Source of the DNA: Rebecca billardiae RCC1528
Lineage: Eukaryota; Protista; Haptophyta
Reading direction: 5' to 3'
Assembly (NCBI GenBank): GCA_965240325.2
Contig: OZ251224.1
Coordinates: 1,860,001 to 1,924,000 of the forward strand
DNA length: 64,000 nucleotides
Shown here: positions 1 through 64,000 of the stretch, one piece after another
Numbering within the stretch: the first letter of the stretch is position 1
How the letters are laid out: every line of letters starts with the position of its first letter
The notes under the pieces: model-generated
Told to the model about the DNA's origin: nothing
What the model saw: only the letters and a program-made list of their open reading frames with translations
Database searches by the model: none
Program-made: the position numbers and the translations under genes

Positions 1-568
1 CACTGACGCCGGAGCGCCCGAAGGCGAAGCCTCACGAGTCACGCGCGCACGTCTGAGTCTGTGAGTCGTCTCAACGCATCTCATTGATTGAAGTCTACTA
101 CTAATAAGCTACTACTACTACGACTAATACTGCAATAACGCCGCGCGCGCATCTATCTTCATATCTGTATACACTAGTCGATCGTGCGCACAAATTCACA
201 GCAAACTTCCGGGCAGTCATGTCCGTCAATTGGCGGTCATCCGCAGCGTCACTGTATCATTCTAATCATCATAGCTTAGTCAATGATGCATTGATGATCT
301 GAACTACTTGCTGACAATGATTAATCAGCGCAGTGCGGCAGTAGTAGATAGTAGCAGCAGTTCTGAACCGTCTGATGCTGCCGCGGGCGACTAAGAGTAA
401 CAGTGGCACTGCGACGGCAGCGCGTGGTCAGCACGCCGGTCGCCACCCTTTGGTTTAGTGAGTTGGCGTTATTCAGGTCGTAGTTCGGATGGCGGTTGGC
501 AGCACGGCACGGCATCGGCCATCGATCATCTGACTAACGGCTATTTCCCGTTAGAACTAACTACTCGT

Positions 569-617
569 CCTTATACTCAGACCTTAGCCGCCTGCTGGCT
601 AAGGTCTGAGTATAAGG
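569..617. repeat. Perfect 21-bp inverted repeat (hairpin) followed by extra GGCTAAGGTCT copies
   Basis: CCTTATACTCAGACCTTAGCC (569-589) is the exact reverse complement of GGCTAAGGTCTGAGTATAAGG (597-617), with a 7-nt loop. Confidence 0.9.
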
Positions 618-866
618 CTAAGGTCTGGCTAAGGTCTGCCATTACTTTATTTATACTGCTTAAGCTAGCGTCCTGACTCCGACAGTCACCGTACCGAGTA
701 CGGACTTGGCTGAGACTCCCGTGGCACCGCACCGGCACTACTCCGCAGGCCGCCGTGCCTGTCTGGCGATTTACAATTTCTATAAGTGAATCGAGCGGCA
801 AGCGGCGAGCCTGCTCCACGCCAGCCCTGCGAGCACAGTGCGCTGACGATGGGTGTCACCGCGCCT

Positions 867-2438
867 TCAGCTTGGCTTGGCGCTCTCATCACCGGTGGCA
901 GCTGGAAGCAGCGAGGGCAGCGCAGCCGCCTGCTCGAAGCCGATGCGCAGCAGGAACGCCGAGTTGCGCCCATACGATTTGGCGCCGACGACGAAGAAGC
1001 GCGGCTCAGGCGTGAGCAGCGTGGCAGGCCCGGGCGCTGCCTGCTGCATGCAGTCCGACGCCGCACTGCTGTTCTCCCCGGCCGCCTTCGACTGCGCGGC
1101 CAGCAGTGCCGCGGCGAGCTTCATCGGCCCCTCAGACGCGTAGCAAGTGTGCACGTGCAGCTCGCGGTGCAGCGAGAGGTCAGGGTGGTACCCGACGAGC
1201 GACACGAGCGTGTCGACGTCAGCGGTGTTCGTGGCAGCCGGCTCGGCGCACTCGTACGTCACCTCGATGTGCTGTCGCCCCACGCCGAGCGCGGCGGTCG
1301 CGGCGCGCAGCGCTGGCCAGAGGCCGACGAGCGCGCGCAAGATCGGCCGGCCGAAGGGCACGGCTTGGAGTGCGAGGCGGAGCGTGGCGAGGGCGAAGGC
1401 CCCGAAGGCCCCGAGCGGGCTCGACGGCACCGAGGACGCGCGCACCGCAAGCCGGGTGATGGCGGCCGATGGCACGTGCTTGATGCCAAAGCCAGCGCCC
1501 GGAGTTGCACCCTCGTGTGCGCTGCTGCCGCAGAGCGCGTTGGCCCGGGCGCACAGCTCATCGCGCCGCGGGAGCGAGTCGTTCGGGACGCGCGCGAGCG
1601 GCTCGGGTCGCTCCGTGCGCGTGAGCCAGAGCACCGACGCTGGCTTCGCCCCCGCGCCCAGCGCCGCGAGCTCACCCAGCGCCAATGCAGCGGTCGCTGC
1701 CGAGTAGCCCGAGCCGACCAGGCAGATGCGCCGGCCGGCAAAGGCCGCGCGGTCGGCGCCGAGGACGTCCGGAATCGTGCGGAAGAGGCGGGGCGCGTGG
1801 GACTCGGCCTGCCGCGCATGAAGTGCGCGCTGCACCGCGCGCTCGCCGGGAACCGGCGTGCCCGTGGGCCCGAGCGCGTTCGCTGTGCGCGCGCCATAGG
1901 AGCCGCTCGCATCCACGACGACGCCAATCTCGACCAGCATCTCCTCCTCCTCCTCCTCCTCCGGCACCTTGTCGTCCTCGGCGTGGCGGGCAGCGCCAGG
2001 GGAAAGACGGCGTACGAGGAGGTGGAAGGGCGCGCCCTCCCGCCGCTTGTCGCCCACCGCCGCGACAGCTTCCGTCTTGCGCAGCCGGCCGCGGCCGACG
2101 CTGATCACCTCTGTGCGCACGCGCACCTCGAAGCGCTCGCCGTGCGTCTTGGCGAGCGCTCGAGCGAGCGGGCCGAGCACGTGCGCGACGTACTGCGCGC
2201 CGGTCGGGCACGCGTCCACGTCGGGTAGCGCCTCGCCAGCGCGCGCCAGCGCCGTGCGCATCGCGTCACTCACGTTCATGCCGTTGGGCGTGAAGAGCTG
2301 GACATGATTGCCCCACTCGGCGACGGCAGCTCCGACAGTCGGGCCGCGCTCGAGCACGATGACCTCGTGCCCGCTCTCCAGCAGGTGCGCTGCGCAGTCG
2401 AGTCCGATCGGGCCGGCGCCGATCACGGCGCACTTCAT
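867..2438 (-). CDS. FAD/NAD(P)-dependent oxidoreductase (flavin monooxygenase-like; bacterial ArsO/ArsV-type family)
   Basis: Intronless 523-aa ORF. FAD motif AVIGAGPIG at the N-terminus, second dinucleotide motif LVGSGYSA, and C-terminal CYASEGPMKLAAALL and PEPRFFVVGAKSYGRNSAFLLRIGFEQ, typical of a bacterial flavoprotein family. Confidence 0.8.
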   Translation of the reverse strand: MKCAVIGAGPIGLDCAAHLLESGHEVIVLERGPTVGAAVAEWGNHVQLFTPNGMNVSDAMRTALARAGEALPDVDACPTGAQYVAHVLGPLARALAKTHGERFEVRVRTEVISVGRGRLRKTEAVAAVGDKRREGAPFHLLVRRLSPGAARHAEDDKVPEEEEEEEMLVEIGVVVDASGSYGARTANALGPTGTPVPGERAVQRALHARQAESHAPRLFRTIPDVLGADRAAFAGRRICLVGSGYSAATAALALGELAALGAGAKPASVLWLTRTERPEPLARVPNDSLPRRDELCARANALCGSSAHEGATPGAGFGIKHVPSAAITRLAVRASSVPSSPLGAFGAFALATLRLALQAVPFGRPILRALVGLWPALRAATAALGVGRQHIEVTYECAEPAATNTADVDTLVSLVGYHPDLSLHRELHVHTCYASEGPMKLAAALLAAQSKAAGENSSAASDCMQQAAPGPATLLTPEPRFFVVGAKSYGRNSAFLLRIGFEQAAALPSLLPAATGDESAKPS

Positions 2439-2828
2439 GTCGTCGACGCGCGAGGCGGTGGGACAAGCCGAGACGCGGCCCCTCGAATCATCAATTCAGC
2501 ATGGCTGCGGCGCGGTGCGGGGCGCCAGCATGAGCACACACGGTGAGGGCCACATTACTAAAGCCAGACACGCACATCAGTGCAGAGCGGTTGGAGGGCC
2601 TGCCTGAGCTGGCGTGTGGCGTACTCTGCTGCTGAGCCGGCTTCGAACAGGCGACAGCCCGATTGCCAGTAAAACTCGGAACTCAGAAGGTACGGGGCTG
2701 CCGCCCCGAGTCGTGTGTCACACCAGGACGCGCGCGGTGCCACCGGATTGTGAGTGGTGCCACTCATGCTCGAACACGGCGGTACGGTAGTGAGTGAGTG
2801 CCACCGAAAGGCGCGGAACGTGCTCGCC

Positions 2829-4424
2829 TCACTTGCCCGACGCCACGTTCCTCAGCGAGCCTGGCAGCCACGGCTTGCCGTCCTTCTGACCCCACGGCGC
2901 CATCGTCACAAACTCCTCGGCCGCAGTCGGGTGGAGCGCGACGCAGTGGTCGAAATCGCGCTTGGTCGCGCCCATCTTCACCGCGACGGCGAAGCCCTGC
3001 AGCATCTCGTCCGCGCCGATGCCCACGACGTGCAGCCCGACGACCTTCTCCTCCGGCCCGAGACACACGAGCTTCATCCCCATCGGCACCTTGTCCTCGG
3101 CGGCGGACATGGCGTAGTGCATGGGCTTGAACTTCGCCTGGTACACCTTGATCTGGTCGTCGCCGTGCTTTGCCCTGGCCTCGGGCTCGGTGAGCCCGAC
3201 GCTCCCGATCGGAGGGTGCGAGAAGACGATCGACGGGATGTTGTCGTACTCGAGCCGCGCGTCCGGGTCGTTGCCAAACAGCCGGTCGGCGAGCCGGCGG
3301 CCGGCGGCGATCGCGACGGGCGTGAGCTCGAAGCCCTGGGTCGTCGCGTCGCCGATGGCGTGCACCCCCGGCACACTCGTCCGCTCGTACTCGTCCACGA
3401 CGATGTTCCCGTGCGCGTCGAGCTTGACGCCGGCCTCCTCCAGGCCCATGCCCTTTGTGACTGGCTCGCGGCCGATCGCCATGAGCACGACGTCGCAGCC
3501 GTGCACGGTGCTCCCGTCCGTCAGGTGGACGTCGAGCTTGCCGTCGGACATCTTCTCGATCTCGGTGACCTGGTTGTTGCGCTTCATGTGCACCCCCATG
3601 CGGTCGAGCTCCGAGTTGATCACCTCCTGCACGAGCGGGTCGAACTTGCGCAGCACGTTCTGGCGGCGGCAGACGAGCGTCGTCGACGTGCCGAGCGCGT
3701 GGAAGATGCTCGCGATCTCGACGGCGATGTAGCCCGCGCCCGCGACGAGCGCGCGGTGGGGCTGCGTCTTGAGGTCGAAGAAGTCGTCGCTCGTAATCGC
3801 GTGCTGGATCCCCTTCACCTGCGGCATCTCGGGCTTGCCGCCCACGGCGATGAGAATGTGCTCGGCGGTGAACCGGCGCCCGTCTGCCTCGACCACCTTG
3901 TCCGCGACGAAGCGCGCGCGCGCGTTGACGTGGTCGACCTTCGCGTTGTCGAGGTTGCGTTCGTACACCTTGTTCAGGTGCGCGATGTACGCGTCACGCC
4001 GCGCCTTGAAGCCCTCCCAGTCGAAGGTCATCCCCTTCTCGCCCACGTGCGGGAATGAGATGCCGTATCCAGTCGCGGTGTGCGCCATGTCCGCATGCAG
4101 CGCGGCCGTGTAGAAGAGCTTCTTCGGCACGCAGCCCATATTGACGCAGGTCCCCCCGAGCCCAGCACCACGGCGCGAGCCAGTGTTCGGGTCGCGATCT
4201 GGCCCGCGCTCGATGATGAGCACTCGTTTGCCGTACTGCGCTGCGCGTCGCGCGCAAGCGATGCCTCCCGAGCCGCCGCCGATGACGACGAAGTCGTACA
4301 CCTCGGCCTCCATTGGCGCGGCGGCGGAGAGACCCCGGCTCGCCGACGCGACGGACGACGCCCCCCCCGCCCCCAGGCCGAGCGCGCCGAGGAGGCGCAT
4401 GCGGCGCATCATCGGCCCGAGCAT
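2829..4424 (-). CDS. gor: Glutathione reductase with N-terminal organellar targeting extension
   Basis: VIGGGSGG, redox motif [40 protein letters not shown]. Likely ATG at 4424 or the following Mets (MMRRMRLLG). The upstream part of the 813-aa ORF is antisense to TrxR and not real. Confidence 0.95.
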
Positions 4425-4535
4425 GACTCGCGGGCGTCTTCGCCACTGCCAGTACCGTGCCAGTGCGTGCACCACCGAGTCTGAAGTGTGGGCGGATCCG
4501 GCGCCGACGTGGCAAAAGTCCGTCCACGCCCGTCG

Positions 4536-6549
4536 ATGGCCGCCGCCACAGACGTCGGCCGGCTCCTCGCGTGGGTGCTCCTCCTCGCACTGGGCGCGTA
4601 CGCACTGCGCCAGGGCGCCGAGTTTGCGACGACAGCCCATGAATGTGTCATCTGCGGCTGCGTCATCGGCGCCTCCGTCAGCCTCGCGTTCCTCGGCATC
4701 CGCCATCCAGAGAAGGCCGCCAAGCGTGAGTGAGCGCAGACCGCACTGCTGGCTCACCCTCACGCTCGCGGCGGCGATCCTGGCGTGCAGCGCCCCGGTG
4801 CACGCGCGCTCGGCCTCTTCCAGCACGACTCGACGAGGCCGGCGAGGCCTCTCGCGCCTCCCGCGCGTGGCTCTGCGCACGCGCGGCGGTGCGCGCGATG
4901 AGGGCGAAGACGCCGCCGCCGAGGAGGCAGGCGATGCGGACGCGGACGAGTACGACCTCGTCGTGATCGGGGGCGGCTCGGGTGGTCTGGCGTGCGCGCA
5001 GGAGGCTGCGAGGCTGGGTATGCGTGTGGCGGTGTGCGACTTTGTCGAGCCCTCGCCCGCGGGCACCACGTGGGGGCTGGGCGGCACGTGCGTGAACGTG
5101 GGGTGCATCCCGAAGAAGCTGATGCACCAGGCGGCCCTGCTGGGCGAGGCGCTGCACGACGCGCCGAGCTTCGGCTGGGAGGCGCGGCGCGGCGAGGCGG
5201 AGGCGGAGCCGCCGTCGCACGCGTGGGAGACGCTCGTCACCAACGTGCAGATGCACATCAAGTCCCTCAACTTCGGCTACCGCTCGGCGCTGATGAGCGC
5301 GGACGTCGAGTACGTGAACGCGCGCGCCTCGTTTGTCGACGCGCGCACCGTCGAGTGCGCGGACGCCGCGGGCGAGACGCGGCGGCTGCGCGCGAAGTCG
5401 TTCGTGATCGCGGTGGGTGGTCGGCCGCGCTACCTCGACGACATCCCGGGCGGGCGCGACCTCGTCGTCTCCTCCGACGACCTCTTCTCGCTGCCCGCGG
5501 CGCCGGGCAAGACGCTCTGCATCGGAGGCGGCTACGTGAGCCTCGAGTGCGCGGGCTTCCTCAACGGGCTCGGGATGGAGGCCGACGTGATGGTGCGCTC
5601 GATCCCGCTGCGCGGGTTCGACCAGCAGATGGCGACGCTGGTCAAGGAGCACATGTCCGAACGCGGCTGCTACTTCGTCGATGGCGCCGTCCCCACCTCG
5701 GTCGAGCGCGTGCCCGCTGCAGAGGGGGGCGGCCGCGAGCGGCGGCGCGTGACCTGGCGGTTTGCCGACGGCTCCGAGGGCGAAGGTGTCTACGACACGG
5801 TGCTCGTCGCGGTCGGGCGTGACGCGCAGACCGCTCGGCTCGGCCTCGAGAACACGCTGGTGCGGACCAACCCGCGCACGGGGAAGGTGCTCGCCGACGG
5901 CGAGCGCACGCATGCAGGACACATCCACGCGATCGGTGACGTACTGGACGGCAAGCCGGAGCTCACGCCCGTCGCCATCCAGGCGGGCGTGCGGCTCGCC
6001 CGCCGGCTGGCCGGCGTGGCGTCGGAGGAGATGGACTATGCGGGTGTACCCACGACCGTCTTCACGCCTCTCGAGTACAGCTGCGTCGGCCTCAGTGAGG
6101 AGGATGCGATCGAGGCACACGGCGAGGTGTGCCGCGCTCGCGCCGTGCGCCGTCGCTCGCGCGCGCCGCGCGCCGCCGAGCCGTGCGTCTCATGACGAGT
6201 GCGCCCCTTGATCCGCGGGCCACCCTGCGGCGCGCAGGAGAACATCGAGGTCATGCATTCATACTTCAAGCCGCTCGAGTGGACGCTGTCGCATCGGCCG
6301 GACAACTCGTGCTATGCCAAGGTCGTGTGCAATAAGGCGGACGGGATGCGCCTGCTCGGCGTGCACCTGAGCGGCCCTGGTGCTGGCGAGATCATGCAAG
6401 GCTTCGCAGTCGCGCTCAAGTGCGGTGCGACGCTCGCCGATCTGGACGGCACCGTGGGCATCCACCCGACGTGCGCTGAGGAGCTCGTGTCTTTGCGGAT
6501 CACGAAGCGTTCCGGCATGGACGCCAAGAAGCGCGGCTGCTGAGGCTAA
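4536..6549 (+). CDS. TXNRD: High-Mr thioredoxin reductase, selenoprotein (C-terminal Gly-Cys-Sec-Gly). Predicted exons 4536-4729 (tentative), 4791-6126, 6238-6549
   Basis: [45 protein letters not shown]. Phase-0 GT-AG intron at 6127-6237. Ends GGC TGC TGA GGC TAA, with TGA 6541-6543 as Sec and stop at 6547-6549. Confidence 0.95.
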
Positions 6550-6687
6550 GCCCGCCACGGAGCGGTACCCTCAGTCAGAGGGGCGCCCCGTGGCAGCCAC
6601 GTCCGGCGGAGTGGAGATGACGCGGCCTCGACCAGGCACGCGTGCGCGGTGGCGGGCACACGCCCTGCTGCCGCATCGCGCTGTTTG

Positions 6688-6756
6688 GCGGAGACATGAC
6701 GGTATGGCACGAACGGCACACAACCTTGGCCTGTGCCATGCCTGAGCACCTTCCGC
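6688..6756 (+). promoter_or_regulatory. SECIS element in the TrxR 3' UTR
   Basis: ATGA core at 6696-6699. Helix II GGTATGGCAC (6701-6710) pairs with GTGCCATGCC (6733-6742). Unpaired AA at 6712-6713, TGAG at 6743-6746, helix I GCGGAG/TTCCGC. Confidence 0.9.
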
Positions 6757-7546
6757 GTCATCCACATTGGCCATCTTCGGATCGACATCGTCATGTAGTC
6801 GTACACTAACGTACTGAGACTATACTGCTGACTAACTCAACGGTACAGGAAAACTGCGCTTACTGACCGCGTAGTCCATGCTGTAGCTATACGCGAAAAA
6901 AGCAGAGGCGTCGAATAGTACCGTTTTAATATATTAAAACAGCAGTTAAACTATATATATTAATAAATTAATATACATTAATTTAGTATACAATAAATAC
7001 AGACAGACAGTACTAACTAGTCTTATCTGCTAGAGCCTAGATCTATTTATTGTGCGACTGCTTGCACGCGGACCGAGCAGCGACAATGAGGCTCGTCATC
7101 GTCGGGCGGGGTACGGCCGCGCTGCTAGCTAGGTCCATGCCCCACTCCATTACAACCATGCCGAATAATATCTATGATGACTATGCCTATGGCCATGGCG
7201 GTGTAATGCAGGGCCTTCACTCTGGTTGCCAGGACTCAGGAGGCCGGCCGCCCGGTAGCCGCGCTGCCGCCGCTGCCACTGCCAGCACTCAATAGGTCGT
7301 TCGCCTGATCAGTCCGGCCCACTAATGAATCCAATGCGGCCACCATCGGTCCATCGTGGCCACCGCCGCTGCGCCACAGCGCCATTGCAGTGACGCACGG
7401 CCTCCCGGACGGTTGGAAGGGTGGAACGCGCGGTGGTCCAATTCATTGATGAGGGCGTGATATGTGGTCATACGACGGCAATACCCGCCATGGCTTCCCT
7501 TCAACAGTGATGGCATACGGTCAACTTCGACTGGCTGCCTAAGCTG

Positions 7547-7600
7547 GGCGTCGATCTCGCCTGCCTGAGCTGTGTGCGTCTCTTATTCTTTGTAAATTGT
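7547..7600 (+). repeat. Copy of the LINE 3' terminal tail
   Basis: GGGCGTCGATCTCGCCTGCCTGAGCTGTGTGCGTCTCTTATTCTTTGTAAATTGTA matches the reverse complement of 34137-34191. Confidence 0.85.
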
Positions 7601-7731
7601 AAGTAGCGAGCTCTGAGGCACCGCCCCCATCGTCCGAGGGCTCTCAGCGCTCTTCCGACCTGGACGAATCTGCATGGCGATTCAGAAAAAACCTACTACT
7701 GATGCTTTGATTCCCCCCTTCTTCCTTTGAT

Positions 7732-8895
7732 ATGTCGGCGGCGGGATTGGCGCCGGTACGGCGAGTGGGAGCATGGGCCCTCGTCGCGATGCTCTCGCAA
7801 GTCGGCGCCGAGCATTGCGATGCCGCGGTGGTGGCTGGCGACGTCATTAGGAATACATCCTCGCCCATGATTGAGGCCGCTTACTATGTGAACCGCGCTC
7901 GCGACAAGGCTCGCGCGGCCTTCATGGAGCGCACGCTCGGCAAGGCGGGGCTCGAGGCGGTGCGAGTGCCCGCGTTCGTGCCGCCGGTCCCCGACATAAA
8001 GCAGCTGCTGATGAGCCGAGAACCTGAGCGCATGGGCGGCGACTTCGCGCGCGCGATGTACAGCCAGCGCCGTTGCCGCCGCATGACGCAGCCGCCGGGG
8101 CCGAGCGGTGGCTCACGCTTGCCACTCATAAAGTGCGTGCACAAGATGGTCCTCAGCCGCGGTGGCGTCACTGGCAAGCTGAACAGCATGCTGGGCGGCG
8201 CGCTGGGCTGTCAGCACTACACGCAGTATGGATCGCTCTCCACAATCGCAGGTACATTCAAAGTCAGCAGGGCAGTCTGCGGCCTCTTCGTAGCCAATTT
8301 CCTGAGCATGCGGCGCGCCCTGCAGACGATTGAAGCTCGCGTCAACTTTGCGCGCACCGGTAATGCGTCTCAGCGACCGGCACCCCGCCCACGCCGTGCA
8401 CCTCGCGAGGACGAGCGCTACTTCCTGCTCATGGAGGACGATTCCGAGGTGCTCCCGTCGTGGCGCTCTCGGTTCTGCCAATTCCTACGCGACTTTCCTG
8501 CGCAGACATGGGACGTGGCCATCGTCGATGTCGACGCGGCCGGCCTGTCAGCCGTGCGCGCTTATCGCAAGCGCAGCGGTCGCGCCCCGTATGCAGACGC
8601 GGATCTGGCCCGAATGCGCGCCGACCCCGATGCATGGCAGCGGAACAGCTCTGTGGACATGCGCCGCGTGCCGCATTTCATGGGCATGGCGGCGGCCCTG
8701 GTGCGTGAGAGCGCGCTGCCTCACCTGCTCGAACTGCTCGAGGAGGTGCCCATCGGCACGACCGACGCCGTGCTCGCGCTCCTGGCCCGAAAGGACCGGG
8801 TGCTCCGCATCGCATTCTCAAAGCGCAAAGTATGTGACTCTGACCGCTTCGATGAGCAGCAGCAAAGCGCGCTCCAGAGCACCTTTGACTCTTGA
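7732..8895 (+). CDS. Glycosyltransferase family 25-like secreted protein
   Basis: Intronless 387 aa with an N-terminal hydrophobic signal. YYVNRARDKARAAFM resembles the GT25 YVINL..R motif. Also FLLMEDD and a G..A.LV segment. Confidence 0.6.
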   Translation: MSAAGLAPVRRVGAWALVAMLSQVGAEHCDAAVVAGDVIRNTSSPMIEAAYYVNRARDKARAAFMERTLGKAGLEAVRVPAFVPPVPDIKQLLMSREPERMGGDFARAMYSQRRCRRMTQPPGPSGGSRLPLIKCVHKMVLSRGGVTGKLNSMLGGALGCQHYTQYGSLSTIAGTFKVSRAVCGLFVANFLSMRRALQTIEARVNFARTGNASQRPAPRPRRAPREDERYFLLMEDDSEVLPSWRSRFCQFLRDFPAQTWDVAIVDVDAAGLSAVRAYRKRSGRAPYADADLARMRADPDAWQRNSSVDMRRVPHFMGMAAALVRESALPHLLELLEEVPIGTTDAVLALLARKDRVLRIAFSKRKVCDSDRFDEQQQSALQSTFDS

Positions 8896-9428
8896 CGTGA
8901 TGAGGCCACCTTCACCTCGAGGGCCCGCGGGCCGGCACGCCGTTGCCACCCGCCGCGCGGCGGCCGCCGCCGCCACCACCACCGAGTGCGAGCCCGGCGC
9001 GTGCGCGCGGCCGCGGGCGGCGCGGGATGCTCGCATGTGCCAATGTTCGACGCAGGCATGTCGATGGCAGCCACTAGCAAGCCTTTGGCAGCGGCAGAGG
9101 CGGCAGTGGCAGAGGCGGCGGCGGACCGCGTCCGCACGCGCCAAGCCCTGTGGTGCGCGCTGCAACTAGTGCGCGCGCCGCGCCGCTTCAGCCTCAGCAG
9201 CGCAAGGTTGCGCTCGGCGCTGCCACCGCATCGGACGACGAAAAGGACGAGGGCTCGTGGGCGCGTTTGGAACGGCTGTGATCGCGCATGGCGGCGACGG
9301 CGGCCGTCGCCCATCGCCGCGCGCCTGGCGGGCAAGCGGCAAGCAGCAACTCGCAAGGCAGTCTTATCTGCTAGCTATAGTCGTAATCATACTAGTGATG
9401 TCGTAGTCTTAGTAGCAGTATAGCAGCG

Positions 9429-9464
9429 TCTCTCTCTCTCTCTCGATCTCGATCTCGATCTCTC

Positions 9465-9519
<55 letters not shown>

Positions 9520-9664
9520 CTCTCTCTCGATCTCTCTCTCGATCTCTCTCTCTCTCTCGATCTCTCTGTGACTGTGTCTCTCTGTCTGCTCTGATCTCTC
9601 TCTCGATCTCTCTCTCTCTCGGCGGCCAGTTCACATCGGAGAGAGAGAGAGAGAGAGAGAGAGA
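9429..9664. repeat. Interrupted (TC)n microsatellite followed by a (GA)n tract
   Basis: (TC)n with TCGA interruptions at 9429-9620, then (GA)n at 9639-9664. Confidence 0.95.
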
Positions 9665-10192
9665 ACGTCAGAGAGAGGACGCAGTGAATCTGGTGAACTG
9701 CTGGGCGTGACTGCTACGACACTGCGCCGGCGTAAGAACACTCACTACATATCGCTGATCACAGTAGCGCCCTAGATAGTTGCCATCATTGTTAAGACTC
9801 AGAACTCACTCTGCCGGTGCGCGCCGGCTCATCGCTCATCATGATCAGTGACGCTCACGCCCGCGCCTCGTCGTCACAACTCACAAGTAGTTACATGTAG
9901 TCATCGTCGCGCGGTTACCAGCGAAGTCAGGACGGCCCGAGGCCGAGCGCAGTCGCGTCGCTGCACACGGCAGAATGACGAGTGAGAATAATAATTGATG
10001 AGTATTATTGATGACGCGCACGTGACTCGTGAGGACGTGAGCGAGCAGCAGCTGGCATGCGCCTCATCCGATCGTCAGAGTCATATATATATATATGGTC
10101 TCTTCGTAGCTATATACTGCGACGAAGCAGCCTGATGCTGGCTCGTGGGGCGTAGGCGCAAGTCGTCAATAATAGTGCCCAAACCATCGGCA

Positions 10193-10996
10193 TCAATCCG
10201 AGTCTTCTCCATCATCATTATCATCTGACGCTTTGTCATCACCAGATTCGACGCCAGATTCTGCCTCCGTGTCGGGGTAGTCGTTGGCAAAGTAGCCCTC
10301 GCTGTTCGAGTCATCCGTCAGCCCATCGCCGTCGTCTTCGTCGCTGAGGAGCTCCTCGTTGACGAGGTCATCGTCGTCGAGATGGATGTGCACGAGCGGC
10401 TCGGCGGCCTCATCGGTCGGCGGAGGCGCGGACGAATCCGCGCGCACGTAGATGTCATAGGCGAAGCCGGGTGCCTGTGAGCTGGGTGCTGATCGCTCGC
10501 CGGGCTGAGGGGGCGGTATCGTCGGTCCAAAGGGGATGATGCGATTGGACGGCACTTGCGCCCGCGATGCGAGCTCGATCTCGACCACGCGCACCGGGTC
10601 GTCCCCTTTCCGGCTGATGGTGCGCAGCGCGTCTCCACTCAGCACGTGCTCAAGTGGCAGTGTGCGCCGTTGCGTGCAGCGGTACCGAGGGCCGATTCCA
10701 CGCTCGTCATCGAGCCACTGCTGGTCAGGAGGATGGCGCTTCCTGCTCGAGGGCGGTGCTTTCTCTGCAGACGCCAGCTCTGGCCTCGTCGGGTGATCCT
10801 CGGCAAGCAGCTCGTATCGTAACGGCACGGGCTGCGCGGGCTGCAGGCTGAGCTGTGCAAGCGAAATGCGCCGGCGAGATCGCGGGGCTTCATCCTGGAC
10901 GATCGCAAGCGCGGGCCGACTCGGCTCGTCTCGCGGCCGCTTCACGCGGATGAAAATCGTGTCCGCAGCCGTCGTCGGTGGTGGATCGTCCGCCAT
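10193..10996 (-). CDS. IWR1: Iwr1/SLC7A6OS-like RNA polymerase II nuclear import factor
   Basis: N-terminal IRVKRPR, a YDIY motif, and acidic DDSNSEGYFANDYPD matching the Iwr1 DSN.E....NDYPD signature. Confidence 0.8.
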   Translation of the reverse strand: MADDPPPTTAADTIFIRVKRPRDEPSRPALAIVQDEAPRSRRRISLAQLSLQPAQPVPLRYELLAEDHPTRPELASAEKAPPSSRKRHPPDQQWLDDERGIGPRYRCTQRRTLPLEHVLSGDALRTISRKGDDPVRVVEIELASRAQVPSNRIIPFGPTIPPPQPGERSAPSSQAPGFAYDIYVRADSSAPPPTDEAAEPLVHIHLDDDDLVNEELLSDEDDGDGLTDDSNSEGYFANDYPDTEAESGVESGDDKASDDNDDGEDSD

Positions 10997-11157
10997 TGTG
11001 CACGCGCCAACGGGCCCCCTCCGGCTCCCGCAGCCGTGGTCCGGAGCCCGAGATCGCGCGAGTCAGACGCGAGATCGTGCGCTCGCGTCCGAGGCGGCCT
11101 TGCGATCGCCGATCGCGCGCGCACCTGCAACCTGGCTGTCGCGACTGTTCGTTCGCC

Positions 11158-11841
11158 ATGCGCGCTATCACCGCGATCGTCACGATGTGCTGCGCGCACA
11201 GCGCGGCGGGCTACCGCGGCCTCTCGCCGCTGTCGGCACGTCGGGTGAACTCGCCTGCAGTCCGCATGGTTGGCGAGGGCATGCCGGACTTCGAGCTCGA
11301 GCTCGACGGCACGGCGCTGCGCGTTGGCATCATCAAGGCGCGCTGGAACGAGGACATCACGACGCCGCTGGTGCAGGGGTGCCGCGACACGCTCAAGGAG
11401 ATGAAGGTGGCGGAGGAGAACATCTTCGAGACGAGCGTCCCTGGCTCGTTCGAGCTCCCGCTGGCGTCGCGCTTCCTCGCGCTGTCGGGTACGACTGATG
11501 TGATCATCGCCGTGGGCTGCCTGATCGATGGCGACACAACACACTTCGACGTGATCTCGAACTGCGTTGCAAAGGGGCTGATGGACGTGGGCCTCCAGAC
11601 GGTCACGCCAGTCGTGTTTGGCGTGCTCACGTGCAACACCCACGAGCAGGCTGTCACCCGCTCCAGCGGAGAGAACAACCACGGCATCGGCTGGGCCAAG
11701 AGCGCGGTGGAGATGGGCCTCCTGCGCGCGAGTGCGCTGGGCAAGTTCAAGCAGGGGACCATGGGCTTCAGCGTAGCGGGGGGCGACCCGAGCGATGTTG
11801 GCGCTAAGGGCCCGCCGCAGCCCGGCAAGGTCGGCTTCTAG
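11158..11841 (+). CDS. ribH: 6,7-dimethyl-8-ribityllumazine synthase with bipartite plastid-type presequence
   Basis: VGIIKARWN, VPGSFELP, GCLIDGDTTHFDVI, PVVFGVLT, QAVTRS, NHG. ATG at 11158 followed by a signal-like and transit-like peptide. Confidence 0.95.
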   Translation: MRAITAIVTMCCAHSAAGYRGLSPLSARRVNSPAVRMVGEGMPDFELELDGTALRVGIIKARWNEDITTPLVQGCRDTLKEMKVAEENIFETSVPGSFELPLASRFLALSGTTDVIIAVGCLIDGDTTHFDVISNCVAKGLMDVGLQTVTPVVFGVLTCNTHEQAVTRSSGENNHGIGWAKSAVEMGLLRASALGKFKQGTMGFSVAGGDPSDVGAKGPPQPGKVGF

Positions 11842-12560
11842 GCAGGCGCACGACGGCGACTCGCTGCCGGTAGAGCGTTCCCTGAGCTGCTGTCTCCAGC
11901 CTCCTGAACACGATGGGGCGCAGGGCTTCGGCTTGCAGGAGATGGCGAACGCTCAACGTCGTTGCCACTAAGGATGCGATCACTCCTCCGAGCACGCGGT
12001 GCAGGGCTGCGTGCGACACTCGGACTCGCCAGCAGGACTACAGGGTTTCACGGCTCATTGATGCCATCCCCCAGGACTGACAGCCCCCAGGTGCGTTATA
12101 ATAATGTGCCGTATAATGTGCCGACATCCGTGGGGAATCGGCAATCGGCTAGTGCGCTGATGATGCGCGCCTCATGCGCGGCGCACAGCGTCGCCGCCGG
12201 CACGGCAGCCGCAGCGCCAGCGGCGCAGACTGCAGAGTCAATATCAGACAGCAACACGGTTATACGAATATAAGATATAGTGATAGTCGCGAGGCCGTCC
12301 GGACTGACGAATCGGCGATGCCAGCGCAGTCATCTACTGCTCGCGCCCGCTGGCGCTGAGCATTCTGCATAATCTGCATATTGCTCATGCTGGCATCGTA
12401 GACGTATAGTTATTACTGCTATGTATATATATATATATATTTATTTAACTAATATACTAAATTCTAGCTAGTTCGGGATGTTACCAGCTGATGCTTAAAA
12501 ACAGCTAGTCGACAGAAGTCGTGCTCGGTGCTGACAATCGGATGTCGATGATAAGTACTA

Positions 12561-14237
12561 ATGACCGCGTTCCGCGGTCCTTTTTCCGTAGAACGAACGT
12601 AGTTCAGGGCCCGCGGTGGCGGTGCACCCTCCGTCGCAGTCGTCTATTGACAGACCAGTTGCATATGCCCGTACAACTAGACTCCATCAGCGGCGCGCCG
12701 CCGCCCGCCGCGCCGGGCGGGCCCATTGCAGCCGCCGGCGCGGCGCCGATTGTGTACAGGCGGATGCGACGAGGCGTGATCGACGCATGAGCGCGACTCC
12801 ACGTGCACACCAGGCCACGCGGAGCTGACAGCCAGGGAGCACGGTGCGGGGCCGCGGATTCGTTCGGGCCGCTGCTGCTGACCGCTGTCCCCGGGGTCAC
12901 CCCCCGCGCCGGCAGCGCCCGGGAGTAGGGCTGGAGGAGTAGGGTCCGAGTAGGGTTCGACCAGCGCCTGCGCGACGGCCGACAGGCGGGCGCGAGGCGT
13001 GATCGACGCATGAGCGCAACTCTACGTGCACGCCAGGCCACGCGGAGCTGACAGCCCGAGGGAGCACGGTGCCGAGGTGCGAGGGCACCGGTGATCCGGT
13101 TCGCGCACTCGCCGCGGGTGCACGGGCAGCTGACACACCTCGATCAGGCTCGGCACGCGTTGCAGAGGCACGGCCAGCTCTGGGGACGTCACGCACCACC
13201 GTCGCCCGCGCAGCTCGTCCTCCTCGTAGAGTACCGTTCAGTTCCGAGGCGTAGCCCTCGCTCAGAGTCGACCGACGATGGACTCGGATCGTCGGCGCGC
13301 CTGCTCTCTCTCAATCAAGAAGAGTTCTGGGAGACCCCGGAAAGGCATGGCAAGGGCGGCGCGTGGTGAAGTCGAAGGCTCAGAGATCGATCAGTCCGGC
13401 ATCAGGCGCCGCTGCCCCCGAGCTTGCGAGAGCCCGAACACAGGGCGGCGGCTGCGGCGCCGGCTCGCGGACACGCCGGGGCCGCGCAAGGCCGCGCCGA
13501 GGCATCGACACTCACGACAGGGCGGCAGGGGCGGCGGGGGCGCGCGGAGTGAGCGGGGGCACGACGAACGCGATGTCGACGGCAGTCGGGACCCGCCGCA
13601 GCCGCGCGCTCCAGGCGCCATTCGCCGCGCGCACCTGCCCATCGCCGTCCTCACCCGTCGGTCCTCGAGCCTCGTGCCCGTGGCTCGCCTCCAAACGCGG
13701 GCCGCCTCTGGTGGGCCGCCGCCCGGGGCCACGCGCGCGCCCAACCAAGTCCGTTCGCGTCAGATAGTATTGAGATTCGCCGAGGTTGGCCCATCGGCTA
13801 CTGACCCTTGCCTCGTCGGCTCCTGATACAGACACGGCGCGATTGAATAGTTGATTCAACTGATTCAAGGGACGTACATGGTCACATCGGTTCGCGGCAA
13901 TCTGTATCTAGATACGTCATCGCTCCTTGGACCTTGCTGCAATCTCATTGGCCGGAAAAATCGCTTGTAACGGTTCGTTACGTTAGGGATCCTAAAGGGC
14001 GTGAAGTTTTTTGGACGGGCGTCACTCCACGCTTTACTATGAACTTGCCGTGGGCGCGACCTTTTTCGGCCGTGATGCATCGGTTAGAGAGGGTCTCAAA
14101 ATTCGAAACTCGGTCTCCTCCAGCCATGAAAATCGTCCCCCGTCCCTTTTTTCTTGATCAAAGATCTTTTTGAAACGTTGTTCGGGCCCGCTGGTGCGGG
14201 CTCCACGCTGCGCGCTCCGCCCTGCACCGCGGGCCAT
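12561..14237 (-). mobile_element. Non-autonomous element family A, copy 1 (asymmetric TIR + terminal hairpin; Helentron/Helitron2-like)
   Basis: Both ends are shared with 23230-25035 while the interiors differ. Left hairpin GACCGCG-TTC-CGCGGTC and subterminal GGCCCGCGGTG, inverted relative to the right terminal CACCGCGGGCCAT. Internal ~80-bp duplication at ~12770 and ~12993. Confidence 0.7.
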
Positions 14238-14857
14238 AATATAGTCTGAACGACCTGAAAGTTATAAGCAGCTATCGCCTGCGTCTGGGACTTATTCTAG
14301 CGTAGTTCTCGGACTCGGTCTTCGGAGTGAGTCGGTCTCGTCCGGCCGTCCGCCGCGCCGCCGCACGGCCCGTGCGGGCGCGGGCGCGAGCGCCGGGCCC
14401 GCGCGGGACCATTATGGACTCACCATTGACACCATTCACCGCACACCGCAGTCCGGCAGTCGTCCGCACGTACGTCCGGCCCGCCACACGGACGCCGCCT
14501 CCGCACACGACCACGCCGTGACGTGACACTGTCTGATGTGTCTGTGACTGCAGATGACTGATTCTGGCTCGGGCAGTCTATACTCGGTCTGCTACTGACA
14601 CTGGCAAGTGGCAGCTTCCGTGCCTACTCTGACTATACTCAGTCTAGTTAGTTACGAATGTCTGCGACTCATCTATCGCTGAGTCTGAGACACAGCTAGA
14701 CAGACGACTGTCGGAGACAGTCGACAGACGGCGACAGGCGTCACAGGCGACACGCAGGCGACAGCCGACGACAGGTCTGAGACTGAGGTCACGCCGCGGG
14801 CCACGGGGCACGACGGCGACAATGGTCTGACTCACTGACTGAGTGCGCCTGCCCGGC

Positions 14858-17647
14858 TCACTTCGCTGCGACTGTGGTCGTAGCTGTCACGGGTGATGCG
14901 CCCGCGCGGGGTCGGAGAGCTGCTGATGAGCGCGCTGAGAGCGAGGCCGAGCCCGCTGCCGAGGCGCTGCTGGACCTCGCAGTGCCCGGAGCATCGCGAT
15001 CGCCTCCCGCCCGCTCATCATCCACCGCGTCTGCAGAAGCCGGCGCCCCCTGCGACGCCGAGGCCTCCTCGTCGAGCTTGGCGGTGGCGAGCTGCGCGAC
15101 CACGCGCAGCAGCTCCTGCAGCCGCCCGGCCTCCTCGGTCGCGAAGCTGCTCCGGGGCTCGGCTGCTGGTGCGGCTGCCGGTGCGCCCTCGGCGCTGCCC
15201 TCGGCTCCGCTCGCGGCCGTCGCGATTGACGCGCCGTACAGGTGGGACAGCTTCTCGTCGATCGCGGCGAGCTTGCTGTGCGCCTCGCGCTGGAAGCGCA
15301 GCTCTCGCGCGTAGTCGTGCATGCCCTGCCCCGTGCGCAGCTTGGCCTCCTCGCTCGCGCTGCGCAGCGCGTCCGTCCGCCTGCTCACGGGCGTGAGCTC
15401 GTCGATGGCGAGCGCCGCGCGCTCGTCGATCGAGCCGCTGGTCGAGGGTGCCGTGCTCGGCCGCGCCGCCGGCTCGACGTATCTGCGCTCGATCTCGGCG
15501 CTGAGCTGGGCGTACCGCACGCGCGTCTCTTCGGGCATGTACGCGCACCGCAGCTCGGACTCGGGCATGTGCTGCAGGGCGTGCAGCCGCGCCGCCTCGC
15601 GCGAGGAGAGCACGACGATGCGAGGGTCGAGCTGCGACGCGGTCGAGACGATGGACTCCGGCTCAGAGCGCTCGTCGTCCGCGCGCACGATGAGCACATC
15701 CGCAGCGGGCGCGCCGCTCCGCGCGCCGCGCGCGTCCGCGTGCGCGCGCGCGTCGAGCACGGCGGAGGGCGAGGGAGGCGCCTCCGCGGTGGCGGGCGCC
15801 GTTGCCAACGCGCCGCCGCCGCCCTCCGCTGCCGCCGCCGCTCGGTGCGGATGGCGCGCGAGCACGGAGGTGGCGGTGAGGAAGAGGCTCGAGCTCAGGT
15901 CCTCCTCGCCCGCCGTGCTCGGAGGCGACGACCGCCGGCGCAGCTCATCCTCGGCGTTGGCCGAGGCAGCAGTGACTGCCGCCGACGGCGCGGCTGGCGC
16001 GGCCGGCGACTGCGCAGCGCGCGGCAGCGCGTTCGCCCCTCGCGACGTGTCGGCCGTCGGCGGCGACGCGGCTGCGCGCTCGTGAGCGTCAGAGCTCGCC
16101 TCCTCGTCCTCGTCCTCGTCTGCGGCGGCATCGGCGCCGCTGCCGCCGTTCACACCGTCTTCCTCGTCGCCCTCGTCGCTCTCGCCGTCCGCCCCCTCGC
16201 CCTCCTCCGTGATGGGCGGGTGGCGCGCCGCCTCCCTCTCAGCCGCCTCCTCCGCCTCCACCTCCGCCGCCGCCTCGCGATCCAGCCTGCCGCGCTGCTT
16301 GACGAGCGCCAGCTTGCGGCTCTTGCGCGCGAGCACGCGGTCGAGCCGGCGCATCTCGCCGAGCGCGGCGTGGAGCGCCTCGTCCCGCGGATCGAGGTTC
16401 TGCTCGATCCGGTCGAGCCAGCTCTTCTCGCTGCGCGTCGCGCGCTCGCCCGAGTGTATGGCCGCGCGCACGATGGACGACACGTTCTGCTCGTGCTCCG
16501 CCGGAAGGTCGACGAGCTGCGCACGCGCACGCACGGCGGGCGGGCGGGCGGGCGCGGGGCGCGGTGAGGGTGGCGAGCGGCGCGCGCGCGCGCCGCCCGC
16601 CGCGGCTGGCGCGCACCTCCGACGCCTTGAGCCCGTCCAGGTACGCCTGCAGCTCTGCGCGTGTCTCCTCCATCTCCGCGAGGGCGGCCGCGTTGGACGC
16701 GGCGGACGCGCTGCTGGGGCGCTGCACCTCGAGCGCGAGGACCTCGGCGCGGCGGTCGTTGTCGTCGAGGATGAGCAGCTGGTCGAACAGGTCGTCGCCG
16801 TCCAGCACCGTGGCTGAAGGCGCCACGCCGCCAGCTGCCAGTGCGCCCGGCCCCGACGCCGGCCGTTGCACGGCGCTCGCGTCTCCGTCAGCCTGCGGGT
16901 GTGCGGGCGCTGCGGACGACCACGAGCGCTCCGCCGTCGGTGGCGGCATGCTCGTGCGGATGAAGAGGCGCTCGGACGTGCCTGCGTCGGGGATCGCCTG
17001 CGCGGTGCGGCGCGCGGTCGCGGTCGCGACGCACGTGCGTGAGTGTGCTGCACGCTGGCCGCGCAGCGGGGGCCACGCGCCAACGGGCGCGCTCGTTGGC
17101 GCGCTCTTGCGCGCACCTTGAGCTGCTCGACCTCGCGCTTGAGATCGCGGTGCAGGGCGAGCAGCTCCTCCTCGCTCATCCCCGACTCGCTCGGTGTGGC
17201 CGTGCTGCCGTCCGCCGAGCCGAGCCGCGACGGAGTCGTCCACGAGAGCTGCTGAAGCCCACGCGGCCGATACACCTGCGACGCGACCGCGCTCGAACGG
17301 CGCGCGGCGCCGTCTCGCAGAGGCATGCCGCCCGCGTCGCCGTGCCGACCCGGGGAGACGACCACACCCACGTTCCCCGACGATATGCGGCGCAGCGGCG
17401 TCGGGCGCACCGGCACGGCCGCGTTGCCCGAGCGCGGGCGCGCTGTGCCGCCGCTCGAGCATGCGGCGCTCGCGGCGCTGACCGGCGCGGGGCGGTCGGA
17501 TGGCAGCGTCTCCATGCACGACATGGTGGGGATGGCCGCTGCGGGCTGCGCGCCGCCAGCTGCGCGCATCTTTGCGCGCCGCTCCGCCTCGGCGATGGCC
17601 TTCCAGCCACCCGGCCGAGGCGGGTCGGAACCGTTTGGCGGAGCCAT
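14858..17647 (-). CDS. Low-complexity coiled-coil protein, FSIP1-like. Exons 17647-17117, 16997-16617, 16516-14858
   Basis: Two phase-0 GT-AG introns restore a continuous frame. EMRRLDRVLARK and DYARELR...LAAIDEKL resemble conserved FSIP1 blocks. Confidence 0.55.
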   Translation of the reverse strand: MAPPNGSDPPRPGGWKAIAEAERRAKMRAAGGAQPAAAIPTMSCMETLPSDRPAPVSAASAACSSGGTARPRSGNAAVPVRPTPLRRISSGNVGVVVSPGRHGDAGGMPLRDGAARRSSAVASQVYRPRGLQQLSWTTPSRLGSADGSTATPSESGMSEEELLALHRDLKREVEQLKVRARARQRARPLARGPRCAASVQHTHARASRPRPRAAPRRRSPTQARPSASSSARACRHRRRSARGRPQRPHTRRLTETRAPCNGRRRGRAHWQLAAWRLQPRCWTATTCSTSCSSSTTTTAAPRSSRSRCSAPAARPPRPTRPPSRRWRRHAQSCRRTWTGSRRRRCAPAAAGGARARRSPPSPRPAPARPPAVRARAQLVDLPAEHEQNVSSIVRAAIHSGERATRSEKSWLDRIEQNLDPRDEALHAALGEMRRLDRVLARKSRKLALVKQRGRLDREAAAEVEAEEAAEREAARHPPITEEGEGADGESDEGDEEDGVNGGSGADAAADEDEDEEASSDAHERAAASPPTADTSRGANALPRAAQSPAAPAAPSAAVTAASANAEDELRRRSSPPSTAGEEDLSSSLFLTATSVLARHPHRAAAAAEGGGGALATAPATAEAPPSPSAVLDARAHADARGARSGAPAADVLIVRADDERSEPESIVSTASQLDPRIVVLSSREAARLHALQHMPESELRCAYMPEETRVRYAQLSAEIERRYVEPAARPSTAPSTSGSIDERAALAIDELTPVSRRTDALRSASEEAKLRTGQGMHDYARELRFQREAHSKLAAIDEKLSHLYGASIATAASGAEGSAEGAPAAAPAAEPRSSFATEEAGRLQELLRVVAQLATAKLDEEASASQGAPASADAVDDERAGGDRDAPGTARSSSASAAGSASLSARSSAALRPRAGASPVTATTTVAAK

Positions 17648-17743
17648 GCTGCACGCGTGCGCGGCGGTTCTGCCCGGGCGAGGCAAAGGTTTTGAAGGCG
17701 TGCAAGCGACGACGACGGGTCCGGGAGATGCCACCCGCCAAGC

Positions 17744-20371
17744 ATGGCGGCGGCGCGGACGATCGCGCTGCTTGCCGCCCTGCTGAGCATGTGCGACCTC
17801 GGCGTGCGCGTCGATTGCGCGCGGCAGAGGCGAGCTGGCGGCGGCGGCACGCGACGTGCTGGCCGCGGCTCCTCGTCGGGATCGGGCCCGGCCTCTCGCC
17901 CGACCCGAGCAGCTGCGCCCGGGCGTGCCTCGTGGATCCAGGCGCCGGAGGCGGAGTGGTCGCACAAGGCGCCGCGGTCCGAGTCTGAGCTCGCGGACGC
18001 GCTGAACGTGGGCAAAGGGCGCGGGCGGGGCCGCGCTACCAAGCGCGCCCAGCGCTACGACGAGCTGCGCGCGTACGCCCTCTTCCACGCGCGCGTGCTG
18101 CGCTCGGAGCTGGAGGAAGAGCAGCGGCAGGCGCGCGAGCGCGTGCAGCGCTGGACGCGCGCTGAGCTCGCACGCGACGGCTCGACCGTGTTCGAGCTCT
18201 CCGCCACCGCGCGCGGCCGCCTGTACGCGGACACCGTCGTCCGGCTCGACCTCCGCGGTGCGCCGCTCCCCTTCCACCGCTTCACCGCGGGCGATCTCGT
18301 CGCCGTCTCGCCCACCGGCTCATCCGGACCGGCGCTGCCAGCGGCCGAGGCGCGCGCGGCGGCGTCTGGCGCCTCCGACGGCGGCGGCGCCGAGCTCGAC
18401 GCGCTCGACGCGCGCGAAGGCGGGGATGGCTCCATCCCCGCCGTCGTGCTCTCGCGCTCGCCCAAGTTCATCGACGTGTGCGTGCGCGCCAGCAGCGCGG
18501 CAGAGGCGTCCTCGTTCGCATCGCTCACCGCCGGCCGCGGGCGCTGGCGGCTCGACCAGGGCGTGTCGTCCATCCCGTACGAGCGCATGGGCCTCGCGCT
18601 CGACACGTTCACCACGCCCGCCGCGGGCGGCGGCGAGGACGCCGAGGACGCGCTGCGCGACTGCATCGTCCGATGCTTCGACGAGCGTGGCGCCGATGCC
18701 GCTTCGGCCGTGAGCGGCGGCGCGCCGCGGGGCGGCGCGGGCAGCCACGCGGACCAGCGGCCGGGGAAGGGCGGCGTCGAGCACGGCGCGGAGGGGCAGA
18801 TCGAGGTGCCCCCGTCGGCGAAGAGCGCACGCCCCCCACGCCGCGCGCTCAGCGAGGTGTGCGACCTCGCCGCCCTGGACGGCCCGCAGCGCGCGGCGGT
18901 GCGCGCCTCGTTTGAACGCGTGCTGACACTCGTGCAGGGGCCGCCCGGCACGGGCAAGACGCGCACGGCGTGCGCGATGGCGCTCGCCACGGCGCGGTGT
19001 GCGGGCGGCGGGGCGGGCGGGGGCGGGCGCTGCCTGCTTGTCGCGCCGAGCAACGTGGCGACCGACGGACTGCTCGCCGGCTGCCTCGCCCTCGGCCTGC
19101 GCTGCGTGCGGCTCGGTCGACCCGCGTGCGTGCGTCCCGAGCTGCGCGAGCGCACGCTCGACGCAATCGTGCCCGCCGACGGCGGCGGCGGTGGTGGCGC
19201 CGGCGGCGGGCAGGGCTCGCAGAGCTCGGCCGAGGCGCGCGAGGCGCTGCTGCGCGCGCGCTGGGCCGCGCTCCGCGACGCCGAGGTGATCGTCGCCACC
19301 GCGACCGGCGCGGGCGAGCTCCTCACCGGGCCGCTCGCCGCGCCCGAGCTCGCCGACGCGGCGAGCGCCGTTCGGTTCGCTCTCTGCCTCGTGGACGAGG
19401 CGGCGCAGTGCATCGAGCCGGCGGCGCTCGTGGCGATGGTGGCGGCGCGGCACGCCGCGCGCACCGTGCTCGTCGGGGACCAGTGCCAGCTCGGCCCCGT
19501 GCTGCTCGCGGGCCGCGCGCAGCTCGGCGCCGTCCCAGACTCACTCTTTGCGCGGCTTGCGCACGCCGGGGTCGGGGTGCAGCTGCTGAGCACGCAGTAC
19601 CGGTGCACGGCCGCGCTCGCAGACTTCAGCTCGCGCCGGTTCTACGCCGGGCGGCTGCGCTCGGTCGCGACGGCCGAGGACCGGCCGCGGCCGCCGATGG
19701 CCCCGCTCGATGCCGCGGGCGCCGTGCGCTGGCCCGAGAACGGCTCTCCGCTCCTTTATGTCGACACGCGCGGCGCGCGCGCCGATGGCGGCTACCATGA
19801 GAGGCGGCAGGCGGCAGACGTGGGCGGCACCGCGGAGGCGTCCGCCGAGTGGCTCGACGGGGCGGCAGACGGGGCGGCCGGTGCGCGCGCCCCACCCGCC
19901 GCCGAGGACGCCGGCGCGCAGCCCGCGCGCGCAGCAGCCGGCGGCACCAGCCTGTACAACCCGTGCGAGGCCGCCGTCGTCGTCGCGGCCGTGCGCGCGC
20001 TCCTCGAGGGTGGCATCTCGGCTCAGGAGATTGGCGTGATCACGCCGTACGCGGCGATGGTGAGCTGCCTGAATGACGCGCTCGGCGGGGCGAAGGGCGG
20101 GAGCGCTGCGGCCGTCGAGGTGAACACCGTGGACGGCTTCCAGGGCCGAGAGAAGGAGGCGATCATCGTGGCGGCAGTGCGCTCGAACGAGCAAGGCGTG
20201 ACAGGCTTCCTCAAGGACTGGCGCCGCCTCAACGTGTCGCTCACGCGCGCGCGGCGCGCGCTCATCGTCGTCGGCGACTCGCGCACGCTGGAGCGCGATC
20301 CACACTGGCGTGCCTTCGTCATGCACGCCCGGCGCACGGGCAGCTACACCGAGCTGCGCGGTGAAGACTGA
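17744..20371 (+). CDS. Upf1/SMUBP-2-like superfamily 1 helicase with N-terminal signal-like peptide
   Basis: QGPPGTGKT, APSNVATD, DEAAQ, VGDQCQL, QYR, IGVITPY, VDGFQGREKE, RRLNVSLTRAR. Confidence 0.92.
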   Translation: MAAARTIALLAALLSMCDLGVRVDCARQRRAGGGGTRRAGRGSSSGSGPASRPTRAAAPGRASWIQAPEAEWSHKAPRSESELADALNVGKGRGRGRATKRAQRYDELRAYALFHARVLRSELEEEQRQARERVQRWTRAELARDGSTVFELSATARGRLYADTVVRLDLRGAPLPFHRFTAGDLVAVSPTGSSGPALPAAEARAAASGASDGGGAELDALDAREGGDGSIPAVVLSRSPKFIDVCVRASSAAEASSFASLTAGRGRWRLDQGVSSIPYERMGLALDTFTTPAAGGGEDAEDALRDCIVRCFDERGADAASAVSGGAPRGGAGSHADQRPGKGGVEHGAEGQIEVPPSAKSARPPRRALSEVCDLAALDGPQRAAVRASFERVLTLVQGPPGTGKTRTACAMALATARCAGGGAGGGGRCLLVAPSNVATDGLLAGCLALGLRCVRLGRPACVRPELRERTLDAIVPADGGGGGGAGGGQGSQSSAEAREALLRARWAALRDAEVIVATATGAGELLTGPLAAPELADAASAVRFALCLVDEAAQCIEPAALVAMVAARHAARTVLVGDQCQLGPVLLAGRAQLGAVPDSLFARLAHAGVGVQLLSTQYRCTAALADFSSRRFYAGRLRSVATAEDRPRPPMAPLDAAGAVRWPENGSPLLYVDTRGARADGGYHERRQAADVGGTAEASAEWLDGAADGAAGARAPPAAEDAGAQPARAAAGGTSLYNPCEAAVVVAAVRALLEGGISAQEIGVITPYAAMVSCLNDALGGAKGGSAAAVEVNTVDGFQGREKEAIIVAAVRSNEQGVTGFLKDWRRLNVSLTRARRALIVVGDSRTLERDPHWRAFVMHARRTGSYTELRGED

Positions 20372-20409
20372 CTGAGTGACGGACAGACTCACGAGTCTGT
20401 TCGTCACAT

Positions 20410-22150
20410 CAGCAGTGGATAAGTTGCACATCAGGAAACTGTAGTCCTTGGTGTTATACATTATTTTCTCGGAGACCGGCGCCTCTGAAGGATGGCGCCC
20501 GCCCACTCGCCGCTCGTGGGTGGCGCGCGCCTCGCGTGCCGATGCAGCCCCGCATGATGACTAGCTGAATGCGCGCGTCGTCAGGGCTTGTCCACGTGCG
20601 CTACATCACTTGAGCTAGCACAGTCGGGACCCCCTCGCCGTCGGCAGTGAATGTCATCATCCCATCACACGTCGCGTGAGACGCCTGAGTGGCTGAGACG
20701 GCAAATCCATGCCTAGCAGCGTCACCCTCTCGTCCAGGATCATCAGGCAGCTGGACGAGACAGTCCTCCCTTCGACGCGTCTCGGAGCGAGCGCACACGC
20801 CCGGCTCTATCTGCTTCACACCGCACGCGCCATCCGCCTCGAGCCCAACGCCCGTCACCACGCGCAGTATGGCAAACCGTCATGCTCGGACCGCGCTCGT
20901 CGACGAGTGCAGCCTTCGCCCGCAGTGCCGCGCGCGAGCATTCGAGTTCGACAGTAAGTCGTCAGCGACTTGTGGGCCGGCGGGGAGATCCACGCGTGGC
21001 ATAGATATCATGTAGGTCGTCAGCTCCTGCTCGGTGTACGCACGCGCTCTGCATCTGAACACTCGATAGAAGCTTTCGATCATCACCATCGAGCTGTCTA
21101 CGTGAGCCTGTGCGACCGCGTCTGCAACAGCTCGCGCCTCACCCTTGTCCTTGATGCTGCGCTCACGCGAGACAAAGAAGGCTATGTAGGGCTCACTGAC
21201 CATTCGCACAGTAAGGGCGTCCTTGCCGCAGCGAGTGATAGCTTCCTTCGCCCGCTTCTTAGCACTCGCCCTGCTGTTCTTGGGCGAGAGTGAGGCGTGG
21301 TGCCTCGTCAGCCTGCTAGATGAGAGGTTCTTGTTGATGCGCGTCACAGCGCGGAAGCAGGTGTGCGCTCGCGAGGCGTCGTGCGTGGATGCCGATCTTC
21401 ATGATGACGACATAGATGGACTACGTAGCGGCCGTCTCCTCATCCAAGAGCCTCGATCATGCCACGACTCTGACACTTCAGCGCTCCGGCTGGCGCGCAT
21501 GCACCATCAATTGCAACCGAGCGGTTGGGAGCTGTAGCCGTCGACGCCAGCTTTTCGACCCTCACCAACACGAGCTGGATGAACATTGCAAGGTCGTCGC
21601 ATACTATGTATGTTGCGTGTCTCCTCCCGCGACTGTTGCTGCGCAACGTGATATGCAAGACCGGTCGCGCGCGCGCTGCATCCAGTGCACGACAGCTGAT
21701 GAATGGATGCGGCCGAGCGCAAGCACGCACGCGCGAGTCGTAGGCTGTGAACGTCGTGTGCGGCCAGACTGCGACGTGCACGGCACGTATCCACCTTGCA
21801 TTGCTACCTCTCTTCACACCGGGCCTGGGACACTTCCAGGCTGAGACGGCCTCTGTGACTCAGATGCCGCGTGAACGTGCCGCGCGGCTGCGCGATGTCG
21901 CGATTGGAGCTCAAGGGTGGTTGACTTTCGGTGCATGCTACTCAAGCAGGAAGAGGCCGATCGAGGCGCGGAGTGGCGCGCTGCACCCGCAACAGCGGGC
22001 ATCGTGCAGCGCGCGAGAGCGCGCGCCGCTTCCGGGCGCACGGCGACGGCGCCATGTACCGAAAGACGCGGGTGGACAGGTCACAGGTCGCGTGAGTCAC
22101 TATTGGTCCACTGGGGATAATGCATGTCGTAACATCTGTCAGTCGCGGGC
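20410..22150 (-). pseudogene. Decayed hAT-like transposase remnant
   Basis: Frameshifted minus-strand pieces in hAT order: SNARW (cf. TRWNS), ASLSPKN (cf. A.LLDP), EQELTTY, ARHGFAVSATQAS (cf. LAR.YLA.PATSAS) and EKIMY...FLMCN. Many stops. Boundaries approximate. Confidence 0.4.
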
Positions 22151-23086
22151 GTGCAAATGATATACCCCCGCCCCCTCTGGAGGCGGGCTGTCCACAGTGG
22201 AGTGGTGTCAAGGTGGCACTAAGTGTCTCGGTCAGTGGTTTGAGGTTGGGTGAGGGTGGTGGTTGGTTGGGGGCTGGCCAGGGTAGAGCTGGAGCAGGCT
22301 TCGGCCGCCAGTCTGATCACCCGGAGCCCGTTATAAAGGGGAATTTAAAAAAAAGTCCGGCCACCCGTCCCAGCGCTCCCCCTACATCAAGGCTCCCTGA
22401 TATTTGAAAATACCCGCGCAGCTATTCGACCAGCCCATTTCATAGTCACTGAGCTCAAAACAGGCCATGGCCTGTTTGGTCTTTGGAGCCCGCTGTGAGC
22501 CGAAGACGGGATCACGGGCTTTCTGGGACGGGTGGAGATATCTACTTGATCTTCTGACAATAGCTTAGGAGTCGCAGTGGGACTATATCCGTGATGTCTC
22601 TGGGGTCTCCTCGTGGTGCGCTTCCACGTTGTTGGCGCGTGCACCGTTTAGTGACTTTGCGGCAGTCTAGTCGCGCACTCTGCGCTACGACCGTTCACGG
22701 CGGGAGCCGCGGCCAGAGTGCACTCACTCGCGCAGCGTGACGCGCCGCCCGCCCGTGTGTGTCTACTCTCTGATACTCTGCAGCGGGTAGCTAGAGAGTA
22801 GAGTAGACAGTACTGGACGAGAGCCAGAGGCAGAATCCTCTACGACCGTACTCTTGCATCTCTAGAGTTGGTGGCGCCGATTCGGACCGGCGACCCGATC
22901 CACCGCCCCACCGGGGCCAGCGGCGCCGCGCCCGCGGGCGCCGCCCGCCGGCGCCCTGGCCCGGGGGTGCCGCACCTAATTAGTTGACCGTACCGTTATA
23001 TCTGATTCTGTCGTCCGGACCCGGCCGGACCGGAGTCAATTATGAGTCATGGCACTTCATTGAATACTGTATATAGTCGGCGACTG

Positions 23087-23184
23087 CTTCATGGGCGGTG
23101 ACAGTTGGCGGGCGTCAATCTCGCCTGCCTTTAGAACTAGCTAGAAGCTGTGTAGCTAGTGAATGTGTGTCTCTTATTCTTAGT
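23087..23184 (+). repeat. Degenerate copy of the LINE 3' end with short insertions
   Basis: CTTCATGGGCGGTGACAGTTGGCGGGCGTCAATCTCGCCTGCCT matches the reverse complement of ~34172-34215, then ...TCTCTTATTCTTAGT. Followed by (GA)n. Confidence 0.85.
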
Positions 23185-23229
23185 CATTATCATAGAGAGA
23201 GAGAGAGAGAGAGAGAGAGTAAATTGCAT

Positions 23230-25035
23230 ATGACCACGTTCCGCGGTCCTTCCACGTAGAACCAACGTAGTTAGGGGCCCGCGGTGCAACCTCCGTCGGC
23301 TGCTGTCGATCAGTCTGACACTCTGACTGACATGGCGGGCCGAGGACTGTCGCCGCGGGCCGCGCGGCGGGAAGCGCGGCCGCGCCGGGGCGGCGCGCGC
23401 GCGCAGGGCGAGAGGCGCCGCGCGGCGCGGGCCGGCGCGTGCGGGCGTGCGGGCGCACCTGCTTGAGGTGCTCGCGCTGCGCCATGCGCTCGACGACGGG
23501 CCGCTGGTCGCTCAGCCGGCGCGCTTCGTGCCGGCAGAGCGAGAGCGCGCGCCACTCGGCCAGCGGGCACTGCTGCCCCGCGGCCCCGGTGCGCTGCACA
23601 GCCGCGCACCGATCGCCAGAGGCGAGACCGAGCGGAGCTCGGAGTGGAACGAGGCGAGCGGCGCGTCGCGCCTGCCGCCGCGCGTGCGCACCTGCTCCAC
23701 CGCGCCGCGCCGTGCTCGCCCGCCGCCTCCTCGTCCGCCACGTCGGCCTCGAAGCCACGCAGCGGCGGCGGCCAGCGCGGCAGGCCGTGACAATCGGCAG
23801 CCCGTGGCCGTGCGTGCTCGCCGAGTTGCTGCTGCTGCACCTCCGGCGCGGTCGACGACCGAGTTGAGGAGGAGCTCGCGCTCGGGGTCGAGGAGCGAGC
23901 TCGCGAGCTCGAGCTCGCCCTTCAGCCGCACTACTAGCTCCGGGCGCATCCGGCTGGCATCTCCGCTGCGGCGTGCCGTCGCGGCACGCTCCCGTCCTCA
24001 TTCCTCAAGCGACGAGCTCGCGTAGTGCTCCGGACTCGGCTCGCCCTTCGCTCCTCCTCGAGCGACGAACGCGCCTGCGGGTAGGTTGTTGGGCGCGCGC
24101 CGACTCGGCGTGACTCGGCCACGCGGCCCGGCGAGACGACAGACCGGTGGGCGCGCTCGGTGAGAGCGGAGTGCGAGGGCCGGGCGAGACGGAGTAGACG
24201 CGGGGCCTGCGAGGCGACAGGCGCGCTCGGGGAGAGCAGAGTGCGAGGGCGAGAGGCAGCGGCCGGCCGGCCCCCGCCACCACCTCGCGCACCGCGGCGT
24301 ACTCGGTACTGCGGCGGCACGCGCACGCACGCGGTCCCCGGTCCGAGTCAAGCCTCAAGGGCTCCAGTTCCACGCGTCGCGGTCGCGCCGGCGCGTCACC
24401 GGCGCGCCAGTCGTCAAGGGCCTTGCCCCATAGTGCAATTTCGTCTGCGTGCTGTATATTCGTATCACGAATACCCTACTATGGGGGTACGGAGTGATCA
24501 TCTTTTCATCTGCAGTGCGCCCTCTACTGTAGCTAGTGGCTTCCGCGGGAACCATGTCCATTTACGACCATGCACGTTCAACCGTATCGTCGGAAGATTG
24601 AACGGGAACCCCCTTGGTAGAATACCGCCCTGCTACTGTAGGACCCCCGTGCACATGCACTTTTAAAAAACACGTCCGGCCCTGGGTCCGGTTGGTCCCG
24701 GGCTGGCGACCAAGTTTTGTTCCGTATGAATATTTACAACAAATCGCAGCTAGATATTCGTTCACTACGGTCCAGATATACTGCACGCCCAGGCTCACGT
24801 CCGTCCATCGACATATGCGGAATGGCGTGGGCGCGCTTATTTCGTCAATCGCGTAGTTGCTAATGCAGAGCACTATGGGCCAACGTACCCCTCGAAAAAG
24901 CGAAAACTCACCCTCCAACACCCCTCAAAATCGTCCCCCGTCCCCTTTTCTTTGATCAAAAGATCTTTTTGACAACGTAGTGAGGGCCCCCGGCGGGGCT
25001 CCACGCTACGCGCTCCGCCCTACACCGCGGGCCAT
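23230..25035 (-). mobile_element. Non-autonomous element family A, copy 2, carrying an intron-containing host gene fragment
   Basis: Same termini as 12561-14237 (ATGACCACGTTCCGCGGTCC...GGCCCGCGGTGCA at left; AAAATCGTCCCCCGTCCC...TACACCGCGGGCCAT at right). The interior has GC-rich coding-like pieces and splice-like sites on the minus strand. Confidence 0.7.
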
Positions 25036-25200
25036 GAGTAACTAGCCAACTATTGCTAGTCAGCTAGCGGGCCGCGTCGCGTCTTCACCAGTGTCGCCTG
25101 CGTCGCAGAGTGTAATATAGCTGTTTCGACCACGGTAATCTCGAGTCCCTTCCGTATTCGGCGTCACATCGGGCGACGACTAGTTACTGCTGTCTAGTGT

Positions 25201-25992
25201 CTACTCGGCACCAACTGCAAGCTCCGGCATAGCCTCGAATTGCACGACATAGAGGTTCTGCCAGAATTCGCGCGCACCATCGCCACGCTGCGCTGTCTCT
25301 GCATCAGTCAGGTATCGATGGAAGAAGAAGTGATGCAGGCACGTCGTCCAGCCGGGAAGACCAGCAAACAAAGCCTCGGGGGACATGTTTCGGTTCCCCA
25401 TGAAGGGAGGAGAATCCGTCCACATCAGGAGCTTGGGCTTGGTGCGATTGCCGAGGAACTGCAGCACCATCCGCTGGAAAGAGAGCGGCCGGCGGATGTA
25501 GGCCGCGCAGAACATCATCACGAGGAGGTCGGCATCAATCATCTGCTGGCAAACCGCAGTCGGAATCAGCGGCTCGTTAAAGTCGTGGCCGAACGCCTGC
25601 GCAAACAGGCCGCGCTCGGTACCCCACTTCAGCCGGGTCACGGTCTTGTCAACCGCGACGACTTCGATGTCGAAGCGGGGCGAAGGGAGAGGATCGGGCG
25701 TCGTCCAGATGCGTTCTACATCCGTCCATGTACACCCATACTTGTACGCCATCGTCGAGTTGCCGAAGAGGGCCGCATACTCCACGGTCTTGAGGGGTCG
25801 CGCCCCGCCTGTGCGCTCGAGCCAAGCCTCGAGCTGGTTGAGCATCAGCGGCATGATCTCGTCGTGGCCGCGGCCAAAGCCGCGGGCCGGGCCGTCGTGC
25901 CCGAACTCGGCGATGTAGGTTCGGGGGTCATTCGAGTCGTACTCTTCGGCGTAGCTTCGCTGTTTGATGATGGTCTTGGGGACGGTTGCCAT
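25201..25992 (-). CDS. Class I SAM-dependent methyltransferase-like protein (bacterial 'methyltransferase type 12'-like)
   Basis: Intronless 263 aa. YDSNDPRTY, VEYAALFGNS (motif I-like), VVAVD, GLFAQAFGHDFN and DLLVMMFCAAYI follow the pattern of that bacterial family. Confidence 0.55.
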   Translation of the reverse strand: MATVPKTIIKQRSYAEEYDSNDPRTYIAEFGHDGPARGFGRGHDEIMPLMLNQLEAWLERTGGARPLKTVEYAALFGNSTMAYKYGCTWTDVERIWTTPDPLPSPRFDIEVVAVDKTVTRLKWGTERGLFAQAFGHDFNEPLIPTAVCQQMIDADLLVMMFCAAYIRRPLSFQRMVLQFLGNRTKPKLLMWTDSPPFMGNRNMSPEALFAGLPGWTTCLHHFFFHRYLTDAETAQRGDGAREFWQNLYVVQFEAMPELAVGAE

Positions 25993-26050
25993 CTCGAGAC
26001 GACGAGTCGACGACGTCGCCCGTGGCGGTAGTCTGGGTGGTACAGTTTAC

Positions 26051-27487
26051 TATGGCGGGCCGTAGGTCCGCCCCTTGTAGTGCCCGGGAAAAAGATAAGA
26101 AAAAGAAAAGGAAAAAAGAAAATCGCCTCGCAAAGAAAAGAAAATCGCCTCGCTCACTGCCGGGTCGCTTCGCTCACTACCGGGCGCCCTCGCAGCTCCC
26201 ACTGGGGACGCTCGGCCGAAAGAGAGTCCTGGATGGCGCGGAGCGCGTGGGCCGCGCGCGCCGAATCCAACGCCGGCGCGGACATCGCGCGGGGATTCCC
26301 GAGACGTGTTTTCGCCCGATTCGCGTTTGCTGCCCTCGTCGTCTCGCGTGCAGGTCGAACGGGGGCCAAAGTCGACGCGTTTGGAGGCACGCTCGGCGCG
26401 TCGACACGATCGTGCGACCTGGGGCGGTCCTCGCCCGACTTGCACGTCGAGCGCTCGCACGAGCCATAGTATTAAGCGCTGCGCACGACAACCACCTCGC
26501 GCGATCCACCGTCGCGCGTCGAGCTCGGTGCGGAAAGGCCCTCATCACGAGGTGTCTCGCGGGCGGGAAGCGCCATCGCACGCGACGCAAGATTTGGCGC
26601 GGCCTTCTGAACTCGATCGCCGGAATCCGCGCACCGGACTCAGTCATTGCTCGCGGTCCGGTCCCTCAGCCGAGCCCACGTCCGGCCTGCATGGCGCATG
26701 GCGTCGACGGTGACCAATGCGACGGAAGCGCAGCGCTAACGGCGTACGACGCGCAGCGGACGCACCTCCCGGGTCTGTCGCCGTGGCAGCAACCGCCTCT
26801 TCGCGAGTTGGCGACCCTCGCCGCAGCGCGACACAGACAAGCCCGTGATGCCATCCGCAGAGAGATGAATCGTCGAGCATGCAACATCGCCGCGTCATCC
26901 TCGTCCATGGCGCAGGCGCTGCGGGACGAGGCGGAAGTCGTCACGCCGGTGACTGATGCGCTGCGATTCGTGTGCCCGCGTGAGCAGCGCTTGCCTACTC
27001 TCAATCGCGAGTGGCACACGCTGTCGCTGCGCGCGCGCGCGCGCACGACCGCGTGAACGTCAACGCGCTCGTGCTCAGCGTGGCGGCCGTGTACGACGTC
27101 AACGCGACCTGCGCCGAGCCCATCGTGCCTGGAGCGGACATCGGCAAGCATCCTCGCGACGACCGCTCTCGGCTGGCGGCAGGAGGACATGCACATGATC
27201 TACTCTGGCGGCTTCGGCGGCGGCGAGGCGCTCGATTACGCCATCGCGGTCGACATGCGGCACATACAGCGCGTACCCGCGCTCGCGCGGAGCAACGGGC
27301 TACCCGTCCCGCCCCGCGTGCTGACATTCCCTCGTGGGTGTGGGCGGCCTCGCGTTGCTGGTCCTTGCACTCGACTGTCCGTCACCCACGGCCACAAGCG
27401 AATGTGGAAAGACGCGAACCCTCAGAGGATACATTGCGACAGCACTGGCACGGCCCGCCGACCCCCCCGCCCGCCAGGGCAGAGTTT
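26051..27487 (+). mobile_element. Non-autonomous element family B, copy 1 (1.44 kb)
   Basis: Essentially identical to 29912-31348 (offset 3861). Starts TATGGCGGGCCGT, with the inverted ACGGCCCGCC subterminal, then a small GCCC-gcca-GGGC hairpin and a T-rich end. Confidence 0.75.
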
Positions 27488-27550
27488 GTTTTAACGTGCA
27501 CACTTGGTTAAGGCGTGATTAGGCTGCCGGGTGCGCGGCGCGGTCGCCGT

Positions 27551-27598
27551 ATCTCGCCTGCCTGAGCTGTGTGCGTCTCTTATTCTTAGTAAACTGTA
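27551..27598 (+). repeat. Copy of the LINE 3' terminal tail
   Basis: ATCTCGCCTGCCTGAGCTGTGTGCGTCTCTTATTCTTAGTAAACTGTA is identical to the LINE 3' end. Confidence 0.9.
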
Positions 27599-28263
27599 GT
27601 ACTGTACCACTCGAGACCCCTCATTGGGAACGGATAACTCCGGACGTGTGGGCGCGTGCAAAGGTGGCTCGATGGCCGCATCCCGACGCATGGACGTGTT
27701 CTCCTCGTCGTGCTCGACACGGCAATACCGGTCTCGCCGCCCCCGGATGTCCCGTTGGAGAGCGCCGTGCTCTTGACGGAGGGCAGGTTTCGCAGGTGTC
27801 CGCCAGTGCTGACCCCTCATTGGGAACGCTCGCGCACGCGCGCGCACTGTGAGCACCACACTGCGGCCGACAGCGTTGCACAGGTTTGAGGAGCGGTTCA
27901 CTGTGTGGGACCGCTCGAGGTGAGGGCATGGGCAATGGGGGGTGTAGAACTCTTCCCAAACGCGAGATGTGGGCATGCCTCTGCATCTCGCAACGCAGTG
28001 GTGTCACCCGGCGCGCGCTTGGCCGCAAGCGGATGAAGCGGTCGGCTGCATCGTCGTGCTCGTGTTTGACACGTGAGATCGCGCTGCTCTCCAGACGACG
28101 TCGGTGCAGTCTTCAACCCACTGGCTTGACTATGGCATCGCCGCTGGTCGGCGCCCAGCGCCGTCTGATGAGAGCCCCCAAGTCCGAGTATCATTACGGT
28201 CGGCTCCGGCTCTGGTGCGCGTACTCCCATGATGGACTGGGGCACAGCCTGCACGGCGTAGAC

Positions 28264-28651
28264 TCGGCGAGCGGGTGGCTTATGGTAGGCTTCTGGTAAG
28301 AGCTTCTCCATGAGGCCGTTCGTGCACGTCATGCGGTTGCGGCTGCTTGATCGCCGCCACGTGCCGCTGGATCTCCGCCAGATCGGCGCAGTACTTCGTG
28401 ACGCCGACGATGGTATCTGGCGCTGGCTCGGGCGGTTCGGTGGAGGCCCACTGAGCTGATCCTCGTCGCTGGTTCCTCAACTTGGGAGCGGATGGTCGTA
28501 GAAAAGCGTCATCAACAAATAGGTGGGAATCGCAATGACATCCCTATGAGGAGCGCTCAAAAAGGTAACGACATGCCTTCTCGATTCCCGAGGCGTGCCT
28601 AATCAAAAAACGTTTCGGGCCCCGTTCTTCGTATTTCTTTCTACTCTGGTA
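28264..28651. repeat. Repeat family C, copy 1
   Basis: Diverged direct repeat of 29332-29913, which has an extra internal segment. Shared end AATCAAAAAACGTTT...CTACTCYGGTA. Confidence 0.8.
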
Positions 28652-29331
28652 TTACTTTGCTCAGCAGTCAGCACAACGTGACACCAATCAAGGGCCCTTG
28701 CACCAATTAAAGGCCAACGCTTGCCCGTTGCATACCAGTCGTTTAAACTGCGGGGGCCTGGCGGCCTTGTCCCGGTGGGGCTGGTCGAACACAGCGCGTC
28801 TAGGACGCAACGGAGAAGCTGGTTAGGGCCGGCAGACCCGACGACGATGGGACGAGTTGGCTGTTGAGCGCTGACTATAAATATAATGGTATCATCCGGT
28901 GGCGCGCCGCAGGCGCGCGCGCGCGGCGCCGCAGCACGGTACCGCACCGCCACCGCGGTCGCAGCCCACCGAGGCGCACGGCGAGGCGCGCGTCGATGCA
29001 GTCGTCGCTGCGCACGGCCGCTCGGGCACGACGGCGCGGCAACGGCACGCACCGCGGATGGCCCACCGGTCTCGGGTCTGCAGGCGGGTGCGGGTCGAGC
29101 GGCGCAGGGCACAACCGACTGCATGGCGTAGGCTTGCAGCCGTCGCTGAGCACGGCCCGTCGGGCACGACGTGGTACGAGCGGCTCGCGTCGGTGTGCAT
29201 GTTGTGTTGTGCAGCTCGCGCCGGCGGGCACGCACCTCCGCAATGGCGCCGCGAGCCGCGCGCGGCCCGGGTGACGGCTCGAAGGCCGCCGCCCGTTGGT
29301 GACGAGCCAGCGCGAGTAGGAGTCAGGCAAG

Positions 29332-29913
29332 TCGGCGAGCGGGTGGCTTATGGTAGGCTTGTGGTACGAGCTTCTCCATGAGGCCGTTCGTGCACGTCAT
29401 CTGATGCGGCTGCGGCTGCTTGATCGCCGCCACGTGCCGCTGGATCTCCGCCAGATCGGCGCAGTACCTCGCGACGCCGACGATGGCATCTGTGGCGCTG
29501 GGTTCGGCGGAGGCCCGCGGAGCTGATCCTCGTCGCACACGGCGTACGCCTGTGTGCGAGTGCGAGCGCGAGTGCCGGAAGCGTCGTCGAGCCACGCCGG
29601 CTGAGCGCCGTTCTGCGTGTCGCGCGTGGCCGTCACCTCCTGCAGCAGCGCGCTGAGCTCGTTCGTCATACTCAATCGTGTGTGCCGAGCGCACGCGGCG
29701 CGGTGGCGAAAGCAATCGTCGCGGTTCCTCAACTTGGGAGCGGATGGTCAAGGGAGGTGGATGGTCGTAGAAAAGCGTCAACAAATAGGTGGGAGTCGCA
29801 ACGACATCCCTATGGCGCGCGCTCAAAAAGGTAACGACATGCGTTCTCGATTCCCGAGGCGCGCCTAATCAAAAAACGTTTGAGGCCCCATTCTTCGTAT
29901 TCCTACTCCGGTA
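29332..29913. repeat. Repeat family C, copy 2, abutting family B copy 2
   Basis: Shares the GVxxYCADLAEIQRHVAAIKQPQPH-coding block and the AT-richer terminal module with 28264-28651. Confidence 0.8.
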
Positions 29914-31348
29914 TGGCGGGCCGTAGGTCCGCCCCTTGTAGTGCCCGGGAAAAAGATAAGAAAAAGAAAAGGAAAAAAGAAAATCGCCTCGCAAAGAAAA
30001 GAAAATCGCCTCGCTCACTGCCGGGTCGCTTCGCTCACTACCGGGCGCCCTCGCAGCTCCCACTGGGGACGCTCGGCCGAAAGAGAGTCCTGGATGGCGC
30101 GGAGCGCGTGGGCCGCGCGCGCCGAATCCAACGCCGGCGCGGACATCGCGCGGGGATTCCCGAGACGTGTTTTCGCCCGATTCGCGTTTGCTGCCCTCGT
30201 CGTCTCGCGTGCAGGTCGAACGGGGGCCAAAGTCGACGCGTTTGGAGGCACGCTCGGCGCGTCGACACGATCGTGCGACCTGGGGCGGTCCTCGCCCGAC
30301 TTGCACGTCGAGCGCTCGCACGAGCCATAGTATTAAGCGCTGCGCACGACAACCACCTCGCGCGATCCACCGTCGCGCGTCGAGCTCGGTGCGGAAAGGC
30401 CCTCATCACGAGGTGTCTCGCGGGCGGGAAGCGCCATCGCACGCGACGCAAGATTTGGCGCGGCCTTCTGAACTCGATCGCCGGAATCCGCGCACCGGAC
30501 TCAGTCATTGCTCGCGGTCCGGTCCCTCAGCCGAGCCCACGTCCGGCCTGCATGGCGCATGGCGTCGACGGTGACCAATGCGACGGAAGCGCAGCGCTAA
30601 CGGCGTACGACGCGCAGCGGACGCACCTCCCGGGTCTGTCGCCGTGGCAGCAACCGCCTCTTCGCGAGTTGGCGACCCTCGCCGCAGCGCGACACAGACA
30701 AGCCCGTGATGCCATCCGCAGAGAGATGAATCGTCGAGCATGCAACATCGCCGCGTCATCCTCGTCCATGGCGCAGGCGCTGCGGGACGAGGCGGAAGTC
30801 GTCACGCCGGTGACTGATGCGCTGCGATTCGTGTGCCCGCGTGAGCAGCGCTTGCCTACTCTCAATCGCGAGTGGCACACGCTGTCGCTGCGCGCGCGCG
30901 CGCGCACGACCGCGTGAACGTCAACGCGCTCGTGCTCAGCGTGGCGGCCGTGTACGACGTCAACGCGACCTGCGCCGAGCCCATCGTGCCTGGAGCGGAC
31001 ATCGGCAAGCATCCTCGCGACGACCGCTCTCGGCTGGCGGCAGGAGGACATGCACATGATCTACTCTGGCGGCTTCGGCGGCGGCGAGGCGCTCGATTAC
31101 GCCATCGCGGTCGACATGCGGCACATACAGCGCGTACCCGCGCTCGCGCGGAGCAACGGGCTACCCGTCCCGCCCCGCGTGCTGACATTCCCTCGTGGGT
31201 GTGGGCGGCCTCGCGTTGCTGGTCCTTGCACTCGACTGTCCGTCACCCACGGCCACAAGCGAATGTGGAAAGACGCGAACCCTCAGAGGATACATTGCGA
31301 CAGCACTGGCACGGCCCGCCGACCCCCCCGCCCGCCAGGGCAGAGTTT
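29912..31348 (+). mobile_element. Non-autonomous element family B, copy 2
   Basis: Direct repeat of 26051-27487; the ORF translations are identical in all frames. Confidence 0.75.
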
Positions 31349-31549
31349 TGTTTAAAGCTGTGTTCACCAGAATAATTAAAGCTGTGTTCATCACCAGAAT
31401 AAAGACGGGAGATTAGCAGATGCACCTGATTAATAGTGTTGAGGGGGCGAGGGGCGGCTCGCTCGGCACCCGCTCTGGAGCGTAGCGACGTAGCTAGCTC
31501 GCCGCGCGAGGCTTTCGGGCGTGTCCGTGTGGTCGAAAGCTGCGCGGCC

Positions 31550-33133
31550 ATGCGCGGCGCGAGCACACAGCCCTCTGGGAGCGCACGCGCGGCGGGTGCA
31601 CAGCTATCCAAAGGCCGCATCCGCACGGCATCATTTGAGGGGGTGCGTGGTTTCGCCGCGCTGCAGGTGAGTTGCGGCCACCTGTTTTCGATCTACGTGC
31701 GCCGGGCGACCATCGATTTGGGCGGTGGAAATGCCGTGATCGTCTTCCTCGTGATGTCGGGCCTCGTGATGGTCCTCGCCAACCACGGGCGCAATGAGGA
31801 GGCGCGCACGCGCCCGCTTGCCTTCGCGCGCACCTTCTGGGCCAAGCGGCTCGCCCGGCTGGGCCCTGTGAACTGGTTTGCGCTGGCGCTCAGCACACCG
31901 CTGTTTTCCTACATGATCGCCACCGTGCCCGGCACTGACCCGACCGGGCGGCTGGTGCCACTCAGCGTGGCGCTCACGGCAGTCTTTTCCGCTGCGTGGA
32001 TTCCCCGAGGCCCCGACATGCCGCTGTGGAACCTCACGCCAATGGTGGTGTTCTACTTCATCTTTCCCGCCGTGCTACCACACGTGTGCGGGCGCCGCCC
32101 CGCGGCTCAATTCCTGCGCGTGTGCATCGCATGCTGGCTCGCGTACGTCGTGCTGTGGCTCGTGAGCGCCGCCCTCGCGCCGCCCGACTTCCTCATGGGC
32201 GCCCAGCCGATGATGCAGCCCACCTACTGGGCGACGATGCGCGCGCACCAGCCGTCTCTGTACCGCTTCATGTGTGGGTACATCTACGCGCACCGATCGC
32301 CGGCCAACAAGCTCCCACTCTTCGTGCTGGGCGCGGTGGCGGGCAACCAGCTGGCCGGACAGCTCGAACGGCACGAGGGCACACAGGCGCACGCGCACGC
32401 GCCCACCCGCGGGTTGCCATGGGCTTGGGTCGCGAATGGCTGCACTGCGCTGTACTGCGGCTACGCGGCATTGCAGGCGATGTCACCGACCCTACTACTA
32501 CTGCTTCCACATCCCTGGCCGCACGAGGCCTTGCTCTGGCTGAACTGCTCGCTCCGCTGTGGCGGCGACCTGCTGATCGCGCCGTGTGCCACGCTCTGGT
32601 TGTACGCGCTCACGCAGGCGCCCGGCTGCGCCTCTGAGCGCCTTCTGCTCTCGCAGCCGCTCCTGCGCCGCGTTGGCTCCATCAGCTTCGCGTGGTACTG
32701 CTTGCACGCGCCGACGTTTGAGTACTATGCATGGCTGCGCTTCGCAGGCCGCGACTTCTGGGCGCACTTTGTCGACGGAGCAGAGCCGATGCTCACCTAC
32801 TGGGACGTGCTTCCGGCGCTCGCGTGCGTGGCGCTCGTGAGCTATGGCACGCACCATCTTGTCGAAGAGCCGGGAGGCAGAGCGCTGCTCAAGTGGCTGA
32901 CGCGCCCACGAGCGGCATCTTCTACTGCTAACCGGCAAGCGTCTTCTGCCGCCCCTCCAGCGGCAGCCTCGCCGGCTCCGGAGCAGGCGTTGGTCGACGA
33001 CGCGCTCCCATCTGATGAAGACGACGACGGGCAAAGCCTCGATGGCCCGGCGGCGGCCACTCGTCACCACACGCTGCGGAGTGCGCATCACCGCGAAGTC
33101 GAAGTGAATCAAGTAGGCGCGCAGATGCTTTGA
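31550..33133 (+). CDS. Acyltransferase family 3 (OafA-like membrane O-acyltransferase)
   Basis: EGVRGFAAL...H, AVIVFLVMSG, FWAKRLARLGP, GSISFAWYCLH, HHLVEEP. Multiple TM segments, intronless. Confidence 0.88.
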   Translation: MRGASTQPSGSARAAGAQLSKGRIRTASFEGVRGFAALQVSCGHLFSIYVRRATIDLGGGNAVIVFLVMSGLVMVLANHGRNEEARTRPLAFARTFWAKRLARLGPVNWFALALSTPLFSYMIATVPGTDPTGRLVPLSVALTAVFSAAWIPRGPDMPLWNLTPMVVFYFIFPAVLPHVCGRRPAAQFLRVCIACWLAYVVLWLVSAALAPPDFLMGAQPMMQPTYWATMRAHQPSLYRFMCGYIYAHRSPANKLPLFVLGAVAGNQLAGQLERHEGTQAHAHAPTRGLPWAWVANGCTALYCGYAALQAMSPTLLLLLPHPWPHEALLWLNCSLRCGGDLLIAPCATLWLYALTQAPGCASERLLLSQPLLRRVGSISFAWYCLHAPTFEYYAWLRFAGRDFWAHFVDGAEPMLTYWDVLPALACVALVSYGTHHLVEEPGGRALLKWLTRPRAASSTANRQASSAAPPAAASPAPEQALVDDALPSDEDDDGQSLDGPAAATRHHTLRSAHHREVEVNQVGAQML

Positions 33134-33749
33134 CTGCTACGCTAATAAGCGCTACTCGTCACTACGCGCTGTACTGACGACTGATTATTCGATCTGCATG
33201 ACACGACGTTATTCATTGATGACGCTACTCGCCGTAGCCGTACTCCGTAGCGCACTCGCACTCGCAGGCTAGCAGTCACCGCGCGCAGACTCACTGCTCA
33301 GCCCGCAGCGCAGACCGAGCAGCACGGTCACCCATCTACGGCCCTGCTGCTGAACTCTGCTCAAGGGCCCGGAGCCCTGGGAGTCTCAGAGTCACCCATC
33401 AACGTATACCTACTTATCATACCTGTCAAGTATCAGCAGGCACTAGGCAGCCGCCATCGTGCGACGCCACGAATGCCCACGGCCCATTAGCGGGCATCAC
33501 GTCACACAGTATGCATGCGAATTTGTTTGTGCGACGCCGACGGTCACCGCGACGGGATCGCGGTCCCCGGCCAGCGGCCGCTCTGACGCGCTCTTGGCGA
33601 ACGCGTGGGCCTTCCCGTCGCCAAGAGCCCATCCTAAGCTACTCGTCGACGATGCCGCCCTGCGTGGCGCCGCGCTGCATGTCGCATCACAAGTTTGAGA
33701 TTTGACCAATAAAACGACGCCGACGGAGGGCGCGCACGTCTGCAAAGCC

Positions 33750-33900
33750 CACGGACTGCCGCGGCGCGCGTGCTCGAGCAGACGGCCAGGCGTCGCGACG
33801 AGCACGTCAAGCGGGCCTGCGAGGAGCTTGGACTGCTTCCCGAGTGGCACGCCGCCCGACACGCACCCCGCGAGCGCAGCTCGTTCGAACTGGAGAACGG
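33750..33900 (-). pseudogene. Isolated DEAD-box helicase fragment (GG doublet to motif Ib)
   Basis: VSGGVPLGKQSKLLAGPLDVLVATPGRLLEH with no other helicase motifs around it. Differs from the DEAD gene at 46878-48969. Confidence 0.75.
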
Positions 33901-33909
33901 CGGTCATGG

Positions 33910-34133
33910 TTTCGTAACGCCATTCGTTACATTCAATCCACGTCCAGCTCACGCCCACAGTGTAAGATTCCAGACCACGCTTTACATAGTAGGGAATCTT
34001 GCGGACGCGACCTTTAATGAAACTCGGTCTCCACCAGCCCTGAAAATCGGCCACCCATCCCTTTTTTCCCCAAAGATCTTAATTTTTGAAACGACTCAAA
34101 CGTGATTCAAAGTGCCCGCTGCGCGGGCTCCAC
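33910..34133 (-). mobile_element. Family A terminal module, copy 3, cut off by the LINE 3' end
   Basis: GTAACG..CGTTAC, CCACGCTTTAC, GAAACTCGGTCTCC.CCAGCC.TGAAAATCG, AAAGATCTT and GCGGGCTCCAC are collinear with 13967-14207. Confidence 0.75.
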
Positions 34134-34136
34134 ACA

Positions 34137-37100
34137 TACAGTTTACTAAGAATAAGAGACGCACACAGCTCAGGCAGGCGAGATTGACGCCCGCCAACTG
34201 TCACCGCCCATGAAGCCGTCGCCGATGGTAGCGCCGCCGGAAAAAATCGTTCAGCCGTCCGCCTGCGAGGCCTGGACGAGGGCTGCGGCCGCCTCGCGGC
34301 GCGCCAGCGCCCGTCGTCCTCGCCCCACCGTCGTCCACAAAACGTCGTCGTCCGAACTCGCCGACTGGGCGCCGATGCGACAGCGCGCCGACAGGATGAG
34401 GATGTAGTAGGGAATGTAGAGCCCCACTGTCGGTTGGGGAAGGCGTGTATCAAGCGGCATGACTGGGGTAGCTTATCACACAGAAGGCCTGGCCCTCAGG
34501 TGATATGTGCCCCAGTGTGGCGTGTCGGCCTCAAAGCCGGCGGCAGGGTTCTGTTGCCCGGAGCAGGGTTTGCTGGCGCATCAGCTGCGTGGGCCGGGGC
34601 GTCCGGCTGTTTGCGTTTGCGGGCCGGGGTCGGCACTGATGCCACCCCGCCGCGCATGCTGGCCTGCATGTATGGCTGTTGCCCAAGGTCAGCCCCGGCG
34701 GGCTTCTCCCGGGCAGGCTGTGTCGGCGCGCCGGGTGCGCGCGAAGCGTCATTTTGCTGGTGTGGAGCTGCAGTCATGCCTGAGCCGCGCGTGCGGCGCT
34801 GGCACAGCCTGGCAGACTTGCGTAGTGGCGGGGCCTCAGGCACCGCAGGCGTCGGGGCTCTGGGCTGGTCAGGAGCGGGGGCGCCAGGCCAGAGAGGCTG
34901 CTGCAGGGTATCGGAATCCGGGCGGCTCCTTTTGGCCGGCGGGCCACGCCCCACCGCGGGGGGGTCGCCACGCGGCGCGACGGGTGGTGCTTGAGCGCCG
35001 GCGCTACTGCTGGCACCTCCCTGGCTACACCCCGGGGTGTGTCCAAGCGGGGGGGCGAGTGCCACCGGTGACTGGGGGCTGCCTGTGCAGGCCCTGTGCA
35101 TAGGGCGCTTGCCGGTGCCTGCAGCGGGGCTGGGCGGAGGCAGTGCAGAGCTGTCCGGCAACCGCCGCGGCCCATCACCAGCACCTGTGCCATGGTCCTC
35201 AGGGCAGTCGTCTGGCCGGTCCCTGGGCTGTTTGCCGCGCCGATTGCTTGTGGGGCAGCGCTCCCTGTCCTCGAGACCCGGTCGGCTCGGCAGCGGCAGC
35301 ACAGGCTCGTAGTGCCCGGTGCCATCAAAGTACACTGCTGCAAGAGTTGGGTCGCGCGCAAGGAGGCGTTCGCGTACCGACTGTTGCTGGCGCGGGTCCG
35401 CTGGAGCACCTGCAGGGCCCCCTTGCGGGTGTTGCCAGCGTTGGGGGTCCGTATACACTGGGTTGTTCATGTTGGACCACCGCGGCACGTGCCTATACAG
35501 CGTGCACGCCACCAGGTGCCCGACTGCATCCGAGCTCTCGGGCCTGCCTGCTGTCCCACCGGCAGGGGCAGTCTGGCTGGCGCGCGGCTGGAACACTGCG
35601 ATGTCACGCCCCATGACGGCCGCAACCGCAGGTATCATGACAGTGGGCCAGTACCTCGACGCCCCACCGGCGGCGAGCCTGCCATCGGCCCCGTAGCTCG
35701 CTGCAGCCCTGAGCGGCTCGGCGAACTCGTGCAGGGTTGGCTGGGCACCCTGCCCATGGTATGTGGCCCTATAGCTGTCAGACATGCTGATGGCCTCCAG
35801 TCCATCCGCGTCCACGAGCCCCAATTGAAGCCGGTGTGTCCGTGAGAGGTGTGCTGTGCCGAGCACCCAGTCCACAGCAGCTGCCCTGAGGAAGCGGACT
35901 GCCTGGTAGGCTGCGGTGCAGGGGCCCACTGCTGCGGCACGTTCCTCAACATAGCCCATGGCTGCCAGCAGGAGGCAGTCCCCATGCATGCAAGTAGGGT
36001 ACACAGCATGCCCCACTGCTGCCAGCAGCGCAGAGGCCGCCCCGCGCCACTGTGGCTGGACAGCAACGTAGGCAGGCATAGGTGGCAGCTGCACAGCGGG
36101 CCGCCGGCGTGCAGGGTGTTGAGAGTGGCCGGCAGCCACATCGTCGATTGGGGGGCCCGCAGTGCGAGGGGTGGAGCCTGCCGCTGCTGCCAACCGCCGC
36201 TGCTGGGCAGGGGGCCCACTCTCACCGCTATCATCCTGGTGTGCCAGGGCGTCTGCATCGGGCGAGCGGGGCCGCCGCCTGCTGCCACGCTGTGCGCCGT
36301 GCATCGCCGCGCCAGCCAGGCCAGCGTGCGCTGCCGCTGGCGGCTCAGCTGCGGCGCCCTCCGGCACCGGGCCCAGCAGCTGTGCAGGCAGGGGGTGGCT
36401 CGCCTCTGCTGGAGCAAGGCCAGGCCCCAACGCAGCGGGCGCCTGCACATCGCTGGCGGGGGCATCTGCAGCCGGCGGGGCAGCTGCTGCCGGCTGCTGT
36501 TGCAGCAGCTCATCGGGGGCTGGCGAGTGATCAGCAGGTGGGCCTGGCTCTGCCACCTCAGCAGCAGGGGCAGGCTCCGCCTGGCTGGCAGCCGCCCGGC
36601 CTTGCTTATGGAGGAGGGCCCAGTACTTATCCAAGTCGTACGCCTTGGCATACGCCGAGCTGAGGCTCAGCGCCCTGCGCTCGTCGTGGATTTTGCTGGC
36701 GGCTAGGGCCAAGGGCTTGTGGATCATCCCCGCGGCGTACGGCACCGGCTGGCCGCCAGGCGGCTGGTGGGCAGCCAGTGCTTGCTTCACAGCTGTGACA
36801 GTGGCCTCGGTCACCTTGCCAGCATAGTAGAAGGGGTGAAGCGTCGCCTGGACCGCGAGTCGGGTGGCTTCGGGCTGTGGGATGGCGCCATTCGAGGCCT
36901 TACGTATCGCAGCTCCCACCCTGTCCTCAGCGTTCCGCTGCGCGTGTGCGTGCGGGCACTGATGGAAGACGTGGTGCACGCTATCCGGCCCTGGGTTCGG
37001 GTCCCCCGCCTTCAGGCAGAATAGGCACTCTGTGCCCAGGGCATAGGTCGCCCGCGAGCTGGTGCACCGTCGCCGGACACCAGCCAGGGCCGGTGTGGCT

Positions 37101-40100
37101 GCCACAGCATCCGCATTGTAAACCAGTGCACCGACCGCGCAGCGCAGCACAAACTTACTGATGCGCTCGCGGCACCACTGGTTCTGAAGCGAGTGTGTGG
37201 ACTCGCGGACATCGCATGGGAGCGGGGTACCGCCCTGGTGGTCGGGTTCCTGGTCACTGTCGGGTCCAGCCAGTTTGAGCCTGTACTTCGCTGCTGCAGC
37301 AGGCGTGGCAGCATGTGCCTCCAGCGCAGCCCTGCACGCCCTGTCCATGACGCGGGTGCGGACCTGGTTTGGGCAGGACGGTAGCAACGTGGCAGAGCCG
37401 TGCTCCATCAGTGACACTCTGTACGGCAGCCAGACCATCGGCCCCAGTGCGAACGATGCCTGCCGGTCACCCCTGGCGACCTGCTTGCTGGCCCAATCCG
37501 CACACAGGTTGCAGACCGTACGGAGCGCAGCTTCGCGAGGGGTGCCAGGGGCATGTCCGAGCACTATGCGCAGCAGCGCTTCACATTGGGCCGAGCTCAC
37601 GCAGAAGGCGTTGTCGAGGGCCGACCACCGTGGGGCCAGGGTGTTGCCAACCAGGCGGTCCAGTTCCGCATGGCCTGCCTGTTGGTGGCGAAACGCCCAC
37701 TGGTGACCCGACGCCGGTGGGACGCAGATGTCCAGGAGCCGGAGGAGGCGCACCATGTGGGGGCTGCCAGAGAGGAGTTTGGCTGCGGTGCCAGTGCCCT
37801 GGCGCGGAACAGACTCTCCCGGGGCTGTCAAGTCCGGTCGGGCGCGGAGGGTGTGGTGCAGGGCAGCATCGCAGTCCCACCCTATGTGGGCGTGCCGCAC
37901 TCCAATAGTAGAGAGCACCTTCACTCCCAGGGTGGCAGCGGCAATCTCAGAGTTCTGGGCTGACTGCTCGCCGGGGTACGTGGCTGTGAAGATGGTGATG
38001 GCATGGCGCTCGCCGCCCGGTGTGAGGGGTAGCGCATATGCCACAGCAGCTGCCCCCTGGCCCCTGCCTGGGACGTAGGAGCCATCCACTCCGGCCATCA
38101 GCCTGTCTGTGTCAGCCAGCAGGCCGCGCACTGGCAGCCTGCCATCAGTAGGGATTTCGCGTTCGTGGGCAGCAGCCCGGTCCGCAGGGCCCAGGTGCCC
38201 GGTGAGCAGAAAGTTTTCCGGGGCGGTGAGCCAGTTGTCAACGAGCCCATCCAGCAAGGCATGGGCCAGGCGACCGCACATCCACTCCTGCGCGGGGTCG
38301 TATGCACGGAGGGCCCTCCTGCCGTCCGCTGTGAAGAGGGAGAGGACAGCTGCTGCGGCTCCCCCATTGGTGGCGCGTATCATCTGCGCGGCGGAGGTCC
38401 CACCATCATGCAGGATGCTCTCCTCCAGCATGCTCGTGTGGGCATGGCCAGGCAGGTTGGGGCCAGCCCTGGGCACTGCCATCTCGATCGTGGCACCCAC
38501 AGTCATGTCGAGGATGGCGTTGAGCCGGGCAGTCCGGCTGCTGCGCTTCCGCCGAGACAGCCTATTGGAGTACGTATCCATGATGTGCTCGACACGCGAG
38601 CCGCACACCTCCCTGAGAGTGAGGAGCGCGAGTTCACGGTAGGTGGCCGGCGCCCACCGCGCCGCACTGGCCGGGCAGGTGTTCAGCGCGCGCAGCCCAC
38701 CCTCGACAAACGGGGGGTACGCAGCAGGGGCAAACCCAGGCGAGTGCAGGCAGGCGTGCCACTCGCCGAGGGCGCTCCGGGTCAGGTGGCCATCTGCCGC
38801 CAGCGAGTTCGCAGCCTTCAGCAGAGTGGTCACCTTCTGCCCAGCATCTCTGGCCTGGGGATCCTCGGGGCCAATGCCCCACGTCTTGGCGGGGCCGCAC
38901 GCGGCGATGCGCGCGGACGCGTGCGGCAGCCCAACACGCTGCCACACAGGGCGCAGGATCGTGGTGCGCATGCCGCGCAGCTCGTCTTTGGTGAGCTTGC
39001 TGGCACTGAGCTTGTAGTCCAGTGTGGACACCACATCGTGCTGGAGGAGGGTCCCTGTCATCACTGTGTGGCAACAGGGGTCCATGGCCGCCACCCCCAC
39101 GCGCCACGCAGCTTTCTGGAGGCGCTCAGCCACTTTCCGAGAGTGCGCGCCCCAGGCCAACTCCATGTTGAGGTGGTATCCGAGGTACGCAAACGACTCG
39201 CGGTGCGCCGGGTCCAGGGTGGGGACGGTGGCCACCGCCTGGCCGGCCCGGGGGAACAGCGGGGCGGCTGGGCCGGCCGGCGGGCACGCTCGCCCGCCGC
39301 GCGGGGTGCGCGCCGGCCTGTACGCGTGCACACACTTGGCGTGATTGAGAACCATGCCGTGCGCAGCGAGGAACTTATGGAGGGCCTCGAGCTGGGCAGT
39401 GTTCTCCGCCGCAGTGGCGGCCACCAGGGCCAAGTCATCCATGTACCCCTGCACTTGGATGCGGGCTGTTGGGGGGCCTCTCTGCGGGAGGCGGGCAGTG
39501 GCATCTAGCTGGAATGTGTATCCGGTGGCGGACGTGGCGGTGAACCACTGGATGAACATGTTCATGAACAGGCAGAACTTGATGGGGCTCAGCGGGCAGC
39601 CTTGCTTGCATCCCCTCCGGATGGGCACCGGGTGTGTAAGGCCATGCGGGGTTCTAGTGACGGCTGTGGACCCTTCGTCTAGCCGATCGAGGCTGGCGAT
39701 GAGCTGCGGCGGGAACCCATGGAGGGCCAGGGCCTGCCTGAGGGACGAGATGGGCACGCTATCGTATGCCTTGGCAATGTCGCACGCTGTGATGTGCAGC
39801 TCGCGGTTGTGCCGTTTGGCATGTGCGATGGCGGCCGTGAGCGCGGCCACATGCAGGTCGCCTTGCCCGCCTGCGCGCGACGCGGCCTGCTCGGGCCGGA
39901 GCAGCCCCAGCCTGTCGCAGACGTGCTGTATCTGGTGGGCCCGGTGGGCCGCCGCAATCTTGTATATCACGCTCTGCAGTGCGATCCCCCGATAGTTGCT
40001 GAGGGCGAGGGCATCGCCCTTCTTGTAGAAGTACACAATCTCTGACTGGGTGATGTGCGCAGGGAGGGGAGAGGCTGAGTGCAGGATAGTGTTGATGCAG

Positions 40101-40138
40101 TTGACCAACACCGTCCTCAGCGCGGGCTGTGCCTCTAG
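34137..40138 (-). mobile_element. 5'-truncated non-LTR retrotransposon (LINE)
   Basis: The RT-encoding ORF begins abruptly at the RT N-terminal region. 3' UTR 34137-34495 ends in a tail found three more times in the window. Base composition differs from host genes. Confidence 0.92.
34496..40111 (-). CDS. LINE ORF2 (partial): reverse transcriptase, RNase H, CCHC zinc knuckle, OTU-like cysteine protease
   Basis: RT: NYRGIAL, DIAKAYDSV, GCKQGCPLSP, YMDD, YLG. RNase H: VDGS, NSEIAA, WDC, NLCAD (~37480-38110). Zinc knuckle CLFC...HVFHQC. OTU-like HGDCLLLA ... YWP...AVAAVMGRDIAVF ... GHYE (~35295-36010). Confidence 0.9.
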   Translation of the reverse strand: MLVNCINTILHSASPLPAHITQSEIVYFYKKGDALALSNYRGIALQSVIYKIAAAHRAHQIQHVCDRLGLLRPEQAASRAGGQGDLHVAALTAAIAHAKRHNRELHITACDIAKAYDSVPISSLRQALALHGFPPQLIASLDRLDEGSTAVTRTPHGLTHPVPIRRGCKQGCPLSPIKFCLFMNMFIQWFTATSATGYTFQLDATARLPQRGPPTARIQVQGYMDDLALVAATAAENTAQLEALHKFLAAHGMVLNHAKCVHAYRPARTPRGGRACPPAGPAAPLFPRAGQAVATVPTLDPAHRESFAYLGYHLNMELAWGAHSRKVAERLQKAAWRVGVAAMDPCCHTVMTGTLLQHDVVSTLDYKLSASKLTKDELRGMRTTILRPVWQRVGLPHASARIAACGPAKTWGIGPEDPQARDAGQKVTTLLKAANSLAADGHLTRSALGEWHACLHSPGFAPAAYPPFVEGGLRALNTCPASAARWAPATYRELALLTLREVCGSRVEHIMDTYSNRLSRRKRSSRTARLNAILDMTVGATIEMAVPRAGPNLPGHAHTSMLEESILHDGGTSAAQMIRATNGGAAAAVLSLFTADGRRALRAYDPAQEWMCGRLAHALLDGLVDNWLTAPENFLLTGHLGPADRAAAHEREIPTDGRLPVRGLLADTDRLMAGVDGSYVPGRGQGAAAVAYALPLTPGGERHAITIFTATYPGEQSAQNSEIAAATLGVKVLSTIGVRHAHIGWDCDAALHHTLRARPDLTAPGESVPRQGTGTAAKLLSGSPHMVRLLRLLDICVPPASGHQWAFRHQQAGHAELDRLVGNTLAPRWSALDNAFCVSSAQCEALLRIVLGHAPGTPREAALRTVCNLCADWASKQVARGDRQASFALGPMVWLPYRVSLMEHGSATLLPSCPNQVRTRVMDRACRAALEAHAATPAAAAKYRLKLAGPDSDQEPDHQGGTPLPCDVRESTHSLQNQWCRERISKFVLRCAVGALVYNADAVAATPALAGVRRRCTSSRATYALGTECLFCLKAGDPNPGPDSVHHVFHQCPHAHAQRNAEDRVGAAIRKASNGAIPQPEATRLAVQATLHPFYYAGKVTEATVTAVKQALAAHQPPGGQPVPYAAGMIHKPLALAASKIHDERRALSLSSAYAKAYDLDKYWALLHKQGRAAASQAEPAPAAEVAEPGPPADHSPAPDELLQQQPAAAAPPAADAPASDVQAPAALGPGLAPAEASHPLPAQLLGPVPEGAAAEPPAAAHAGLAGAAMHGAQRGSRRRPRSPDADALAHQDDSGESGPPAQQRRLAAAAGSTPRTAGPPIDDVAAGHSQHPARRRPAVQLPPMPAYVAVQPQWRGAASALLAAVGHAVYPTCMHGDCLLLAAMGYVEERAAAVGPCTAAYQAVRFLRAAAVDWVLGTAHLSRTHRLQLGLVDADGLEAISMSDSYRATYHGQGAQPTLHEFAEPLRAAASYGADGRLAAGGASRYWPTVMIPAVAAVMGRDIAVFQPRASQTAPAGGTAGRPESSDAVGHLVACTLYRHVPRWSNMNNPVYTDPQRWQHPQGGPAGAPADPRQQQSVRERLLARDPTLAAVYFDGTGHYEPVLPLPSRPGLEDRERCPTSNRRGKQPRDRPDDCPEDHGTGAGDGPRRLPDSSALPPPSPAAGTGKRPMHRACTGSPQSPVALAPPLGHTPGCSQGGASSSAGAQAPPVAPRGDPPAVGRGPPAKRSRPDSDTLQQPLWPGAPAPDQPRAPTPAVPEAPPLRKSARLCQRRTRGSGMTAAPHQQNDASRAPGAPTQPAREKPAGADLGQQPYMQASMRGGVASVPTPARKRKQPDAPAHAADAPANPAPGNRTLPPALRPTRHTGAHIT

Positions 40139-40181
40139 TCAGTAATATGACCCCCCCCGAAACTTGGTCTGAGCGTGTTTT

Positions 40182-40953
40182 GGGGTTTTTGGTAGGTGGA
40201 TTTAGGCGTCGTGAAAAGCGCATTTGAGACCATATCGCTGCCAGAGATTCGGCGTTTCTAGCGGACCTTAAGTTTATTAGGATAGTAATTATAATTAAAG
40301 ACATCATCGAAATCAAATAGGACAAAGGCGTCTGCACCTTTCTCAGATATGGTGGGCCGTTCGTGCCATTCTCCTGCTGATATATACTTTTGGTTTGCTG
40401 ATTCTATATTCAATGAGTGAAGAATCTTGGTCAGAGTCGTCTGCTCCTATTCGCGCGCTTTTGGAAAACGGTGTTTAGTAGCATCCAGGCTCTCCGTTTA
40501 AGAGAACCATCGCACTTCAAAAACTCCGAGCGTTTCAAGAAAGACAAGCGCGCAATTCATATTTCTGAATACGGATTCGTAAACTCAACTTTCGCCGAAC
40601 CCACGCCGCAGGCCCCTGTTTTGTGGGTTCGGCGAATTTGCAAACAGGGGTCACCGGGTCGGCGATTCGGCGAATCCATGGCGGCCCGATTACAAGAAAT
40701 GCACTCGCCGAATTTCGCCGAATCGCTCGCGGCGGCGTTGCGTTTCCAAACACACCGCACACGTGTGGATGCCCCACTTTGCGAACACGCGGAAAATGTT
40801 CAAGAAGATTTTTACGAGTTTTCAGTTTTGTCAAAAAAGGAATCCCGGCCTGTGATTGGTGAGAACGAAAAAGTTCCGACCACTTCTGAGATTACAAAGT
40901 TGAGAACAGAAGCTCATCAGACGATGTCGTCATTAGGACTACTTAAAAACCCC
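40182..40953. mobile_element. AT-richer non-coding segment with internal inverted repeats; possible non-autonomous DNA element
   Basis: Imperfect end IR GGGGTTTTTGGTAG / CTACTTAAAAACCCC. Perfect 14-bp IR at 40591-40604 / 40623-40636. Repeated TTCGSCGAA palindromes. Confidence 0.35.
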
Positions 40954-41461
40954 GGCGCAACCCCTCATCGTGAGTACTTGTCTTCTCGCAACTGATGAAT
41001 AGGAATGAGAGGCCTAACCTCAAACGCGCGGGCCGCGTTGATGACCAATCGAGGACGAACGCGACGGGGTGAAGAACGGCCCTATGTAAGTAAGAACCTG
41101 GAGTCTGTTCAGTCACACCAGCACGGCATCGGACTGGCACTTGACTGCCGGTCACTGGCCAGCATCGTATCACTACTTCGCGCGGACAGTCTCTGCCACC
41201 CCGGTGCCCCTGATGCCTGGGCTGCCACTCTCGGCCAGCATACTTGGTGAGGTCAAGATTCAGGCGGCTTCGGGATGCTAAGTGAGTGATTACTAAGCAG
41301 TCGTCCGAGTCGTCATTACTCATTAGTCCGTAGTCGGCGCGGATCCGAGTAAGAGTTCGGAGTAATCGGAGTTGGCAGCCGCAGGCTGCACGGTTGCGCC
41401 GCCCGCCCCGGCCTATCAAACACCATATATATATATATGCATGCATGTCGACTCGTGAAGT

Positions 41462-43099
41462 CTAGTTGTGAGCCTGATGAGTGATGATGGCGGACATGAG
41501 CGAGGCTGGTAGTGCGCCGCAGTCATCGGGCAGCCCTTGCAGCCGCGCTGCCATCATCTGCCCGCATAGCACCCCCACGACTCGTACCTTGGCTGCGTCG
41601 ACGCGCGCGCGCAGCAATGACAAGGTCCCACTTGATGCCGCCGTCTCGCCAGCATAGATTCTGTGCGCAGTGGTGAGCTTCTTGCGAATACGCTCCGAAA
41701 ACAGCCGGCGTTCTGCCGGCAGAACGTCTTGGAACGCAAGTCCAGTGCCTGCCCCACCGGCGCTCTTACGGCCCACCGTGAGAGCGCCCCTGGCAGAGCG
41801 ACTCAGAGGCCGGGCACGGGGCTCAGGTTCCAACAGAATGTCTCCACCCGTCCGAGCAGCAAGCCCATGCTCGGCGGCGCGGTGCACGATGGTGTCGTTG
41901 AATGAGATGAGCATGCTGTTCCTCACGGCCGCTGCCGACGCACCCGAGAACCTGTGGAGCAGGGCTTCATACTTGTGGCTCCATGTCAGGCAGATGATGG
42001 GGACATGCTCTCTCAAAGCGGCCACAGCTGAATGGAAGCGCGACGCGATGTGAAGCGAAGCCTGGCCAATGACAGCGTCCACAAAGCGCACGTACCGATT
42101 CTCGGTAGCCCCTGCGTTCTCCAGTGCCGCAGAAGTTGCCTTCCCTCCATCAGTGAGGCCATCATCCATCACCGTGGTGGCGAGCCCAAACTCGAGGGCC
42201 GTTGTACGTGTCCAGTACCGGTCGTCGTAATGGCCCGGGCCGTCGAACCTGCCACGCTCGTGGGCAACTAGCACGACCTGCTCGCGCCCGAAGATGGCGA
42301 TGGCTTGGCTCACCACCTCGCGGTACGTGTCAAGGTACGACGTGCCAGGCCATGCCTGCAGCGCCCTGCGGCCAAAGTCAATCGTGACCACTGGGCGCTC
42401 CAAGCTGCGCACGTGCTTGCGGAGGAACGCTGCCGCCTCAGCGGCGCATGACGCACTGAAGACCAGGCCAGGATCTGGCTCAACCGCCATCCTCGGCCGC
42501 GTCTCCACGAGGCCTTGCCCGGAGCCAGTGGAAGGCAGCGAGAGGATGTCCTGCGCCACTGCCATGTCCAACTCGTCACGAAAGTGCATCTCGTCAAAGA
42601 GCCGAAGCATCCGGCCCATGGCCATAGTCTCTGGCATATGCGCTTTGAACGAGTAGAGAGAATGCGATGCCATGTACACTCGCAGTCCAGCCCTGCGCGC
42701 GCAGCTAGCTGCATTCGTGGTGAATCTCACCATCTTCATTCCCCTGGGCGACCGACCGTAGATGTAACCTGGCGCATCGATGAAAAGACCTGGCGCGTCG
42801 CCATGCCGTGCGCGCCGGCGCAGGGCTGAGCACAGATCGTCGATGTCCCGTCGACTCCGTCGCACCAGCGCAATGGCGTGCATGTCGCCAGGGAGCAAGG
42901 ACATGTTTGACGTGCCCCCAAGCAGGGCACCCACGGCGCGCATGATGCCTTGCTCCATGGCCGTGTCGCCATAGTTCATGGGCACGCCAAGCTTGGATAC
43001 GAAGGGAGTCGTCAGCACGAACACACTTGCAGTCACCCACGAGGATGTCCTCCGTCCCCAGCTCGGGGAGTCCTCGAGTCGAGGGATGCAATGATGCAT
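41462..43099 (-). CDS. Polysaccharide pyruvyl transferase-like protein (WcaK-like)
   Basis: NYGD, FRDE, PDPG, IASRFHSAVAAL, VPIICLTWSHKY. Intronless; start uncertain. Confidence 0.75.
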   Translation of the reverse strand: MHHCIPRLEDSPSWGRRTSSWVTASVFVLTTPFVSKLGVPMNYGDTAMEQGIMRAVGALLGGTSNMSLLPGDMHAIALVRRSRRDIDDLCSALRRRARHGDAPGLFIDAPGYIYGRSPRGMKMVRFTTNAASCARRAGLRVYMASHSLYSFKAHMPETMAMGRMLRLFDEMHFRDELDMAVAQDILSLPSTGSGQGLVETRPRMAVEPDPGLVFSASCAAEAAAFLRKHVRSLERPVVTIDFGRRALQAWPGTSYLDTYREVVSQAIAIFGREQVVLVAHERGRFDGPGHYDDRYWTRTTALEFGLATTVMDDGLTDGGKATSAALENAGATENRYVRFVDAVIGQASLHIASRFHSAVAALREHVPIICLTWSHKYEALLHRFSGASAAAVRNSMLISFNDTIVHRAAEHGLAARTGGDILLEPEPRARPLSRSARGALTVGRKSAGGAGTGLAFQDVLPAERRLFSERIRKKLTTAHRIYAGETAASSGTLSLLRARVDAAKVRVVGVLCGQMMAARLQGLPDDCGALPASLMSAIITHQAHN

Positions 43100-43224
43100 C
43101 GCGCGGCCATGCTATGCTGACTCGCAGTCATGATTTTTTTTAAATTCGAGCAGTTAAAAAAGCACAAGCCCGACCGATGACGCCAGAGCGCGTCGCTGCC
43201 GACCGGACGACCGCGGCGAGCACG

Positions 43225-43839
43225 ATGGTGACCGCTCGCAACCAGCCGCGTGCACTGCACGAAACGAGGCACTGACTCCTGGCGCCCTGCGCGCCGCGTG
43301 TTGCGTACCCACTTCCTCCCTACACGCGCGGTGCGTTTCTCCGGCAGCTGTTCTACTCGTTCTTCAAGACCCTCGTGGGCAAAGAGATTGTCGTGGAGCT
43401 AAAGAATGGTGCGCATATCACAGCGCGCCCTGCGAGCGCGCCGCTGCGTGACACTCACCACGCGTGGTGCGTGCGCCTCCCCGTCGCGCAGATCTAGCCA
43501 TCCGTGGCACGCTTCATTCCGTCGATCAGTATCTCAACGTCAAGCTGCTGGATATCAGTGTCGTGGAGTCGGACAAGTTCCCGCACATGGTGCGCGCATG
43601 CCTGCGTGCATGCCTTGCCATGTGACGGCCCTGCCACCGTTGCGCGCCACAACCGATGCGATCCTCACCCCTTATCGCCGCACTGCCTTCCTCCGGCCGT
43701 CGCGCAGCAATCGATCAAGCACTGCTTCATTCGCGGGTCGGTCATCAGATACGCGCAGCTGCCAAAAGCGGATGTCGACGTGGAGCTGCTTCAGGATGCT
43801 GCGCGGCGAGAAGCACAGCAGCAGAAAGCAGCCAAATGA
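43225..43839 (+). CDS. LSM2: U6 snRNA-associated Sm-like protein LSm2. Exons 43225-43227, 43348-43408, 43492-43589, 43708-43839
   Basis: Spliced product MLFYSFFKTLVGKEIVVELKNDLAIRGTLHSVDQYLNVKL...FPHM..IKHCFIRGSVIRY...LLQDAARRE, with three GT-AG introns. Not visible as one ORF in the track. Confidence 0.97.
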
Positions 43840-44327
43840 ATCGCACCATAGGTCGGCGGCCGTTTCAGCCGACCAGCACGCATGTTATACACTCGCACAG
43901 GATACGAGCGCGCATCGAGCTGTCAACTTTAGCCTTGATCGAGGGCCACGACAGTTACTACTTACTTACTCAGTTAGCTATGACTCAATAATACTGTACT
44001 ATTATATATATTGCTAATACTACTGTGTGAGTATCAGACAAGTCAAAGACAAAGACGAGTCGGAGAGAGTGTGAGAGGGAGTGAGACAAAGTGCGGCCCG
44101 GGGCGGCGGCCCGATTATCCTGCTGTGTATAGTAGTTAGTACTGCGCCCGATTATCCCACACGGGTCGTGGGCCCCGTATCCTGATTCCTGACGCCGGCT
44201 GACGGATATTGGGTTCCGATCCGCCAGCCTCATTTTTAGCAGCAGCATGCCCAGGCAGACGGGGCAGTGATCGGATGCGCATCACGCGCGCGATCGAGTG
44301 ACGATGAGTGCGCGCGCGCGCCGGGCC

Positions 44328-46247
44328 TCACATGTGCACGGGGGCAGCGCAGCCGTCCGCGCGACCGTCCGAGCCGCCCCAGAGCACGCCGTCGCTCGTG
44401 CGCGCGATGATCTGCGCGCGGCCGAGGCAGTAGCACTCGAAGCCGCTCACGACCTTCAGGTCGTGGCCTCGGTCGCGCAGCGCGTCAAGTACGCCCCGGC
44501 TGAAGGTGCACTCCACGGCGATGCTCGGCGAGCACACGGACGCGCCCTCGTGCACCGGCAGCACGCAGAAGCGCGGCATGTCCACCGCCTCCTGCGCACA
44601 CATGTGCTGCCGCACCAGGCGGCACACGAGCTGCACGTGCCCCTGCGGCTGCATGAAGCCGCCCATGTTGGTCAGCGTGGCGAGCAGCTCGCCGCTCGCC
44701 GCGTCGGTGAGGATGCACGGCAAGATGGTGTGGTACGGCCGCTTGCCGGGCCCGAGCGCGTTGGGCGCGCCGTCCACCAGCGAGAAGCTCATCCCGCGGT
44801 TCTGCAGACTGAAGCCGCACTCGGCGGGCACGATGCCGGTGCCAAAGCCGTAGTAGTTGCTCTGCACGGCGGACACGGCGTTGCCCTGCCCGTCGACGAC
44901 CTGCCAGGAGACGGTGCTCGACTCGTCCCGCGGCGCGCCCCGCGGCACGTCCCGCAGTGCCCTGTCCGGCTCGAAGAGCGCCGCGCGCGCGCGCGCGTGC
45001 GCCTCGGACAGCAGCTCGTCCACGGGCACGCGCACCGCCTCGGGGTCGCCCACGTAGTAGGCGGTGTCGGCGTACGCGAGCCGGAGGGCCTCGATCTGCG
45101 CGTGCACGCGCGCGGCCTCGAGGGTGTCGGCGTCCTCGGCGCTCGCGCTCGCGCCGGCGTGCGCCTCCCCGCCGGCGCGCGGCACGCGCGAGCGCCACGG
45201 CGGGCACCGGCCGCTCGCCTCCAGCTCGCGCAGAATGTTGAGTGCCAGCAGCGCGGTGAGGCCGCCGCCGTTGGGCGGGTGCTCCCACACGCGCACGCCG
45301 TCGTACTCGACGCTGATCGGCGCGGTGAAGGTGGAGGTGTGCGCGGAGAGGTCGGCGTGCTGCAGGCAGCCGCCCGCCTCCTCGACGGCCTCGACAATCG
45401 CGTCCGCCACCCAGCCCGAGTAGAAGGCGTCGCGGCCGCCGTCGGCTATCTTGCGGAGCACGCGAGCGAGCGTCGGGCGGCGGAAGAGCGTGCCCGCCGC
45501 CGGGGCGTGGCCGGTCGGCGTGAGGAGCTCGTGCCCGTGGGGCGAGGCCTCGCGGAGCATGTCCCGCGAGCCGTGCCAGTAGTGCGCCGTGATCGGCGAT
45601 ACCGGGAACCCGCGCTCGGCCAGGTCGATCGCGCGCGCGAGGATGGCGCGCATCGGCACGAGCCCGGAGCCGAGCGCATCGACCGCGTCAAACCACGCGG
45701 CGATCGCGCCCGGCACGGTGACGGCATGGCCGTGGGTGCGGGGCAGTGTGCCCGCGCTCGGCGCAAGCGGACACTCTGCCCGCACGCGCGCGAGGTTCTG
45801 CGCGCCCGGCGAGCGCCCGCTCCCGTTCAGCGCGCTGAGCGACGCGGTCGCAGCCGAGAAGGTCAGCATGAAGAAGTCTCCGCCGATGCCGTTCGAGCAG
45901 GGCTCGAGGACGGCGAGCGCGGCAGCCACGGCGATCGTCGCGTCGACCGCGTTGCCACCGAGGCGCAGGATCTCCAGGCCGGCCTGCGTCGCCAGAGGCT
46001 GCGACGACGAGACCATGCCGTCGATGCCGAGCGCAGGAGAGCGCGTGAAGAGCGGAGGGCGCGACGCAACCAGCGTGAATGGGTGCTGGCGGTGGGCGTC
46101 GCGCCGAGGTGCACCACGGGCCGATACCCAGATGACCTGTGCGCGCACACGCGCGCGTCGCTCCCTGCGACGTAGCGTGGCTACGAGGAGTGCCGCCGCC
46201 GCGGCGCCCGCGCATGCCAGTGCCAGCTCGCGCGATGACATCCCCAT
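44328..46247 (-). CDS. ggt: Gamma-glutamyltransferase family protein with N-terminal membrane anchor
   Basis: GGNAVDA, GIGGDFF, VTVPGAIAAW, nucleophile region STVSWQVVDGQGNAVS, LQNRG, PGKRPYHTI, MGGFMQPQGH, SDGRADG. Confidence 0.93.
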   Translation of the reverse strand: MGMSSRELALACAGAAAAALLVATLRRRERRARVRAQVIWVSARGAPRRDAHRQHPFTLVASRPPLFTRSPALGIDGMVSSSQPLATQAGLEILRLGGNAVDATIAVAAALAVLEPCSNGIGGDFFMLTFSAATASLSALNGSGRSPGAQNLARVRAECPLAPSAGTLPRTHGHAVTVPGAIAAWFDAVDALGSGLVPMRAILARAIDLAERGFPVSPITAHYWHGSRDMLREASPHGHELLTPTGHAPAAGTLFRRPTLARVLRKIADGGRDAFYSGWVADAIVEAVEEAGGCLQHADLSAHTSTFTAPISVEYDGVRVWEHPPNGGGLTALLALNILRELEASGRCPPWRSRVPRAGGEAHAGASASAEDADTLEAARVHAQIEALRLAYADTAYYVGDPEAVRVPVDELLSEAHARARAALFEPDRALRDVPRGAPRDESSTVSWQVVDGQGNAVSAVQSNYYGFGTGIVPAECGFSLQNRGMSFSLVDGAPNALGPGKRPYHTILPCILTDAASGELLATLTNMGGFMQPQGHVQLVCRLVRQHMCAQEAVDMPRFCVLPVHEGASVCSPSIAVECTFSRGVLDALRDRGHDLKVVSGFECYCLGRAQIIARTSDGVLWGGSDGRADGCAAPVHM

Positions 46248-46877
46248 TCCCCGATTCCAGTGTACCCAGATGGGGGTACGTACGCACGTGTACATACTCA
46301 TCGCCGCGGGAATCAATCTCGTCGCGTGATTCTCAGTTCCGCCGCATGCACGTGGCAGCAAGGTGGCAGCCGTGCATGTGGCGTCGTGCAGAGGGCTGCA
46401 GCCGACTGAAGTCGATCCGCAACTGACAGTGCAACCGCGCAATCAGTAGTAATCGCATATACTCGCCTGCAGATCGAACGCACGAGGGCGGGGTGTCTGC
46501 GTGTACCAATAACGACGCTCGACAACCATGTACCGGTGGTGACGACGCAAGCAGTCTGGCGGCCGCCATGAGTCGCCGTAGTCTACCATGGGCCGCGCGG
46601 ATCGACCCGGAGCCATGTCAGGATGTAGTGCCCAGCATGCGATGATGTCTTCGCTCAGTCGGCGCAGCTTCCGCCAGTGATGCGCTCCAGCGACTGCGCA
46701 AGCCTCGGCAAAGAGGTGCTCAGCCGCATGCCACTGCGAGGCGGGGGACTCATGCGTCGAGAAGCCCAGCAGACCCGATAGGAATGCAGCCGCGATGCGC
46801 GCCGCTGGGCGCATGCACACAGGCTCGGGCACCGGCGCGAGGCCGTCCAAAGCAGCAGCAGCTGCTGCTCATGGCTC

Positions 46878-48969
46878 TCAGCGCCGCCCGCCACGCCCGC
46901 GGCCGCCACGGGCCGTGCCAATGGGCCCAGCGCCGCGAGCACCGCCGTTGAATCCGCCCCGCGCAGCCCCGCCGCCGCCACCGCCGCCTCCGTAGCCGCC
47001 GCCCGCGCCGCCGCCGCCGCCGCCACGCCAGCCGTCGTTGGGCTGAGGCGCGCCGTCATACCCCGGCGGCCCGCCGCCACCGAAGCCGCCGCCGCCGCCG
47101 CCGCCAAAGCCAGCGCCGCCCCCGGGGCGGCCGCCGCCACCGCCGCCGCCGCCGCCGCCGCGAGCGCCCCCACCGCGCCCCTCGACGCGCAGCCCGGGCG
47201 TGCCCTTGAGTCCCATCTTGCCGACTGTCTGCGCGCGCAGCTCCGGCGGCTCGCGCAGCCTGCGGACGCACCGCGCCGCGCGCGCGCGGTTCGGGGTCAG
47301 GAGGACGGGCCGGGGGCGGCTCGGCCGGGGCGCGCGACGGGGCCGCCGCGCGTCGGGGCCGCCGGCACGCGCGCGCGCCGCGCGCGCACCCGATGCACGA
47401 GGCGAAGTGGTTCGCCATCTCGACGAGCCGCGTCGGGCTCCAGCCGAGCTTGCGCTGCAGCCCGTTGTAGTATCCCAGCCACGCCTGGTACGCCTGCGCG
47501 CCGCGGTCGACCTCGTCGCCCTTGCCCGCGGCCTCGCCCACGCGCGTGAGCGCGCGCGCGAGCGCGGGCGGGATCTCGTCGGTGGGCTGCGCGCCGCCGT
47601 GCGCCACCCACTCCTTCACCGGCAGGTCCGAGAGCTCTCTGAGAAAGAAGCGCTCAAAGTCGCACAGCAGCAGCAGGCCGACGCCGCTCTTGCCCGCGCG
47701 CGCCGAGCGGCCGGTGCGGTGGACGTACTGCTCGCGCGACGAGGCGCAGCCGATCTGCAGCACGAACGTCACGTCCGGGTAGTCCAGCCCGCGCGCCGAC
47801 ACGTCGGACGAGAAGAGCACCGCGCGCGGCGCGTCGCGGAACTGCTTGGACGTCTTGTCGCGCGCGCCCTGCGACTTGCGCGAGTGGATCTCGAGCACGG
47901 GCAGGCCGGCGTCGTTGCAGAGCTCGGCGAAGAACTGGGTCATGCGCGCGGTGACGAAGAAGACGATCACCTTCGCGTTGGGCTGCTGCATCTGCGCGCA
48001 GAGCAGCGCCCACATCGTCGGCAGCAGCTGCGGCAGCGCGCACTCCATCGCGTACTGGTCGAGCGCGTCCGCGGTCGCCGAGTCCTCCTCGCCGATGCAG
48101 TCGATGTGGCGCTGCGCGTTGCCGGGGCGGAGCGCGTGCGAGGCGACCTGCTTCACCGCCGCCGGCACCGTCGCCGAGAAGAGCAGCGTCTGCCGCGCGC
48201 TCGGCGGCGGCAGCGCGGCGAGGATCCGGTCGATGGTCGGCTTGAAGCCCATGTCGAGCAGCTGGTCCGCCTCGTCAAAGATGAGCACGCGCAGGCCGTG
48301 GAAGGAGGGGGCGAAGCCGGCGGTGCTCTTGAGGTGGTCCTCGAGCCGGCCGGGCGTCGCGATCAGGATGGGCGACGGCCCGTTCCGCAGCAGCTGCGAC
48401 GTCTCCGACTTCATGTTGGTGCCGCCGATCATCACCTGCACGCCCAGCGGCGCGCTGAAGAAGCGCGTGAGCACCTTCGCCTCGTGCGCGGTCTGCGAGG
48501 TGAGCTCGCGGGTCGGGCTGAGGATGAGGAGGGCGACGGTGCCCGCCGGCGGCGCCCCCACGCGCACGACGCGCTCGATCGACGGGATGAGGAAGGCGAG
48601 CGTCTTGCCCGTCCCCGTCTTCGCGCGCGCGAGCAGGTCAAAGCCTTGGAGCGCGACCGGGATGGCAGCCTCCTGCACGGGGCTGCAGAACTCGTAGCCG
48701 AAGCCCTGCGACATGGCGCGCTGCGTCTCCGGCAGCAGCGGGAGCGACGCGAAGCGCGTGTTCGAGATCAGCGGCGACGGGTGCAGCGGCGTGCGCGCCG
48801 GCGGCGGCGGCAGCGGCTGATGCTGCATGGGCACCGGCTGCGGCTGCGGCTGCTCGAACATGCGCTGGTCGGCGTCGCCCGTCGTCTCAGCCGCGTCGCC
48901 GCGACCACGCCCGCCGCGCCCGCCGCGGCGCCGCCGCTTCGATCCATGCCCGCTGTTCGAGTTCTCCAT
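46878..48969 (-). CDS. DEAD-box RNA helicase (Mss116/plant RH25-31-like) with RGG tail. Intron 47260-47389
   Basis: AKTGTGKT, PTREL, TPGR, DEAD, SAT, ARGLD, HRTGRSAR, AYQAWLGYY; last exon KMGLKG + Gly/Arg-rich tail. Confidence 0.95.
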
Positions 48970-49250
48970 CGGCGCGCGTCGAGCGGGGAGTGGCGGGGGC
49001 GGGCCTGCAGCCTCCTCCTACGTTTGCGCAGCTGCTCGCTGCCGCATCCGGTCACGCGTCGGTGACGTCGCGCGCGCCCGTTGCTTCGGAGGTCTGGAGT
49101 CCGGACGCTCGACGTGAACCTTCGGCGAAATATTACTTTTCCGGAAAGGGCACGCCTAAACAAAGGAAAGGGAGACGCGTTGGGGTCCTTTCATAGGCAC
49201 CAAGGGGTTGAGGGTGCTGGCCAGCGTCCGCCGCTGCGCCGCCGACAGCC

Positions 49251-51017
49251 ATGGCCAAGCTCGCTCGGCGAGGGCTCCTCCTCGGGGCCTTGCTCGCGGC
49301 GGCGCTCGTGCCGAAGGCGAGGGGCCAGGTGTCCGACTGCACCTCGCACGACCAGTGCCTCGAGGACGAGTACTGCCTGCACTACACCGTGCCCGGATGT
49401 GCGTGCGCGCGCGTGCGAGCTTTTGCGCGCGGCGTGCAGGTCGCGCCGCCCTGGCTGACCCGCCCTCGCGCGGCTCGTGCGGCGGCGTGGCGCGCGGCGC
49501 GGAGCAGATGCGCCCATCAGCTACTGCCAGTCCTGCATTGACGAGTACGGCTTCTCGTGCTCAGGCTATGGCCTCTCCATCGACGGCGACTGCGGCAAGT
49601 GCGCCGAGGCCGAGGCCGCCGCAGGCGATGTGCACGAGTACATCGCCTGCGAGACGCACAGCGCGTGCGGCGAGGGGATGTACTGCTACACGTCGCAGGT
49701 TGGCACCGTCCCGTACACGCTGCAGGACTGCTACCCGTGCACCGACGAGAGCGGCTACACGTGCGCCGACTGGGGCGACTCGGTCGACGGCTCGTGCTCG
49801 CAGTGCTCCGATGCGCCGCAGGCCATCAGCGGGTGCACGACGCACGGCGCGTGCGTGGAGGGCTTCTACTGCGCGTCGTACGAGTCGCAGGGCGGCTCGG
49901 CCGTCGTCGACTGCATGCCGTGCGTCGACTTCCTCGGCTACGGCTGCGCCGACTACGGCGACTCGATCGACGGCTCGTGCCAGCCGTGCGACGGCGTGAC
50001 CGAGGCGCCGGACGACTACTACGGGTACGGGTACGGCGGCACGGGGGAGATGGGCGACTGCGTCAACCCGGGGGATGACAACTCGCCCGTCGCGCTGCAG
50101 GAGTGCACCGCCCACGCCGACTGCGCCTCGGCCAACTACTGCTCCTCGTACATGGGCTTCGGCGGCTGCATCGTGCAGTGCTGGCCGTGCCTCGACTCCT
50201 CCGGCATCTCGTGCGAGGAGTACGGCGACTCGATCAGCGGCTCGTGCGAGCACTGCGCGGCCGGGGGAGGGGACAGCGGGTCCGGCGGCGGCGGCGGCGG
50301 CGGGGACGACGACGATGATAAGGACGAGCCCTCACCCAGCAACTCGGGCTCCTCGTCCAGCTCGGGCGCGGGTGGCGACTCCGGCGACGAGCGAAGCGAG
50401 GGGCGGAGCACGGGCTCGCGGGATGAGTGCCACGGTCACGACAACTGCGAGCGCGGCAAGTACTGCGCGGAGAAGGACGGCGGCAACAAGTGCCTCCCGT
50501 GCCAGTCCACTGTCGGCGGCTGCGAGGTGCGCGCACCGCGCACCGCGCCTCCCCGCCCTGCCCGCCCGCCCGCGGCTCACCCCGGCGCGTGCGCGCGCGC
50601 GCTCTCACCGGCTGCCTCCGTGCTCCCTCAGGCGGACCTGGACTCCGTGGACGGCAACTGCACCCGCTGCGAGGGGTACAAGATGGACGGGGCAGCGGGC
50701 GCGGCCACCACGGGCGCGGACGAGCTGGACCCGTGGCACGTCTTCGGCGTCGTTGTCGCGTCGGTCGGCGGCGCATGCGCTCTGCTCGCCCTTGCGTACT
50801 ACGTGGCGAAGGTGCGGCGCTGCGAATGCGCCCTGCGCCCTGCGCCGTGCCGACCTGCTCCGCGCTGACCGCGCGCTGGCCGGCGCGCGCTCCGCGCCGC
50901 ACGCCGCAGGCCGTTCGTCGCAAGATGAACCCCGGCTCGTCGTGGGACAGCCGCAACCAGCTGAACGATGACGGCGCCGGCGCGTACGACGCCCCGATTC
51001 AGACGGCGACGGGCTAG
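49251..51017 (+). CDS. Type I membrane protein with five Cys-rich repeats. Introns 49399-49507, 50527-50631, 50812-50909
   Basis: Signal peptide, repeats C-x2-H-x2-C-x4-YC...C-x-PC...C...DS[IV]DG-x-C-x2-C, TM helix HVFGVVVASVGGACALLALAYYV, short tail. Confidence 0.85.
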
Positions 51018-51414
51018 GCGCGAGCTGCGTCACTGATGCACCTGCGACCAGTCTCTGACAGACCGTTGACAGTCTGAGTCAGACTGAGACGCCGGGCGTG
51101 TCAGCTGTCGGGCTGCCGTTCGCAAGCTTCAGCTTCATTCTTCATTGCGCCCATCAGATCCGGGCGGAGACGCGCGTACGTGCCATGACATATGGCCTGT
51201 TTATATAGCAGGTCACTGTGTTGGACGCCGTGACGGAGCGACACCGGGCCGAACCGTCACGGCCTACCGTTACCGCCAGTCATTTATATATATATATGTG
51301 AATGTCGATTGCAATTGATTGTCGATCGACACGCATCACACGTAGTAGTCGTCGCCGCTGATCGTCAATATGAGTCGTGATGCTGCAGGCGTGCCCGCGT
51401 TCCCGCGGAGACTT

Positions 51415-54400
51415 TCAAGTCCGAAGTCGTATAGGCGACGATATACCCTGATGAGTCCCGGTCCCGGATGAAGAAGTCGAGCCGTGGATGTCCACAGCCA
51501 CGGGGGGCTCGAGCACCGCGGCGCCATCCACGCTGACGCGGAGCTCGTAGCGCCCGGCGGCGTGCGTGACGAACGTGAGCACGTGCACGCCGTCGCGCGC
51601 GTCAAAAGTGCTGCGCACGTCCACCCGCTTCGACGCGGTCAGCGGCACGCGCACGCGAGCCGTCACGGCCTCAACGCCCGCGGAGGGCGTGCGGTTGCCG
51701 CAGCCGTCGCGCGGCACGACCAACGCCGTGACTGTCGCGCCGACGCACGGCTGGCGCGTCGTCACGGCGCAGGTGAAGGAGGCGGCGTGCGGCTTGCCCG
51801 GCAGCACGCTCAGGTCGATTGGGCTGCCGTGCACGTGCGCCCCGCCGGCCGCGGTGACGTGCAGCGCGTACTCGCCCGCCGCGCGCGGCGTGAAGCGCGC
51901 TTGGCACTCGCCCGCGCGCGCGCTGCCCAGCTCGAGCTCGCACGGCACGTCCGCGGGCCCCGCGATCCGCGCCGCCACGCCCGCCTCGGCCGGGTCGCAC
52001 GCGTTGCCGAAGCGGTCGAGCAGTCGCACTCGCACCCGGCGCTCCGTGCCCGCGACCGCGTGCGCGAGAGGCAGGCCGGACGACGAGCCCTCCGCCGGGA
52101 GCAAGGCCGCGCCTGACTCCCGAGGGTCGACGCGCGCGGGTGAGACGAGGACGGAGTACGGGGAGTGGCCGACAGGCTCGCCGATGCCGCCGGGCGCCGC
52201 GCTGCTCGCGAGGCCCACGCGCAGCGAGTGCGCGCCCGCCTCCGTCGCCACGTACTCTGCGCGCACGCTGCCGCCCCGCCCTTCTGCAGCGGCCAGGTTG
52301 GCGCCCCGCGCGCGGCGCCGTGCGCGGCGCGTGGAGGGATGCGGAGGGGGCGTCACGGGGCACGGTCAGCCGCAGAGGCACGCGCGCCGCGTCGTGTGGC
52401 GGCGGTGTGAGAGAGACGCAGGGCAGGGCAGGGCCAGGGCCAGCCGAGCTGCAGAACCCGCACCGCAGCATGGGCGCGGCGCGAGCTGGGCGCGCGCGCC
52501 GGGCGGCGCACCTGCGTGCATGGCCACTGGGACGATGCGGCCGCTTGGCGCGCGCAGCTCGGCCGCGACGCGACTCCGCCCCGTGCGGCTTCGGAGCGCG
52601 CGCGCACCGGCCGCGCCGGCTCCGAGCCCGATCTGAAAGCGAGCGGCCTCGCCCGCGCGCGCGCGCGCCAGCCCGGCCCCGCTGACGGCGGCCTCGGCGC
52701 CGAGCTGCGCGGCCGGATCGACCTCAATCTGCATGGGCGAGCCGAGCACGTGCGCGCCGCGCGCGCCAAGCACGCTCAGTTGGTACCGGCCGCTCAGCAC
52801 GGGCACGAAGCTCAGCTCCCACTCCGCCGCCCACGGCGCGTCGTCGGCGCCCGCGCGTGCGCTGGCCTCGGTGAGCTCGCGCTCTGCGCACGCCGCCGGC
52901 CCGCTGAGCGTCGCTCGGAAAGGCGGGCCGCGCTCGGCCGTGCACGGCGCGCCGTGCGCATCAAGCGCGCTCACGCGCACACGCACAGCGGAGCCGACGC
53001 GTGCCCCGGCCTCGCTGAGCAGCCGGACTTCGGAGCGGGTCGGGTGCGCGCTCAGGGCGGCCGCGGAGGCGGGCACGTGGGTGGCGCCGGTGCGCACGCC
53101 AGCCGCCGAGGACGCGCGCGCCGGCGGAGCGGGCCGAGTGTGCCTTGGTGTGGCGAGCGCGCCGCCCTGAGACGGCTCCGTGCGCCGCGCCGCTGCTGCC
53201 AGCTGGACGCGGGGCTTGGCTTCGGCACTCGCCGGCCTCGGCTGCGCAGAAGCGACCCGCCGTGTCGACGGCGGCGAATCGAACCCGGCGTCAGCGCCGT
53301 CGCAAGCCGCCTCGACCGCCTCGCCGGGCTCGCGCCGGCCGGCGGCCCCACGCCCGCCCGCCGCGGGCGCCACCTGCGCGTGCACCGGGCTGCCTGCGAG
53401 CAGCACCCCGCACACGCTAGCGCGCACCGCGTAGCGGCCGCTCACTTGGGCGGCAAACTCCACACGCACCGAGCCCGCGCCCTCGGCGCGCGCGCGGAGG
53501 CCGACGACGGGGCTGGGCCCGTCGACGCGCACCGCGATGCTGCCCGCGAGGTCGTCGGCGCCCATGTCGGGCACGTTGCCGTGCGCGTCGCGCAGGTGGA
53601 CGGTCAAGCCGACGCGCGCGTGCGCCACCGCCGAGCGCAGACCGTCCGCAGCGAGCCAGCAGCGCGGCGCGTGCGGGGCGCCTGGCGCGACTTGCAGCGT
53701 GAGCCGCGCCGCGCCCGCGCCGCCGACGCGCTCGCCGCGCAACGTGCACTCCACGTCGTACACCCCTGCGCGCACGCACACGCCTGTCAGCTCCGCGCTG
53801 TACGAGCCATCGTGGCGGTCCTCCATGGCGACCGCCGTGGCAGGCGGCGACGCCGCCCGCGGCCCACTGCCGTTGGCTTGCCGCGGGTTCGATCTCGAGG
53901 CGCGGAAGGCAGCAGCTCCCTCGCCGCCCGCCTCGCCGGCGTACCGGACATGCACGGCGAAGCCGAGCTCGCCGCCGATGGTCCACGCGTTGCCCAGCCG
54001 ATCGCACGCGTGCGCCGTCAGCCACACGCGATCCCCCGCCCGGCAGCGTGCCGCGCTGAGCTGCGCGCGTGACGCGGCCGCATCTGCAGGCGCGGGCAGC
54101 ACTGTGAGCCTGAATGGGCTCCCCGCCAGGTGTGCTCCCGACGGCTCGGCCACAGTGAGGACGTGCGGCCCGGCGAGCGGCGCGACGAGCTCGAGCTCGA
54201 AGCGCCCGGGCGCTGTGCGCTCGACGGATGCCGCCGTGCACCCAGCCGCCGCGCTCGGCGGGGTCGAACATCCGGCGGAGCCTGTCTCCGTGGCCCAGTC
54301 CTCGCTGGGCGGAAGTGGCGGCGGGTGGCGGCTGCCAGAAGCGGGCGCCAGCCAGGCAGACGGGTGCGCGCCGGCCGGGAACTCGGCGGGCAGTCCTGCG

Positions 54401-55515
54401 TCGTCTAGCGCGACGAGTGCGATGCGCGCGGGCGCACCGGCGTGCATCCTGCGCAGCGCATCGCCCTGCGCCACGGCGCAGCCGAGCGGCACCAGCGGCG
54501 CACGCACGCTGAGCTGCACCGGGCTGCCGCGCACGTGCGCGCCTGCGTGCAGCACGCTCACGCTGTACGCGCCGCCCAGCACGGGCGTGGCACGCAGCCG
54601 CAGCCGGTGGCCGAGGGCGGGCTGCTCGTCGCCAGCATGCGCGGAGCCCCTGTCCGCCTCGAAGCGCAGCTCCGATGGCCCGCGCACGCCCAGGTCGAAC
54701 CGCTCCTCCGCGCCGACAGCGCACGCGTTGCCGCACGCGTCGCGCGCGCTGATGCGCAGCGAGAGCGGTTGGCGCGCGCGCAGGACACCCTCCTCCGGCA
54801 GCTCGAGGGTCGCCTCGCAGCGCGAGGCGTGGATCGCCCCTGCGTGCACGATGACGGTGCGCACGCCACCGTCGGACTCTGCGCCCTCCACCGGCTGTCC
54901 TGCCGCCGCGAGGCGCAGCCGGTACGCACCGGCGTGCGTTGCGCGGTACTCGCACGCGAATGCCGTCGGCCCGCGGGGGGAGACGTTGACGGGCACAGCC
55001 TCGGAAGAGGCCGTGGTGGGCTCGGTCGAGTCGCGTGCATGCTCCGACGGGATCAGCTCCGCGACTAGCCATCCGCTTGGCCGCACGATTCGTGCATGTC
55101 CCGGGCGCTCGACGATGCGAACAATGAATGCCGCCGCCTCGCCGGCGACAGCGGACGCGGCGCCCGCGCCGTCGATGGCGAGCGAGGGGGCGGCATACTC
55201 GGCCACGTGACAGATTCGCGGGCAGCCTACAACCAGTCTGCCGTTGAGCGTCGCCGAGACCACGTATGGACCCGTGGAGTTCGCCTGCCACGTGACAATG
55301 TACGTGCCATCCTGCCGATCGACCACCTCCGCCGCCGGCTCGTCCCCGAGCGCACTGCCGCGCACGGTGACGAGGACCGCGTCCCCCCCGCCCGTGCTGA
55401 TGAGAGTTCCAGACTCATCGTACGCATGGATTGCAAACTGGACCGGCGTCCCCACCAGCGCAAAGTCCGAGAACCCATCGAGGGACGCCGACCTCGAGAC
55501 CCCGGCCGCCGCCAT
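51415..55515 (-). CDS. Filamin/ABP280 Ig-like repeat protein. Intron 52284-52511
   Basis: Repeated DRQDGTY / DRHDGSY, GxYxVSV, HVRGSP / HLAGSPF and DxxGN motifs. A phase-1 intron joins the 1049-aa and 313-aa ORFs. Confidence 0.88.
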
Positions 55516-56563
55516 CGGCTCGCCCTCGCACCGTTCGAATAAAAGAGTCCGTAGGTAGCCTGTGTCTTTTTAAAAATCATAGAATTAGTCCGGGCTATCT
55601 TGGACCAGAAATCGGAAATCCAGGATCCCGCCGATGATGTAACGACGTGGTATGATTACCCCCTTGGTGGTATGCAACGGGATGATGAGAGAAGAATCAG
55701 GCGGATGAGGCTCGAATCGCTGCTTATGAGCTTATCAGTGATTTTGCTATTATGGAGATTCCCGGTCCTGGCCTCCTGGGCGCAATTCATTGGTGGGAGC
55801 TCAGAGTTTGAAACGACGACTACGACGAAAGCCCCGCAAATAATTTCAAATTGCGCATTCATTAACGCGTCGTCGCCGCCGGGCCGGCGCCGCGCCGGCA
55901 AACTTTGAAACTTCATCGCCGACAGTGCCCGCCGACACGTCGCCGGGGGCGCCGGCCGTGACCACTTACGGCGTGGCGTGCACGCTTGTGACGGTCGCAG
56001 GCTGCCAATGTCGTTACTGGGCGCACACAGATGCTACTGAGCGGAGTCGAGGACCGAATGTGTAGCGGTAGCTAGTCAACATCCGGATGGTCTCAGGCCG
56101 TCCTCGGAGCATTCGTTGCATGGTCAATGATGGACATGGTGGCAAGCGGCGGCGCAGACCGACTCGGACTGGCACGGCGCGCACTGCATAAAAGTAACTG
56201 TGCGGTCTCGCGGGCTGCATGCAGCTGTGCGGCCGAGTCAGGGCACCCGCAGTTGGCGGCGTGACGCTGACGCGGCGCGAAGCATGCAGACAGGGCGCGA
56301 GCAGGCGCGAGCAGGCGAGGTCATGCGCCGCCTGAAAACGGCGACAGGCGGCATGCGGCATGCGAGGCAGAGCGCACGAGGCAGCGCCCTGCGATGTAAG
56401 AAAAACCACTCGGGATGCGGGCATGCGGGTGGGAGGCGTGTGCGTCACGGCGGGGGCATTCGCAGCGCCCCGCGAGCTCGCGCCGCCTCCTCGGTGCAGG
56501 GGATCATGCCGAGAGCGAACCGCCTCGGCGGATCCGCACATGCGACTCGGTGCGCCGGGGACC

Positions 56564-56756
56564 TCAGCGCGCCCGCGGGAGCGGCGGGATCACAACGCCC
56601 TGCATCTGGGCGAGTGCGCTGAGCGCGCCTTTGGCCTCTGGCCGGCCGAGGTGGGCAGGCGGGAGCGGGAGGAGGAGCGGGCCCATCATCGCCGTCGTCG
56701 GCGGCACGGCTCCTACCGTCGGCACCACCGACGGCGGCGCCGCCGGTGCCACCGCT

Positions 56757-56796
<40 letters not shown>

Positions 56797-57517
56797 TCGC
56801 CAACGGCTCCTCTTGCGGGTGGATGGGCGAGCGGCAGTGGCGGTGGATGCACGCCTTCTTCTTCGCGCCGGGCCCACCGAACTTGGGGTTGTCGACGCAG
56901 TTCCTGCACACGCCGCAGTCGGCGGTGGTGCATCCGCTGCACGTGCCGCAGCGGACAAAGCGCTTGCGAGAGTTGGCCTTGGGGTGCGGCAGGGTCGCGC
57001 CGCCGAGCGAGTGCGCGGGCGGCGGCATCGACATGGGGGGCGGGAGCATCGCGGTCGGCGTGTCGTACGCCGGGTCGTGCGGTGAGCGCTTGCCCGAGGG
57101 CGACACGATCGAGAGCACCGGCTGCACGCAGCGCCGCAGCTCGCACGCCTGCTTCTTGACGTTTGCGCCGCCAAACTTGGGCTTGTCGAGGCACGCCGAG
57201 CACGAGCCGCAGTCGGTGGCGACGCAGCCCGCGCACCGGCCGCAGCGGCGCGACTTGCACTTGTGCGCCTCCTCCTCGGCCCCCAGCTTGGGCCGCTTCA
57301 CCACGTACTCGTGCACGTCCGCGCGCGCGTCCGTCAGGCTGTCTGCATCCTTGGGCACCTCCGGGTCAAACACGATCCGGTCGTTTGTCTTGCTGCCCGA
57401 CTGGAAGAGGAGCTGGAGGGCGGAGACGGCGTTCAGCATCTCCTGCTGGGACGACCTCCTCTTGAGCTTGAGGGGGTCGGCGTGCGTCGAGGAGGTGAGG
57501 GTTTGCGTCGTCGACAT
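56564..57517 (-). CDS. Protein with two CXXC zinc fingers (unmethylated-CpG-binding type)
   Basis: Two copies of RCGxCxGC...DCGxCxxCxDxPKFGG...KxAC..RxC. Likely ATG at 57517. Confidence 0.9.
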
Positions 57518-58079
57518 GTTGTTGCGGGAAGAAAGCACGGGACTTCGTCCGCCGGCCGGTCGGGTCGGCGACCACGCAGCAATTGCGCCCTCAAGATTCT
57601 TCGGCACCTCGCCGCCGTGCGCCGACTGTTCGTCGGGAGAAGATGCGGAGAGTTTCGTTGATCGCCAGTGCCTTTGGTGTGCCGTCGATGGAAGGGCGGC
57701 CAAAGTCCGAACTCGATGGGCGGAGCCAATGGCCAAACAGCTCCGCTTAATGACCAATTTGACGAATAAAGCCAAAGGCCGTTATCCTGGTAGGCTTCGT
57801 CGGCTTTTCGGTAGGCGCACCGCTCGAAACTTGTCGAGACGCCGCGCTGCCCTCGTCGCGACAGTGAATCCCCAAACGGTCGCGACGTGGAAGGCGACAA
57901 AACACCCGGAGCGGTATCTTTGGCGAGTTTCTCACGTGTGTAGGTTTGGCGCCGCCGCCGGCGTAACGGCGTCTCCGATCCGTTATGGATGGTGAGCAGG
58001 ACTGCACCGGACAAAAAAGTAAGTGTACGGAGTCGGTATCGGCCTGCCCAGCGCCCGCGCCCACCCCGCGTCGCGAGTC

Positions 58080-58409
58080 ATGGCGGCGGCGATGAGCTCG
58101 TCAACAAGGCTTGCGCTCGCCGCGAGGACGTCATGGCACAGGCCCCAGCGCCGCACGATGTTCATGGGCGGTGGCATTGGCCCGGATGGGCAGCCAGCTC
58201 GCATTGGCGCGCCAACCTACGTTGCATGGGCGCTCTGCGGCGCGCTGCTCGCGGGCTGCTGGGCATGGGAGATATATGACCAGCAGAATGCTCCACCTCC
58301 AGAGCGCGCACTCCCGGAGGGTGTGGAGAGGCGGCTTCCAAATGGCGCCTACCTGATGAAGGATGGCTCCATTGCCAAAGATCTGCCTTCACAGCCTGAA
58401 GGCGCTTGA
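58080..58409 (+). CDS. Small single-TM protein with mitochondrial-type presequence, function unknown
   Basis: Ser/Arg/Ala-rich N-terminus, hydrophobic segment YVAWALCGALLAGCWAW, C-terminal LPEGVERRLPNGAYLMKDGSI. Confidence 0.65.
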   Translation: MAAAMSSSTRLALAARTSWHRPQRRTMFMGGGIGPDGQPARIGAPTYVAWALCGALLAGCWAWEIYDQQNAPPPERALPEGVERRLPNGAYLMKDGSIAKDLPSQPEGA

Positions 58410-59045
58410 GATGAGCGCATCGTCGCCATTGAGCTCTCAGTCGTCCGGCACAGAGACGCAGCACGGAATCATGGAATTGTCCGCGCGTCCCAGGACGCAT
58501 GACTCGTGAAGATCCGGAAGCATCGTCAGCCGCAGAGCTACCCGAGTACAGGCGGCGGCCGACTGGGCCAGACGCCCGGACCGCGCGGCCGCGGAGCCAC
58601 ATTGACTCTGCCGGATTTTCGTGGGCTGGCGGCGTGACGCGCGCGACCGGGCGGATGGGTGTCACTGTCAGGACTCATGAATCGTCATGCATGTGACTCC
58701 GACGGTCTTGAACCAACTCCCTCGCGGGTGGTCGGCGGACCCCGATCGAGTGACGCGCGAATAAACGCGCCCTCGTCCATTAAATCACCCAGAATCATAT
58801 TGGCAACGTCACAGGGCTAAGCGGACGGCGACTCCCCGAGGACACTCACACTGAGGACACGGTCAGTCAATAATTATTTTAAAATGCAATTATTCCGCGA
58901 GCCGAGTTTTCGAAACTCGATTCTCACGTCCGCGAGACCGGACACCCGTCCGCGCCGCCGTCGCGGAGAGTGAACTCCGACTCGTAACAGTGAAGTAGTG
59001 TCGTCGGCAGCGTGATTCGTCGCCGGCAGATTCGTCGTACACTTA

Positions 59046-59597
59046 CAGGCAATCGCGGGCAATAAGTGAGCTGTCACAGTGACAGTGTTCGAACAGAAAC
59101 TGGGGCTTGCTATCTGCGGATCTGGCCTAGAAACTGACGAGACTAGCGATTGGCTGGTTCGCTATACGCATAGTCACACTAAGAAACCGGGACTATACTG
59201 TCGTCGCGGCTGACGAGTGCGGTCCGCCGAGGCGCAGTGCCCGTGGGACTCGCGGCGCGCGGCCCGACTACAAGTACAGGCCAAGTCCCGACTTCTCCTG
59301 ATGACTGACTCCTGGCCAGTGCACCGCAGCATCCATGCAACATCATGCCAGATTTGCTCCAAAATGACCCAAATTTTTCTTCGGCCTCGCCGGCCAGGCC
59401 TAAAGACTCAGCGGGGGGCTCTGCCCCCCTGCCAAGTGCCAGCGCCCCCCCCGCTGCGCCCCCCGCCGCCTGCGCGCCAGCGCGGCGGGCGGACCTAGCT
59501 AAGAAACTGAGACTCCGTAGGCGCTCGGGCTACCGAACGGCTAAGAAACCGAGACTAGCCGTGAGATCTCTGACTTCTTATTGCCCGCGATTGCCTG
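59046..59597. mobile_element. MITE / non-autonomous Tc1-mariner-type element
   Basis: Perfect 21-bp TIRs CAGGCAATCGCGGGCAATAAG (59046-59066) and its reverse complement (59577-59597), each flanked by TA. Subterminal CTAAGAAAC..GACT repeats. Confidence 0.88.
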
Positions 59598-60233
59598 TAC
59601 CGCCGATGCAGTACTCAGTAGTACGGCCAGTCATCCGGGGGCGTATCAGTACAGTATGACATACATATCACCGTTTATCAGACGATCCGAGTGACCTGCA
59701 TCAGTGTAACCTGAACCAGCGGCTTACACTGTGACCGTGAGAAATCGGTTATCGGACGACTGAATGAAAAGTCTGGCGATTGACTTCTTTCCCGCGGTCA
59801 GACGACCCGGTACCGGCGTCAGCCCGACCGCGGTACGGTCCTAGTAGGTAGTAGCTCAGAGGAGTCAGGCTCCGTGCCGGCGCCCGCGTGGCACCGGCCC
59901 CGCGGGCTGCACCGGCCGCACGGCAATCGCTTGGCAACTGCTTGGTCAGCGAGGCACCGGGCTCGGCTGCCCTGGGCCTGCAGAGTCACGTAGTACGCTC
60001 GGGAGCCTGTCAATCCCTCGCGGACTCGGAACGGCTTCGATTCCCGCCCGCCGCCAATTCACCTAGTATAAGCTAGCGGACGCGGAGCCTCTGAGACTCT
60101 GAGAGTAGTCTGAGTGCGTGCAGCGAGATCTCAGGTCTGGGAACCAGGGAACCGGGCCGCCAACTGCAGGGTAGCGATGCACGCGAGCACGCGGGCGAGC
60201 CAGTACAGACTGTGGCAGCACGCGCTGAAACGT

Positions 60234-61226
60234 TCAGATGTCGTACATCCACTCAAAATCGTCGCTCGCGTCGCCTGCCGAGCGCTCGAGCACGCGGTTG
60301 GTGCCGACGACCGTCTGCCCGGCGGACACCTCTTTGGTGACGATCGCCTTGGCGCCAATGACGACGTCGTCGGCGACACGAACGGGGCCGAGGATCGCGG
60401 CGCTCGCGCCGATTTTCACCCGCGAGCCCACCTGTGGGTGCCGCCTCCCCTTGGCGTCGAGCTTGCCCGTGGAGCCGAGGGTGACGCCGTGCAGCAGGTA
60501 GCACTCCTCGCCGATGGCCGCCGTCTCGCCGATCACGATCCCGGTGCCGTGGTCGAGGAAGACGCCCGCTCCGATGCGCGCGGCCGGGTGGATGTCGAGG
60601 CTGAAAGCCGCGGCGCAGCGCCCCTGCATCATCAGCGCGATGTGCTTCGAGTGCTCGTCGCCGCGCATCCACAGCTGGTGCGCCGCGCGGTGCACCTGCA
60701 GCGCATGGAACCCCTTGAAGTGGAGCAGCACCGTCAGCAGGTCCGGGCCGGCGGGATCGACGTTGGTCACCTGCACCATGTCCGCGAGCGATGCGCGGTG
60801 CATCTCGTCGGCGTGGCACAGCTCCACGAGCAACGGCCCGATCTCGGAGCGGTCGACGCCGTGGCCGTGCAGCTTCTCCGCGAGCAGCATCGCGAGCGCT
60901 GTTGGAAAGTCGGCTCGGCCGAGGATGTATGTGTTGAGGTACCGCCCGAGCACGGTCGACCCGGTGGCAAGTGCGTCAGCTTGTGCGCCGATCTTGTCCC
61001 AGAGCTGTTTGCTGTGCCAAAGCACGTCCGCGTGCACCGTCGCAGTGAGCACACTGGGCGTCGGGATGGGTCGGACAGCGGCCGCCTGCTCAAAGTCGAA
61101 TTCTGGTACCGGCGTTGACCCGGGCTTGGCCCGGGCTGCGGACATTCTCACCGCCGCGCGCGTGACTGCCGACGCCTCAGCAGCGAGTGCCTGAGACATC
61201 AGCACGAGCGCGAGAGGGGACCGCAT
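60234..61226 (-). CDS. cysE: Serine O-acetyltransferase with signal/transit presequence
   Basis: DPA, FKGFHALQVHRAAH, DIHPAARIG, LDHGTGIVIGETA, GVTLG, RHPQVG, hexapeptide repeats, C-terminal Ile (MYDI). Confidence 0.95.
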   Translation of the reverse strand: MRSPLALVLMSQALAAEASAVTRAAVRMSAARAKPGSTPVPEFDFEQAAAVRPIPTPSVLTATVHADVLWHSKQLWDKIGAQADALATGSTVLGRYLNTYILGRADFPTALAMLLAEKLHGHGVDRSEIGPLLVELCHADEMHRASLADMVQVTNVDPAGPDLLTVLLHFKGFHALQVHRAAHQLWMRGDEHSKHIALMMQGRCAAAFSLDIHPAARIGAGVFLDHGTGIVIGETAAIGEECYLLHGVTLGSTGKLDAKGRRHPQVGSRVKIGASAAILGPVRVADDVVIGAKAIVTKEVSAGQTVVGTNRVLERSAGDASDDFEWMYDI

Positions 61227-61605
61227 GCTCGCCCACGTCGATACCGAGGAGGCGGCGGCCCTCGTGCTGTCACAGACAGTGACCGTCTTACAATCCGTCA
61301 CTCAGCCAAGGGCCCTTGCCCTTACGGCCCTTGACTCAGCGTCGGACAGCCAGCCTCTCGAAAGCGCATCACATCAAATGATGACATCAGAGTCATGCGT
61401 GGCCGAACCGCAGACGCAGTGTGGCATGGCGCATGACGACGTTGCCGTGCCCCTCCGAGGTCCAGGCGGCGACTCGCGAGCGTCTGTCCGTCAGAGTCGC
61501 GGTTCACCTCGTCAGTTCGAGTCCGCACGCGAACACCGACCTGAGTGTCGGACGGCCGACGGGCATGTGAGCAGCGATCGGTCGGTGGCCGGGAAAGCGC
61601 GGTCA

Positions 61606-62805
61606 CTACAACCACGGGCGCTCAGCATCGGCAGCACCCTCGCTCGGCGAGCGCGCGCGAGCCCGTCGGAACAGCCGGTGCCAGCGGCAGCAGCCCGCTC
61701 GATCCCCTGGCAGGCCGCCGCGGCCGTGCGCGCCGCTCGGGAAAGCAAACTGCTCGGCGGCGGCGACCCACTGCATCGTGGGCTTGACGGACGAGAGCAC
61801 AATCATCGAGGCCATGATGAGCGCGCTCGCCGCGTCCGTGTGCTCCGGATCGAACGCGAAGCAGAGGATCAGCACCGCCTCGACGATCGTCGTGCTCGAT
61901 CGGAAGAGGTCAGCGAGCACGTGCAGCAGCGCAGACCACAGGTTGAGCTCAGCCGCCGTGTCGGCGAGCTCGAGCTCGGCGAAGCTCACGTCGTCGGCGT
62001 CGATGGGGGACGCCGGGTAGGAGGGCTCCAGGTGGCCGACGCTCGTGCTCGGCTCCTCGTTCGCGCCTCGCAGCGCCGCCTCGCCGCTCTCCGGCGCCGC
62101 CACCTCGTGCGCGCGCGCGCGCCGGCTGTGCCACAGCTGCGCGAGTGAGCAGCCGTCAATCAGCAGCCCCGCGATTGCAAAGCCGAGGATGATGCGCGCG
62201 TCGACGTCGAACGCGGAGGAGGGCTCGTCGCCCGACGCGTGGGCGAGCCGAAGCAGCTCGGACCCCGCGTGCACCGCGCTCGGGATCGTGATCGCCCACA
62301 GCGCCAGCATCGACACCCCGGACACGACCAGGTCGATTAACTCGCGCTCGCGCACCGAGCGGCCGGGCGAGCACTCGGCCCACAGGTTGCCCATGTAGGT
62401 GAGCACGTCGACGAGCATCGACGCCGCGTCGATCAGCAGCGCGAGGGAGCCGGCGATCCACGCGCCGACGAACTGCGCGAGCGTGATCGACGCGAAGAGG
62501 ACGAGCGTGAGGAAGATGGCGCGAGCGCGTGGCGCACACCGCGTGAGCCGCATGAGTGCGCGAATGCGCACGCGGGTGCGGCAGCGCAGCTTCGGGCCGC
62601 AGCGGCGCCGCCTGGGCGGTCGTTCGAATGGCCCGCTCGAAGACGCGACGGGCAACGAGCCCGTCGACCCCGGCAGCGTCGGCAACGCCGGACGCGCACT
62701 CGCGGACACGACGGGCAGCGAGCCGGTGGATCGCGCACCGATCGACGTGCCTGTCGGTCGCAGCGCTGGTGAGGCGGGCGGCGATGGCGATGGCACCAGC
62801 GGCAT
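61606..62805 (-). CDS. Cation diffusion facilitator (CDF/ZnT-like) transporter
   Basis: GSLALLIDAASMLVD, NLWSALLHVLAD, six hydrophobic segments. Exact start and 3' end uncertain. Confidence 0.85.
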   Translation of the reverse strand: MPLVPSPSPPASPALRPTGTSIGARSTGSLPVVSASARPALPTLPGSTGSLPVASSSGPFERPPRRRRCGPKLRCRTRVRIRALMRLTRCAPRARAIFLTLVLFASITLAQFVGAWIAGSLALLIDAASMLVDVLTYMGNLWAECSPGRSVRERELIDLVVSGVSMLALWAITIPSAVHAGSELLRLAHASGDEPSSAFDVDARIILGFAIAGLLIDGCSLAQLWHSRRARAHEVAAPESGEAALRGANEEPSTSVGHLEPSYPASPIDADDVSFAELELADTAAELNLWSALLHVLADLFRSSTTIVEAVLILCFAFDPEHTDAASALIMASMIVLSSVKPTMQWVAAAEQFAFPSGAHGRGGLPGDRAGCCRWHRLFRRARARSPSEGAADAERPWL

Positions 62806-63026
62806 GGCGTGAGCACGTTTCAGCTGCTAGCCGAGCCCCGTCGAGCCCACGATTCGCGGTGCTGCAGGTTCCACCGGCCCTTCCGAGCGTTGACAGGAAC
62901 GGATCAATGGCGGCTGCTCACAGCGCGAGAGCCGACGAGGAACACAGCTCACTTGGTTCGGCCAAGGGTGTCCAGGGTCCGCAACAGCCAGTGCGCAGCG
63001 CGGCAGAGGCTGTGACATCGCGAGGT

Positions 63027-64000
63027 CGCCGCTCGCCAGTGGGACTCGCCCGCCCGCCGCCGTGCACGGCGGCGGAGCCGCTCGCGCCGTGCGCTCCTGC
63101 GGCCGTCGGATCGGGCTGCGTAGGCGGCGCGCGGCGTGGGCCGTCGCAGAGCCACCCAGCGCCCCTCGCTGCGCCGCGCGCCTTCCTCGTCCTCGCCTCC
63201 TTCGCGCCTTGAAGCAGCACGCACACGCGCGGCGCCGCCACAAAAGCAGCGCAGGCGCTCGCGTGCAAGCAGCGCGCGACGGGCTCGACTCGGGGCTCGC
63301 GCCGCTGCGGGGGCATGCAGCACCATCCCATGCGCGCGCGACGCCACCTCGAGCCTGCGCATCGCTGTGACCGTCACGCGCCAAATGCTCACACGTCCTC
63401 GTGTTGAAGTAGGCCCAATCTGACCAGAACCTGCCATGCGTCAGGACAACTTCTTAGGCAAGACACGATGACAGCTACGTACGCGGCGCTTCTCAGCACG
63501 CGTGGAGACCACAAGAGAAGCGCACGCAAGCATGACCGTCTCCGCATCGATCGCGTCGACGCCCTCAAGGCCCGTTGTGGAAGCTTCCGTCGCACGTGTG
63601 ATGATGCCAAGTCAGACCATTTTGTAACGTGCATCAGCGTGCACTGACGGTCAAACGCGCAGGCTCGAGGTGGCGTCGCGCGCGCATGGGATGGTGCTGC
63701 ATGCCCCCGCAGCGGCGCGAGCCCCGAGTCGAGCCCGTCGCGCTGCGCGCGCGCACGCTTGCACGCGAGCGCCTGCGCTGCTTTTGTGGCGGCGCCGCGC
63801 GTGTGCGTGCTGCTTCAAGGCGCGGAGGAGGCGAGGACGAGGAAGGCGCGCGGCGCAGCGAGGGGCGCTGGGTGGCTCTGCGACGGCCCACGCCGCGCGC
63901 CGCCTACGCAGCCCGATCCGACGGCCGCAGGAGCGCACGGCGCGAGCGGCTCCGCCGCCGTGCACGGCGGCGGGCGGGCGAGTCCCACTGGCGAGCGGCG
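63027..64000. repeat. Long near-perfect inverted repeat (arms 63027-63360 and 63657-64000+, spacer ~296 bp)
   Basis: The arms are reverse complements apart from a ~10-nt indel and a substitution. The right arm runs off the window. Confidence 0.95.

Follow-up and report, generated by a model that had tools for sequence, protein, structure and literature searches.

A divergent OTU-like domain at the C-terminal end of a LINE protein in the haptophyte Rebecca billardiae

The locus and its LINE family

The 64,000-nucleotide stretch of Rebecca billardiae contig OZ251224.1 analyzed here (the window) carries on its minus strand, as do all features described below, an uninterrupted frame of 1,871 aa at positions 34496 to 40111 (codons at 34499..40111, stop at 34496-34498), and the ORF listing agrees with the first-pass annotation on both its coordinates and its length. 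At ∼67% GC one would expect a stop roughly once in 44 codons, so that a frame of 1,871 codons is not a chance occurrence. Its translation contains YMDD-type reverse transcriptase (RT) motifs, an RNase H-like DGS...E...D pattern, and a finger of the form CxxC...H...C, followed downstream of a Pro/Ala-rich stretch by the motifs MHGDCLLLA, AVAAVMGRDIAVF, and YFDGTGHYE.

The frame lies within a 6,006-bp LINE copy (34133..40138) that is 97.9% identical by blastn to a full-length copy on contig C12. The full-length element is ∼10.5 kb long and has a single ORF, of which the frame in the window represents the C-terminal 55%. Comparison with the C12 copy places the 5′ truncation point at window position 40138, inside the element, so that the window copy lacks the APE endonuclease and the first ∼1,500 codons of the full-length frame, and its 1,871-codon frame has no genuine start. 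The window copy is thus a dead-on-arrival 5′ truncation rather than an intact element. A recent insertion had been read from the open frame, and the family is indeed young and multicopy.

A 3′ untranslated region of ∼365 nt (34133..34495) is common to at least 40 copies at 95 to 100% identity, and in the 12 copies whose 3′ ends we compared the sequences diverge immediately past ...TTCTTAGTAAACTGTAT. At least 40 3′ ends and nine 5′ ends of the element are present in the 72-Mb genome. Comparison of the flanks revealed no target-site duplication, short or long, around the window copy, and no poly(A) was seen there; target-specific insertion was rejected, as the flanks beyond the common 3′ end differ in all copies. 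The family shows the combination of features typical of APE-type LINEs, with RT and APE in one ORF, a common 3′ end, variable 5′ truncation, many dispersed copies, and no terminal repeats, and its identification as a young, multicopy LINE family with an intact full-length copy is well supported. The family looks active, and the window copy was probably inserted recently, a judgment that belongs to the explanation we favor as a whole. Among individual copies, one (L002) loses homology 36 nt past the stop, and a 474-aa ORF upstream, beside the C12 copy, was ruled not to be part of the element. One sequencing run of unknown kind gave short contigs covering about one-quarter of the words.

Domain order of the single ORF

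In the full-length copy a short leader precedes the APE within the single ORF. Behind the APE lie the RT and an RNase H-like part, then a CCHC finger and a Pro/Ala linker, and finally the OTU-like domain with a basic Pro-rich tail after it. The APE, a Pfam Exo_endo_phos match (E value of 8e-8) upstream of RVT_1, is the N-terminal endonuclease that recovery of full-length copies had been expected to reveal. The first ∼700 codons of the full-length ORF evolve neutrally and hold no constrained N-terminal domain, and an NPGP motif provides a nonproteolytic route to separation of the leader. The RT domain (aa 30-314; 39170..40024) matches Pfam RVT_1 with an E value of 1e-25, which bears out the RT motifs of the first-pass annotation, and among solved structures it is nearest to R2 (E value of 1e-11), followed by LINE-1 ORF2p (E value of 4e-6).

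The next region (aa ∼661-880; 37472..38131) carries the DGS, E, and D motifs and in the ESM Atlas falls among RNase_H (PF00075) and zf-RVT clusters at 0.93 with a recognition value of 2940. It has no HMM match and no sequence match in the PDB, and we call it RNase H-like on its motif pattern and language-model features; the RNase H of the first-pass annotation is retained in that qualified form. The CCHC zinc finger recorded in the same annotation is present in the translation (36950..37027) as a CxxC...H...C motif at aa 1029-1054, with C1029, C1032, H1046/1047, and C1052 as its residues; these are invariant among copies, and the pattern resembles the zf-RVT type, which is also among the ESM Atlas matches. 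The Pro/Ala-rich linker (aa 1176-1339; 36095..36586) is weakly constrained and prone to indels among copies (pN/pS of 0.45 to 0.60). The basic Pro-rich C-terminal tail (aa 1616-1871; 34499..35266) has a pN/pS of 0.46 to 0.47 and holds, in a motif scan, two clusters resembling nuclear localization signals, PAKRSRP and PARKRKQP. When the RT-RNase H part was used as a search query, it retrieved only three distant APE-RT proteins, all of which lack the C-terminal part.

The OTU-like domain

Between linker and tail lies an OTU-like cysteine protease domain (aa 1340-1615; 35267..36094) that, compared with canonical OTUs, carries three long insertions. The codons of the putative catalytic residues lie exactly where the first-pass annotation placed them, that of Cys1379 at 35975..35977, with HGDC replacing DGNC, and that of His1600 at 35312..35314, in a GHYE motif with Glu at the +2 position where OTUs have Asp, Asn, Gln, or Ser. 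The conserved OTU blocks are collinear with those of ten canonical OTU domains that this genome encodes, and in a MAFFT alignment with such domains all blocks align and the C, R, G, and H columns are invariant. HGDCLLLA aligns with DGNCLFRA, the Cys column being invariant and the −3 position being His, not Asp, while AAVYFDGTGHYEPV aligns with the V.VLY.GG.HYD.L of canonical OTUs, again with an invariant His column. Cys1379 thus occupies the (D)GxC[LF] loop that in OTUs places the Cys at the N terminus of a helix, and the His, within the expected HY/F motif and with a polar or acidic residue next to it, is predicted to lie in a C-terminal β-hairpin. Host OTUs (L025) likewise carry long insertions where the domain of the element has them.

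With blocks defined from canonical OTUs only, the collinear block score of the domain was 29 to 33.5, compared with −3 to −7.5 ± 7.6 for shuffled sequences (z of 4.7 to 4.9), and none of 1,000 shuffles reached the real score; a scan along the element's own ORF gave high scores only in windows over the OTU-like domain. A custom OTU HMM run with filters off scored the real sequence above 1,998 to 1,999 of 2,000 shuffles. In the ESM Atlas, OTU families account for 59 of the 100 nearest clusters (best match 0.94, with 193 shared features), and when they are left out the best named match falls to 0.81, with 120 shared features; the recognition value of the domain, 2043, is under the 2300 mark.

The domain is under purifying selection as strong as that on the RT and APE, with a pN/pS of 0.16 among 10 copies and 0.15 between subfamilies, compared with 0.12 for the RT and 0.10 for the APE. 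None of 11 aligned copies departs from the putative catalytic Cys or His, and the acidic residue at +2 from the His is retained save for a Glu-to-Gln change in one copy; because all copies come from one genome, this conservation spans 94 to 100% identity only. Comparison of copies and a dN/dS test of the OTU part were both among the checks first proposed. A diverged copy on contig C15 (L017) is an old frameshifted fragment that covers neither the Cys nor the His and was dropped as evidence on deep conservation.

Profile searches, also proposed at the outset, turned out negative. The domain has no match in Pfam, even at an E value of 10, or in NCBIfam; it does not reach the cutoff of the OTU family profile PF02338, and a genome-wide PF02338 search found 14 canonical OTUs with no element copy among them. 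Alignment to OTU with hhalign was below significance (P of 0.014 to 0.026) and covered the central motif only. No match was obtained by phmmer against the PDB, by a word-indexed search of 5.8 billion proteins, or among JGI metagenome contigs, and an exhaustive phmmer search of 1.84 billion protein representatives found no genuine homologue. The lone match of that last search, an LRR protein, was spurious, with a short low-information stretch matched three times over.

Structure prediction, another of the suggested checks, was equivocal. Unguided AlphaFold with the 11 near-identical copies reached a pLDDT of 33, in a model in which Cys40 opens a helix and His261 lies in a terminal β-hairpin. 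A model guided by an alignment seeded with canonical OTUs reached a pLDDT of 56 (67 to 75 in the core) and matched OTU structures only (OTUD3, OTUD1, and OTUD5; TM by target of 0.62 to 0.70), matches that are circular because the alignment itself contained OTU sequences. In either model the His lies between strands. A predicted complex between the domain and ubiquitin from this genome scored 0.00, with the alignment unused, and speaks neither for nor against binding.

Taken at the level of sequence, the best reading of the C-terminal domain is a divergent cysteine protease of the OTU family, given its collinear blocks beyond chance, its language-model features, its invariant Cys and His, and the strong purifying selection on it. 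The C-terminal OTU of the first-pass annotation is upheld to this extent; the fold itself is not yet proven, since neither an HMM nor an unguided structure prediction confirms it.

Possible functions and alternative readings

We consider it likely that the locus is a recent 5′-truncated copy of an APE-type LINE whose ORF encodes, behind a disordered Pro/Ala linker, a highly divergent, papain-like protease of the OTU family, and that this protease would act as an active isopeptidase. Tethered to the retrotransposition machinery, such an enzyme would in cis strip ubiquitin, or a ubiquitin-like modifier, off the protein or RNP of the element itself, or might instead act on repair and chromatin factors where the element inserts. 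The element could thereby be shielded from degradation, or repair could be steered during target-primed reverse transcription. The originally proposed roles, countering host control or self-processing, are of the same inferential kind.

A true OTU-fold protease might instead serve mainly to process a giant polyprotein in cis, with deubiquitinase activity absent or secondary, in the manner of arterivirus PLP2 or tymovirus PRO, and could for example detach the tail or the leader from the RT core. The one very long ORF without a separate ORF1, the long and weakly constrained spacers between domains, and the established dual processing and deubiquitinase activities of viral OTU-like proteases would all suit such a role. 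We nonetheless regard it as unlikely: we found no conserved cleavage motif of the ubiquitin-like (LRGG) type at the domain borders, most LINE ORF2 proteins function unprocessed, and the NPGP motif already allows the leader to be separated without proteolysis. The lone RGG in the tail of the window copy reads SGG in the full-length copy on C12 and was rejected as a conserved cleavage site.

The domain could also derive from an OTU but be catalytically dead, kept as a module for ubiquitin or protein binding or for structure, as might be suggested by the His in place of the conserved Asp of DGxC, by the three long insertions interrupting the fold, and by a divergence too great for any HMM. This seems improbable to us, as the Cys, the His, and the acidic +2 residue are exactly what has been retained, invariant bar the one Glu-to-Gln change, whereas such residues are usually lost in pseudoenzymes, and the insertions have their counterpart in host OTUs (L025). 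Finally, it is very unlikely that the domain is an unrelated lineage-specific fold with OTU-like Cys, aromatic, and His motifs arising by chance: although no sequence or profile database returned a significant match, the unguided fold prediction was unusable, and the block and HMM tests came after the OTU idea had been drawn from the same sequence, the real sequence beat every shuffle and the rest of its own ORF with blocks taken from canonical OTUs alone, and the Atlas features, computed independently of the motifs, lost their signal without the OTU families.

With the OTU-like domain constrained like the RT and APE, comparison with a Cys-to-Ala mutant in a retrotransposition or deubiquitinase assay would be informative. 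An OTU reading would also mean that an OTU domain can drift beyond what HMMs recognize and still keep its catalytic skeleton, which is relevant to the annotation of proteins of transposable elements in protist genomes, where sampling is poor.

Proteases of the ubiquitin system in other mobile elements

Proteases acting on ubiquitin or ubiquitin-like modifiers occur in several mobile elements, with Josephin domains in Dualen, Ulp1 domains in NeSL/Utopia and MULEs, and OTU domains in Helitrons, Ginger1, and RNA viruses. Their repeated gain by such different elements suggests for host ubiquitin pathways a general role in transposition, either as a barrier to it or as a tool for it. To our knowledge, no such domain of a LINE has been tested biochemically.

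Dualen/RandI LINEs were reportedly described by Kojima and Fujiwara in 2005. According to papers that cite this work, they occur in Chlamydomonas, Haematococcus, and cryptophytes, and Dualen is defined by the joint presence of APE and a restriction-like endonuclease (RLE). The Dualen protease, Josephin-like and in Haematococcus N-terminal, has been proposed to interfere with protein degradation (PMC8557442). As far as these accounts go, Dualen and our element share a very long single ORF with APE, RT, RNase H or an RNase H-like part, a CCHC finger, and a cysteine protease of a deubiquitinase family, and the RT of the element scores nearer to R2 than to L1, as expected of an intermediate lineage like Dualen, but its protease is OTU-like and C-terminal where that of Dualen is Josephin-like. 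No RLE was found by Pfam or by phmmer of aa 780-1175 against the PDB, which includes R2 structures with an RLE; no PD..(D/E)xK pattern is evident past the CCHC finger in the translation; and Pfam found no Josephin match anywhere in the full-length ORF. With neither RLE nor Josephin apparent in the sequence, membership in Dualen is not demonstrable, although a very divergent RLE might have escaped these searches.

An ORF2p of a Symbiodinium necroappetens LINE carries an N-terminal OTU deubiquitinase recognized by structure annotation, and 2A-like/NPGP motifs before the endonuclease are reported in the same data set (bioRxiv 10.64898/2026.06.17.732966). An OTU-family domain fused to an ORF2-type protein is common to both, but ours is C-terminal, behind the RNase H-like part and CCHC finger, and beyond HMM reach. 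NeSL and Utopia LINEs encode a Ulp1-like cysteine protease (PMC4640811), likewise a papain-like-clan protease for ubiquitin-like modifiers on a non-LTR retrotransposon; it belongs, however, to another family (His-Asp-Cys order) and is N-terminal in RLE-type elements, whereas ours is of the APE type. A deubiquitinase-type protease on a LINE therefore has precedents in Dualen, NeSL/Utopia, and Symbiodinium, and the suggestion that the architecture is undescribed stands for the C-terminal OTU, which we did not find on any LINE in the searchable literature.

A more speculative reading, which we hold to be less likely than not, makes the element the founding member of an undescribed, possibly haptophyte-specific LINE lineage in which an OTU deubiquitinase would have been captured independently, become fixed C-terminally behind the RNase H-like part and CCHC finger, and be needed for retrotransposition through deubiquitination of the RNP or of nick-site repair or chromatin factors. 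If true, LINEs would have gained a protease of the ubiquitin system a third time, convergently, and the family would make a tractable system, as it still looks active.

Outside the LINEs, Helitron/Helentron proteins and Ginger1 transposases carry OTU domains, C-terminal in Ginger1 (PMC2836005). As in our element, an OTU is appended to a transposition enzyme and may engage the ubiquitin pathway during transposition, but these are DNA transposons whose OTUs are seen by Pfam PF02338, while that of the LINE is unseen by Pfam. OTU proteases are also encoded by viruses, as nairovirus vOTU, arterivirus PLP2, and tymovirus PRO. They resemble the candidate domain in that an OTU fold forms part of a large replicative polyprotein encoded by a selfish genetic element, but they come from RNA viruses rather than retrotransposons and have no detectable sequence relationship to the domain of the LINE. 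Among the fold matches of the OTU-seeded model, vOTU structures were also present.

The LINE copy and its family

The 1871-aa frame at 34496..40111 (reverse strand), which the first-pass annotation had read as uninterrupted, was recovered in the ORF listing of the window (GC content 61-78%), and we regard it as real because a stop is expected about every 44 codons at ~67% GC. Its translation contains RT motifs, with Pfam RVT_1 at aa 30-314 (E = 1e-25), an RNase H-like pattern (DGS/E/D), a finger of the form CxxC...H...C between aa 1029 and 1054, a stretch rich in Pro and Ala, and all three protease-like motifs quoted in that annotation, whose positions for the putative catalytic Cys (35975-35977) and His (35312-35314) codons were exact. 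The RT and the CCHC pattern of the proposed RT-RNase H-zinc knuckle order stand, whereas the RNase H-like domain rests on the motif pattern together with ESM Atlas features (clusters for RNase_H and zf-RVT score 0.93, at a recognition value of 2940), with no HMM or PDB sequence match for this part.

With the C-terminal part as query, the genome that contains the window (72 Mb in 41 contigs) yielded at least 12 copies at 94-100% amino-acid identity, with open frames of up to 3371 codons, and the OTU-like domain is carried by other copies too. Full-length copies had been called for to view the N-terminal endonuclease, and in the longest, the C12 copy (C12:1140224-1150336), an Exo_endo_phos domain (APE, E = 8e-8) lies upstream of RVT_1. 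Homology between full-length copies begins at C12:1140171; a 474-aa ORF upstream of the C12 copy lies outside it and was rejected as part of the element. All copies share a ~365-nt 3' UTR ending ...TTCTTAGTAAACTGTAT, with no poly(A) following it and with flanks beyond that differ between copies. From the common 3' UTR end, the flank divergence, and the unrelated, lower-GC DNA upstream of position 40138, we place the window copy at 34133-40138 (6006 bp). It is 97.9% identical to the C12 copy, lacks ~4.5 kb at the 5' end of the element by comparison with it, and has no target-site duplication that we could find at its flanks. The adjoining stretch (40139-41460) has a GC content of ~55% with AT-rich patches, and a 545-aa ORF (41462-43099, reverse strand) lies beyond it.

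The 3' ends scored, out of 1251 first-look candidates, number at least 40 (95-100% identity), against just nine 5' ends: six from one subfamily and three from another, which are 80% identical there. Such a predominance of 5'-truncated copies is typical of a young LINE family. The family has resided in this genome for some time, as shown by an old frameshifted fragment of the OTU-like domain (L017:4477-4993, or C15:1688476-1688992; ~46% identity over the aligned pieces). Some copies carry an inverted partial 3' UTR head-to-head against the element 3' UTR, and others show the terminal ~50 nt as two or three tandem repeats beside the 3' end (jointly, C3:359528-360285, C14:1258397-1259014, C8:3348895-3349376, and C3:1931584-1932074), arrangements that could reflect twin priming or template switching at insertion.

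Sequence and structural evidence on the OTU-like domain

The C-terminal domain (aa 1340-1615; 35267-36094, reverse strand) found no match in Pfam, even at E 10, nothing relevant in NCBIfam, and no match by PDB phmmer, an indexed protein search, or a metagenome scan; the lone match in an exhaustive phmmer of 1.84 billion representatives, an LRR protein, was rejected as spurious. A genome-wide PF02338 search found 14 canonical OTU genes and none of the element copies, and hhalign against canonical OTUs aligned the central motif only (P 0.014 and 0.026).

As an unbiased reference we used ten canonical OTU domains: nine of those encoded in the genome, and that of a protein named Pavlovales sp. CCMP2436 (P0005), to which the canonical gene at L019:1483-1920, on contig C18, is 65% identical. 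MAFFT lines up the OTU-like domain with these block after block: HGDCLLLA with DGNCLFRA, LRAAAVDWV with the conserved (V/L)R helix, TLHEFAEPLRAAASYG with F..Y...M.....WG, MIPAVAAVMGRDIAVF with E(I/L).A.A......I.V, and AAVYFDGTGHYEPV with the strand-turn-HY(D/N) hairpin. The invariant columns are C, R, G, and H. What the domain has kept is precisely the set of residues forming the OTU catalytic centre. The alignment fits two counterparts of the canonical Trp, Tyr134-Gly135 or, with a one-residue shift, Tyr148/Trp149, the latter being the W picked out earlier. One canonical OTU gene (L025; C10:1964564-1964854) has a ~75-residue low-complexity insertion ahead of the His strand, which shows that long insertions at this position are tolerated in host OTUs; this gene sits ~350 bp past the 3' end of a LINE copy (C10:1963818-1964209), probably by coincidence.

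One rival reading is that the resemblance to OTUs arose by chance. When an HMM built from the canonical domains was run without filters, the real sequence outscored 1998 and 1999 of 2000 shuffles. Chains of collinear, position-specific blocks, which were derived automatically from the canonical alignment, scored 33.5 and 29.0 against -2.8 +/- 7.5 and -7.5 +/- 7.7 for shuffles (z 4.9 and 4.7), a score reached by 0 of 1000 shuffles; slid along the 1871 aa of the element, the chain score was high only over the OTU-like domain (29) and at most 11 elsewhere. By ESM Atlas features, computed independently of the motifs, the first rank goes to clusters bearing an OTU (0.94 with 193 shared features), which make up 59 of the 100 nearest clusters; when OTU families are left out, the best named cluster reaches 0.81 with 120 shared features. 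The top cluster is mostly haptophyte, and the recognition value of the domain (2043) is below the 2300 mark.

AlphaFold run from 11 near-identical copies failed as a fold model (pLDDT 33), with the Cys predicted at a helix start and the His within the terminal hairpin. A second model came from an alignment seeded with canonical OTUs (pLDDT 56, pTM 0.62, core 67-75). Its only matches are OTU structures, with a TM by target of 0.62-0.68 to OTUD3, OTUD1, and OTUD5, and OTU clusters of the Atlas, at TM 0.70 with an rmsd of 2.8 A across 151 residues. These matches are circular given the seeding; this model indicates that the sequence is compatible with an OTU fold and nothing more.

Constraint, possible role, and novelty of the domain

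The Cys and His of the OTU-like domain are invariant in all 11 aligned copies, as the first-pass annotation had asked to see, and the Glu at His+2 is Gln in one copy. The dN/dS check proposed there gave pN/pS values for the domain of 0.16 among ten copies and 0.15 between subfamilies A (C12 copy) and B (C17 copy; 21 synonymous and 9 nonsynonymous changes). Between subfamilies the values were 0.10 for the APE, 0.12 for the RT, and 0.34 for the RNase H part; for the ten copies and the subfamilies, respectively, they were 0.37 and 0.32 in the CCHC-containing part, 0.60 and 0.45 in the linker, and 0.46 and 0.47 in the tail. The domain is thus constrained like the core enzymes, and this selection, like the architecture, is directly evident. 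The domain occurs in both subfamilies; recent transduction of a host gene was rejected, as no host OTU exceeds 29% identity to it across the aligned columns.

We infer that the domain is most likely an active isopeptidase, tethered to the end of the LINE enzyme by a flexible linker of ~165 residues. Its cis target would be ubiquitin, or a ubiquitin-like modifier, attached either to the protein or RNP of the element or to factors at the target nick. Such a role has been proposed for the Josephin domain of Dualen (PMC8557442) and for the OTU/Ulp1 domains of DNA transposons (PMC2836005). Less likely rival readings would make the domain a polyprotein-processing protease or a dead binding module; the invariant Cys and His speak against the latter.

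A ubiquitin-system cysteine protease on a LINE is already known; what is new here is the protease family and its position. Josephin-like proteases are N-terminal in Haematococcus Dualen, Ulp1 is N-terminal in NeSL and Utopia (PMC4640811), a Symbiodinium LINE ORF2p has an N-terminal OTU domain (bioRxiv 10.64898/2026.06.17.732966), and the OTUs of Helitrons and Ginger1 transposases are recognisable by Pfam (PMC2836005). In line with the claim that a C-terminal OTU on an RNase H-bearing LINE is undescribed, the literature searched contained no further OTU domain on LINEs that are of the APE type or carry an RNase H, although a prior catalogue entry (Repbase Reports) is possible. Dualen/RandI LINEs combine APE, RT, RNase H, CCHC, and RLE with a Josephin-like protease; the window element, in contrast, has no detectable RLE or Josephin, and since both were searched for we do not file it under Dualen.

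Other parts of the element

No restriction-like endonuclease turned up in aa 780-1175, either with Pfam or with phmmer against the PDB, where R2 structures are included, and no Josephin or other N-terminal protease was detectable in the full-length ORF. Of the RTs with solved structures, R2 (E = 1e-11) lies closer to that of the element than LINE-1 ORF2p does (E = 4e-6). Constraint in the full-length frame starts near codon 701; the first ~700 codons are neutral between subfamilies (pN/pS 0.8-1.0). This region (L013:4225-6330, or C12:1140224-1142329) is open in several copies despite its neutral evolution and may represent a disordered leader that is translated or a 5' UTR open by chance. A frameshift interrupts the C17 copy near codon 505, and the C11 copy contains a ~2.6-kb insertion. 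A 40-codon segment (KHKWHLRVKH...EDAT; L013:6469-6588) is tandemly duplicated in the C12 copy and single in the C17 copy. Five residues before the APE start, an NPGP motif forms an imperfect 2A-like site (GEAKNPGPG; L013:6631-6657, or C12:1142630-1142656) conserved in both subfamilies; 2A-like peptides before LINE endonuclease domains have been reported (bioRxiv 10.64898/2026.06.17.732966). The C-terminal tail contains two NLS-like basic clusters.
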